A stretch of 32,167 nucleotides of DNA from a phage: the NCBI GenBank assembly GCA_021683455.1, contig GCA_021683455.1_3051.2. The stretch is one strand, 5' to 3'. The translations under genes were made by a program, and so were the position numbers. Positions within the stretch are counted from its first letter, which is position 1. Each line of letters begins with the position of its first letter. Shown here piece after piece: positions 1 to 32,167 of this stretch. The notes beneath the pieces are model-generated. The model did not search any database, was not told the origin of the DNA, and saw only the letters and a list, made by a program, of their open reading frames with translations.

Positions 1-13
1 CCCTGTTCTTCCA

Positions 14-45
14 TGGTACTATACAACTATCAACTACTGATACAG
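14..45 (+). repeat. 32-nt early promoter -10/leader cassette, copy 1 (TGGTACTATACAACTATCAACTACTGATACAG)
   Basis: Near-identical copies at 14857-14888 (1 mismatch) and 16299-16322; partial at 11269-11282. Confidence 0.85.
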
Positions 46-65
46 AAAACAACTTGGAGAATGAA

Positions 66-329
66 ATGGATAATTACGGCGAACTGTTCAACTTCTTTAT
101 GAAATGTGTTTCAGAAGATTTTGGTCGTACAGTGAATGATATTAAAGTTATCGGTCCTGACCATCCGATGTTTGAAACTTATACAGTAATGGGTAATGAA
201 GACGGTCAGTGGTATACTGTAAAGGTTGTGATTAACATGTTCACTGCTGAAAGTTATGTTAAACTGTCTTCTAAAGTTTACCATGATAACGACGAAATCG
301 CAGAAGAATATTTCAATAATATGAAATAA
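66..329 (+). CDS. hypothetical protein (e.8-position ORF)
   Basis: First in-frame ATG at 66, 5 nt after GGAGA; track frame 54..329 starts at TTG; 87 aa; slot assigned by gene order only. Confidence 0.55.
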   Translation: MDNYGELFNFFMKCVSEDFGRTVNDIKVIGPDHPMFETYTVMGNEDGQWYTVKVVINMFTAESYVKLSSKVYHDNDEIAEEYFNNMK

Positions 330-359
330 GTTTACATAGGCTCATGATTGAGATATTAT
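330..359 (+). promoter_or_regulatory. early promoter (GTTTAC -35 at 330-335; TATTAT -10 at 354-359)
   Basis: T4 early promoter architecture, spacing 18. Confidence 0.5.
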
Positions 360-365
360 GAGCCT
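338..365 (+). other. RNA hairpin (AGGCTCAT / ATGAGCCT, 12-nt loop) between e.8 and e.7
   Basis: Perfect 8-bp inverted repeat read directly; overlaps putative promoter. Confidence 0.45.
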
Positions 366-385
366 ATAATTTGAGGAAAACTGTT

Positions 386-904
386 ATGTCTCTTTATACC
401 GAACTGAATGAAACTTCCGAAAAATCTTTTGATGGTATCTTATCAATAATGCAAAAGCAGGTATTAGAAGAGCTTAGTGAAGCCGCAAGCAATGGGTACA
501 AAGCTTGTCGAGTTCAAAGCCCACATCGCCGCATGTATGAACGCCCTCTTATTAATTGGCTAGAAAGCGAAGGTCTTACGGTTAAGATTTGCCCTGCTAA
601 ATTTGATGTCCCACGTATTCTTAATATTTACTGGGATAAACCGGTTGAGAAAAGTGACACTTGGGTTGTTAATGTAAAAACATGTGATAATGGATGCTCA
701 CTTGAGGTGTCTGCTGTAATTAAAGGCACTCATGGTGAAAAATCGTGGGGTTGGCCTGGTAAAGATAAAGAAATCGTGTTAAGTGTAAAAGCTACTAGTA
801 TTAGTACTCCTATAGCTAAAAGCATTATCACTGCCGCTGTTGAAGAAGCTGAACGAATTTGTAAAATTAAAAATAGTTTACATCTCTTAAGTAGCATGAT
901 ATAA
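386..904 (+). CDS. hypothetical protein (e.7-position ORF)
   Basis: ATG 386 preceded by GAGG at 373-376; track frame 371..904 begins at TTG; 172 aa. Confidence 0.55.
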   Translation: MSLYTELNETSEKSFDGILSIMQKQVLEELSEAASNGYKACRVQSPHRRMYERPLINWLESEGLTVKICPAKFDVPRILNIYWDKPVEKSDTWVVNVKTCDNGCSLEVSAVIKGTHGEKSWGWPGKDKEIVLSVKATSISTPIAKSIITAAVEEAERICKIKNSLHLLSSMI

Positions 905-947
905 TTTTTCTGCAAATTTTAATTTCTAATCAACCTAAGGAAATACT

Positions 948-1541
948 ATGAACACACTGAAGAAAATTGTTGAGTTTATTCGCACTAAACTTGGTTCTGC
1001 TATGGCTAAAAATCTATCTGTTGAAGAGCAGTATACTGCTGCGGCAGCAAAACTACTTGATAAAATTAAAGACCTAAAAACTGCTTCTATTAAATCTATT
1101 AATGAAGAAAAACGTATTCGTGAACTTATTGTCGAAAAGAATAAGCAGGCCGAATCAAAAGAGCGTGAAATTCGCAAGCTCCTTTCTGAAGGTCAAGACG
1201 TAACAATGCATGCTAAACTCGGTTTATTATATCGTCGAACAGCTGAGCAGTTGACTACTAAAGCTGATGGTTATGCTGAAATGCGAATTGAAATTGCCAA
1301 GAAAGTAGTTGAGTTAGATGATGCTCGTCAAGAACTTGCAGTTAAATTGGAATATATCCGTGAAACTCGTGCAGCGAATGCCCTTGGAATTAGTACTGCT
1401 GATGATGTAGTTGAAATCGCAGCACTGACTAAGGTTGATATTGAAGACACACTTGCTCGAGTTGAAACCTTTAATGGCAATATTTCTGGGGTTGAAACTA
1501 CCTCTGCCGATGTTCAGGAATATATTAATTCTCTGAAATAA
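948..1541 (+). CDS. all-helical coiled-coil protein (e.6-position ORF); PspA/ESCRT-III-like layout, unverified
   Basis: AAGGAAA then ATG 948; 197 aa rich in K/E/A/L heptad-like repeats with N-terminal amphipathic segment. Confidence 0.6.
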
Positions 1542-1547
1542 TGATAA

Positions 1548-1561
1548 GGGGCTTCGGCCCC
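1548..1561 (+). terminator. GGGGC-TTCG-GCCCC tetraloop hairpin after e.6 (no clear U-tract)
   Basis: Perfect 5-bp GC stem with UUCG loop. Confidence 0.4.
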
Positions 1562-1582
1562 TATTACTTGGAGTAAATAGGA

Positions 1583-2191
1583 ATGAAAATGCAAAGTGAT
1601 TTCAATTCAATGTTTGAAGAGTTCCAAAGACAAGTTGATGTTCCAGACCAATTATTAAATGCTCTTAAACGTATGGCAGAAGGACGTAATTATTATTGGG
1701 GTTCTTCATATGAAACTGATGAAAGTCTTTCTGGAAGATTTTCTAGAGGTAAAAAGTCTTTAATACGTCCTGGAATACTTATTAACAGTATTGAATCAAT
1801 TCATTCATTAACATGTGATTTTGATGTTGAATTTACTGATTTCATTTCTCCTGAATGGACAGTATGTTATTTAAACGACGATTATGATTATCTTGGCGTT
1901 TATAGTTTAAGTGATGCATGGTTTAAACGTAATTTACAAAAGTCAAATTTATTCTATATTGATACTACTGTAAAATTTCAGGGCAAGAAATATTTCTTTA
2001 CTCTTATAGTTGATTCTGAAACGAAGCATGAAAATAAACGTATTCTTAGTAAAAAGAATATCTTAACTATTGTTGATGATCTTTTTGATAAATTCGTAGA
2101 AAATCCCAATTTTGAAAGCGATTTATTATTAGAAAAATTTGTTAAGGAATGTAGAGAATATGTCAAAGCCATCACTATACCTTCCAAGTAA
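1583..2191 (+). CDS. hypothetical protein (e.5-position ORF)
   Basis: 202-aa ORF; alternative ATG at 1589; C-terminal FVKECREY tail resembles tails of the next three ORFs. Confidence 0.55.
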   Translation: MKMQSDFNSMFEEFQRQVDVPDQLLNALKRMAEGRNYYWGSSYETDESLSGRFSRGKKSLIRPGILINSIESIHSLTCDFDVEFTDFISPEWTVCYLNDDYDYLGVYSLSDAWFKRNLQKSNLFYIDTTVKFQGKKYFFTLIVDSETKHENKRILSKKNILTIVDDLFDKFVENPNFESDLLLEKFVKECREYVKAITIPSK

Positions 2192-2552
2192 ACCGTTGAA
2201 GTATGAATTAAAGCGTCAGATAATTTCTACTGATGTGTTAATAGGTCCTGTGGTAGCCGTATCATTTGTGATTCTGCTGATTGCTGGAATGGTTATAGAC
2301 GTTATGACTGATATTGAATCTGGTGCAATATTTGGAGCAACACTAATTCTTCCATTGGTAGTTCCGCTTTTATTAGTACCTATAAATTGGATAGGATATT
2401 GGTATCAAGGAAGACACTATCGTAAACGTGTACGTGATTGGAAAGCTCAGTGTAAAAAGATTAAAAAGGAACATCAGCTTAAACTTGCTGCGCATGAATT
2501 TGATGAAATTATGAAATTTGTTAAGGAATCACGATGCAAAAGCCAAAACTAA
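2160..2552 (+). CDS. small two-helix membrane protein (e.4-position ORF)
   Basis: First ATG 2160 after AAGGAA (track 2139 is TTG); two hydrophobic segments then basic tail ending FVKESRCKSQN. Confidence 0.55.
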   Translation: MSKPSLYLPSKPLKYELKRQIISTDVLIGPVVAVSFVILLIAGMVIDVMTDIESGAIFGATLILPLVVPLLLVPINWIGYWYQGRHYRKRVRDWKAQCKKIKKEHQLKLAAHEFDEIMKFVKESRCKSQN

Positions 2553-2896
2553 ATAAAGTCAAATATTCGCTTCCTGAGTCATTTTTAATTTTTGCTGTGG
2601 CGTTGGCTGCAGCTCTTGCGGGTAGTCTTTTTGGATTGTTAATTGACTGTATTATTTTAAACATCGACGGCACAGTAAATATAATAGAAGTTTGGAGTGA
2701 ACTTCACTATACTAAAATTATTTCATTATTTTCATTCTTTGGTACCATGTTATATTTTCATTATGATAATTTTAAAATAAATTGGCAAAGAAAAAAGGAT
2801 TACAAAATACAATTAAAGGAATATAACAACTACATGTCTTATATTGAAAAAGAATCAATGGAAGAGTTTGTGAGTGATTGCAGGAAAATTAAATGA
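2534..2896 (+). CDS. small two-helix membrane protein (e.3-position ORF)
   Basis: ATG 2534 after AAGGAA; hydrophobic segments; tail ends FVSDCRKIK; stop overlaps next start (ATGA). Confidence 0.6.
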   Translation: MQKPKLNKVKYSLPESFLIFAVALAAALAGSLFGLLIDCIILNIDGTVNIIEVWSELHYTKIISLFSFFGTMLYFHYDNFKINWQRKKDYKIQLKEYNNYMSYIEKESMEEFVSDCRKIK

Positions 2897-3381
2897 TTTT
2901 AAAAACTCGCTGGTATGATTTAGATGATGGGGATGATGGCATTTCAGTTAATAGAGTTGACTGGAATGGTTGTTCCGAAGATATGAAAAATTTGTTGATT
3001 AGGGAGTTTAGAATGGGATATCAAGCAGCTAAGCCATCTATTATAACAGATGATAAGTTCGTGTGTATTCATAATGGTCGCGCTAAGTTAACGAACGCTG
3101 ATTGGTTCACAGATAAAATTATGATTCTGTGGTATATTATTAGTCTTCCTGTGACATCATTTGTATTTTGCTTCTTTGGTGAAAGTCCAATAGGCAGAAC
3201 AGGAGATTGGATTCTTTTAATTATGCTTGTTAATATTTTGACAGCAGCAATATTATCAGGAATGTGGTGCGTGTTCATTGAAATGCCATGGCGTTTACGC
3301 AGACAGCAAAAGATTTTTGATGAAAAGAAATACGCTCAAAATTTAAATAGCTTTATCACTGAATGCAGGAAATTAAAATGA
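2893..3381 (+). CDS. membrane protein (e.2-position ORF)
   Basis: ATGA overlap with upstream stop; soluble N-terminal part then two hydrophobic helices; tail ends FITECRKLK. Confidence 0.6.
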   Translation: MILKTRWYDLDDGDDGISVNRVDWNGCSEDMKNLLIREFRMGYQAAKPSIITDDKFVCIHNGRAKLTNADWFTDKIMILWYIISLPVTSFVFCFFGESPIGRTGDWILLIMLVNILTAAILSGMWCVFIEMPWRLRRQQKIFDEKKYAQNLNSFITECRKLK

Positions 3382-3818
3382 AAACACTATCAACTGGTAT
3401 TATCTTTATGACAGAAGATAAAGATTTATTTATGGGTCGGGTTACTGGTTCTCGTAAGCCTGGAATGATGGCACATCGCTGGGATATTCCAAAGGGCCGT
3501 GTAGAAAATTCCGATTTAAGCGCATTAGATGCAGCACGAAGAGAATGTTTAGAAGAGACTGGTTTTAGCAATTATAATCCAGACCTTCTAGAAGACCTAG
3601 GTGTATTTAAATATTCTAGTAATAAAGACTTACAGTTATTTTATTATACGATTCCAGTAGAGCATGAGATGTTCAGAAATTGCCATTGCGAGTCTTATTT
3701 TGAAAATAAAGATGGCGTTATGATTCCAGAGATGGACGCTTTTGCTCTTATTCCTCGTACTCAGTGGCAATATGTGATGGGTCCTTCACTTTACCGAATA
3801 ATGAACAACCTCTTTTAA
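3378..3818 (+). CDS. nudE: Nudix hydrolase
   Basis: Nudix box GRVENSDLSALDAARRECLEETGF; ATG 3378 has AGGAA 7 nt upstream and overlaps upstream stop; position next to e as T4 e.1/nudE. Confidence 0.8.
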   Translation: MKTLSTGIIFMTEDKDLFMGRVTGSRKPGMMAHRWDIPKGRVENSDLSALDAARRECLEETGFSNYNPDLLEDLGVFKYSSNKDLQLFYYTIPVEHEMFRNCHCESYFENKDGVMIPEMDAFALIPRTQWQYVMGPSLYRIMNNLF

Positions 3819-4349
<531 letters not shown>

Positions 4350-4353
4350 AGTT

Positions 4354-4384
4354 GTTTACTTTCTCCTAGAATTGTGATAGTATA
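4354..4384 (+). promoter_or_regulatory. early promoter-like element upstream of ip gene (GTTTAC 4354-4359; TAGTAT-like -10)
   Basis: Sequence pattern only. Confidence 0.4.
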
Positions 4385-4437
4385 TTCACAGTTGCTTGAA
4401 GAGACAAATTACTAATTAAAATATTTAAAGGAAACAC

Positions 4438-4707
4438 ATGAAAACATATCAAGAATTTATCACTGAAGCAGCTATTAATTCTCAAATTATTGCTGAATCT
4501 TTTACTGATCTTTTGAAATTTAAAAAAGGTCAAAAAATCACTGCTGTATTGGATGATGGTACAGAAGTTGAGATGGATGTACAGGGATATAATTATGCAG
4601 TAGATGGAAAACTGTATAATAAATCTCATGCTAAATTTGATTCATTTGACGACTTTGTTAATACAGTTGAAGATGAAAAAAACTCGTCGATCCATTGTAA
4701 CTGGTGA
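4438..4707 (+). CDS. internal head protein (IPII/IPIII-like) with capsid-targeting sequence
   Basis: N-terminus MKTYQEFITEA matches the conserved capsid-targeting sequence of T4 internal proteins; AAAGGAAA SD; T4 has ipIII/ipII at this position. Confidence 0.65.
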   Translation: MKTYQEFITEAAINSQIIAESFTDLLKFKKGQKITAVLDDGTEVEMDVQGYNYAVDGKLYNKSHAKFDSFDDFVNTVEDEKNSSIHCNW

Positions 4708-4912
4708 TGCTAAGGTTCTTATGGCACATGGTCATGAACGCATTCGCGCTAAACAGAATAAAATGGGTGAAGATAATTTTGCATTAGTTGGTTATCAATC
4801 TGGTAAACAAACCTATGGTTATCAGCGTACTGCTACCATGTATAATAAAAATGGTAAAATTGCCTTTGTAAATAGTAAAGGTTCTATTCAGTACGTTAAA
4901 TCGTTCAAATAA
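4673..4912 (+). CDS. basic 79-aa ORF overlapping the ip 3' end; separate gene or frameshifted continuation of the ip gene
   Basis: ATG 4673 in +1 frame relative to 4438 ORF, across an A7 run (4676-4682); no capsid-targeting sequence of its own; weak SD. Confidence 0.35.
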   Translation: MKKTRRSIVTGDAKVLMAHGHERIRAKQNKMGEDNFALVGYQSGKQTYGYQRTATMYNKNGKIAFVNSKGSIQYVKSFK

Positions 4913-5049
4913 TATGGGAACAGCCTGGACCTCATTTGAGGTATTCTCGCCAACCTGTGATAAGGTCGAGCCAAAGCGCGGTAATGGGTAATGCAGGAAT
5001 GGACAACTCATGTGCCATGGAATGGCCCAAAAACCTTAAGAGAAATAAT

Positions 5050-5592
5050 ATGAGAACATTTTTAACTGGCCCGTATCTATCCCTGATGAATGCTTTTACA
5101 CACCATTCTGATGCTAGAGTAGAAGAACTTTGTAAGAATGATTATCTTCCACCAATGGAAGATGTGCTCAAACAGTACTGCACACTTCGTATAGATGGTG
5201 GACGTCAATCCGGTAAATCAATTGCTGTGACTAACTTTGCCGCTAATTGGCTGTATGATGGCGGAACAGTTATTGTTCTTTCTAATACTTCAGCTTACGC
5301 TAAAATTTCTGCTGGCAACATTGAAAAAGAATTTTCTCGTTATTCTAGCGATGATATTCGATTCCGTTTATTTACTGATTCTGTCCGTAGTTTTATCGGT
5401 AATGAAGGTCATAAATTCCGTGGGTTATCGCTTTCTCGTATCTTGTACATAATTGACGAACCTATTAAAGCTCCTGATATGGATAAGATTTACAATATCC
5501 ATATTAAAACGGTACAACATTGTTGTCGAAGCTATAATGCTGAAACAGGTGAAACAGTTCGTCCTCAATTTTTTGTGATTGGAATGCAATGA
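5050..5592 (+). CDS. P-loop NTPase-like protein (vs.8-position ORF)
   Basis: Walker A-like GGRQSGKS and Walker B-like ILYIIDEP; start uncertain, frame open upstream to TTG 4936 through a GC-richer segment. Confidence 0.5.
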   Translation: MRTFLTGPYLSLMNAFTHHSDARVEELCKNDYLPPMEDVLKQYCTLRIDGGRQSGKSIAVTNFAANWLYDGGTVIVLSNTSAYAKISAGNIEKEFSRYSSDDIRFRLFTDSVRSFIGNEGHKFRGLSLSRILYIIDEPIKAPDMDKIYNIHIKTVQHCCRSYNAETGETVRPQFFVIGMQ

Positions 5593-5918
5593 TGACAGAC
5601 ACACAGCTTTTCGAATATCTCTATTTTTCGCCAAAAACTATTAAAAATAAATTGGTAAATCATTTTGAAATTTTGGCAAATAATAATATTTTAAGCGAAT
5701 TTTATCCCAAACAATACAAATTACAAAAAGGCGTATTCAAAGGATGCAGAGTTTTATGTACTGCTCCTAATGCACGGCTAATGAATAAAATTCCATATTT
5801 TACCATGGAATTTATTGATGGACCTTTTAAAGGACTAATCACGCAGAGTTTAATGGCATATGATTCTGAGCCGTTTTTAATTAAAGAACAATCTTGGATA
5901 AATTTATTTTCTAATTGA
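5589..5918 (+). CDS. hypothetical protein (vs.7-position ORF)
   Basis: ATGA overlap with upstream stop; 109 aa. Confidence 0.5.
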
Positions 5919-5925
5919 GGTTTAT

Positions 5926-6288
5926 ATGAAAGCATATCAAATTCTTGAAGGCACACATAAAGGCACTATTTATTTTGAAGATGGTATTCAAGCACGAATT
6001 ATTGTCTCTAAAACCTTTAAAGAGGACTCTTTTGTAGACCCAGAAATTTTCTACGGTTTGCATGCCCGTGAAATTGAAATTGAAACACAACCTACAGTTA
6101 AAATTGAAGGTGGTCAACACCTGAACGTTAACGTTCTGCGTCGTGAAACTCTGGAAGATGCAGTTAAGCATCCGGAAAAATATCCGCAGCTGACCATCCG
6201 TGTATCCGGTTATGCAGTTCGCTTTAACTCTCTGACTCCGGAACAGCAGCGCGACGTTATCGCTCGTACCTTCACCGAGAGTTTGTAA
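5926..6288 (+). CDS. autonomous glycyl-radical cofactor, GrcA/YfiD-like (T4 Y06I-type)
   Basis: C-terminal ~60 aa ([59 protein letters not shown]) matches E. coli GrcA C-terminus including glycyl-radical motif RVSGYAV; GAGGT SD. Confidence 0.85.
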
Positions 6289-6509
6289 TGGCAAAGATAA
6301 TTATTGAAGGTTCTGAAGATGTGCTAAATGCTTTCGCCGAGTGGTTTAGTAATTCAGGCGAACAGCAATTTAATGAAGCCTGGAATATGGGTGATATTGA
6401 TGGAATTTATCCTACGACAGAAATTTCTGTTCAAGGATATGGCATTCATGAACCTATTCGTTTAGTTGAATATGATTTATGTACTGGTGAGGAAGTCAAA
6501 TATGATTGA
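6288..6509 (+). CDS. hypothetical acidic protein (vs.5-position ORF)
   Basis: 73-aa ORF; start overlaps upstream stop (TAATG). Confidence 0.5.
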   Translation: MAKIIIEGSEDVLNAFAEWFSNSGEQQFNEAWNMGDIDGIYPTTEISVQGYGIHEPIRLVEYDLCTGEEVKYD

Positions 6510-6768
6510 AGATATTAAAGGTTATAAGCCACATACTGAAGAGAAAATCGGTAAAGTGAATGCTATCAAAGACGCTGAAGTTCGTTTAGGACTTATCTTT
6601 GATGCTTTATACGATGAATTTTGGGAAGCATTTGATAGCTGTGAAGACTATGAACTCGCGAAGAATTATGCTGAAAGCCTCGATCAGTTAACTATTGCTA
6701 AAACGAAACTCAAAGAAGCCAGTATGTGGGCTTGTCGTGCAGTGTTCCAACCAGAGGAAAAATACTAA
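6502..6768 (+). CDS. small protein; candidate Vs.4/Acb2-like cyclic-nucleotide-binding anti-CBASS protein (by position and size only)
   Basis: 88 aa from ATG 6502 overlapping upstream stop; fourth ORF upstream of vs by T4-style counting; Tyr8 and several Lys in N-terminal region; sequence identity not verified. Confidence 0.4.
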
Positions 6769-7046
6769 TGGCTCAATTAAGTGCAGGGTTTGGTTATGAG
6801 TATTATACTGCCCCTCGTCGTGTATCTGTCGCTCCTAAGAAAATTCAAAGTCTTGATGATTTCCAGGAAGTAGTCCGTAAAGCTTTCCAGGACTATGCAC
6901 GTTATCTTAAAGAAGATTCACAGGACTGTCTCGAAGAAGATGAAATTGCTTACTATGAGCAGCGTCTTGAACAGCTTAAAAACTTACATGAGGTTCGTGC
7001 AGAAGTTTCAAAGTCTATGAATAAATTGATTAGATTTAAAGAATAA
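6768..7046 (+). CDS. hypothetical protein (vs.3-position ORF)
   Basis: ATG 6768 overlaps upstream TAA; 92 aa, acidic helical. Confidence 0.5.
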
Positions 7047-7048
7047 CT

Positions 7049-7078
7049 GTTTACTTTTCCTCTTGACTGTGGTATAAT
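7049..7078 (+). promoter_or_regulatory. early promoter upstream of regB (GTTTAC 7049-7054; TGGTATAAT 7070-7078)
   Basis: Consensus -35, extended -10, 18-nt spacing. Confidence 0.8.
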
Positions 7079-7105
7079 TTTTCTATCAGTTAAGAGGAGA
7101 ATAAC

Positions 7106-7567
7106 ATGACTATCAATACAGAAGTTTTTATCCGTCGAAATAAGCTTCGTCGTCACTTTGAGTCGGAGTTTCGTCAAATTAACAATGAGATTCGTGAGGC
7201 ATCAAAAGCAGCAGGGGTCTCATCGTTTCATCTAAAATATTCTCAACATCTTCTTGATCGTGCAATTCAACGGGAGATTGATGAGACATATGTTTTTGAA
7301 TTATTCCATAAAATAAAAGACCATGTTTTAGAAGTTAATGAATTCCTGAGTATGCCTCCGCGTCCTGACATTGATGAGGATTTTATTGATGGAGTTGAAT
7401 ATCGTCCTGGACGTTTAGAAATTACAGATGGAAATCTTTGGCTTGGATTTACAGTTTGTAAACCTAATGAGAAGTTCAAAGACCCGTCACTTCAATGTAG
7501 GATGGCAATTATCAACAGTCGTCGTTTACCAGGAAAGGCTTCTAAAGCAGTAATTAAAACTCAATGA
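7106..7567 (+). CDS. regB: RegB sequence-specific endoribonuclease
   Basis: 153 aa matching T4 RegB size and N-terminus as I recall it (MTINTEVFIRRNKLRRHF...); AAGAGGAG SD; early promoter upstream. Confidence 0.8.
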   Translation: MTINTEVFIRRNKLRRHFESEFRQINNEIREASKAAGVSSFHLKYSQHLLDRAIQREIDETYVFELFHKIKDHVLEVNEFLSMPPRPDIDEDFIDGVEYRPGRLEITDGNLWLGFTVCKPNEKFKDPSLQCRMAIINSRRLPGKASKAVIKTQ

Positions 7568-7574
7568 GGTAAGC

Positions 7575-8120
7575 ATGAGAAAAGCACTACTCGCTGGTCT
7601 ATTGGCCATTTCTATGATGGCACATAGTTCCGAGCATACTTTCAGTAATGTCCAACTCGATAACATGCGTTACGCGTATCAATTCGGGGAACAGTTTTCT
7701 AAGGATGGAAAATATAAAACACACAAAAATATCCACAAGAGCGGATTAGGTCATATAATGGCTGCCATTTTATGGCAAGAAAGCTCTGGCGGAGTTAATT
7801 TAAAATCTAAACCAAAACATCACGCCTACGGAATGTTCCAAAATTATTTGCCTACTATGCGAGCGAGAGTTAAGGAACTTGGTTATAATATGACCGATGC
7901 TGAAATAAAAAGAATGTTGAATAAACGATCCAATTCAGCTTCCTGGGCGTACATTGAACTTTCTTATTGGTTAAATATACATAAGGGCGATATAAGAAAA
8001 GCAATATCCTCTTATAATTCGGGATGGAATGTTAAAGCAGGTTCTAAATATGCTTCTGAAGTCCTAGAAAAGGCTAATTACCTTAAAAATAATAAACTTT
8101 TGGAAATAGTAAATGACTAA
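7575..8120 (+). CDS. secreted lytic transglycosylase-like protein (vs.1-position ORF)
   Basis: N-terminal signal peptide MRKALLAGLLAISMMAHS; WQESSGG and YGMFQ motifs reminiscent of SLT-family transglycosylases. Confidence 0.55.
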   Translation: MRKALLAGLLAISMMAHSSEHTFSNVQLDNMRYAYQFGEQFSKDGKYKTHKNIHKSGLGHIMAAILWQESSGGVNLKSKPKHHAYGMFQNYLPTMRARVKELGYNMTDAEIKRMLNKRSNSASWAYIELSYWLNIHKGDIRKAISSYNSGWNVKAGSKYASEVLEKANYLKNNKLLEIVND

Positions 8121-8460
8121 AATTTTGGTTTTATGTATAGGATTAATTTCATTTTCTGCTTATGCGTCAGCAGATACATCATATACTGAAATTAGGGAGT
8201 ATGTGAACCGCACTGCAGCGGATTATTGTGGGAAAAATAAAGCATGCCAAGCTGAATTTGCGCAGAAATTAATATATGCATATAAAGACGGAGAAAGAGA
8301 TAAATCAAGCAGATACAAAAACGATACATTATTAAAACGATATGCTAAAAAGTGGAATACCCTAGAATGTTCAGTTGCGGAGGAAAAAGATAAAGCCGCT
8401 TGTCATTCAATGGTTGACCGTTTAGTAGATTCTTATAATCGAGGATTGAGTACTAGATGA
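8113..8460 (+). CDS. small secreted protein at the vs position (valyl-tRNA synthetase modifier in T4)
   Basis: 115 aa matches T4 vs length as I recall it; N-terminal signal-like segment; overlaps upstream ORF end. Confidence 0.5.
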   Translation: MTKILVLCIGLISFSAYASADTSYTEIREYVNRTAADYCGKNKACQAEFAQKLIYAYKDGERDKSSRYKNDTLLKRYAKKWNTLECSVAEEKDKAACHSMVDRLVDSYNRGLSTR

Positions 8461-8936
8461 TTATAAAATATATCAAGGGCGATATTGTCGCCCTCTTTCT
8501 TGAAGGTAATATTATTGCGCACGGGTGCAATTGTTTTCATACTATGGGTTCAGGCGTAGCGGGTCAATTAGCAAGAGCCTATCCCAAAATTTTAGAAATA
8601 GATAAAACCACTACTGAGTACGGTTCTCGTGATAAATTAGGCGATATGTCTATTGTTTTTAAACATAGTCCTACGGGATTTGGTATATGCTATAACCTGT
8701 ATACGCAATACGAACCAGGTCCTAATCTTGATTATGGTGCTTTAGTAAACTGCATGATAGAATTAAATCTACAGGCAGAAACCCTTTTGTTTAAACCAGT
8801 AATTTACATTCCGCGTATAGGTTGTGGTATTGCTGGCGGCGATTGGGATAAGGTTTCTAAATTAATCGACATGTTTACTCCTGATATTGATTTAATAGTG
8901 GTGGATTATGAAAGTACATTACCCACATCCGTTTGA
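8457..8936 (+). CDS. macro-domain (ADP-ribose binding/processing) protein (tk.4-position ORF)
   Basis: KGDIVALFLEGNIIAHGCNCFHTMGSGVAGQLA and IPRIGCGIAGGDW resemble macro-domain ligand-binding motifs (compare E. coli YmdB); ATGA overlap with upstream stop. Confidence 0.6.
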   Translation: MIIKYIKGDIVALFLEGNIIAHGCNCFHTMGSGVAGQLARAYPKILEIDKTTTEYGSRDKLGDMSIVFKHSPTGFGICYNLYTQYEPGPNLDYGALVNCMIELNLQAETLLFKPVIYIPRIGCGIAGGDWDKVSKLIDMFTPDIDLIVVDYESTLPTSV

Positions 8937-9120
8937 TCCTAAAAACAAAGCAGTAATTATTCGTCAATGGGAACGCATTTGCCGTACTAAATGCCCAATT
9001 AATAGTCCACATGATGTAGATAAAGACTACATTGGAACATTCGTTGAATATACCTTTATTGATAAGAAAGGTCGTAAACAACATGTAGAAGAATATTGCT
9101 TAAAGGTTACATGGTTATGA
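8908..9120 (+). CDS. hypothetical protein
   Basis: 70-aa ORF with GGTGGA SD; overlaps macro-domain gene 3' end. Confidence 0.5.
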   Translation: MKVHYPHPFDPKNKAVIIRQWERICRTKCPINSPHDVDKDYIGTFVEYTFIDKKGRKQHVEEYCLKVTWL

Positions 9121-9323
9121 GCCAAACTAGTATTCTTAAAAATGCCCACTGTGAAAAGTGTAAGTGGCCGGTTGTTTTTGCTTTATGCAACGATGAAATG
9201 ACTTGTGATTTCGATTATTGGTGCTATTGTTCTAATAAAGGATGTATCAATCATAAAGGTGAAGGATTTTATTCGGGATTTTATCCTTATCCAGATTTCG
9301 TTAAAGAAGGTAAACCAAAATGA
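9117..9323 (+). CDS. small Cys-rich protein
   Basis: ATG 9117 overlaps upstream TGA; CEKCKW...CNDEMTCDFDYWCYCSNKGC cysteine cluster; track frame open from 9096. Confidence 0.45.
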   Translation: MSQTSILKNAHCEKCKWPVVFALCNDEMTCDFDYWCYCSNKGCINHKGEGFYSGFYPYPDFVKEGKPK

Positions 9324-9493
9324 ATAGTTTTGAGTTACAATACGAAGTGTTACGTGAGCTTGATAATTTAATTGAACTCGCTGCTAATAAAGGTTTTGCC
9401 ATTGGAATTGGTCAAAAAGATACTGATCATTTAACTATGGAAATATTTAAGCAAAAGCGAATTATTTTAAAACTCCTGGAAATTAATATATGA
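9320..9493 (+). CDS. small hypothetical protein (57 aa, below ORF-track cutoff)
   Basis: ATGA overlap at both ends linking flanking ORFs. Confidence 0.4.
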   Translation: MNSFELQYEVLRELDNLIELAANKGFAIGIGQKDTDHLTMEIFKQKRIILKLLEINI

Positions 9494-9675
9494 GTCTGAG
9501 TAAAGAACAAAAAGATAAATTGTTTGAGCTTATCCATGAACTTCTAGATGAGCATACAGAAGCAAACACCTTTTATGATGAATACGGCCCGCTATCTCCC
9601 GAACAGCAGGAAGAATTTGCTGATCGGTTTGATAAGAAAGAAAATGAATTAATAGCTTATGTGAATACGCTTTAA
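9490..9675 (+). CDS. small acidic protein
   Basis: 61-aa ORF starting at ATGA overlap. Confidence 0.5.
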   Translation: MSLSKEQKDKLFELIHELLDEHTEANTFYDEYGPLSPEQQEEFADRFDKKENELIAYVNTL

Positions 9676-9684
9676 GAAGGTGAT

Positions 9685-10266
9685 ATGGCGAGTTTAATTT
9701 TTACTTATGCAGCAATGAATGCTGGAAAATCTGCTTCTCTTTTGACTGCTGCACATAATTATAAAGAACGTGGAATGGGTGTATTAGTTCTTAAGCCTGC
9801 TATTGATACTCGCGATTCTGTCTGTGAAGTTGTTTCTCGCATTGGAATTAAGCAGGAAGCGAATATTATTACAGATGATATGGATATTTTCGAGTTCTAT
9901 AAATGGGCTGAAGCACAAAAAGATATTCATTGCGTATTTGTAGATGAAGCTCAGTTTTTAAAAACTGAACAGGTGCACCAATTAAGCCGAATTGTTGATA
10001 CATATAATGTTCCTGTTATGGCTTATGGATTAAGGACTGATTTCGCTGGAAAATTGTTTGAAGGTTCTAAAGAACTTTTGGCGATTGCAGATAAACTTAT
10101 TGAACTAAAGGCAGTTTGTCATTGCGGCAAAAAAGCGATTATGACAGCTCGATTAATGGAAGATGGAACACCAGTTAAAGAAGGTAATCAAATCTGTATT
10201 GGTGATGAAATTTATGTTTCTTTGTGTAGAAAACACTGGAACGAATTAACTAAAAAGCTCGGTTAG
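9685..10266 (+). CDS. tk: thymidine kinase
   Basis: P-loop MNAGKSAS, Walker B VFVDEAQF, C-terminal Cys zinc-ribbon (VCHCGKK...CIGDEIYVSLC); AAGAAGGTGA SD; 193 aa. Confidence 0.92.
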   Translation: MASLIFTYAAMNAGKSASLLTAAHNYKERGMGVLVLKPAIDTRDSVCEVVSRIGIKQEANIITDDMDIFEFYKWAEAQKDIHCVFVDEAQFLKTEQVHQLSRIVDTYNVPVMAYGLRTDFAGKLFEGSKELLAIADKLIELKAVCHCGKKAIMTARLMEDGTPVKEGNQICIGDEIYVSLCRKHWNELTKKLG

Positions 10267-10275
10267 TGCAAAAGT

Positions 10276-10283
10276 TATAAATA
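10276..10283 (+). promoter_or_regulatory. late promoter TATAAATA upstream of rI.1/rI
   Basis: Exact octamer ~26 nt upstream of ATG 10309. Confidence 0.7.
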
Positions 10284-10308
10284 GGTTTATCTAACTAAAG
10301 GGGTATAT

Positions 10309-10521
10309 ATGCTACAATTAACTGAAAAGCAACTTCGCAATCTTACTGTGCTTCAATTAGATGAAATTCGTAGGGAAGTTGGAAATATCATTTCAGCTTT
10401 GCGTCGAGAAGTATCACTCAACCAATCTCCGGCAGACTATACTAGATTGCGAAATTTTGAAAAATACCTTGATAAAGTTAAGGCCGTGCATCGGCATAAA
10501 GTAAATACAGGACAAAAATGA
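10309..10521 (+). CDS. hypothetical protein (rI.1-position ORF)
   Basis: AAAGGGG SD; exact TATAAATA late promoter at 10276-10283. Confidence 0.55.
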
Positions 10522-10533
10522 TAGGAGGCCTTT

Positions 10534-10827
10534 ATGGCCTTAAAAGCAACGGCACTTTTTGCCATGCTAGGATTGTCATTTGTTTTATCTCCATCGATTG
10601 AAGCGAATGTCGATCCTCATTTTGATAAATTTATGGAATCTGGTATTAGGCACGTTTATACACTTTTTGAAAATAAAAGCGTAGAATCGTCTGAACAATT
10701 CTATAGTTTTATGAGAACGACCTATAAAAATGACCCGTGCTCTTCTGATTTTGAATGTATAGAACGAGGCGCGGAGATGGCACAATCATACGCTAGAATT
10801 ATGAACATTAAATTGGAGACTGAATGA
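10534..10827 (+). CDS. rI: lysis-inhibition regulator rI
   Basis: 97 aa with N-terminal signal-anchor MALKATALFAMLGLSFVLSPS, matching T4 RI as I recall it; GGAGG SD. Confidence 0.8.
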   Translation: MALKATALFAMLGLSFVLSPSIEANVDPHFDKFMESGIRHVYTLFENKSVESSEQFYSFMRTTYKNDPCSSDFECIERGAEMAQSYARIMNIKLETE

Positions 10828-11210
10828 AATTCAGCGACTTTTCACAAAGTGGAAAACCTTCAAAGGCAGATGAATACTTAGGTTTATTAATGGCTGCACA
10901 AGCTTATTTTCATTCTGCACATTTTGAAACTAAAAGTTATGCTAGACACAAAGCATACGATTTTATTTTTTCCGAGTTGCCAGATTTGATTGATAAATTT
11001 GGTGAGCAATATTTGGGGTATTCTGGTAGAAAATACACGCCTTCAATTCCAGATGCCAGTAAACTTCCTACCGACACAATTAAAATGATTGATCGCATAC
11101 TAGACCAATCTAACAGCATTTATAAAGAAATGCCTCCAGCCATTCAAAGCACGATAGATGATATTACTGGAATGTTTTATCAGAGTAAGTATCTTCTTTC
11201 CCTCGAATAA
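10824..11210 (+). CDS. hypothetical protein (rI.-1-position ORF)
   Basis: ATGA overlap with rI stop; 128 aa; terminator follows. Confidence 0.55.
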
Positions 11211-11214
11211 CATT

Positions 11215-11237
11215 AGTCTCCTTCGGGAGACTTTTTT
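11215..11237 (+). terminator. intrinsic terminator (AGTCTCC-TTCG-GGAGACT + TTTTTT)
   Basis: 7-bp stem, UUCG loop, T-run. Confidence 0.8.
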
Positions 11238-11247
11238 CATTTTACCG

Positions 11248-11277
11248 GTTTACTTTTCGTTTGAGCCGTGGTACTAT
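11248..11277 (+). promoter_or_regulatory. early promoter (GTTTAC 11248-11253; TGGTACTAT -10 region)
   Basis: Directly follows terminator 11215-11237. Confidence 0.65.
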
Positions 11278-11305
11278 ACAACCATCGGATAAAGAGGAGA
11301 ACATC

Positions 11306-11494
11306 ATGAAAATTGAAGCACTTAATCAAGAAGGAAATATCTACGTCATCATTAATGGTGATTTTTTCGTCGACATGGATGAAGTTACTAGTGAAGAACT
11401 TGTAGAACTTCTTAAGAAACGTTATAATATGTGTGATGAAGTTGCAACTCACATGGCGTGTGCAATATTCTCTCTGTCATATGTGGTGGAATAA
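11306..11494 (+). CDS. small acidic protein
   Basis: AAGAGGAGA SD then ATG 11306; follows early promoter. Confidence 0.5.
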
Positions 11495-11697
11495 TGATTA
11501 GTATTGAACAAGCAGATAAAATTAAAGAATTGGTAGCTTCAATTCGTAAAGCAGATGAAGAGCTGATTGACTTTGCTTGGTATTCATCGGGTATTTCGAA
11601 TAAAGGCATTAAAGACTTTGAAACTAAAGTTGATAATGCTTTAGAAGCGTTAGATATGTTTCTTGATGAAATTATCGATCATAATACGAGAGTTTAA
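11494..11697 (+). CDS. small hypothetical protein
   Basis: ATG overlaps upstream TAA; 67 aa. Confidence 0.45.
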   Translation: MISIEQADKIKELVASIRKADEELIDFAWYSSGISNKGIKDFETKVDNALEALDMFLDEIIDHNTRV

Positions 11698-11699
11698 GT

Positions 11700-11894
11700 A
11701 TGCTAACACATGAACAGTTTGAAAAAATCATTAAATTAGCACGTGATATTGAAATAGATTCATATCAATTAGCAGTTGAGCATTGTGAAGGATATTCATA
11801 CGACGGTATAGAAACAGCTAAAAAGGATTTGGATAAATCTAAAGCTAAGTTAGTTCAATATCTTGAAATGATTAGGTGGAATAATGAAAACTGA
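11700..11894 (+). CDS. small hypothetical protein
   Basis: 64-aa ORF. Confidence 0.45.
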   Translation: MLTHEQFEKIIKLARDIEIDSYQLAVEHCEGYSYDGIETAKKDLDKSKAKLVQYLEMIRWNNEN

Positions 11895-12056
11895 AAAGCA
11901 GATGTTTTTAATGAAACTAATTGAAGAATATGCTAATGCAGTTTCTGACTATGAATGTTCTTCTCGGGAAAGAGGTACAGCTTTCGCCAAAGAAGAAATG
12001 AAAATCATGGTTGATGCTCATACAAAGCTTCAGAATTTTATTGAAAACGTCATTTA
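11885..12056 (+). CDS. small hypothetical protein (57 aa)
   Basis: ATG 11885 overlapping upstream ORF end; below track cutoff. Confidence 0.35.
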
Positions 12057-12059
12057 ATG

Positions 12060-12089
12060 GTTTACAAGTTGGCAAGGTTATGGTATAGT
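12060..12089 (+). promoter_or_regulatory. early promoter (GTTTAC 12060-12065; TGGTATAGT 12081-12089)
   Basis: 18-nt spacing, extended -10. Confidence 0.7.
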
Positions 12090-12224
12090 AATCTTGTCAA
12101 CTGTCAAGGAGAAGAGAATGAAAGTTTTGTTTGTTGTGTATGTGATGATTCAATATAATTACCCAATGTTTACTTATAATCTGGTGAACAACATTATTGA
12201 TATTATTCAAAGGAGTATGTAATT

Positions 12225-12782
12225 GTGAGTGAGTCGAAGAGAATCAATATGAAACGATTAGTATTAGAAGTTAGTCCGCTTTTTGGTGAATTGGCTATAG
12301 AAAAAGTAAATAACATGTATCGTTTGACGCAAGAAGACGATATGATGTATTTTACGCCTAGTGAAATCATTCATTTAACCCAAATTGAATATCCTTATAC
12401 TGATAAAATAGTAAGCATCAATGATGAGCACAAAATTCATTTTTATTCTTCATGCCCAGGATTTAATATTAAAAGTGAGTCAATGTGTTTATCAGTTATC
12501 CATTGGGATAGTTTTATAGATAAGATTAAATATTTTTATTATTCTAATGAAAGAAAACATAGTTTAAAATGGTTTAAAAATTGCAATGCTATTATTACTA
12601 ACGCTTGCAATCAGAACGATGAAACTCTTTTAAATGTATCAAAATGTTATGAAGAGGGAGATGTCTTAACTATTCGCCAAATTGACGATTTTCGATCACA
12701 TATTGTCACATTTACCAAAGACGAAGCTATTGCGCTAAAGACTTATCTTGATTCTGTCATTCCAACTATGATTTCAAAGTGA
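12225..12782 (+). CDS. hypothetical protein, first of a tandem paralog pair
   Basis: GTG start 9 nt after AAGGAG (alternative ATG 12249); C-terminus EAIALKTYLDSVIPTM resembles next ORF. Confidence 0.5.
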   Translation: MSESKRINMKRLVLEVSPLFGELAIEKVNNMYRLTQEDDMMYFTPSEIIHLTQIEYPYTDKIVSINDEHKIHFYSSCPGFNIKSESMCLSVIHWDSFIDKIKYFYYSNERKHSLKWFKNCNAIITNACNQNDETLLNVSKCYEEGDVLTIRQIDDFRSHIVTFTKDEAIALKTYLDSVIPTMISK

Positions 12783-12788
12783 GGAAAT

Positions 12789-13310
12789 ATGTTTATTTCA
12801 AGTGGAAGTGGTTTAATTCGCGTTAAATTTAAAAATGACATCTTCCTTAGTCAAGGAGATGATATTATTAAAATGAGTTATGACGAAATAAAGAAAATTT
12901 GTCATATTCTTGAAAGTCGTGGAAAAGGAAATGCTACTATCGATATAGGTGATTTATGGGTGACACTTTATGAAGTATCCGAAGGATTTAACATTGAAGA
13001 TGAAAATAACATTTTAGCTATTGATAAAAGAACTGATTTGCTTGATGTATTAAAAGTTTATGAACAGTCAAATGGTGGAAGAAAAGCTGCATTGATTTAT
13101 CAAAAACCACATTCATGTGGAACTGCTTCAATCATTTCAAATATTGAAGATGAAACTGATACTTATATGTGTGTTTTAAAAGCTGGTGGTGACCGTCATC
13201 CGGATTTTATTTCTATTCGTCAAAACAATGGAGAAATTTCATTATCAAAATCAGAAGCTGAAGCTATGATTAAGTATTTAACAACCGTTACGCCTTCAAT
13301 GAAAGGATAA
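12789..13310 (+). CDS. hypothetical protein, second of a tandem paralog pair
   Basis: GAGGAAA SD; C-terminus EAEAMIKYLTTVTPSM. Confidence 0.55.
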   Translation: MFISSGSGLIRVKFKNDIFLSQGDDIIKMSYDEIKKICHILESRGKGNATIDIGDLWVTLYEVSEGFNIEDENNILAIDKRTDLLDVLKVYEQSNGGRKAALIYQKPHSCGTASIISNIEDETDTYMCVLKAGGDRHPDFISIRQNNGEISLSKSEAEAMIKYLTTVTPSMKG

Positions 13311-13312
13311 TT

Positions 13313-13774
13313 ATGATTATTAATGAAAACTCTTGGCACTATAAATTATTCAAATTGTTTAACGATGAGTGGCAACGACCTAAGACACTATGCGCATATT
13401 TTTGGTCTATTGCCATTCCTACATTTTTCGTTTCTATTTTTGGATGTGCTATACTCGTAGGGCTAACAATTATCTGTGCAGAAAGTTTACAACGTTGGCT
13501 TATTTTCGGTAGTTTATGGACTCTTATTCCATCGGCATTTATACTTGCCATTTTGCTTGTTTTACTTATTATTGGTTCATTTGTTATTCCTGCACAACTG
13601 CATGAAAAATATAAAGATTATAAATGGAAAAAGGATTATGCTTTACATGTAGAAAATATTGATAGGGCGTATAAAGGTTTACCTCCTATTCAACCCAAGA
13701 AATCGATTATCGTTGAATTTTTAAAAGCTCGTAAAGCTAAAGTATGTCCTGTTATTGAATATAAGGCTGAATGA
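13313..13774 (+). CDS. integral membrane protein
   Basis: Two long hydrophobic segments then basic C-terminal tail. Confidence 0.55.
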   Translation: MIINENSWHYKLFKLFNDEWQRPKTLCAYFWSIAIPTFFVSIFGCAILVGLTIICAESLQRWLIFGSLWTLIPSAFILAILLVLLIIGSFVIPAQLHEKYKDYKWKKDYALHVENIDRAYKGLPPIQPKKSIIVEFLKARKAKVCPVIEYKAE

Positions 13775-14784
13775 TGAAAACAGTAATGAAAAGCTATTTT
13801 GGTAGTCATCTTTATGGAACTTCTACTCCAGAATCTGATGTAGATTTTAAAGAAATCTTTGTTCCTCCTGCTCGCGATATTCTTATCGGAAATGTTAAAG
13901 AGCACATGAGTAAAAACACTAACAACACATCATCTAAAAACACTAAAGATGATATTGACCATGAACTATACAGTCTTAAGTATTTCTTTAAATTAGCAGC
14001 AGATGGTGAAACTGTAGCATTGGATATGCTTCACACTCCACCTGAACTAGTGGTTAAATCTGATTTGCCTGATGTGTGGAAGTTTATTCAAGACAACCGT
14101 TCTCGTTTTTATACGACTAACATGAAATCCTATTTAGGATATGTTCGCAAGCAAGCTTCTAAATACGGTGTCAAGGGTTCTCGTTTGGCTGCATTACGCG
14201 ATGTATTGAAAGTAGTTAATCAAATCCCTGACCAGTGGGTCGACTATCAAGAAGGAATCCCTGATAGACTTCGTCGTACTAAGGTAGAAGATATTAAACA
14301 CAGACTCCCTGAAAACGAATTCTGTGAATGGGTGTTCCATAATCACGAGAAAACAGGCCCGCAAACGTTCTACACTGTGTTGGGTCGTAAATATCAGACA
14401 ACACTTTCTCTTATTGAGCTTAAGCAGTCACTGAACAAATTAGATGCTGAATATGGTGAACGTGCTCGTAAAGCCGAAGCTAATGAAGGTATTGATTGGA
14501 AAGCTCTGAGTCATGCTTGTCGTGGTGGACTTCAACTATTGGAAATTTACAAAACTGGTGACTTGATTTATCCACTCCAAGATGCTCCATTTATTCTCGA
14601 CGTGAAGTTGGGTAAGCATCCATTTAAAACGGTCCAAGAGTTTTTGGAAGATGTGGTCGATCAAGTAGAAGCAGCATCTATTGAAGCTTCTAAGAATGGT
14701 ATGCAGCAAAAAGTTGACATGAGTTTCTGGGATGACTTCCTTGAGAAGGTCTATCTTGAAAACCACCGAAGTTATTATAAATGA
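13771..14784 (+). CDS. Pol-beta-fold nucleotidyltransferase-like protein (nrdC.11-position ORF)
   Basis: N-terminal YFGSHLYGTSTPESDVDF matches the hG[GS]x9-13-DhD nucleotidyltransferase signature; 337 aa; followed by intrinsic terminator. Confidence 0.6.
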   Translation: MMKTVMKSYFGSHLYGTSTPESDVDFKEIFVPPARDILIGNVKEHMSKNTNNTSSKNTKDDIDHELYSLKYFFKLAADGETVALDMLHTPPELVVKSDLPDVWKFIQDNRSRFYTTNMKSYLGYVRKQASKYGVKGSRLAALRDVLKVVNQIPDQWVDYQEGIPDRLRRTKVEDIKHRLPENEFCEWVFHNHEKTGPQTFYTVLGRKYQTTLSLIELKQSLNKLDAEYGERARKAEANEGIDWKALSHACRGGLQLLEIYKTGDLIYPLQDAPFILDVKLGKHPFKTVQEFLEDVVDQVEAASIEASKNGMQQKVDMSFWDDFLEKVYLENHRSYYK

Positions 14785-14786
14785 TA

Positions 14787-14810
14787 GGGAGCCTTCGGGC
14801 TCCCTTTTTT
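14787..14810 (+). terminator. intrinsic terminator (GGGAGCC-TTCG-GGCTCCC + TTTTTT)
   Basis: 7-bp GC-rich stem, UUCG loop, T6. Confidence 0.85.
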
Positions 14811-14835
14811 ATTTCAAAAATTTTTTCACAAAACG

Positions 14836-14865
14836 GTTTACAAACATAAGGCTTTATGGTATTAT
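14836..14865 (+). promoter_or_regulatory. early promoter (GTTTAC 14836-14841; TGGTATTAT 14857-14865)
   Basis: Directly follows terminator 14787-14810. Confidence 0.75.
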
Positions 14866-14888
14866 ACAACTATCAACTACTGATACAG
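14857..14888 (+). repeat. 32-nt early promoter -10/leader cassette, copy 2
   Basis: 31/32 identical to 14-45 by eye. Confidence 0.85.
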
Positions 14889-14902
14889 ATTTGGAGAATA
14901 AA

Positions 14903-15871
14903 ATGAAAACTGTAACTATCAATAAGGGTATCTACTTCGGTAAAGAAATCTCTGGAACTTTTGAGCTCTTAGGCGAATGGTTCCCAGATAATGCTCCGGT
15001 AGATGCACAAGGAGATGGTAAAGTTTTTGTTGAAATTGACGGTAAACGTCGCGGTGTTTGGGTTTACAAATCAGACATTTCATATGATGGTGTAAAAGTT
15101 GAAGAAGTTAAAGAATCGTATGAAGATATGAAAACCCGCATTAATAAAAGATTTAATGTTATGGGAATGATGACGAATGGTATTATTAACGGAAACATTC
15201 GTTCATTAATTATCTCTGGTGCAGCAGGTATTGGTAAAACGTATTCTTTAGATAAAGCTTTAAATAAAGCAAATGATATTGGATACATTGAATATAAAAG
15301 CATTAACGGTAAAATCTCCGGTATCGGTCTTTATGAGCAGCTTTGGAATAATCGTGAAGAGAATTCTGTCCTTTTGATTGATGATGTGGATGTTTTCTCT
15401 GATATGGATATTCTTAATCTTCTAAAAGCCGCTCTGGACACTGGAGAGACCCGTAAAGTCTGCTGGAGCACTGCATCTTCTTACTTAGAAGAAAAAGGCA
15501 TTGAGCGTGAGTTTGAATTTAAAGGAACGATTGTTTTTATCACAAACGTTGACATTGACCGCGAATTAGACCGTGGTACTAAACTTGCTCCACATTTACA
15601 AGCATTAGTGTCCCGCTCAGTTTATTTGGATTTGGGTGTTCACACTAATGAAGAAATTATGGTCAGGGTTGAAGATGTTATTCTTTCAACTGACATGATG
15701 CAAAAGCGCGGTCTTTCTGATGAAGAAACTTATAAAGCATTATCATGGATGAAAGTCAATGTTAATCGTTTACGCAATGTTTCACTGCGTACTGCTCTTT
15801 ATCTTGCTGACTTTATTATGACCGACAAAAACGGTTGGGAAGAAATCGCTGAGGTTACTCTTCTGAAATAA
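14903..15871 (+). CDS. AAA+-like ATPase (nrdC.10-position ORF)
   Basis: Walker A SGAAGIGKT, Walker B VLLIDDVD, sensor-1-like FITN; first ATG after early promoter; track frame 14732 crosses terminator and promoter. Confidence 0.6.
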   Translation: MKTVTINKGIYFGKEISGTFELLGEWFPDNAPVDAQGDGKVFVEIDGKRRGVWVYKSDISYDGVKVEEVKESYEDMKTRINKRFNVMGMMTNGIINGNIRSLIISGAAGIGKTYSLDKALNKANDIGYIEYKSINGKISGIGLYEQLWNNREENSVLLIDDVDVFSDMDILNLLKAALDTGETRKVCWSTASSYLEEKGIEREFEFKGTIVFITNVDIDRELDRGTKLAPHLQALVSRSVYLDLGVHTNEEIMVRVEDVILSTDMMQKRGLSDEETYKALSWMKVNVNRLRNVSLRTALYLADFIMTDKNGWEEIAEVTLLK

Positions 15872-15972
15872 TTCATAAGAGGACTTCTATGACAAAAAGG
15901 CAGTTCAGAAATAGATTATATGGACTGCCATCAAAAAGATGACTAGAATTAAACTGGTGAATGGAGGTAGTG

Positions 15973-16275
15973 ATGTTATACTCAAAGGCTCGTGAAATTT
16001 ATGAAACTAAAATTAAAGACGCGGTTCATCAGTTCGCAACGACAATGCGTTGGACAAATGACTGGGAATACTCCAAGAATCATAAGAAGCCCTTGGTGAC
16101 AAGAAAGGCTCATATGTTAGTGTTAATAGACCGTGAGCAGATTAAAGCCCGAGAAGCCCTCCAGAATCATAAAAAGGCTGCCTTTGAATGGTTTATGGAT
16201 AACACTGCTCCTGAGACTAAGAAAGCGGTCAGCGCATGGTTCAGTGGAAAAAATTGTGAAAGAAGTTTCTTTTAG
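15973..16275 (+). CDS. hypothetical basic protein
   Basis: GGAGG SD then ATG 15973; 100 aa. Confidence 0.5.
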   Translation: MLYSKAREIYETKIKDAVHQFATTMRWTNDWEYSKNHKKPLVTRKAHMLVLIDREQIKAREALQNHKKAAFEWFMDNTAPETKKAVSAWFSGKNCERSFF

Positions 16276-16277
16276 TT

Positions 16278-16308
16278 GTTTACAAGACTGTTCCTCTGTG
16301 GTACTATA
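16278..16308 (+). promoter_or_regulatory. early promoter (GTTTAC 16278-16283; TGGTACTAT 16299-16308)
   Basis: Upstream of ATG 16336. Confidence 0.65.
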
Positions 16309-16322
16309 CAACTATCAACTAC
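16299..16322 (+). repeat. early promoter -10/leader cassette, copy 3 (24 nt)
   Basis: Identical to first 24 nt of copy 1, then diverges into GGAGG SD. Confidence 0.8.
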
Positions 16323-16335
16323 GGAGGAACAGAAA

Positions 16336-16863
16336 ATGAATGCTAAAGATATTTTCAACCTGGTAAATTACAACGATGGTAAATTTAAATCTGAAGCACA
16401 AAGCAAGTTCTTTAATGACATCTCAATCGGAGGTGAAATCACTGTTGATGGAGGACAAATTTACAAATCCCGTTGGAATTGGATCGTTATTATTGATGAA
16501 ATTGGTATTGTAGAAATTTACAAAAATACGAATAAAAATCGTACATTACACTGGTCTCGTGATACTAACGAACAGTACAAAAAGGATAAAGCATCTAAAT
16601 TATCTCGTGTAACTCAAGAAGATATTGAGTTCATCAAGAAAGATATTTTAATGTATGATAACTTAATTGCTGAAGAGCAAGCTGTTATTGATAAATTTGA
16701 TGAGATTAAAGCTTCTCGTGAAATTCCTGATTTTATGAAAGAATCAGTAAATGAACGATACACTCTCATTTCAGAGCGTATTGAAACTTACAAAAAGCAA
16801 AGAGCTGAACGCCAGAACACTCTTCGGAAATTTGAAGAACGGTTAAAGACGGTACTCGCATAA
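16336..16863 (+). CDS. hypothetical protein
   Basis: GGAGG SD then ATG 16336, after early promoter; 175 aa. Confidence 0.55.
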   Translation: MNAKDIFNLVNYNDGKFKSEAQSKFFNDISIGGEITVDGGQIYKSRWNWIVIIDEIGIVEIYKNTNKNRTLHWSRDTNEQYKKDKASKLSRVTQEDIEFIKKDILMYDNLIAEEQAVIDKFDEIKASREIPDFMKESVNERYTLISERIETYKKQRAERQNTLRKFEERLKTVLA

Positions 16864-16865
16864 CC

Positions 16866-16889
16866 GCTTTATACCAAGGATGGTATAAT
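16866..16889 (+). promoter_or_regulatory. middle-promoter-like element (MotA-box-like GCTTTA 16866-16871, 12 nt, TATAAT 16884-16889)
   Basis: Matches T4 middle promoter geometry; box lacks leading T. Confidence 0.45.
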
Positions 16890-16918
16890 GGTTCTAAGCC
16901 CTTTTAATTGAGATTATT

Positions 16919-17320
16919 ATGAAACGGTTGATAATTAAAAGATTGAATTTATTGATATGTTGTTTATGTGTAGTAGTTGCATATGGTTATTACGCAATTA
17001 ATGATTATATGCATTATAAAGATTATGATGTTACTGTAGTTAATACCATTACAGGAACACAAGGAAAGGGGTCTAGTTTATCGTTTATTGCCGTATATGA
17101 ACTCAAAGACGGTTATAGATTTAGCGAATATATTTCGCCAGAGATGTATTCTTCAATAGAAAAAGGTGATAATATTACTGTAAGTTTACGTCCTTTCGAC
17201 GTAAAACAGACATTGTTTGATAATATTATTTGGTTCTTTGGAATGGCATTAGTTCAATCTATATGTGGTACTTATATAGTCTGTTCAATCTTATTCCGCG
17301 TAATTGGTAAAATTGAGTGA
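16919..17320 (+). CDS. membrane protein
   Basis: Hydrophobic helices at N- and C-terminus. Confidence 0.5.
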   Translation: MKRLIIKRLNLLICCLCVVVAYGYYAINDYMHYKDYDVTVVNTITGTQGKGSSLSFIAVYELKDGYRFSEYISPEMYSSIEKGDNITVSLRPFDVKQTLFDNIIWFFGMALVQSICGTYIVCSILFRVIGKIE

Positions 17321-17327
17321 GGAAAAT

Positions 17328-18215
17328 ATGTCAGTAGTAATTAATAATGTCAATACAGTAATTAAATCTTTAGTTAATAAAAAATTGAATGAATGGACTG
17401 TACTTCGTCGTGGAGAGCCAGATAAATTTTTTCATAGATTTAACCCAACTTTGGATTTGAATGTTATTGACAGAGATGTTCATGCTGAAATTTTAGATAA
17501 ATTTAAAGTTGATATTGGATTTGGATTAGAAAAACATTTACAGCGAACAAACGGATCTGGAATGAGTTTATCTAATCGCATCATGAAAGCCCTTAATAAA
17601 ATTGGAGCATTGTCTCGTATTAACGCGAGTGAAATTCTTCGTAATTATAATAAAGGATATGACCTTTATGGTCGACTAATGCCAAAATTATCATTTGACC
17701 AAATGATTGCAGATTTGTGGGAAAATCAACGACGATTATTAGCATTAGGCGCTCGATTAGCTAAAGGTCTAGATAAACAAATGATTTTTAAGACCAATAA
17801 TACAGAAGACCTTAAATGCTTTAAATTTAGTACTCGTGGAGATGATTATTACATCAGAGCTCGCTCTACTGATTATGTCAATATGGGTCATCATCTCTGT
17901 TTAGCTTTTGAAGTTTTAAAAGAATCTGGAACATTAGAATATTCATCTGGTGCAAAATGTCCAATTGGTTCAAGTTGTATTTTAATTTATCGCCCGGATG
18001 AATCCAGTTCAACTAAATTGCCTACAAAACCTGTACCAGTTCGTAGTAACGAAAAACATTCTGAACAAATTGATTATTTTAATAAGCAAATTGAAGAGCT
18101 GAATATTTCTATTCAACAATATGACGATGAAATATTCAGACTATCTGGATTGAGTAGTAAAGCTAAATCTGAGCATGAAAAGTTAATTAAAATTGTTGAT
18201 TTACTTAAATCTTAA
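17328..18215 (+). CDS. hypothetical protein with C-terminal coiled-coil (array member 1)
   Basis: GAGGAAA SD then ATG 17328; ~250-aa body, Lys/Pro linker, ~45-aa amphipathic C-terminal helix. Confidence 0.55.
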   Translation: MSVVINNVNTVIKSLVNKKLNEWTVLRRGEPDKFFHRFNPTLDLNVIDRDVHAEILDKFKVDIGFGLEKHLQRTNGSGMSLSNRIMKALNKIGALSRINASEILRNYNKGYDLYGRLMPKLSFDQMIADLWENQRRLLALGARLAKGLDKQMIFKTNNTEDLKCFKFSTRGDDYYIRARSTDYVNMGHHLCLAFEVLKESGTLEYSSGAKCPIGSSCILIYRPDESSSTKLPTKPVPVRSNEKHSEQIDYFNKQIEELNISIQQYDDEIFRLSGLSSKAKSEHEKLIKIVDLLKS

Positions 18216-18223
18216 GGAACACT

Positions 18224-19243
18224 ATGAAAACTCGTTCTCAAATTGAAGATATGGTTCGTAATGCCAGCTATACTCGTGATGTTATGACATTTTTGTGCCA
18301 AAATAATTTAGACCCTGATAGAGTTAATAGTTCCATTCACTTTAAGTATATGAATAGCAGTGAATGGTTACGTCATTTTAGTAAAGCGGGATATATTACA
18401 CAAATGACTGCTCGTGAGCAGCTCACCGATTTCTGTAAAACTATTGATTATAAAAATCCTCTATTTGTTCAAGGCGTTGGTCAGAGTAAGGTCGATTTAT
18501 CAACAGGATTTTTTAATCCAAATCATTATCGTCTTGAATGGAGATTTATTGCTCTATTCCGTAAACAATTAAAGCAAATTTTGTCGACAGCTAGTCGATT
18601 AAAAGGTTCTGACATTAACTTAAAGAACCTGAAATTTGATGGTTATACTCTTCAGATGGAAGTAAGACCATTAAAAGAAAATAATAGAACTGCACGAATT
18701 AGCTTTAAACCTAATACAAAAAATTCTCTTTCAATTTGTGAATGCCTTAAATCACAGTTGACAGAAGCATTTAAGTATATGGATGTTGTTGCCGCTGTTC
18801 AGTCTAAGATTTTACCTCGTTTTGAACGATTTAAGTTAGATACAACATCATATGAACTTGATATGATCGTTTCATTTAAATACGATTTTTTGAGAAAGGA
18901 CGAAGTCCCGCAAGAGAAAAAGCAGGAAGTACAAGATAACTTAAATTTATCCAATTACTTATCAAACGATCCTAAATTTTGGATGTATAGTTCAGGTAAT
19001 AATGATGCATGGAAATTCAATAAAGTGAATTTTCTTCCTGTTGAAAATCCGAGTCTTAAACCTGTTGAAAAATGGCACGCGGATGCGATTGAGAAGTCTA
19101 TCAAGGCAGTAGATGATGAACTCGTTAAAGCGACCAATGAAGTGCTAGAAGCTGAAAAGATGCTAGAAAAAGCACAAGAAAAAGTCAAAAATCTTACGAA
19201 GCAACGTTCTAAACTGAACAATGCACTAAATGCACTAAACTAG
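18224..19243 (+). CDS. hypothetical protein with C-terminal coiled-coil (array member 2)
   Basis: AAGGAA SD; 339 aa; C-terminal heptad-like helix. Confidence 0.6.
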   Translation: MKTRSQIEDMVRNASYTRDVMTFLCQNNLDPDRVNSSIHFKYMNSSEWLRHFSKAGYITQMTAREQLTDFCKTIDYKNPLFVQGVGQSKVDLSTGFFNPNHYRLEWRFIALFRKQLKQILSTASRLKGSDINLKNLKFDGYTLQMEVRPLKENNRTARISFKPNTKNSLSICECLKSQLTEAFKYMDVVAAVQSKILPRFERFKLDTTSYELDMIVSFKYDFLRKDEVPQEKKQEVQDNLNLSNYLSNDPKFWMYSSGNNDAWKFNKVNFLPVENPSLKPVEKWHADAIEKSIKAVDDELVKATNEVLEAEKMLEKAQEKVKNLTKQRSKLNNALNALN

Positions 19244-19272
19244 TTTACTTCGCCACAAGGATGTGGTATAAT
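19243..19272 (+). promoter_or_regulatory. early promoter (GTTTAC 19243-19248; TGGTATAAT 19264-19272)
   Basis: 18-nt spacing. Confidence 0.75.
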
Positions 19273-19300
19273 GTTCTTACTTTCTAATGAGGAGATTAAT

Positions 19301-20302
19301 ATGACTCGTAACGAATATATCAAATCATTCAATAGCGTTATTGATGATAAAGTTAAACCTATGTCTAGTAAGAATAGTGTGATTTTTATTATCAATCAAT
19401 GGCTCAATAATACTGATGCAAGTATTGTTTCTTCCGGCAAATTTATTCATGAAGTTCGTGAAATTTCTAGTCGTACAGATAAAGATGACATTAAGAAAAC
19501 CTTTAAAGGGTCTCGTCTTCTTTCATACTTAGTCAACAGAGATATTCTTAGTAAATTTGGGAAAGAAATTAAACGAACTAAAGATGTAGTAGGATATAAT
19601 TGGTTCGGTGATGTTAATTCTTATCATCTTAATAATAAAGAAGACCCTGAGAATATTTTTACTCGTCGTTGGATTAGTAATTTCAGACTTTTCAAAGGAC
19701 AAATTCTAAAATCAGCTTCTAAATTATGTTATGGCGATTATCGTCAAATTCATCCTTTGGCTTCTGATATGATTATCATAAAAGAATATGAACTTGATAA
19801 AAATAAAGTAGCTATTTTTGTGAATTATGAATTTTTTACACCAGAAGCTAACCAAAAGAATATTAATAAATTTTTCTCAATTGCTAGCACTATAACTCAT
19901 CAATTAGAGACGGCTTTGGATTGTATGGAAACTGTAAAAAGTATTCATACATATCCTTTCAAAAATATTGGTGGTTGGGAAGGATATAAAATTGTAATTA
20001 GTCTTCGTGAAGTGAAATGTGCTTATTCACTAACTGATAAAGAAATTTACCAACAAAAATGCGAAGAAATTGTGAATACTCCTAAAGAAGAAACTACCCT
20101 TGAGGAACTAATGGATAATCTTGACGATTCACTTGAACCGGTAGAAATTCGTCCAGAAGTTGTTGCACTAGAAAAAGCTTATAAAGAAGTTCTAGAAATT
20201 TCTAATAAAGCGCAGAAAGAATATGAGAAGGCTAAAAAGATTTGGGAAGAATCTGTTAATCGCTTGGATCGTCTTGAACAAGCTTTACAGTTAATTAAGT
20301 AA
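19301..20302 (+). CDS. hypothetical protein with C-terminal coiled-coil (array member 3)
   Basis: GAGGAG SD then ATG 19301; early promoter upstream; 333 aa. Confidence 0.6.
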   Translation: MTRNEYIKSFNSVIDDKVKPMSSKNSVIFIINQWLNNTDASIVSSGKFIHEVREISSRTDKDDIKKTFKGSRLLSYLVNRDILSKFGKEIKRTKDVVGYNWFGDVNSYHLNNKEDPENIFTRRWISNFRLFKGQILKSASKLCYGDYRQIHPLASDMIIIKEYELDKNKVAIFVNYEFFTPEANQKNINKFFSIASTITHQLETALDCMETVKSIHTYPFKNIGGWEGYKIVISLREVKCAYSLTDKEIYQQKCEEIVNTPKEETTLEELMDNLDDSLEPVEIRPEVVALEKAYKEVLEISNKAQKEYEKAKKIWEESVNRLDRLEQALQLIK

Positions 20303-20353
20303 TTTAAAGCCAAGGATGGCTCGGAGTATAAATCATTAACAAGTGAGAAGAAC

Positions 20354-21280
20354 ATGAAAACTCGTAAACATTATATTGATTATTTTGACAGTCTTATTAC
20401 TAAACATCGTAATTATCAGATCGGACACAGAGCAGTAATCAATAATATTCTTCGTGATTTCCTTCAATATGTTGGCCAGGAAAATCATATCTGTAAAGAT
20501 ACTCAAAACGCTTATTCTCATTCGTTAGGCAATTTGCTCGAGTGGTTCAAACGTTCCCGATTACTATCTTCTGTGATAGCTGTTAATAATGTTAAAAAAT
20601 TTATGTATCCGAGCTACATTAAGACTAATGTAACAAATGCTAGTGTTGTTACATTTAATATTATTAACGACGTGAAAAGAACTTATTTAGAAGAATGGTT
20701 TTCTAAAGATAGTAAAGAAAAATTTGCCAGTGAATTTTCACACGAATTCAATAATAACGTGAATATGCTTTTTAAGCATTCTCGTAGACTGTTTTGTCAT
20801 GGTGATAATCGTACTATTAATGTGAATGTAAAAGACTGGGTTACGGCTAAATTCACTCCATCGTCCCAGAATGGACAATTTGATTTGTCAATTATCATTT
20901 GTGCTCCGCATGAGATATATAAAAATCTTCCGTATATGAAACCACGCGAAGCTAATAAACACAATGAAACTATTAGTTCTTTGTCTTATAATTTGCATGA
21001 GTTATTATCTAATATGGATGTAGTTAAATCATTTGATGATAATACGAATTATGGTCTTTCACTGTTTGAAACTAAATTTGTTATTAAGTTAAAGGACCCT
21101 AGTGAATTTAAATCTGCACCAAAACCCAATCATGGGAATGATACTATGAAAGAAGAACGTGAATATCTCAATGCCCGTTTGATTGAAGTTGAAAAACAAA
21201 TTGAAGAGCATACTAAAGTTCTTAAGGCTTTAACCGCCAAAGCAAATGGTTTACGTAATGCTATTGAGGTATTGAAATGA
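20354..21280 (+). CDS. hypothetical protein with C-terminal coiled-coil (array member 4)
   Basis: GTGAGAAGAA then ATG 20354; 308 aa. Confidence 0.6.
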   Translation: MKTRKHYIDYFDSLITKHRNYQIGHRAVINNILRDFLQYVGQENHICKDTQNAYSHSLGNLLEWFKRSRLLSSVIAVNNVKKFMYPSYIKTNVTNASVVTFNIINDVKRTYLEEWFSKDSKEKFASEFSHEFNNNVNMLFKHSRRLFCHGDNRTINVNVKDWVTAKFTPSSQNGQFDLSIIICAPHEIYKNLPYMKPREANKHNETISSLSYNLHELLSNMDVVKSFDDNTNYGLSLFETKFVIKLKDPSEFKSAPKPNHGNDTMKEEREYLNARLIEVEKQIEEHTKVLKALTAKANGLRNAIEVLK

Positions 21281-21666
21281 AAAAGCGTTTATTAGAAGAC
21301 ATTGCAGCTTCAAGTAATTCCAGTCTAATTAAAATTATTATGGCTGGTGAAGAAGACGATTTGGAAATGCGTGGAAAGATTCACGGCTGCGACGATTTAG
21401 ATTTTAAACCTCCAGCATGGGATGCTATTATGGCTATGGTTGAACGGCGTGAAAGAGCTTCTAAAAACGTTCCTAATTGCCCTGAATGCGGTACTGAACA
21501 AGTTCAATTGATTAACTGGCGTAAACCAGAGCTTGAATATAAATGCCGTCAATGTAAACATAAATTCAGTAAGCATGCTCCGGAAATGGTTAAATTGCCT
21601 GACTCTACTGAGTTCTTTAAAGAACTTGTGAGTGTTCAACCAATGCCTAATAATATTTTGGATTAA
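21277..21666 (+). CDS. zinc-ribbon protein
   Basis: ATGA overlap; CPECG...CRQCKHKF four-Cys ribbon. Confidence 0.5.
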
Positions 21667-21668
21667 AA

Positions 21669-21911
21669 ATGACCAAGCGTAAAGAATATATGGAGGCTGC
21701 TGAAAAGGCAGTCCGTGAATTAGCAATAGCTTATTATAATGAACATGGTAAATTTCCTGATAGATACAGCGTGCTTAAATCTGCTTTAACTCGTTCATAT
21801 AAAAATATGCTATCAGAAGTAAGTGATATTATATACAAACATAAAGAACAAACGGGCCAAAGTCTTGATTACGACGAGACTTTTAAACAAGTACTAGGAA
21901 TTAAGGAATAA
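21669..21911 (+). CDS. hypothetical protein
   Basis: 80-aa ORF immediately upstream of nrdC. Confidence 0.5.
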
Positions 21912-21912
21912 T

Positions 21913-22176
21913 ATGTTTAAAGTATATGGTTATGATAGCAACATCCATAAATGTGTGTATTGTGATAATGCAAAACGTCTTTTGACCGTGAAGAAACAGC
22001 CGTTTGAATTTATCAACATTATGCCGGAAAAAGGTGTTTTTGATGATGAGAAAATCGCTGAGCTTCTGACTAAACTAGGTCGTGATACTCAAATCGGCTT
22101 GACAATGCCCCAGGTATTTGCTCCTGATGGAAGTCATATTGGTGGATTTGACCAACTGCGAGAATATTTTAAATGA
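21913..22176 (+). CDS. nrdC: phage thioredoxin/glutaredoxin (ribonucleotide reductase hydrogen donor)
   Basis: 87 aa with CVYC redox motif; matches T4 thioredoxin as I recall it (MFKVYGYDSNIHKCVYCDNAKRLL...). Confidence 0.9.
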   Translation: MFKVYGYDSNIHKCVYCDNAKRLLTVKKQPFEFINIMPEKGVFDDEKIAELLTKLGRDTQIGLTMPQVFAPDGSHIGGFDQLREYFK

Positions 22177-22388
22177 TGCTCGAAGGAACTGACTATATTC
22201 ATGATTACCGCGGAAGCGCGGTATATGTAGGTGATGAAGTTGCAGTTTATTATGGGTATGGAACTTTGATGACAGCCAAGGTTATTCAAATTAAAAATAA
22301 TCGTGCTAAACTCGAAGTTTATTATTCTAATGGTGAAAAGTCTATTTCTAAGTGGAAATACGGCGATTGTATGGTTAAATTGGGGTAA
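22173..22388 (+). CDS. hypothetical protein
   Basis: ATGA overlap with nrdC stop; 71 aa. Confidence 0.5.
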   Translation: MMLEGTDYIHDYRGSAVYVGDEVAVYYGYGTLMTAKVIQIKNNRAKLEVYYSNGEKSISKWKYGDCMVKLG

Positions 22389-22390
22389 AT

Positions 22391-22561
22391 ATGATTTACG
22401 ATATTAGTGTATCAAGAACTCCGTCAATGGTTACTATTCCAGCCGAAGAACTAGATCGTCTTCAGAAAATTGAAGAACTTCTTTGGGAAATTGAATGTGC
22501 CCTGCCATCAGGACTAGAATCCTGGATTGACGATGAAGAACTTAATAAATTGCGAAATTAA
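22391..22561 (+). CDS. small hypothetical protein (56 aa)
   Basis: ATG 22391 after TGGGG; below track cutoff. Confidence 0.35.
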   Translation: MIYDISVSRTPSMVTIPAEELDRLQKIEELLWEIECALPSGLESWIDDEELNKLRN

Positions 22562-22571
22562 TTGGTGAAAA

Positions 22572-22892
22572 ATGACTATTGAAAATAAATTAGATGTTGA
22601 TGCAGTTCTGAGCGAAATCATTGAAGACCATGATGCATTTTCGGAAAACTATGATTTCGATTTTTCCGATTATCTTAAACCTGTCGAAATAGAAGACTGG
22701 GTGCAAGATGGTAAATGCCAATATCGTCAGTGTGTTTACTTTAGTCCAAAACATAATGTACATGTAGCGGTAAATGAATCTCGGTCAGGTTCTTATCATT
22801 CTGACTGGTATTATGCAGTTTCGACTGTTGAACTAGTCGAGCCCCGTGAACGTGTAGTAACTCAGATAGTACGAGAATGGATTACGCTATAA
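22572..22892 (+). CDS. hypothetical acidic protein
   Basis: 106-aa ORF. Confidence 0.5.
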   Translation: MTIENKLDVDAVLSEIIEDHDAFSENYDFDFSDYLKPVEIEDWVQDGKCQYRQCVYFSPKHNVHVAVNESRSGSYHSDWYYAVSTVELVEPRERVVTQIVREWITL

Positions 22893-23015
22893 AACCTTGG
22901 TGGGCGGCTAGATGGGAAACTGTAGAGCCAGAGCCGGAAGAACCGGTTTACACTGATGAAGAAACAGTATATAATGAACCAACGATAAATGACTTAATTG
23001 ATATGGAGATGGGAC

Positions 23016-23501
23016 ATGATTACAGTAGATAAGTGGTTTAGAATTAATCGTGCTGATACGGGGCTGTGTAATTACTGGCCGGAACTTAGTGCAGGTACTG
23101 TCTTTAAAGTTCGTGAACTTGCAAAAGAATGTGAAGATGATATAGAGCCTGACACTGGAATTATTGAAATTGAACTTTCTGATGGAAAGATTATTAACAT
23201 CTACGATAAGCCAATTACGTATTGGTGCTTGTGGAATACTGAATCAGTCGAAAATGGCGAAATTGAAGAAGTTGTAGAGCGAACTAATCAAGTTGTTCAG
23301 AAGCCTAAAGCCGATTTTCAAGGTGAACGTATTTCATACGCATTAGCTAAATTAGCTGCGCAAGAAAATAACGATGGCTATGAAGGTAACCTGATGCAAG
23401 CTGCCGCAGAATACATTGAATGGCTTGAAACTCAAATTTCTTTTTCTGACCAAAAGATTCGGCAATATAAGCGATTGAATCAAATGTTTTACAATACTTG
23501 A
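23016..23501 (+). CDS. pin: probable Pin (inhibitor of host Lon protease)
   Basis: 161 aa from ATG 23016 (GGAGATGGGA SD), same length and position as T4 pin; sequence identity not verified. Confidence 0.5.
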   Translation: MITVDKWFRINRADTGLCNYWPELSAGTVFKVRELAKECEDDIEPDTGIIEIELSDGKIINIYDKPITYWCLWNTESVENGEIEEVVERTNQVVQKPKADFQGERISYALAKLAAQENNDGYEGNLMQAAAEYIEWLETQISFSDQKIRQYKRLNQMFYNT

Positions 23502-23512
23502 AAATAATAAAT

Positions 23513-23537
23513 ACCCTTATCTATTTAAGGTAAGGGT
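23513..23537 (+). promoter_or_regulatory. hairpin sequestering the gene 49 ribosome-binding site
   Basis: ACCCTTA (23513-23519) pairs with TAAGGGT (23531-23537) then T-tract before ATG 23544; AATAAATA late-promoter-like octamer at 23506-23513; same arrangement described for T4 gene 49. Confidence 0.55.
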
Positions 23538-23543
23538 TTTATT

Positions 23544-24017
23544 ATGTTATTGACTGGCAAATTATATAAAGAAGAAAAACAGAAATTTTATGATGCACAA
23601 AACGGTAAATGCTTAATTTGCCAACGAGAACTAAATCCTGATGTTCAAGCTAATCACCTTGACCATGACCATGAATTAAATGGACCAAAAGCAGGAAAGG
23701 TACGTGGATTGCTTTGTAATCTCTGTAATGCCGCAGAAGGTCAAATGAAGCATAAATTTAATCGTTCTGGCTTAAAGGGACAAGGTGTTGATTATCTTGA
23801 ATGGTTAGAAAATTTACTTACTTATTTAAAATCCGATTACACCCAAAATAATATTCACCCTAACTTTGTTGGAGATAAATCAAAGGAATTTTCTCGTTTA
23901 GGAAAAGAGGAAATGATGGCCGAGATGCTTCAAAGAGGATTTGAATATAATGAATCTGACACTAAAACACAATTAATAGCTTCATTTAAGAAGCAGCTTA
24001 GAAAGAGTTTAAAATGA
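23544..24017 (+). CDS. 49: recombination endonuclease VII (Holliday-junction resolvase)
   Basis: 157 aa; N-terminal Cys cluster CLICQ...HLDHDHELNG...CNLCN; matches T4 gp49 as I recall it. Confidence 0.9.
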   Translation: MLLTGKLYKEEKQKFYDAQNGKCLICQRELNPDVQANHLDHDHELNGPKAGKVRGLLCNLCNAAEGQMKHKFNRSGLKGQGVDYLEWLENLLTYLKSDYTQNNIHPNFVGDKSKEFSRLGKEEMMAEMLQRGFEYNESDTKTQLIASFKKQLRKSLK

Positions 24018-25831
24018 CAATTGAAAAAGAAATTGAAGGATTGATTCATAAAACTAATAAAGACCTTTTAAACGAGAATGCTAATAAAGATTCTCGTGTT
24101 TTTCCAACTCAACGGGACCTTATGGCTGGTATTGTGTCTAAACACATTGCCAAAAATATGGTCCCGTCTTTTATTATGAAAGCGCATGAAAGCGGAATTA
24201 TTCATTTCCACGATATTGATTATTCCCCTGCTCTTCCATTTACTAATTGTTGTTTAGTAGATTTAAAAGGAATGCTTGAGAACGGATTTAAGCTTGGTAA
24301 TGCACAGATTGAAACTCCTAAATCAATCGGTGTTGCTACTGCAATTATGGCACAAATTACTGCACAGGTTGCTTCCCATCAATACGGCGGAACGACTTTT
24401 GCTAATGTAGATAAAGTACTTTCTCCTTATGTTAAACGCACCTATGCAAAACATATTGAGGATGCAGAAAAATGGCAAATCGCTGATGCGTTGAATTATG
24501 CTCAATCTAAAACAGAAAAAGATGTATACGATGCATTCCAAGCTTATGAATATGAAGTAAATACTCTCTTTAGCTCAAACGGACAAACACCTTTTGTAAC
24601 AATTACATTTGGTACAGGAACTGACTGGACTGAACGAATGATTCAGAAAGCAATTCTGAAAAATCGTATTAAAGGTCTTGGTCGTGATGGGATAACTCCT
24701 ATTTTCCCTAAACTTGTTATGTTCGTTGAAGAAGGTGTTAATCTTTATAAAGACGACCCGAACTATGATATTAAGCAGCTTGCTTTAGAGTGCGCAAGCA
24801 AAAGAATGTATCCTGACATCATTTCGGCTAAGAACAATAAAGCTATCACCGGCTCATCTATTCCTGTTTCTCCAATGGGTTGTCGTAGTTTCTTGAGCGT
24901 ATGGAAAGATTCGACTGGCAATGAAATTCTTGATGGACGTAATAATCTCGGTGTTGTAACACTGAATCTTCCTCGTATCGCATTAGATTCTTATATTGGA
25001 ATACAGTTCAATGAACAGAAATTTGTTGAATTATTCAATGAACGAATGGATTTATGTTTTGAAGCTTTGATGTGTAGAATTAGTTCCTTAAAAGGAGTTA
25101 AAGCGACTGTTGCTCCTATTCTTTACCAAGAAGGTGCATTCGGGGTTCGTCTTAAACCTGATGACGATATAATTGAGTTATTTAAAAATGGCAGAAGTTC
25201 AGTGTCTCTAGGATACATTGGTATTCACGAATTGAATATTCTTGTCGGTCGTGATATTGGACAGGAAATTTTAACTAAAATGAATGCTCGTCTTAAGCAG
25301 TGGACTGAAAGAACCGGATTTGCTTTTAGTTTATATTCGACTCCTGCTGAAAACCTTTGTTATCGCTTCTGTAAACTCGATACCGAAAAATATGGAAGTG
25401 TAAAGGATGTTACCGATAAAGGCTGGTACACTAACAGTTTCCATGTTTCAGTAGAAGAAAATATTACTCCGTTTGAAAAGATTTCTCGCGAAGCGCCGTA
25501 TCATTTCATTGCGACAGGCGGTCACATTTCTTATGTTGAACTTCCAGATATGAAAAACAATTTAAAGGGTCTTGAGGCTGTCTGGGATTATGCTGCACAA
25601 CATTTAGATTATTTTGGTGTTAATATGCCGGTAGATAAATGTTTTACATGCGGAAGTACCCATGAAATGACTCCTACTGAAAACGGATTTGTTTGTTCTA
25701 TCTGTGGAGAAACTGATCCTAAAAAGATGAACACAATAAGAAGAACATGTGGTTATTTGGGAAATCCAAACGAACGTGGATTTAATCTCGGTAAAAATAA
25801 AGAAATCATGCATAGGGTTAAACACCAATGA
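24014..25831 (+). CDS. nrdD: anaerobic (class III) ribonucleoside-triphosphate reductase
   Basis: 605 aa; C-terminal glycyl-radical motif RRTCGYLG and Cys cluster CFTCGS...CSICG; ATGA overlap with gene 49. Confidence 0.97.
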   Translation: MTIEKEIEGLIHKTNKDLLNENANKDSRVFPTQRDLMAGIVSKHIAKNMVPSFIMKAHESGIIHFHDIDYSPALPFTNCCLVDLKGMLENGFKLGNAQIETPKSIGVATAIMAQITAQVASHQYGGTTFANVDKVLSPYVKRTYAKHIEDAEKWQIADALNYAQSKTEKDVYDAFQAYEYEVNTLFSSNGQTPFVTITFGTGTDWTERMIQKAILKNRIKGLGRDGITPIFPKLVMFVEEGVNLYKDDPNYDIKQLALECASKRMYPDIISAKNNKAITGSSIPVSPMGCRSFLSVWKDSTGNEILDGRNNLGVVTLNLPRIALDSYIGIQFNEQKFVELFNERMDLCFEALMCRISSLKGVKATVAPILYQEGAFGVRLKPDDDIIELFKNGRSSVSLGYIGIHELNILVGRDIGQEILTKMNARLKQWTERTGFAFSLYSTPAENLCYRFCKLDTEKYGSVKDVTDKGWYTNSFHVSVEENITPFEKISREAPYHFIATGGHISYVELPDMKNNLKGLEAVWDYAAQHLDYFGVNMPVDKCFTCGSTHEMTPTENGFVCSICGETDPKKMNTIRRTCGYLGNPNERGFNLGKNKEIMHRVKHQ

Positions 25832-26298
25832 ATTATGATAGATTTTATCCTTGCGATTTTGTGAATGGCCCTGGTTGCAGGGTCGTTCTTTTCGTTACAG
25901 GTTGTTTGCATAAATGTGAAGGGTGTTATAATAAATCAACATGGAATGCTAGAAATGGTATTCCATTCACTGGTGAAACACTAGAACAATTAATTGAATG
26001 TTTGAATAATGATTATATAGAAGGATTAACTATAACTGGGGGTGACCCTCTTTATCCTGATAACAGAGACGTGATTCACTCTGTTGTTCAAACTATTAAA
26101 AATCTTTATCCCAATAAAAGCATTTGGTTGTGGACAGGATATAAGTTTGAAGATATTAAACAACTAGAAATGCTTAAATATGTTGATGTTATTATTGATG
26201 GGAAGTATGAGAAAAATCTTCCGACTAAAAAGCTGTGGCGAGGATCAGATAATCAGCGACTTTGGTCAAATACCGATGGGGTGTGGACACATGATTAA
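25828..26298 (+). CDS. nrdG: anaerobic RNR activating enzyme (radical SAM)
   Basis: 156 aa; Cys motif CLHKCEGC; ATGA overlap with nrdD stop. Confidence 0.93.
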   Translation: MNYDRFYPCDFVNGPGCRVVLFVTGCLHKCEGCYNKSTWNARNGIPFTGETLEQLIECLNNDYIEGLTITGGDPLYPDNRDVIHSVVQTIKNLYPNKSIWLWTGYKFEDIKQLEMLKYVDVIIDGKYEKNLPTKKLWRGSDNQRLWSNTDGVWTHD

Positions 26299-26413
26299 AT
26301 TGAATTACATTATGGATACTATAAATGATATGATTTTTCATTTTGGTCCAGAATTTTATTCGCAATATAGTTTAGTGCTTATCAATGCTTGGTTAATCAA
26401 TTAAGGGTAAAAT

Positions 26414-26629
26414 ATGTATAAATTTCGTAAAGGTTTAGCTGATTTTCTTACAACTGTAACGTTCTTTCTGTTTATGGCAGTTGGAGCTATTTTCCTTATT
26501 CCTTTTATTGTTGTATTTTTCGTGATTAGTTTAATTTCTCCAGAAAAGGGCTTATCTTCTAGTGAGTTCAATGAGCGTCTGGATAAAATTACTAACAAGC
26601 TGAATGCTGTTCTTGATAAAAAGGCTTAA
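26414..26629 (+). CDS. small membrane protein
   Basis: Hydrophobic core FLTTVTFFLFMAVGAIFLIPFIVVFFVISLI. Confidence 0.5.
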   Translation: MYKFRKGLADFLTTVTFFLFMAVGAIFLIPFIVVFFVISLISPEKGLSSSEFNERLDKITNKLNAVLDKKA

Positions 26630-26631
26630 TT

Positions 26632-26943
26632 ATGATTAGTTTTGAGCGGTATGTAGTAGAGAGTTGGAAGGGGTTTGATATGTTCGGTAATGACTATTAT
26701 TTTTACGAATGTAGTCTAAATCCTAGTTTTTGGGCTGGACGTGAACGAGATCTCGAAGAAATTAATGCTCGTGCCGAATTGTTAGGTGAACTGCCTACGG
26801 TTTATTTTACCTTTGATGCATCTGGATTTGTTATCCAGGTTTATTTTCCTGAAGAAAACTCTGGTGAGGATTCTGTTAATCCTCCTTATTGGGCTTACCA
26901 AGGAATTATTTCTCGTGGAACAAAACTCGAACTTAAAGAATAA
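26632..26943 (+). CDS. hypothetical protein
   Basis: 103-aa ORF. Confidence 0.5.
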   Translation: MISFERYVVESWKGFDMFGNDYYFYECSLNPSFWAGRERDLEEINARAELLGELPTVYFTFDASGFVIQVYFPEENSGEDSVNPPYWAYQGIISRGTKLELKE

Positions 26944-27238
26944 GATTGAAGTCTATGGAATTCCAGATGAAGTAGGTCGTTGTCCTGGATGTCAATCAGT
27001 TACAAAACTTCTAAAGGAGCTCAATGCTCCTTTTACTTTCTATAAAGTTCTTACTAATAATGGTAAGATTGAGTACGATCGCCCATTGATTGTATCTCTT
27101 GCTAAACGCGCTGGATTCACATCTCTTAATATTCGGTATCCTGTCATTTTCATTAATGATTCTAGACAAAAGAACATTAAACACTTCAAAGAAACTCTCA
27201 TTTCACTTGGATATGATAGAGATATCATAGAAGACTAA
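26915..27238 (+). CDS. nrdH: glutaredoxin-like protein (NrdH-like); start codon uncertain
   Basis: Domain begins KIEVYGIPDEVGRCPGCQ (CPGC redox motif); no in-frame ATG after upstream stop, candidates GTG 26915 or upstream ATG 26816 within previous ORF. Confidence 0.5.
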   Translation: MEQNSNLKNKIEVYGIPDEVGRCPGCQSVTKLLKELNAPFTFYKVLTNNGKIEYDRPLIVSLAKRAGFTSLNIRYPVIFINDSRQKNIKHFKETLISLGYDRDIIED

Positions 27239-27242
27239 GACG

Positions 27243-27265
27243 GGCCCTCTGGGCCTTTCTTTCTT
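27243..27265 (+). terminator. terminator-like hairpin (GGCCC-TCT-GGGCC + T-rich tail)
   Basis: 5-bp GC stem with TTTCTTTCTT. Confidence 0.55.
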
Positions 27266-27336
27266 ACATTCTGTATATTACCATTCTAAGCTATCGTTCC
27301 CTTCTTATCATTCCCTAAAATAATTTTCACAAAGTT

Positions 27337-27366
27337 GTTTACAACAAGTTCAAACCGTGGTATTAT
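27337..27366 (+). promoter_or_regulatory. early promoter (GTTTAC 27337-27342; TGGTATTAT 27358-27366)
   Basis: Follows terminator-like hairpin 27243-27265. Confidence 0.7.
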
Positions 27367-27396
27367 TAACATATGAATTACCTTTGAGGAATTGAT

Positions 27397-27573
27397 ATGA
27401 TTGATAAAGAGATTAAAATTGACCAGTACTATCGTGTTAACGGACATATCGTTATTGTTACAGCAGTCGATGATTTAGATGTTCATTATACTTTGCTTAA
27501 ATGGAACAAACGTTTGATTTGTGATCGTGCTGTATTTAGTTCAGTTGCTAAGGAAATTAAACTCCATGGGTAA
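27397..27573 (+). CDS. small hypothetical protein (58 aa)
   Basis: GAGGA SD then ATG 27397, after early promoter. Confidence 0.4.
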   Translation: MIDKEIKIDQYYRVNGHIVIVTAVDDLDVHYTLLKWNKRLICDRAVFSSVAKEIKLHG

Positions 27574-27859
27574 AACGTATCGTCGTAAAGACTTAAAAGT
27601 GCGTGATTATGACTATTTCGGAAAGCGTAAAGCTCCTGATGGTGTAAGTCATAAAGATATGGTTGAAAACATTTTTCGCTCAGATAAATGGCGTAGAATG
27701 AAAGGTATTGATTCAGAAGTTAAAGATGAGCTAAATCGCCAATTACGTGGTGAAGTAAGAAAGTTGAAAAAATCAGTTTACATTGACGATGATTTTGATT
27801 ATAATACTTCTCAACGAGTTGCTAAACGTAAATCAAACGAGTGTTATCGTTACAGCTGA
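27566..27859 (+). CDS. basic hypothetical protein
   Basis: ATG 27566 overlapping upstream ORF end; 97 aa, Lys/Arg-rich. Confidence 0.5.
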   Translation: MGKTYRRKDLKVRDYDYFGKRKAPDGVSHKDMVENIFRSDKWRRMKGIDSEVKDELNRQLRGEVRKLKKSVYIDDDFDYNTSQRVAKRKSNECYRYS

Positions 27860-27866
27860 GGAAAAT

Positions 27867-27998
27867 ATGAATATCAAACGAATGCTTTTTAAGCAGGGGT
27901 TATACACTTTAAATGTTGCACCAAAAGGCGATACGACTAAGTGGTCAGTAAATGACTGGATTAAATTTATTGATGAAAATGGTAACTGGAAAATTTAA
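27867..27998 (+). CDS. small hypothetical protein (43 aa)
   Basis: GAGGAAAA SD then ATG 27867. Confidence 0.35.
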   Translation: MNIKRMLFKQGLYTLNVAPKGDTTKWSVNDWIKFIDENGNWKI

Positions 27999-28199
27999 AT
28001 GAATCCTGAATCTAAATTATCGCAACGAATTGCTGAAGCTCGTCGTCAGTTCTTTGAAAATATGATAGCACAAGGTATTGATGACGAAGTTTTTCTGAAC
28101 TGGTTTTGGAATCACAAATATTCAAAATGCGCAGGAGCAATATTAATATCAGCTGCAATGATGTACGAAGGCTGGAAGGGCGCCAAACAGTTTAGCTAA
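27999..28199 (+). CDS. small hypothetical protein
   Basis: TAAATG overlap; followed by terminator. Confidence 0.5.
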   Translation: MNPESKLSQRIAEARRQFFENMIAQGIDDEVFLNWFWNHKYSKCAGAILISAAMMYEGWKGAKQFS

Positions 28200-28216
28200 G
28201 GGCTTCGGCCCTTTTT
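28199..28216 (+). terminator. intrinsic terminator (AGGGC-TTCG-GCCCT + TTTT)
   Basis: UUCG hairpin followed by T-run. Confidence 0.75.
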
Positions 28217-28251
28217 GGATAATAAAATTTTAACGTAATTGAGGATAATGT

Positions 28252-28578
28252 ATGACTATTCAAATTAAAAACGCCATCAATTCTTATGCATATGATAAAG
28301 TAGTTTCTCTGCTAGAAAAAGGCGATATTGTAACTCCTCAAATTTTAGATAAATGGGAAAAAGAGCTTCATCAGACGATGAAACAGAATGATCAGAAGAT
28401 TGGACGCAATACTGTCCGTGAATTGTTGGTTCAATATATCTTGTCAGAATTTGATGTTAAAGCTTTTGGTGTAGAATCTAAAGCTTATCAAAAACATGAA
28501 ATTTCCGATAAAACTATTCGTCGTATGAAAAATCAACGCAAGAAAAAATTTGCTGATCTGAAAATTGCTAAGGTATGA
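28252..28578 (+). CDS. hypothetical protein
   Basis: GAGGATAA SD; 108 aa. Confidence 0.55.
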   Translation: MTIQIKNAINSYAYDKVVSLLEKGDIVTPQILDKWEKELHQTMKQNDQKIGRNTVRELLVQYILSEFDVKAFGVESKAYQKHEISDKTIRRMKNQRKKKFADLKIAKV

Positions 28579-28580
28579 AT

Positions 28581-28796
28581 ATGAACGAAGCTCTTATTAA
28601 CGATTTACGTCTTGCCGGATATGAAGTAAATACAAATGGCATTGGTTTAACCCAAATTGAAGGAAACGGATTCATCCTTGAGTATGAATTTAGCCAATGG
28701 TGGTTATACGCTAATTACGGCGAATTGATTGAATACGTTGACCAATTTGATTCACTAGATGCAGCTCTTGAAGCGGCTAAGTTGATGAATGTATGA
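28581..28796 (+). CDS. small acidic protein
   Basis: ATG 28581 (AAGG 7 nt upstream); alternative ATG 28575. Confidence 0.5.
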   Translation: MNEALINDLRLAGYEVNTNGIGLTQIEGNGFILEYEFSQWWLYANYGELIEYVDQFDSLDAALEAAKLMNV

Positions 28797-29062
28797 AATT
28801 TATTAATATTTCTATTACTATTGAAAATTATGGAATTTTCTATGTTGACCAATACATGAAAATTTCATTTTTCCCAAATAAGACTGGTGTTGGATATTGG
28901 GAAAGCCATGTTTCTGAATTAAATGAAAGCGAATATGTTAGCACGCATGAAAAGTTTTTAGACTTTTTATATCATGCTGATTTAACTAGTCATTACATAG
29001 ATATTCATGAATTTAAAAAGATGATGGAGAAAGTATTCCAAGCATACTGCTTACTTAGATAA
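28793..29062 (+). CDS. hypothetical protein
   Basis: ATGA overlap; 89 aa. Confidence 0.5.
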   Translation: MKFINISITIENYGIFYVDQYMKISFFPNKTGVGYWESHVSELNESEYVSTHEKFLDFLYHADLTSHYIDIHEFKKMMEKVFQAYCLLR

Positions 29063-29140
29063 CTGATATCCTCTATGCTTTAAGATAGATCTTCAAATAT
29101 TATGATATAATAGATCTATGAATTGAGCTAAGAGGTGAAA

Positions 29141-29698
29141 ATGTCAGAAACTAAGCCTAAATATAATTACGTAAACAATAAAGAGCTTTTACAAGCTATT
29201 ATTGATTGGAAAACAGAATTAGCAAATAATAAAGACCCAAATAAAGTAGTTCGTCAGAATGATACTATCGGATTAGCCATTATGCTTATTGCAGAAGGCT
29301 TATCTAAACGTTTCAACTTTTCAGGATACACCCAGTCCTGGAAACAAGAAATGATTGCAGATGGTATAGAAGCTTCTATTAAGGGGCTTCACAATTTTGA
29401 TGAAACGAAATATAAAAACCCACATGCATATATAACTCAAGCTTGTTTTAATGCATTCGTCCAGCGTATTAAAAAAGAACGTAAGGAAGTTGCAAAGAAA
29501 TATAGTTACTTCGTTCACAATGTCTATGACAGCCGTGACGACGATATGGTTGCGTTAGTAGATGAAACTTTTATTCAAGACATCTACGATAAAATGACGC
29601 ATTACGAAGAATCAACCTATAGAACACCGGGGGCTGAAAAGAAAAGTGTTGTAGACGATTCTCCTAGTTTGGATTTTTTATATGAGGCTAACGATTAA
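29141..29698 (+). CDS. 55: late-transcription sigma factor gp55
   Basis: 185 aa from ATG 29141 (AGAGG SD; track 29135 is GTG); matches T4 gp55 size and N-terminus as I recall it. Confidence 0.88.
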
Positions 29699-29900
29699 CC
29701 TCTCCGGATTCTTGGAAGAAATACCTGAAGTTGAAGCTATTCCCTATTTACTTAAAATGTATCTCAGGGAAGTTTTAGCTCTTGACATTGATATTGATCC
29801 AGAAAATCCGTATGATACCGCTTTTAAATCTAATGGTGTAGAATTAAACTATCGGTATCATTTAACAGATGATGATTTTTATTTTATATTAGAGAAATAA
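29682..29900 (+). CDS. small acidic protein
   Basis: 72-aa ORF overlapping gene 55 3' end. Confidence 0.45.
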
Positions 29901-29901
29901 T

Positions 29902-30219
29902 ATGACTGATAAACCCGAAATTAATGATGAAGTGGAAAAGCTTATTTCTTCTATTGAAGAAAAGAACCGTCTTGAAGCAGAAAGAAAAGCAAATAAGTTA
30001 TTGTCTAAAAACAAACGCGAACTGAATCGTCTTTATAAGCACGCTCAGATCGCAGCTGAAAACAATAATTTTGCTCAATACGAATATGCTATCAAGAAAA
30101 GTCGGGATATTCTAAAACAGCCATATAACGATGAACTCATCAGTATTCTTTGGAAGACTACTAGATCGCAGATTGAGGATATGATTGATGCTTACACACG
30201 TAAAATTCAAGCGTCTTAA
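29902..30219 (+). CDS. helical hypothetical protein
   Basis: 105-aa ORF. Confidence 0.5.
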   Translation: MTDKPEINDEVEKLISSIEEKNRLEAERKANKLLSKNKRELNRLYKHAQIAAENNNFAQYEYAIKKSRDILKQPYNDELISILWKTTRSQIEDMIDAYTRKIQAS

Positions 30220-30391
30220 AATTAATGCAGGATTTACTGAATCTTTGAATGGTCATCTTTGTGTGAAAATTTCTGAAAAAGAATACCATGATAGTTCAAT
30301 TAAAGAAGTTAATCCTCCTATTGTAAGAGCAGACCCTAATATGAAAGTGTGGGTTGATTCTTATCAAGTCAAAAAATGGTGGCAACTATGA
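30188..30391 (+). CDS. small hypothetical protein
   Basis: ATG 30188 overlapping upstream ORF by ~30 nt; weak support. Confidence 0.35.
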   Translation: MLTHVKFKRLKINAGFTESLNGHLCVKISEKEYHDSSIKEVNPPIVRADPNMKVWVDSYQVKKWWQL

Positions 30392-30565
30392 AAGATGAAC
30401 ACCCAGACTTCTGAAATAGATTATAATAAAATTCGTTCCTCTAAAGAGGAAATGATGAGACGCTTTAAAGAGTCTCATGATAAAGCTAAAGCAGAAGGAA
30501 CTATAACATATAAGCGCATAAAATTTAAAAGTTCTAACGAGCCTCTATATGGCGTATTATGCGGA

Positions 30566-30583
30566 TAGGAGCTTCGGCTCCTA
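30566..30583 (+). terminator. TAGGAGC-TTCG-GCTCCTA hairpin upstream of agt (no U-tract)
   Basis: 7-bp stem with UUCG loop. Confidence 0.4.
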
Positions 30584-30634
30584 TATTGCTTTATAAATTT
30601 TTGGTAAAATAAACCAAAACAAAGAGGATATTAA

Positions 30635-31837
30635 ATGAAAGTATGTATTTTTATGGCTCGAGGTCTTGAAGGTTGTGGTGTAACTAAATTTTCTCTTGAG
30701 CAACGTGATTGGTTTATTAAAAATGGTCATGAAGTAACTTTGGTTTATGCTAAAGATAAATCATTTACTCGTAATTGTGCGCATGATTATAAATCATTTT
30801 CAATTCCGGTTTTATTGGCAAAAGAATATGATAAAACACTTAAGCTGGTAAATGATTGTGATATTCTAATTATCAATTCAGTTCCTGCTACTTCGGTTGA
30901 AGAAGACACCATCAATAACTATAAAAAAATTATTGATAACATTAAACCTTCTGTTCGTGTTGTAGTTTATCAGCATGACCATTCTTCTCTTTCTTTGCGT
31001 CGAAATTTGGGATTAGAAGAAACTGTTCGTCGAGCTGATGTTATTTTTAGCCATTCTGATAATGGTGATTTTAATAAAGTTCTGATGAAAGAATGGTATC
31101 CAGAAACAGTTTCTCTGTTTGATGATATTGAAGAAGCACCGACAGTATATAATTTTCAGCCTCCTATGGATATTGCGAAGGTTCGGTCAACCTACTGGAA
31201 AGATGTTTCTGAAATTAACATGAATATCAACCGTTGGATTGGTCGTACGACTACATGGAAAGGTTTTTATCAGATGTTTGATTTTCACGAAAAACATCTT
31301 AAACCTGCAGGACTAAGTACTATTATGGAAGGTCTGGAACGTTCTCCAGCGTTCATTCCTATTAAAGAAAAAGGAATTCCATACGAGTATTATCGTCTTC
31401 ATCAAGTAGACCAAATTAAAATTGCTCCTAATTTGCCAACGCAAATTCTTGACCGTTATGTAAATAGCGAAATGCTTGAACGCATGAGTAAATCCGGATT
31501 TGGTTATCAACTGAGTAAGTTGGACAAAAAATATTTACAACGTTCTTTAGAATATACTCATCTCGAGCTTGGTGCATGTGGAACAATTCCGGTATTTTGG
31601 AAATCTACTGGCGAAAATTTAAAATTCCGTGTTGATAATACTCCGCTAATTTCGCATGATAGCGGTATCGTTTGGTTTGATGAAAATGACATGGAATCAA
31701 CATTTGAACGTATTAAAGAACTGTCATCTGACCGAGCTCTTTATGACCGTGAACGCGAAAAAGCTTATGAATTTTTGTATCAGCACCAAGATTCAAGCTT
31801 CTGCTTTAAAGAGCAGTTTGACATTATTACAAAATAA
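30635..31837 (+). CDS. agt: DNA alpha-glucosyltransferase (glucosylates hydroxymethylcytosine)
   Basis: 400 aa closely matching T4 alpha-glucosyltransferase as I recall it (…ICIFMARGLEGCGVTKFSLEQRDWFIKNGHEVTLVYAKDK…); AAGAGGA SD; terminator follows. Confidence 0.92.
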   Translation: MKVCIFMARGLEGCGVTKFSLEQRDWFIKNGHEVTLVYAKDKSFTRNCAHDYKSFSIPVLLAKEYDKTLKLVNDCDILIINSVPATSVEEDTINNYKKIIDNIKPSVRVVVYQHDHSSLSLRRNLGLEETVRRADVIFSHSDNGDFNKVLMKEWYPETVSLFDDIEEAPTVYNFQPPMDIAKVRSTYWKDVSEINMNINRWIGRTTTWKGFYQMFDFHEKHLKPAGLSTIMEGLERSPAFIPIKEKGIPYEYYRLHQVDQIKIAPNLPTQILDRYVNSEMLERMSKSGFGYQLSKLDKKYLQRSLEYTHLELGACGTIPVFWKSTGENLKFRVDNTPLISHDSGIVWFDENDMESTFERIKELSSDRALYDREREKAYEFLYQHQDSSFCFKEQFDIITK

Positions 31838-31853
31838 AGGGCTTCGGCCCTTT
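31836..31853 (+). terminator. hairpin/terminator after agt (AAAGGGC-TTCG-GCCCTTT)
   Basis: 7-bp stem with UUCG loop; U residues partly within stem. Confidence 0.55.
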
Positions 31854-31876
31854 AGCTTTATACGGAGTTTGATATA

Positions 31877-32017
31877 ATGATATTTCTTGGATATGTGATT
31901 CTTTTTCTTGCATTTTATCTATTCACTAGAGCATGTTGGATTGGATTCTTTAGCACTCCAGATGGATTTATTTCAATAATTTTATTTTGCATTTCAATGA
32001 CGGTTCTTGATATATGA
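31877..32017 (+). CDS. small hydrophobic protein (46 aa)
   Basis: GGAG SD then ATG 31877; single transmembrane-like segment. Confidence 0.4.
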   Translation: MIFLGYVILFLAFYLFTRACWIGFFSTPDGFISIILFCISMTVLDI

Positions 32018-32167
32018 AAAAATATATAACTTATTTAACAATATATAGTGGAGATAAACTTCCTCCTTTTTATATTGGATCTACGTCTTTAGATAGGCAT
32101 TTAGCTGGATATCATGGTTCAGTTTTATCTAAAAAGTATAAGAAAATTTATAATAAAGAGCTTTCAG
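32014..32167 (+). CDS. GIY-YIG nuclease-like protein, N-terminal fragment (runs off window end)
   Basis: ATGA overlap; TYLTIYSGDKLPPFYIGSTSLDRHLAGYH fits GIY-x9-YIGS-x-x-L-x-x-R-x-x-x-H spacing of GIY-YIG domain. Confidence 0.5.
   Translation, partial: MKKYITYLTIYSGDKLPPFYIGSTSLDRHLAGYHGSVLSKKYKKIYNKELS

Follow-up and report, generated by a model that had tools for sequence, protein, structure and literature searches.

Four tandem nrdC genes of a T4-like phage: a probable paralogous family including the anti-Dsr1 gene nrdC.5, with conserved family-specific C-terminal heptad helices

Background

The nrdC.5 gene of phage T4 counteracts the defence of E. coli ECOR17 that is exerted by Dsr1, a host protein with a sirtuin (NAD-degrading) domain, and plasmid-borne T4 nrdC.5 restores plating of the deletion mutant on dsr1 cells (PMC9391042). 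The TPR sensor domain of Dsr1 is common to Avs7 and other systems (PMC12803255). The T4 genes nrdC.6, nrdC.4 and nrdC.3 have been 'conserved hypothetical' since the phage was sequenced, and a literature search on these genes, on DUF7235 and on later nrdC.5/Dsr1 work returned nothing beyond PMC9391042. Here we analyse a 32,167-nucleotide stretch of phage DNA (the window), in which a sequence-only reading had described four tandem genes with N-terminal bodies, unrelated by eye, attached to a shared C-terminal coiled-coil module. The genes themselves are already known.

Results

Gene identity and family assignment

The window belongs to a Tequatrovirus. Its four consecutive plus-strand ORFs, whose lengths and C-terminal endings had been read correctly, are by sequence comparison the orthologues of the phage T4 genes nrdC.6, nrdC.5, nrdC.4 and nrdC.3:

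17328-18215, plus strand: nrdC.6 orthologue, 295 aa, ends DLLKS (PF26899 / phrog_2257; phrog_2257 E=1e-151)
18224-19243, plus strand: nrdC.5 orthologue, 339 aa, ends ALNALN (Pfam DUF7235, PF23882 / phrog_2351; DUF7235 E=2.7e-123)
19301-20302, plus strand: nrdC.4 orthologue, 333 aa, ends ALQLIK (phrog_1435 E=3e-164, whole profile)
20354-21280, plus strand: nrdC.3 orthologue, 308 aa, ends AIEVLK (phrog_1435 E=3e-100, whole profile)

Over 4.7 kb the region has 96% nucleotide identity to Tequatrovirus genomes annotated with nrdC.2-nrdC.6, and the gene order is the same as in T4 (AF158101.6), with the set placed between nrdC.7 and nrdC.2. The window nrdC.5 is about 94% identical to the T4 gene that counters Dsr1, of which it is the orthologue (93.7% to a T4 record for residues 1-330). 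It scores 411.7 bits against DUF7235, well above the gathering threshold (30 bits) that the other three proteins miss: nrdC.3 reaches 13.5 bits (E=0.048, tail only), and nrdC.6 and nrdC.4 give no match to this model. The precomputed domain PF26899 is present on relatives of nrdC.6. A PDB sequence search yielded nothing significant for nrdC.5, the nrdC.6 family or the nrdC.4/nrdC.3 family, and NCBIfam and PADLOC searches gave no meaningful matches.

Homology of the bodies

The bodies had been taken for unrelated, and HMM-HMM comparison of the four proteins had been proposed as a check. This comparison speaks against unrelated cassettes: the bodies are homologous, as supported by profile-profile similarity, PHROG cross-matches, the order of secondary-structure elements and common Foldseek neighbours. 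The closest pair, nrdC.4 and nrdC.3, match phrog_1435 over its full length, align by BLASTP (25% over 163 aa, E=1.5e-5) and reach 97.9% as families in hhalign. The same method connects nrdC.5 with nrdC.4 (86.6%, P=4.5e-6, 172 body columns), a merged nrdC.5 and Mineola profile with nrdC.4 plus nrdC.3 (95.5%, P=1.4e-8), a merged nrdC.6 and CIP9 profile with the latter two (84%, P=7.6e-6, 110 body columns), and nrdC.6 with the CIP9 protein (85%). Column-shuffled hhalign controls gave 13-15 +- 2-3, compared with 39-67 observed. In addition, a single-copy Kanagawavirus protein (phrog_26858) cross-matches phrog_2257, phrog_2351 and DUF7235, and is matched by the window nrdC.4 and nrdC.5 alike. The direct link between nrdC.6 and nrdC.5 is weak (P=0.005; P=1.2e-4 over 23 columns for merged profiles), and the suggested kinship of these two leans partly on intermediates and on AlphaFold2 models of moderate confidence (pLDDT 75.8 for nrdC.6 and 65.5 for nrdC.5). 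Two motifs recur in all four bodies:

17583-17654 (nrdC.6), 18365-18439 (nrdC.5), 19490-19564 (nrdC.4), 20534-20608 (nrdC.3), plus strand: body motif 1, MKALNKIGALSRINASEILRNYNK in nrdC.6 (hhalign alignment)
17697-17774 (nrdC.6), 18539-18613 (nrdC.5), 19664-19741 (nrdC.4), 20729-20809 (nrdC.3), plus strand: body motif 2, a helix with ..NQRRLLALGARLAKGLD in nrdC.6 (hhalign; helix pair in the nrdC.6 and nrdC.5 AlphaFold2 models)

The profile-profile similarity of the bodies in hhalign is collinear and places all four in one superfamily, and we regard it as very probable that they form a single paralogous family with bodies homologous over most of their length.

The two proteins modelled, nrdC.6 and nrdC.5, have their secondary-structure elements in identical order. 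In a Foldseek search of BFVD both models match the proteins of IME523 (A0A7G3KGN9), Mineola (A0A2Z4QAR2) and PM2 (A0A0A0PZG4), which represent other T4-like genera, with probability 1.0, at low TM-scores of 0.2-0.5; the Mineola gene occupies the syntenic site, adjoining nrdC.2. The architecture common to the family would begin with helices at the N-terminus, continue with two conserved helix pairs and a unit of beta-hairpin, helix and beta-hairpin, and close with a low-confidence linker and a terminal heptad helix of about 50 residues. Two linkers are delimited by the models:

17997-18056, plus strand: Pro/Lys/Ser-rich linker of nrdC.6 (pLDDT <50 at residues 226-241)
18896-19072, plus strand: long low-confidence linker of nrdC.5 (pLDDT <50 at residues 225-276)

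These segments precede two tail helices in nrdC.6 (residues 245-272 and 277-294) and one in nrdC.5 (residues 280-338). The Lys/Pro-rich linker described for every member is found in nrdC.6, nrdC.5 and nrdC.3; that of nrdC.4 is acidic, rich in E, D and T.

C-terminal heptad tails

A terminal heptad-like helix of about 40-50 residues had been noted in each protein, and this description holds, with 48-56 residues in one unbroken register:

18057-18212, plus strand: nrdC.6 heptad helix, 52 aa, predicted helix-break-helix at an invariant RLxGL (heptad scan, AlphaFold2 model, conservation)
19073-19240, plus strand: nrdC.5 heptad helix, 56 aa (a/d 0.94 hydrophobic; single helix in the model)
20150-20299, plus strand: nrdC.4 heptad helix, 50 aa (heptad scan; conservation compared with the body)
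21134-21277, plus strand: nrdC.3 heptad helix, 48 aa (heptad scan, conservation)

The register counted from the C-terminus is identical across all four proteins, the hydrophobic fraction at a/d is 0.79-0.94, and each tail has the hydrophobic core over at least four heptads by which a coiled coil is recognised in sequence. The best 28-residue heptad window exceeded shuffled sequence in all 200 trials for both nrdC.6 and nrdC.5, in 198 of 200 for nrdC.4, where this window lies in the body (185-212) and outside the tail, and in 195 of 200 for nrdC.3.

The idea of a module shared by the tails did not survive. Tail likeness among the four families does not exceed that of heptad-matched column permutations (z 0.1-2.1 across 48 residues; with the terminal anchoring motif excluded, -1.4 to 1.1), and DNA repeats among the tails are short stretches of at most 23 nt (74-100% identity); therefore, the tails have no DNA-level module in common. 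The sequence-only reading had named two findings as fatal to it, terminal helices no more alike than random ones and structures lacking a common fold; the first is what we observe, and the second is not. The single-copy CIP9 protein has a tail to which those of nrdC.6 (z=4.7) and nrdC.5 (z=2.9; E=9e-8 to phrog_2351) both show a relationship.

In each of the four families conservation is higher in the tail than in the body. The nrdC.4 relative at the greatest distance retains 64% identity in the tail compared with 29% in the body, and three of the four families show graded conservation in the order a,d > e,g > b,c,f. These patterns suggest that the tail acts as an oligomerisation element, which we consider reasonably probable. 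It is less likely, yet conceivable, that each tail docks, without self-association, to a constant hub protein of the phage or the host, which would be a different partner for every family. Such docking would agree with the conservation of the outer positions b, c and f within families at or above the body average (0.62-0.88 vs 0.57-0.79), with the near-invariance of the nrdC.4 tail in its final 24 residues among relatives that have 29-53% identity in the body, and with the invariant RLxGL break in nrdC.6, which suggests a helical hairpin over a simple coiled coil. However, the graded conservation is that of a coiled-coil core, and no candidate partner was identified.

In the T4 reference strain a frameshift takes away the nrdC.6 tail, which implies either that the gene is a pseudogene there or that the protein can do without its tail. 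The RB69 nrdC.5 was considered as a tail-less form and rejected: other Mosigvirus copies possess the tail, and thus the RB69 reference is probably frameshifted.

Distribution, plasticity and evolution

By sequence, the family is seen in T4-like phages of enterobacteria only. A HMMER profile of nrdC.4 plus nrdC.3 retrieved 10 clusters from 1.84 billion cluster representatives, which defines a very narrow family, and no cellular relatives of nrdC.4/nrdC.3 were among them; a search of IMG/VR for related loci with the Mineola protein found nothing. Presence and absence across T4-like genomes, proposed earlier as a further check, does vary by genus: some genera have one identified copy beside nrdC.2 and others three or four, nrdC.3 is absent from Gaprivervirus and Dhakavirus, and nrdC.4 from RB69. 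Natural deletions and in-frame fusions were found among relatives, including the chimeras nrdC.6::nrdC.4 in Manna and, in P0187, an nrdC.5 tail that follows a foreign N-terminus. Two deep nrdC.3 alleles of about 62% identity exist within Tequatrovirus, the window carrying the rarer one, and this deep allelic replacement has conserved flanks.

The four genes evolve faster than their neighbours and are often deleted or fused. Their dN/dS values are 0.21-0.35 for nrdC.5, nrdC.4 and nrdC.3 and 0.12 for nrdC.6, compared with 0.01-0.09 for most neighbouring genes; with dN/dS <1 throughout, they give no direct sign of positive selection. What stands of the proposed combination of a divergent body and a C-terminal helix is a fast body with a most constrained helix; unrelated cassettes on a common module do not.

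Expression signals

A Shine-Dalgarno sequence had been assigned to each gene. Motifs of the GAGG, AAGGA or GAGGAG type precede nrdC.6, nrdC.5 and nrdC.4, and nrdC.3 has only a weaker GAGAAG. Promoter-like elements had also been proposed upstream of two genes. A generic sigma-70 scan of the window is at chance level (28 sites vs 28.7 expected), and the sole enriched promoter pattern is of the T4 early type, with five matches in the window vs 0.47 expected, all on the plus strand, as are nrdC.6-nrdC.3. One of these matches supports part of the proposal:

19244-19272, plus strand: early-promoter-like site, TTTACT-N17-TATAAT, extended TGTGGTATAAT, just upstream of nrdC.4 (pattern match)

Rfam gave no match on either strand of 16000-22500.

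Discussion

The explanation that we favour, with somewhat more confidence than doubt, is that the array consists of ancient tandem paralogues specific to T4-like phages and serving as a host-range or anti-defence set; an early-expressed anti-defence gene family is the most likely reading. Since nrdC.5 is known to disarm an anti-phage protein, its paralogues nrdC.6, nrdC.4 and nrdC.3 are good candidates for similar roles, and their paralogy to a gene that defeats a sirtuin defence would turn three hypothetical genes into specific counter-defence candidates. For at least one further member besides nrdC.5, paralogy, location and evolutionary behaviour leave such a role evenly balanced.

In the proposed mechanism, the proteins would be host-range or anti-defence factors. 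Their genes are individually dispensable, and loss, fusion and exchange among phages are frequent. The fast-evolving body may bind a host target, and the conserved family-specific tail may provide either self-association or docking to a constant partner. Self-association could confer higher avidity for oligomeric defence proteins and prevent mixing of co-expressed paralogues. The contrast between a rapidly changing body and a slow tail specific to each family would offer a tidy case for how duplicated oligomeric proteins avoid mutual interference. More tentatively, the array might be a multigene immune-evasion family in which each body neutralises a different host defence sensor and the tails, having diverged into self-association helices orthogonal to one another, keep paralogues expressed together out of mixed, inactive oligomers.

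An unlikely alternative, although one to be weighed, is a single paralogous family not dedicated to anti-defence, whose members would be early modulators of some host or phage process. The effect of nrdC.5 on Dsr1 could be indirect, e.g. if it kept the trigger from being produced or exposed. The published evidence on nrdC.5 is a complementation phenotype only, with no binding data found in the literature, the genes around the array have various functions, and dN/dS <1 fits ordinary accessory genes. On the other hand, presence/absence polymorphism, deep allelic replacement within conserved flanks and dispensability in laboratory hosts fit host-range genes, and plasmid-borne nrdC.5 alone suffices for plating.

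With regard to origin, homologous bodies together with tails that are not alike point to an old tandem event in which a Tevenvirinae-specific gene was duplicated in its entirety, tail included, and not to module shuffling. Unrelated N-terminal domains each fused to a mobile C-terminal coiled coil for common oligomerisation or targeting could account for the near-empty pairwise BLASTP between most bodies and for the natural chimeras that join a tail to another body. This origin is nevertheless very improbable given the body homology (profiles, PHROG cross-matches, secondary-structure order and Foldseek neighbours), tails no closer than heptad-matched permutations and sharing repeats of at most 23 nt only, and chimeras that represent deletion junctions at microhomologies in one locus rather than recurrent domain architectures. 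A mere coincidence of four unrelated small proteins with generic K/E-rich amphipathic terminal helices, for which the non-significant residue-level likeness of the tails might speak, is already refuted by body homology and further opposed by the architecture, length, C-terminal register and locus that are alike across genera and by the kinship of the nrdC.6 and nrdC.5 tails to that of CIP9.

Comparison with known systems

The closest described relative is T4 NrdC.5 (DUF7235), to which the second ORF of the window is orthologous; the other three are its distant paralogues of the same architecture, which fall outside the DUF7235 model. The predicted tail helices resemble canonical coiled-coil oligomerisation domains in their unbroken 7-8 heptads with hydrophobic a/d positions and, for three of the four families, in core positions that are the best conserved, but differ in the conserved Gly break of nrdC.6 and in the unusual conservation of outer positions. 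DSAD1, with which phage SPbeta inhibits the DSR2 sirtuin defence, is comparable to T4 NrdC.5 as a phage protein neutralising a SIR2-domain NADase defence; no sequence or fold likeness between DSAD1 and the nrdC family was found. The dmd-tifA-adfA 'anti-TA island' of T4 (PMC9391042) is likewise a cluster of early genes in a variable genome region, which are dispensable and the loss of which narrows host range. In contrast to the unrelated inhibitors of that island, the neighbouring genes nrdC.3-nrdC.6 are mutual paralogues.

Identity of the locus

The window belongs to a T4-like phage, and positions 17000-21700 are 96% identical to many Tequatrovirus genomes, in whose T4-style annotation the four ORFs are nrdC.6, nrdC.5, nrdC.4 and nrdC.3. 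Their coordinates, lengths and C-terminal endings had been given correctly by the sequence-only reading:

17328-18215, + strand, nrdC.6 (295 aa)
18224-19243, + strand, nrdC.5 (339 aa)
19301-20302, + strand, nrdC.4 (333 aa)
20354-21280, + strand, nrdC.3 (308 aa)
21913-22176, NrdC thioredoxin gene, downstream of the four ORFs

The nrdC.5 protein matches Pfam DUF7235 (E=2.7e-123) and phrog_2351, nrdC.6 matches phrog_2257, and phrog_1435 is matched over full length by both nrdC.4 and nrdC.3. Elsewhere in the window, the AAA-ATPase gene nrdC.10 has a longest ORF of 379 aa (14732-15871) that shares 53 nt with the end of nrdC.11. Its true start is probably the Met at 14906, where the alignment with the homologue from phage CIP9 (L022:10391-11371) begins.

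Common origin of the four proteins

The four genes are shown here to be diverged tandem paralogues of one gene with one common architecture. By eye their N-terminal bodies had looked unrelated, a view contradicted by BLASTP, hhalign and cross-matches among PHROG families. The bodies of nrdC.4 and nrdC.3 are 25% identical over 163 residues (BLASTP, E=1.5e-5; hhalign, 97.9%), and nrdC.5 aligns with nrdC.4 over 172 body columns (hhalign, 86.6%, P=4.5e-6) when the alignments are supplemented with Gaprivervirus, Dhakavirus and Mosigvirus orthologues and with sequences from an exhaustive search.

Further links pass through Kanagawavirus CIP9 and Jiaodavirus Mineola, each with one identified member, located directly upstream of the gene that elsewhere follows nrdC.3/nrdC.4 and is annotated as T4 NrdC.2-like in Mineola. 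The CIP9 protein (phrog_26858) is related to both the nrdC.6 family (hhalign 85%, P=6e-6; phrog_2257, E=3.5e-6) and the nrdC.5 family (phrog_2351, E=9e-8; DUF7235, 29.4 bits), while phrog_26858 is matched by residues 61-324 of nrdC.4 from the window and by nrdC.5 over the tail. The Mineola protein aligns with the nrdC.5 family over 252 columns (84%, P=8e-6). Merged profiles of nrdC.5+Mineola and nrdC.6+CIP9 match nrdC.4/nrdC.3 (95.5%, P=1.4e-8, and 84%, P=7.6e-6, respectively) and each other (55%, P=1.2e-4). Observed profile scores were 39-67, compared with 13-15 ± 2-3 for column-shuffled controls. Two motifs lined up by the profile alignments, K-x-G-x-L-S ... L-x-x-F and the helix motif L-L-x-x-A-x-R-L-x-x-G-x-D, are visible by eye.

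AlphaFold2 models of nrdC.6 (pLDDT 75.8) and nrdC.5 (pLDDT 65.5), built from family-only alignments, have the same order of elements: two helix pairs, a beta hairpin, a helix, a second beta hairpin, a low-confidence linker and a terminal helix. The hhalign mapping of nrdC.6 87-145 to nrdC.5 50-127 coincides with equivalent helix pairs. In Foldseek searches against BFVD both models match the same proteins over roughly full length with probability 1.0, as listed below. Further matches come from T4-like phages of Acinetobacter, Yersinia, Serratia, Erwinia, Citrobacter and Aeromonas.

Foldseek matches common to the two models (E-values for the two models)
IME523 A0A7G3KGN9, CIP9-type: 2e-6 and 6e-7
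Mineola A0A2Z4QAR2: 2e-3 and 4e-6
PM2 A0A0A0PZG4: 2e-6 and 9e-5

The TM-scores are low (0.2-0.5), which we attribute to the flexible linker, and the predicted folds are supportive of homology rather than conclusive.

The C-terminal helix

Each of the four proteins is closed by one unbroken heptad register of 48-56 residues, with 0.79-0.94 of the a/d positions hydrophobic and an identical register relative to the C-terminus, the last Lys/Asn being at position e. In the models, helices 245-272 and 277-294 of nrdC.6 and the single helix 280-338 of nrdC.5 follow low-confidence segments (226-241 and 225-276, respectively). These registers and models confirm the previously noted succession of linker and heptad helix, although the description as Lys/Pro-rich does not hold for the acidic linker of nrdC.4.

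The further proposal that the tails form a shared module was evaluated by ungapped comparison of profiles built for each family's final 48 residues and anchored on the L..AL..L motif at the C-terminus, with 5000 column permutations within the same heptad position as the null. Similarity among the four window families reached z of only 0.1-2.1, or -1.4 to 1.1 without the nine anchoring residues, in a test made conservative by the occurrence of insertions and deletions of whole heptads; thus the four tails show no residue-level likeness beyond that of heptad-matched helices. With homologous bodies and tails of this kind, cassette diversification by module shuffling is rejected. Both the nrdC.6 tail (z=4.7) and the nrdC.5 tail (z=2.9) are related to that of CIP9's single-copy protein, hence the tail was already in the ancestor.

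In every family the tail is conserved better than the rest of the protein. Three of the four families show conservation that declines from a,d through e,g to b,c,f, and the outer heptad positions are conserved at or above the body average.

Amino acid identity of tail and body within families
nrdC.6: tail 54-67%, body 31-42%
nrdC.4: tail 60-68%, body 43-52%
nrdC.3: tail 70-81%, body 56-62%
P0193, most distant nrdC.4 relative: tail 64%, body 29%

Two reference sequences differ in this region. The T4 nrdC.6 (AF158101.6, L028) is 275 aa long and lacks, at about 1530-1600 (about 18104 in the window), one nucleotide that the window has (CTGAATATT -> CTG-ATATT). The reading frame therefore changes where the coiled coil begins, with the intact tail ISIQQYDDEIFRLSGLSSKAKSEREKLIKIVDLLKS still encoded in the +1 frame; this suggests either a truncated copy in laboratory T4 or an error in the reference. 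The RB69 nrdC.5 (L018:4973-5875) has a non-helical end (...NWTRHKLSSVMLKVL), and a normal heptad tail (...LQLQYSKLFNAMNALKS) is found at the end of the other Mosigvirus copies, P0168 among them, so that a frameshift or sequencing error is probable in RB69.

Distribution and diversification

The nrdC.3-nrdC.6 family is narrow: a profile of nrdC.4 and nrdC.3 retrieved no more than 10 clusters from 1.84 billion representatives. Searching the phage collection by tblastn yielded 742 records with nrdC.6, 582 with nrdC.5, 554 with nrdC.4 and 654 with nrdC.3, compared with 1505 containing the conserved neighbour nrdC.11. Tequatrovirus has four copies, Gaprivervirus and Dhakavirus three (without nrdC.3), and RB69 three (without nrdC.4).

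Natural deletions and fusions at the locus are common. In Salmonella phage Manna (L001:5215-6252), residues 1-269 of nrdC.6 are fused in frame to residues 251-333 of nrdC.4 at the junction DDEI|VNTPKEE, within the nrdC.6 coiled coil, so that nrdC.5 is lost together with the greater part of nrdC.4. Deletions are also present in ACG-C40 and Pinarejo, nrdC.4 is split in one metagenomic contig, and P0056 joins nrdC.5 (to residue 271) to nrdC.3 (from residue 134). Other chimeras comprise a 120-aa foreign N-terminus before the last 53 residues of nrdC.5 (P0187, 803-bp contig), nrdC.6 165-267 with foreign sequence (P0166, 845-bp contig), and an nrdC.6 with residues 176-258 duplicated internally in Shigella phage Sf25 (P0097). 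In these three and P0056 the junctions resemble products of deletion or duplication at short microhomologies.

The dN/dS ratio within Tequatrovirus is 0.21-0.35 for nrdC.5, nrdC.4 and nrdC.3, 0.12 for nrdC.6, and 0.01-0.09 for nrdC.11,.10,.9,.8,.1 and nrdC; it is also raised for nrdC.7 (0.29) and nrdC.2 (0.21). Comparison of window positions 20354-21666 with L005-L007, L011, L020 and L001 revealed two deep Tequatrovirus alleles of nrdC.3 with only 62% amino acid identity (dS about 0.8), whereas nrdC.2, the neighbouring gene in these genomes, is about 99% identical, which points to recombinational allele replacement at a gene-sized scale. A 79% allele of nrdC.2 is present in L007. The Mineola copy (L021:15970-16950) is a further instance of allele replacement at the locus: its identity to the copy in about 140 Klebsiella and Raoultella phages that are otherwise related is only about 44%.

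Expression signals

Promoter-like elements had been noted upstream of two of the genes. A generic promoter scan of the window gave chance-level results, whereas the pattern TTTAC-N16-19-TATAAT, which we take to be of the T4 early-promoter type, occurs five times against 0.47 expected, always on the coding strand:

877, + strand
7050, + strand
19244, + strand
22947, + strand
27777, + strand

These sites are likely T4-type early promoters. The one at 19244-19272 lies within the 57-bp gap before nrdC.4 and has TGTGGTATAAT in common with the site at 7050.

Functional implications

The genes are known and their function is partly known, and the paralogy and tail behaviour appear undescribed in the literature searched. 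Our literature search found nothing on the function of nrdC.3, nrdC.4 or nrdC.6, and no later work on nrdC.5 than that of Srikant, Guegler and Laub (eLife 2022, PMC9391042). In that study, a T4 clone with deletions cannot plate on E. coli ECOR17, plating is regained upon deletion of dsr1 in the host, and T4 nrdC.5, expressed on its own, is enough to restore plating on dsr1-carrying MG1655. Dsr1 is a sirtuin-domain protein, and a 2026 preprint (PMC12803255) describes its TPR sensor domain, which Avs7 also has, as recognising phage major capsid proteins. One family member is, from this literature, a counter-defence gene.

By extension, the nrdC.3-nrdC.6 family may constitute a host-range or anti-defence set, in which the body would be the fast-evolving part that binds the target and the tail a constrained helix for self-association or docking. 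Family-specific tail sequences could then keep co-expressed paralogues apart. The tail may instead dock to a partner, and the role of these genes may be indirect or unrelated to defence. The main gain of this analysis is that three orphan genes, nrdC.6, nrdC.4 and nrdC.3, become testable anti-defence candidates.

Follow-up and report, generated by a model that had tools for sequence, protein, structure and literature searches.

The glutaredoxin-like gene nrdH of a T4-like phage very probably starts at a conserved GTG codon inside the preceding gene

The nrdH gene of the phage DNA studied here (the window, a single stretch of 32,167 nt) has no ATG close to the point at which its glutaredoxin domain begins. 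The missing ATG is a real feature of the sequence, but it is explained: judged by comparison with phage T4 and other relatives, translation of nrdH very probably starts at GTG 26915, a codon that lies within the 3′ end of an upstream 103-aa gene and follows a Shine-Dalgarno (SD) sequence embedded in the same gene. A GTG-started nrdH is already annotated as such in public records, and the arrangement is an ordinary and known one.

Results

The nrdH locus

The region 26300-27400 is 100% identical to phage NBEco003 (Tequatrovirus; RefSeq NC_055831), and the 1.1 kb around nrdH is 95-99% identical to 473 further T4-like phage records. On the strength of these identities we assign the window to a T4-like phage of the genus Tequatrovirus. 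The gene order, which runs nrdD, nrdG, a small ORF, 55.8, an optional gene, nrdH, a terminator and 55.6-like genes, is as in T4 (Table 1). Window nrdD is uninterrupted (605 aa) and overlaps nrdG in an ATGA at 25828-25831; T4 nrdD carries the I-TevII group I intron, and the homing-endonuclease gene mobC is found between T4 nrdD and nrdG. When the window was set against NC_055831 99912-132078, the annotated starts aligned from ~23.5 kb to 32.0 kb. The first ~23 kb of the window are not collinear with that record and the ungapped comparison fails there, which suggests that the window comes from a related but different genome, or that there are indels upstream.

The terminator scan placed a hairpin at 27242-27256 (GGGCCCTCTGGGCC), followed by a T tract, directly after nrdH. 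The record of phage DalCa has a rho-independent terminator annotated at this site, and those of ATK48 and NRG-P0074 have one in the matching position 3′ of nrdH.

Start codons other than ATG are used sparingly in this part of the genome. The NBEco003 stretch equivalent to the window holds 70 CDS starts, and 68 are ATG, one is GTG (nrdH) and one is TTG, making a non-ATG start a minority case in this stretch, not an anomaly. The single TTG lies at 29712, the same position in both sequences, and opens a gene for a 62-aa hypothetical protein just after gene 55.

Table 1. Features of the nrdH locus, in window coordinates
Feature	Positions	Strand	Basis
nrdD	24014-25831	+	window ORF list compared with NBEco003 annotation
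nrdG	25828-26298	+	window ORF list compared with NBEco003 annotation
37-aa ORF	between nrdG and 55.8 homolog	+	
T4 gene 55.8 homolog, 71-aa predicted membrane protein	26414-26629	+	PHROG 1930, 1.7e-36
Upstream 103-aa gene, function unknown, phrog_2749	26632-26943	+	full-length PHROG match, 3.7e-49
Predicted Shine-Dalgarno AAGGA, 10 nt before GTG, within Gln-Gly codons of the upstream gene	26900-26904	+	predicted
nrdH, 107 aa plus stop, T4-type 'NrdH glutaredoxin'	26915-27238	+	same ends in RefSeq NC_055831
nrdH initiation codon GTG (very probable)	26915-26917	+	homologous to annotated T4 nrdH GTG
Overlap of upstream gene 3′ end and nrdH 5′ end, 29 nt, two reading frames	26915-26943	+	
Active-site CxxC, Cys23-Pro-Gly-Cys26	26981-26992	+	sequence; both Cys invariant in 12 homologs
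Conserved Pro76 (…RYPVIF…), equivalent of thioredoxin-fold cis-proline	27140-27142	+	aligns with T4 glutaredoxin Met-Pro
Intrinsic terminator directly 3′ of nrdH, GGGCCC-TCT-GGGCC then T-rich tail	27242-27266	+	terminator scan
Good early-type promoter, TTTACA, 17 nt, TATTAT with upstream TG	27338-27366	+	before next gene at 27397

The start of nrdH

The preliminary description of this DNA had reported a glutaredoxin-like frame at 26786-27238 that lacked a canonical start, and its reading of the sequence holds. The mechanical ORF is stop-free, encodes 150 aa and opens with GTG 26786. Its domain begins at KIEVYG, with the K codon at 26942-26944 overlapped by the TAA stop of the upstream ORF at 26941-26943, and the ORF reading of the window contains no in-frame ATG between 26816 and the glutaredoxin domain. 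Both candidate starts that had been put forward are present, namely GTG 26915, 9 codons before K, and ATG 26816, 42 codons before K; use of the latter would indeed overlap the upstream gene by 128 nt. Among the explanations then left side by side, non-ATG initiation at GTG 26915 is the one that gained support, from homology to the T4 GTG, a conserved SD, in-frame stops in relatives and the pattern of substitutions.

Both the SD and the GTG sit within the last 15 codons of the upstream gene (…YQGIISRG…). The predicted pairing of SD and anti-SD for GTG 26915 is -5.4 kcal/mol, compared with -3.2 to -6.2 for neighbouring genes, -2.4 for ATG 26816 and -0.9 for ATT 26945. The gap of 10 nt between the AAGGA core and the GTG is at the long end of the usual range. 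Around the nrdH start we found no RNA structure beyond chance (z -0.71), and an Rfam search of the start region gave no family match, only a chance-level snoRNA hit. The gene is annotated from the equivalent of 26915 in the RefSeq record of NBEco003 and, among the others checked, in DalCa, ATK48, F2, AV112 and Lv5cm. We propose that AAGGA 26900-26904 directs initiation at GTG 26915 and that the product would be a 107-aa glutaredoxin-fold protein with a CPGC active site, in which a short and variable 9-residue tail, MEQNSNLKN, would precede KIEVYG as the first β-strand.

The closest point of reference is nrdH of T4 (T4p072, NP_049686, UniProt P07077), formerly described as an 'uncharacterized 11.8 kDa protein in Gp55-nrdG intergenic region'. 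Window NrdH and T4 NrdH are 98% identical, the main difference being a 5-residue indel in the N-terminal tail, and by tblastn the T4/T2-type records match residues 8-107 of window NrdH at 99%. The T4 gene (NC_000866 41805-42113) begins in its annotation with a GTG, whose context is taAGGAatagttGTGaaacaaaataagattgaag. It shares with the window gene its position after nrdD-nrdG-55.8 and before 55.6-type genes, the GTG itself, the AAGGA that precedes it and the terminator. The start reads AAGGAATAGTT-GTG-AAA-CAA-AAT-AAG-ATT-GAA-GTC in T4 and AAGGAATTATTTCTC-GTG-GAA-CAA-AAC-TCG-AAC-TTA-AAG-AAT-AAG-ATT-GAA-GTC in the window, and as we align them the SD, the GTG and the following codons are homologous, the spacer differing by an indel of 4 nt and the tail by one of 5 codons. 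Read from the GTG, the T4 N-terminus is MKQNK-IEVYGIPDEVGR, whereas the window tail is MEQNSNLKNK, with 5 extra codons.

What differs most between the two is the setting. The window has the extra 103-aa phrog_2749 gene between 55.8 and nrdH, and T4 is without it. The T4 SD overlaps with the final codons of 55.8, and the T4 GTG follows 2 nt after the 55.8 stop, whereas in the window both SD and GTG lie inside coding sequence. The T4 nrdH frame opens only 8 codons before K, and the sole NTG codon in it is the GTG. A time-resolved T4 proteome (PMC9697503, supplements 4 and 6) includes T4 NrdH (P07077) in its list of detected proteins; the short T4 frame hence does yield a protein. Tryptic proteomics of T4 cannot separate initiation at GTG from initiation at ATT because the first informative peptide begins after K. 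For the NrdH of either T4 or this phage, our search of the literature returned neither an N-terminal sequence or peptide nor ribosome profiling of initiation sites.

We read the same junction in 28 loci, 20 of them from Tequatro-, Mosig-, Gapriver-, Dhaka- and Kanagawavirus. All 20 have an SD, 5-10 nt, a GTG, then 3, 5 or 8 codons, and then (K)IE(V/I)YG. The sequence before the GTG is AAGGA(A/G) in 19 of the 20, and GAAGGT in the Kanagawavirus locus. Two of these loci leave little room for another start: in Gaprivervirus EAWsc9 an in-frame TGA stands between SD and GTG, 3 codons upstream of the GTG, Dhakavirus IME341 has an in-frame stop 11 codons before its GTG, and neither open frame offers an NTG codon other than the GTG. 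Kanagawavirus IME523 is annotated instead from an in-frame ATG six codons further upstream, and the exact start of nrdH in that lineage may differ from the GTG. Further away from this clade, an ATG 0-8 codons before the motif is used in the Jiaoda-, Roskilde-, Gelderland-, Karam- and Krischvirus loci and in the Klebsiella phages Roth17 and kv_tblp5, whose records give no genus.

The full-length window-type junction, consisting of the upstream gene, the embedded SD and GTG and the overlap, was present in 421 phage records, and the full-length T4-type junction, without the upstream gene but with the same nrdH GTG, in 213. Relatives that have the same arrangement and a documented start, which the preliminary description had named as grounds for refutation, are at hand at the level of annotation and comparative evidence. 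The comparison thus marks the GTG start as a trait conserved within one clade rather than a peculiarity of this genome. From GTG to K the tail (window 26918-26941) comprises 8 codons in the window type, 3 in the type of T4 and NRG-P0074, and 5 in Gapriver-, Dhaka- and Kanagawavirus; it is variable and its function is not evident.

The pattern of substitutions in 8 collinear relatives (86-98% identity) indicates which frame codes in each part of the locus. Between 26816 and 26914, 15 of 99 sites were variable, and 13 of the 15 fall on third positions in the upstream frame, where the glutaredoxin frame has its second positions. In the nrdH core (26944-27235) 67 of 292 sites varied, 47 of them at third positions of the nrdH frame. 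Only one of the 29 positions of the overlap, 26915-26943, was variable, as expected where two reading frames coincide. The upstream gene shows third-position bias in its own frame (25/31 and 13/15 variable sites), and the C-terminal tail WxYQG(I/V)ISxG is common to its homologs in Gapriver-, Dhaka- and Kanagawavirus. The 26786-26914 part of the mechanical ORF is, on this evidence, the +1 frame of the upstream gene and stop-free by chance.

The upstream gene varies in two further respects. In phages F2 and AV112 the TAA stop is replaced by CAA at the equivalent of 26941, which makes the gene two codons longer (…KEQD) and leaves the nrdH residue unchanged (AAT to AAC). That the stop falls exactly on the domain edge is therefore no conserved trait. 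The phrog_2749 gene is also polymorphic for presence and absence (421 records with it, 213 without). It occurs in loci from five genera, lies at 512-820 in the Kanagawavirus locus L016, and is unannotated in IME523, ATK48 and AV112.

Alternatives to the GTG start

Ribosomes that terminate at TAA 26941-26943 might reinitiate at ATT 26945 or adjacent codons, which would yield a 97-aa protein beginning at the domain edge. Bacteria do start translation at ATT, if rarely. The K codon just before this ATT is overlapped by the upstream stop, and an ATT follows K in most relatives. However, Dhakavirus IME341 has ATC and some Klebsiella and Krischvirus phages have ATA at this codon, and the upstream stop is not tied to it, having moved two codons in F2 and AV112 and lying elsewhere relative to K in EAWsc9, L016 and IME341. 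Furthermore, ATT 26945 has almost no SD, the 55.8 gene of T4-type phages stops 2 nt before the GTG and not at the ATT, and the tail from GTG to K is open and in frame in 20 of 20 clade loci. Reinitiation at the ATT is, in our judgment, improbable.

A longer protein of 140-150 aa would result from a start at ATG 26816 or GTG 26786, for example a membrane-anchored glutaredoxin with a hydrophobic extension. The frame is open from 26786, the nearest in-frame ATG is that at 26816, and the extension is hydrophobic as the preliminary description had it. That proposal nevertheless does not survive the comparison. With 13 of the 15 variable sites at second positions of the glutaredoxin frame, close relatives would differ by non-conservative replacements in the predicted extension, and what evolves in this segment is the upstream frame. 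In-frame stops interrupt the extension 3 to 17 codons before the GTG or K in EAWsc9, L016, IME341 and the T4 type, and T4 is without it. The SD pairing at ATG 26816 is -2.4 kcal/mol, in none of the records examined is such a start annotated, and the upstream gene is a full-length member of phrog_2749 with homologs, so that the 'hydrophobic 42-aa extension' amounts to a real gene read in the +1 frame. We consider a long start highly unlikely.

A frameshift had also been raised. If programmed, in the +1 direction and close to where the upstream gene ends, it would fuse the phrog_2749 protein to the glutaredoxin. The nrdH frame is +1 to the upstream gene and is open throughout the overlap. Against this, the 213 T4/T2-type records that lack the upstream gene keep nrdH with the same GTG, and Klebsiella phage Roth17 lacks it too and starts nrdH at an ATG. 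Reading of the overlap sequence revealed neither a prfB-like CUU-UGA nor any other slippery site; GAA, the codon in the P site at the stop, is unable to re-pair in +1; and the position of the stop shifts between relatives. The start region yielded neither significant RNA structure nor an Rfam match. As a programmed frameshift site the overlap was rejected, the fixed slippery site, stimulatory element and obligatory ORF linkage of such sites not being found, and we give the fusion almost no credence.

That a sequencing or assembly indel destroyed an original ATG is scarcely conceivable, for it has nothing in its favour beyond the missing ATG, the same junction recurs at 85-100% identity in 421 independent phage records, which excludes a sequencing artefact, and the homologous GTG is found in T4 and five genera.

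The NrdH protein

Read from GTG 26915, the 107-aa form of NrdH scores 23.8 bits against Pfam Glutaredoxin (PF00462), narrowly above the cut-off of 22.9, and the 150-aa mechanical ORF scores 22.5, just below it. The same model matches 11 of 12 NrdH homologs at E <= 0.01, and PHROG 22, 'thioredoxin domain', matches at E 5e-16. When a profile of the 12 homologs was compared with the PDB, it matched the solved T4 glutaredoxin NrdC (1AAZ) with E 1.3e-7 over residues 2-84 of its 87. This alignment begins at the I of KIEVYG, implying that the predicted fold needs nothing upstream of K. The residues C23, C26, Y75 and P76 are invariant in the 12 homologs. The earlier label of a glutaredoxin-like protein was thus well chosen. 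From the profile match to 1AAZ we infer a thioredoxin-type fold; a single-sequence AlphaFold2 model was poor (mean pLDDT 48.5).

These features suggest that NrdH is a small thiol-disulfide oxidoreductase encoded beside the anaerobic RNR genes nrdD and nrdG, and it may keep cysteines of NrdD or NrdG reduced. The T4 annotation describes NrdH as 'related to T4 thioredoxin but has glutaredoxin activity'. The literature that we searched yielded no primary data on a glutathione-dependent disulfide reductase activity of T4-type NrdH, and nrdH is mentioned only generically in PMC3653736.

NrdC, the T4 glutaredoxin or 'T4 thioredoxin' (1AAZ, 1ABA), is the closest solved structure to window NrdH and is of similar size. 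Its CVYC and the proline before β-3 align with CPGC and Pro76 of window NrdH. The two proteins nonetheless differ in active site (CVYC as against CPGC), their sequence similarity is low (phmmer E 5e-4), and window NrdH has N- and C-terminal tails (…LGYDRDIIED) that NrdC is without. The gene for NrdC is in another place, at 21914-22177 of the NBEco003 stretch that corresponds to the window.

Bacterial NrdH-redoxin (E. coli NrdH, the class Ib RNR reductant) has in common with window NrdH its name, an association with RNR genes and, as predicted for the window protein, a small glutaredoxin-like fold. However, window nrdH adjoins class III nrdDG, whereas the bacterial gene adjoins class Ib nrdIEF, and the motif is CPGC in the window protein and C(V/M)QC in the bacterial one. 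The NrdH-redoxin model TIGR02194 gave no match to window NrdH at E <= 0.1. The only NCBIfam match was a weak one to a YruB-family glutaredoxin-like model, at 16.1 bits against a cut-off of 88.55. By these measures window NrdH falls outside the bacterial NrdH-redoxin family, and the name 'NrdH' is historical.

Within the nrdH coding sequence we also observed a strong SD, AAAGGAG, 5 nt before an out-of-frame ATG at 27024 (within window 27013-27089). A hydrophobic ORF of 21 codons (MLLLLSIKFLLIMVRLSTIAH) starts at this ATG, and there is a terminator-like hairpin at 27013-27033. The internal SD is kept only in Tequatro- and Mosigvirus and is absent in other genera. Where it is kept, the NrdH residues encoded there are conserved as KELNAP (KELNVP in one locus). 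The arrangement is probably just a side effect of the coding sequence.

Discussion

The layout described here, in which the ribosome-binding site lies inside the upstream coding sequence and a non-AUG codon starts the downstream gene, is that of overlapping phage genes common in T4-like genomes, for which coupling is probable. The 29-nt overlap in the window is longer than the ATGA or TAATG overlaps of 1-4 nt that are frequent among neighbours, such as nrdD/nrdG, and is nothing unusual. Since ribosomes that finish the upstream gene would traverse the nrdH start site, some translational coupling of nrdH to that gene, one of the options in the preliminary description, is plausible and seems likely.

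How the two forms of the junction arose is a more tentative matter. With loci from five genera carrying the phrog_2749 gene, T4 looks to have lost it by a deletion that spared the ribosome-binding site of nrdH. It is conceivable, though we would not favour it strongly, that the embedded start is ancestral for the clade of Tequatro-, Mosig-, Gapriver-, Dhaka- and Kanagawavirus, and that the T4 GTG is a relic of a codon that was once locked in place, with coupling setting the ratio of the two products. A deletion would then have removed the phrog_2749 gene from T4 and left its last codons as the ribosome-binding site of nrdH. The GTG would persist because the Arg/Cys-Gly codons of the upstream gene (CGT-GGA or TGT-GGx) originally fixed it in place, and a weak start together with coupling would fix a low ratio of NrdH to the upstream protein.

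For annotation, these results mean that gene callers should retain GTG 26915 as the start of nrdH and avoid extending the gene to ATG 26816 or over the whole 150-aa mechanical ORF, and that the small phrog_2749 gene is missing from the annotation of several deposited genomes. Beyond such annotation hygiene the importance of the finding is slight. The name deserves some care, as the phage 'NrdH' appears to be a T4-NrdC-like glutaredoxin, which matters wherever RNR reductant pathways are inferred from names. If the embedded start is in fact ancestral, the fixed ratio would hint that NrdH and the phrog_2749 protein act together with the anaerobic RNR.

Follow-up and report, generated by a model that had tools for sequence, protein, structure and literature searches.

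The stretch of phage DNA that we analyzed, a window of 32,167 nt, breaks off inside an open reading frame (ORF) at 32014-32167 (+ strand), and the question raised by this locus is what gene begins there, downstream of the glucosyltransferase gene agt. The first-pass annotation had seen in it a GIY-YIG nuclease-like ORF and, knowing of no homing endonuclease at this place in T4, had suspected a strain-specific mobile insertion. We find that a homing endonuclease gene of the T4 Seg type, free-standing and without an intron, very probably begins in these 154 nt (51 codons); it would home by cleavage of alleles that lack it.

The window is a Tequatrovirus (T4-like) segment that runs antiparallel to the T4 map, and its final 6 kb are 98.3% identical to the nearest GenBank phage. 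Gene 55 (29135-29698) lies upstream of homologues of a-gt.5 to a-gt.2, which are positioned between it and agt (30635-31837, + strand); according to the ORF list and the T4 annotation the latter encodes the 400-aa DNA alpha-glucosyltransferase, and its position fixes the locus as the a-gt/47.1/47 region of T4. A very stable, GC-rich RNA hairpin (GGGC-UUCG-GCCC) extends over the agt stop codon (31835-31854, + strand; -13.1 kcal/mol, z -2.84), is kept in T4, bears a terminator annotation in some relatives, e.g., GiZh, and parts agt from the unit formed by 47.1, the endonuclease gene and gene 47. The 46-aa homologue of gene 47.1 (31877-32017, + strand; phrog_6693, E 1.5e-31), whose T4 product is annotated as a predicted membrane protein, forms the upstream flank of the insertion site. 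The ORF under study opens with an ATG at 32014-32016 that overlaps the TGA stop of 47.1 as ATGA, and it continues without a stop through the window end; the translation given in the first-pass annotation, MKKYITYLTIYSGDKLPPFYIGSTSLDRHLAGYHGSVLSKKYKKIYNKELS, is exact. T4 indeed has no homing endonuclease here, its 47.1 overlapping gene 47 directly by an equal ATGA.

Several mobile elements of T4 are missing from the window. The interval from a-gt.2 to agt (30395-30635) has no mobB. In the nrdD-nrdG region (24014-26298), nrdD is one 605-codon ORF and therefore has no I-TevII intron, and nrdG adjoins it, so that mobC is absent as well. The mobD slot (12225-13774) holds a second y05I-like (mobD.1) paralogue together with a 153-aa ORF of no clear family. 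The truncated seg-type gene at the end is the sole homing endonuclease gene that we recognized in the window.

The window covers 51 of 207 codons, and the rest of the protein is known from near-identical relatives, which complete the ORF, as had been proposed, to 624 nt (207 aa) between 47.1 and gene 47. The closest of them, OR958571, has the 207-codon ORF at 4315-4938 (L001), with its stop 23 nt into gene 47. Of six close relatives compared, five (OR958571 and four other intact copies) are identical to the 154 nt of the window, and the sixth, SH-2, shows 7 differences. A megablast search with the last 468 nt of the window found 504 phage records, only 69 of which spanned the ORF part. Two haplotypes of the full gene are separated by 17 synonymous versus 4 non-synonymous differences, a rough dN/dS of ∼0.06 that, on sequence comparison, points to strong purifying selection on the endonuclease gene. 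We also considered a chance ORF, which is ruled out by the intact 207-codon frame in the relatives and by this excess of synonymous differences.

Alignment of T4, OR958571 and the window reveals a clean 601-nt insert at the 47.1/47 junction, and T4, T2, T6, RB32 and RB51 are all without the endonuclease gene. The insert is flanked by a 7-nt repeat, ATGAAAA, whose 5' copy lies at 32014-32020 (+ strand) according to junction alignments of 13 phages. This repeat is the start of gene 47 in phages without the insert, so the endonuclease gene has taken over the start site of gene 47, which in carriers restarts inside the endonuclease 3' end, 23 nt before its stop. We took presence/absence counts from GenBank phage records rather than from IMG/VR, where exact-pattern scans for both junction types gave 6 instances without the gene and none with it and were uninformative. 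In GenBank the comparison of the agt-47 junction recommended earlier resolves into a presence/absence difference, with 465 records having an uninterrupted 47.1/47 junction and 72 carrying the 601-nt insert; this also disposes of the concern that the ORF might be present in all relatives with a non-nuclease role. Carriers make up ∼13% of Tequatrovirus records, and with roughly one close T4 relative in eight having it just 5' of gene 47, the gene is a real but ordinary phage mobile element. The arrangement is that of Seg-type genes, intergenic and present or absent at a single site, with no Rfam intron in the window. The suspected strain-specific mobile insertion thus corresponds to a clean indel absent from T4, for which comparative genomics suggests mobility.

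The flanks of the insert were compared between six carriers and seven non-carriers. Codons 3-6 of gene 47 read ATA CTA AAC TTG in all six carriers and ATT TTA AAT TTA in six of the seven non-carriers, four differences that are all synonymous. The seventh non-carrier, BCPEco_001 (PV295200; L024, 2060-2090), combines an empty junction with the carrier-type codons, and the same empty variant is found in three more phages (PV368562, PQ356294 and KX130862), SHFML-26 among them. Judged by its sequence, this variant is exactly the expected product of a deletion between the two copies of ATGAAAA, and it fits either precise loss through these repeats or a pre-existing resistant allele. Among the six carriers we found no extended shared haplotype around the insert, the four synonymous sites in codons 3-6 being the only ones strictly associated with it; less than 100 nt upstream of the insert the carriers already differ from one another, and we therefore see no sign of recent co-conversion tracts.

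Another optional insert occurs in this neighborhood, between 46.1 and 46, in T2 (L020, 3529-4143, annotated as a homing endonuclease), T6 (L021) and BCPEco_001 (L024, 3529 to the end), and RB51 (L023) has the same divergent 46.1/46 block, unannotated. In the other relatives aligned, gene 46 comes after 46.1 without an extra ORF (directly in T4 and RB32). The 46.1/46 insert results in a sharp two-haplotype block ∼1.45 kb past the start of gene 47.

What the 207-aa protein is can be judged from its sequence to a limited degree. The sole Pfam match is GIY-YIG (PF01541) with 21.4 bits (E 3e-4), which does not reach the gathering threshold of 22.6 bits, and the same family is found in 9 of 31 homologues at E ≤ 0.01 (best 2.4e-5). 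Searches of the PDB with the protein (phmmer) gave spurious ribosomal-protein matches only, a search of PDB sequences with the family profile (hmmsearch) gave none, and an NCBIfam search gave no meaningful match. An hhalign comparison of the family with residues 1-97 of I-TevI, whose query sequence we confirmed against 1MK0 and 1LN0, was weak (E 0.34) and placed E75 opposite I-TevI E75. Membership in the GIY-YIG superfamily is therefore marginal at the sequence level, and because sequence alone was unable to place the domain, structure prediction was needed. Among PHROGs the protein matches phrog_314, described as a homing endonuclease (E 5e-18), and also phrog_10820, labelled as an HNH endonuclease.

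The AlphaFold2 model, built with 31 homologues, has pLDDT values of >90 across residues 1-95 and the beta-beta-alpha-alpha-beta-alpha topology of the GIY-YIG alpha/beta fold, of which the 51 codons in the window encode β1 (4-11), β2 (19-25), the GY-x-GS loop and the first residues of helix 43-52. The top three Foldseek matches of the model are all I-TevI (probability 0.92-0.99), followed by PD-T4-3, Eco29kI, UvrC, T4 EndoII and Slx1. The GIY-YIG nuclease likeness noticed in the first 51 codons is thus borne out by an N-terminal fold of the I-TevI type, and the rest of the catalytic core, which might have been missing, is present in the full-length relatives. Beyond the N-terminal GIY-YIG domain of ∼95 aa, the architecture comprises a flexible linker with one degenerate NUMOD3-like motif (NHPLYGSH) and a small, presumably DNA-binding module at the C terminus. 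NUMOD3 is found by Pfam in 16 of the 31 homologues, whereas the 207-aa protein itself has no Pfam NUMOD3 match at E ≤ 1, and residues 160-190 form a confident mini-domain in the model with no PDB match.

The motifs are those of a particular subtype. The GIY-x9-YIGS spacing read from the truncated ORF holds for its second half, since YIGS is literal and invariant in the homologues, but a literal GIY is absent and the nearest equivalent is TIY-x8-YIGS. The first motif is Y7-L-T9-I-Y11, 8 residues ahead of YIG; its invariant Y7, T9 and Y11 sit on model strand 4-11, whereas the superfamily has its GIY on the first strand 10-11 residues before YIG, and either Y7 or Y11 may be the counterpart of I-TevI Y6. 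Y20-I21-G22(-S23) sits on model strand 19-25. Residues Y7, T9, Y11, G13, P17 and Y20-I-G-S are invariant among the 31 homologues, as are E75 and N92, which lie past the window end, were checked in the 207-aa relatives and correspond to the catalytic Glu (E75) and, plausibly, Asn (N90) of I-TevI. The downstream Arg and His residues to which the first-pass annotation had pointed exist as R28, H29 and H34 but vary within the family. Among the 31 homologues, 74% have K or R at position 28 (K14/R9/N6/Q1/E1) and 12 have H at position 34, so these residues cannot stand for the canonical catalytic Arg and His. Column 28 is thus too variable to represent the catalytic Arg on the helix after YIG (R27 in I-TevI), and the sole universally basic column is R68 (R29/K2 in the 31 homologues). 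In T4 SegA, SegB and SegC the Arg position likewise lacks a basic residue. Site-specific homing has been proven experimentally for SegB (PMC2330249), and since this enzyme has the same architecture, we regard the missing Arg as a feature of the subtype, not as a sign of inactivity. The protein is accordingly a Seg-type GIY-YIG enzyme of a subtype with a short first helix and an unconserved canonical Arg.

Its relationship to the Seg proteins is seen directly in profile searches. In a five-sequence database the family profile matched SegC (E 1.9e-7), SegB (1.4e-4) and SegA (7.7e-4), with SegF giving a marginal C-terminal match only (E 0.004) and its catalytic domain unmatched. When six-frame ORFs from the first 100 kb of T4 were searched, the best match (E 2.2e-5) fell at the segC coordinates, the next two having E values of 0.0046 and 0.045. 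Like SegA, SegB and SegC, the gene is intergenic, intron-less and ∼200 codons long in a T-even genome, has a patchy spread among close relatives and belongs to a family in which 16 of 31 homologues have a NUMOD3-type region. The proteins share an invariant Glu and an invariant Asn in the N-terminal domain and the order Y-x-(T/I)-x-... YIG, then (D)GY-x-GS after ∼10 residues, then K-K-Y, with YIG-x(8-10)-(D)GY-x-GS...KKY as the common block; in addition, the C-terminal IPEGWFKGR of SegB resembles GPEWTKGK of the 207-aa protein (P-E-G-W-x-K-G). Sequence similarity to those three is only distant, this protein falls below Pfam NUMOD3 detection, and the insertion site is 47.1/47 as opposed to 5.1/5.3, the tRNA cluster and uvsX/b-gt for SegC, SegB and SegA. 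[quoted passage not shown] I-TevI, however, is intron-encoded, its GIY is literal, and its longer first helix bears the essential R27; in our protein the segment from YIG to GY-x-GS is ∼8 residues shorter and the basic residue is not conserved, identity is ∼20%, and zinc-finger or helix-turn-helix modules were not detected in the 207 aa.

Four further genera of the Straboviridae have homologues with ∼50-70% identity, in the same orientation and immediately 5' of gene 47; they are represented by Klebsiella phage KP185 (Jiaodavirus), IME08 (Dhakavirus; NC_014260, L006), Aeromonas phage L9-6 (Biquartavirus) and AV109 (Mosigvirus), in each of which the gene is directly upstream of gene 47; that of IME08 is intact and unannotated. 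Upstream neighbors of the homologues differ between genera. Four of the five genera show an overlap between the C-terminal codons (H/Y)-E-N and the gene 47 start, ATGAAAAT, and in the fifth the gene abuts gene 47. More distant relatives have only the nuclease domain in common and lie at other loci, as expected for modular homing endonucleases. We note that the RefSeq record of IME08 extends the gp47 CDS (2321-3424) 5' into the homologue ORF (∼1795-2420); the true gene 47 start is likely ATGAAAATACTAAAC, ∼80 nt further downstream.

A search around the ORF for the T4 late-promoter consensus (TATAAATA) found none nearer than 10276, and a scan for sigma-70-type promoters gave nothing above shuffled expectation. 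Hairpins that sequester the ribosome-binding site are known for mobE and I-TevI; RNA folding at the endonuclease start and at the new gene 47 start yielded no significant structure (z +0.9 at both), so control of that kind is not supported here. Cotranscription with 47.1, 47 and 46 combined with translational coupling would be the simplest reading. Elsewhere in the window, two exact copies of the late-promoter consensus, 13 nt apart, stand at 3821-3841, just 5' of a 164-codon ORF (3855-4349).

The translation start used by the endonuclease ORF is that of gene 47 in T4, coupled to the stop of 47.1 by ATGA. We hypothesize that in a mixed infection the enzyme would cut the gene-less allele within the conserved 5' end of gene 47 or close to it. 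Codons 6-10 there specify G-D-W-H, which we take to be metal-binding motif I of the Mre11/SbcD nucleases. Recombinational repair from the carrier genome would then copy the gene with short flanking tracts into the cut genome, and carrier genomes would be protected because the insert splits the proposed site; carriers also have the four synonymous changes in codons 3-6. Cleavage, target and mobility are proposed here by analogy with SegB and with SegF and SegG of T4, the latter two cited in PMC2993671 as agents of intron-less homing with marker exclusion. As in the SegF/SegG case, the cut would fall in the gene-less allele of a neighboring essential gene, and repair would coconvert the flanks.

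Other explanations of the ORF differ in how much of this evidence they accommodate. RefSeq product names and the description of PHROG 10820 make the identical protein an HNH endonuclease, an identity that is exceedingly improbable and that we rejected: no HNH Pfam family matches at E ≤ 1, the structural matches are GIY-YIG and the UniRef name is "GIY-YIG domain-containing protein", so that the lack of an HNH signature together with the GIY-YIG fold makes the label a propagated family mislabel. It is also very unlikely that the ORF of this particular genome is a decaying pseudogene, truncated or frameshifted past the window end. The window stops at codon 51 and 3 of ∼72 relatives are broken, KNP5 (KX452698/NC_055713) by an internal deletion and ERS-1 (PP337211) and ESh16 (ON528726) aligning in several pieces, but its 154 nt match the intact copies of five relatives exactly and ∼69 of the 72 copies look intact. 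Such deleted or frameshifted copies fit the gain-decay-loss cycle of homing endonuclease genes.

The conserved placement and the overlap with the gene 47 start across genera would also be compatible with an accessory gene that is stably resident, that is, a domesticated GIY-YIG protein that no longer homes and could serve as a regulator, as a nuclease that excludes competitors in general or as the supplier of the gene 47 start, being retained because gene 47 expression now depends on the endonuclease ORF. The overlap of the (H/Y)-E-N codons with the gene 47 start in four genera and the abutting gene in a fifth, the strong purifying selection and the lack of a long coconversion haplotype around the insert are in keeping with such residency, and T4 SegD is a Seg protein that, according to a title cited in PMC10448857, is reported not to home its own gene. 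We nevertheless consider it unlikely, since the gene sits in so few Tequatrovirus records at an otherwise conserved junction, decayed copies and empty sites with carrier-type codons exist, and gene-less phages express gene 47 from the same site. A homing endonuclease gene of the Seg type thus remains our preferred reading. Within it, we raise as a tentative and rather unlikely possibility that the homologues make up a distinct, unnamed Seg lineage specialized for the gene 47 5' end in at least five Straboviridae genera, its own C-terminal codons doubling as the gene 47 start region, so that a selfish gene supplies its neighbor's translation start. If so, the target would be an Mre11/SbcD-like recombination nuclease, and a cut at this place in a competitor would promote homing and at the same time disable the nuclease of that competitor. 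The rare empty sites with carrier-type codons would then be scars left by precise loss and resistant to cleavage. A review of mobile DNA in T4 describes gp46/gp47 as "possibly" involved in homing repair (PMC2988022).

The identical protein is already present in dozens of GenBank records, labelled "hypothetical", "putative homing endonuclease" or "HNH endonuclease", and our literature search for a named seg gene at the 47.1/47 locus found no paper naming or testing it. The gene is thus an uncharacterized addition to a well-known kind, of low novelty, and leaves general understanding unchanged. It corrects annotation in two respects, the RefSeq name "HNH endonuclease" and the IME08 record, which misses the ORF and overextends gp47. 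For the T-even phages it adds one more optional Seg-type gene to the repertoire, at a 47.1/47 site that is empty in T4, T2 and T6, and it explains a local mosaic breakpoint beside the recombination nuclease genes. The 72 carriers, the 465 non-carriers and the few sites that are empty but altered together form a natural series bearing on target recognition and on the gain, decay and loss of such genes.
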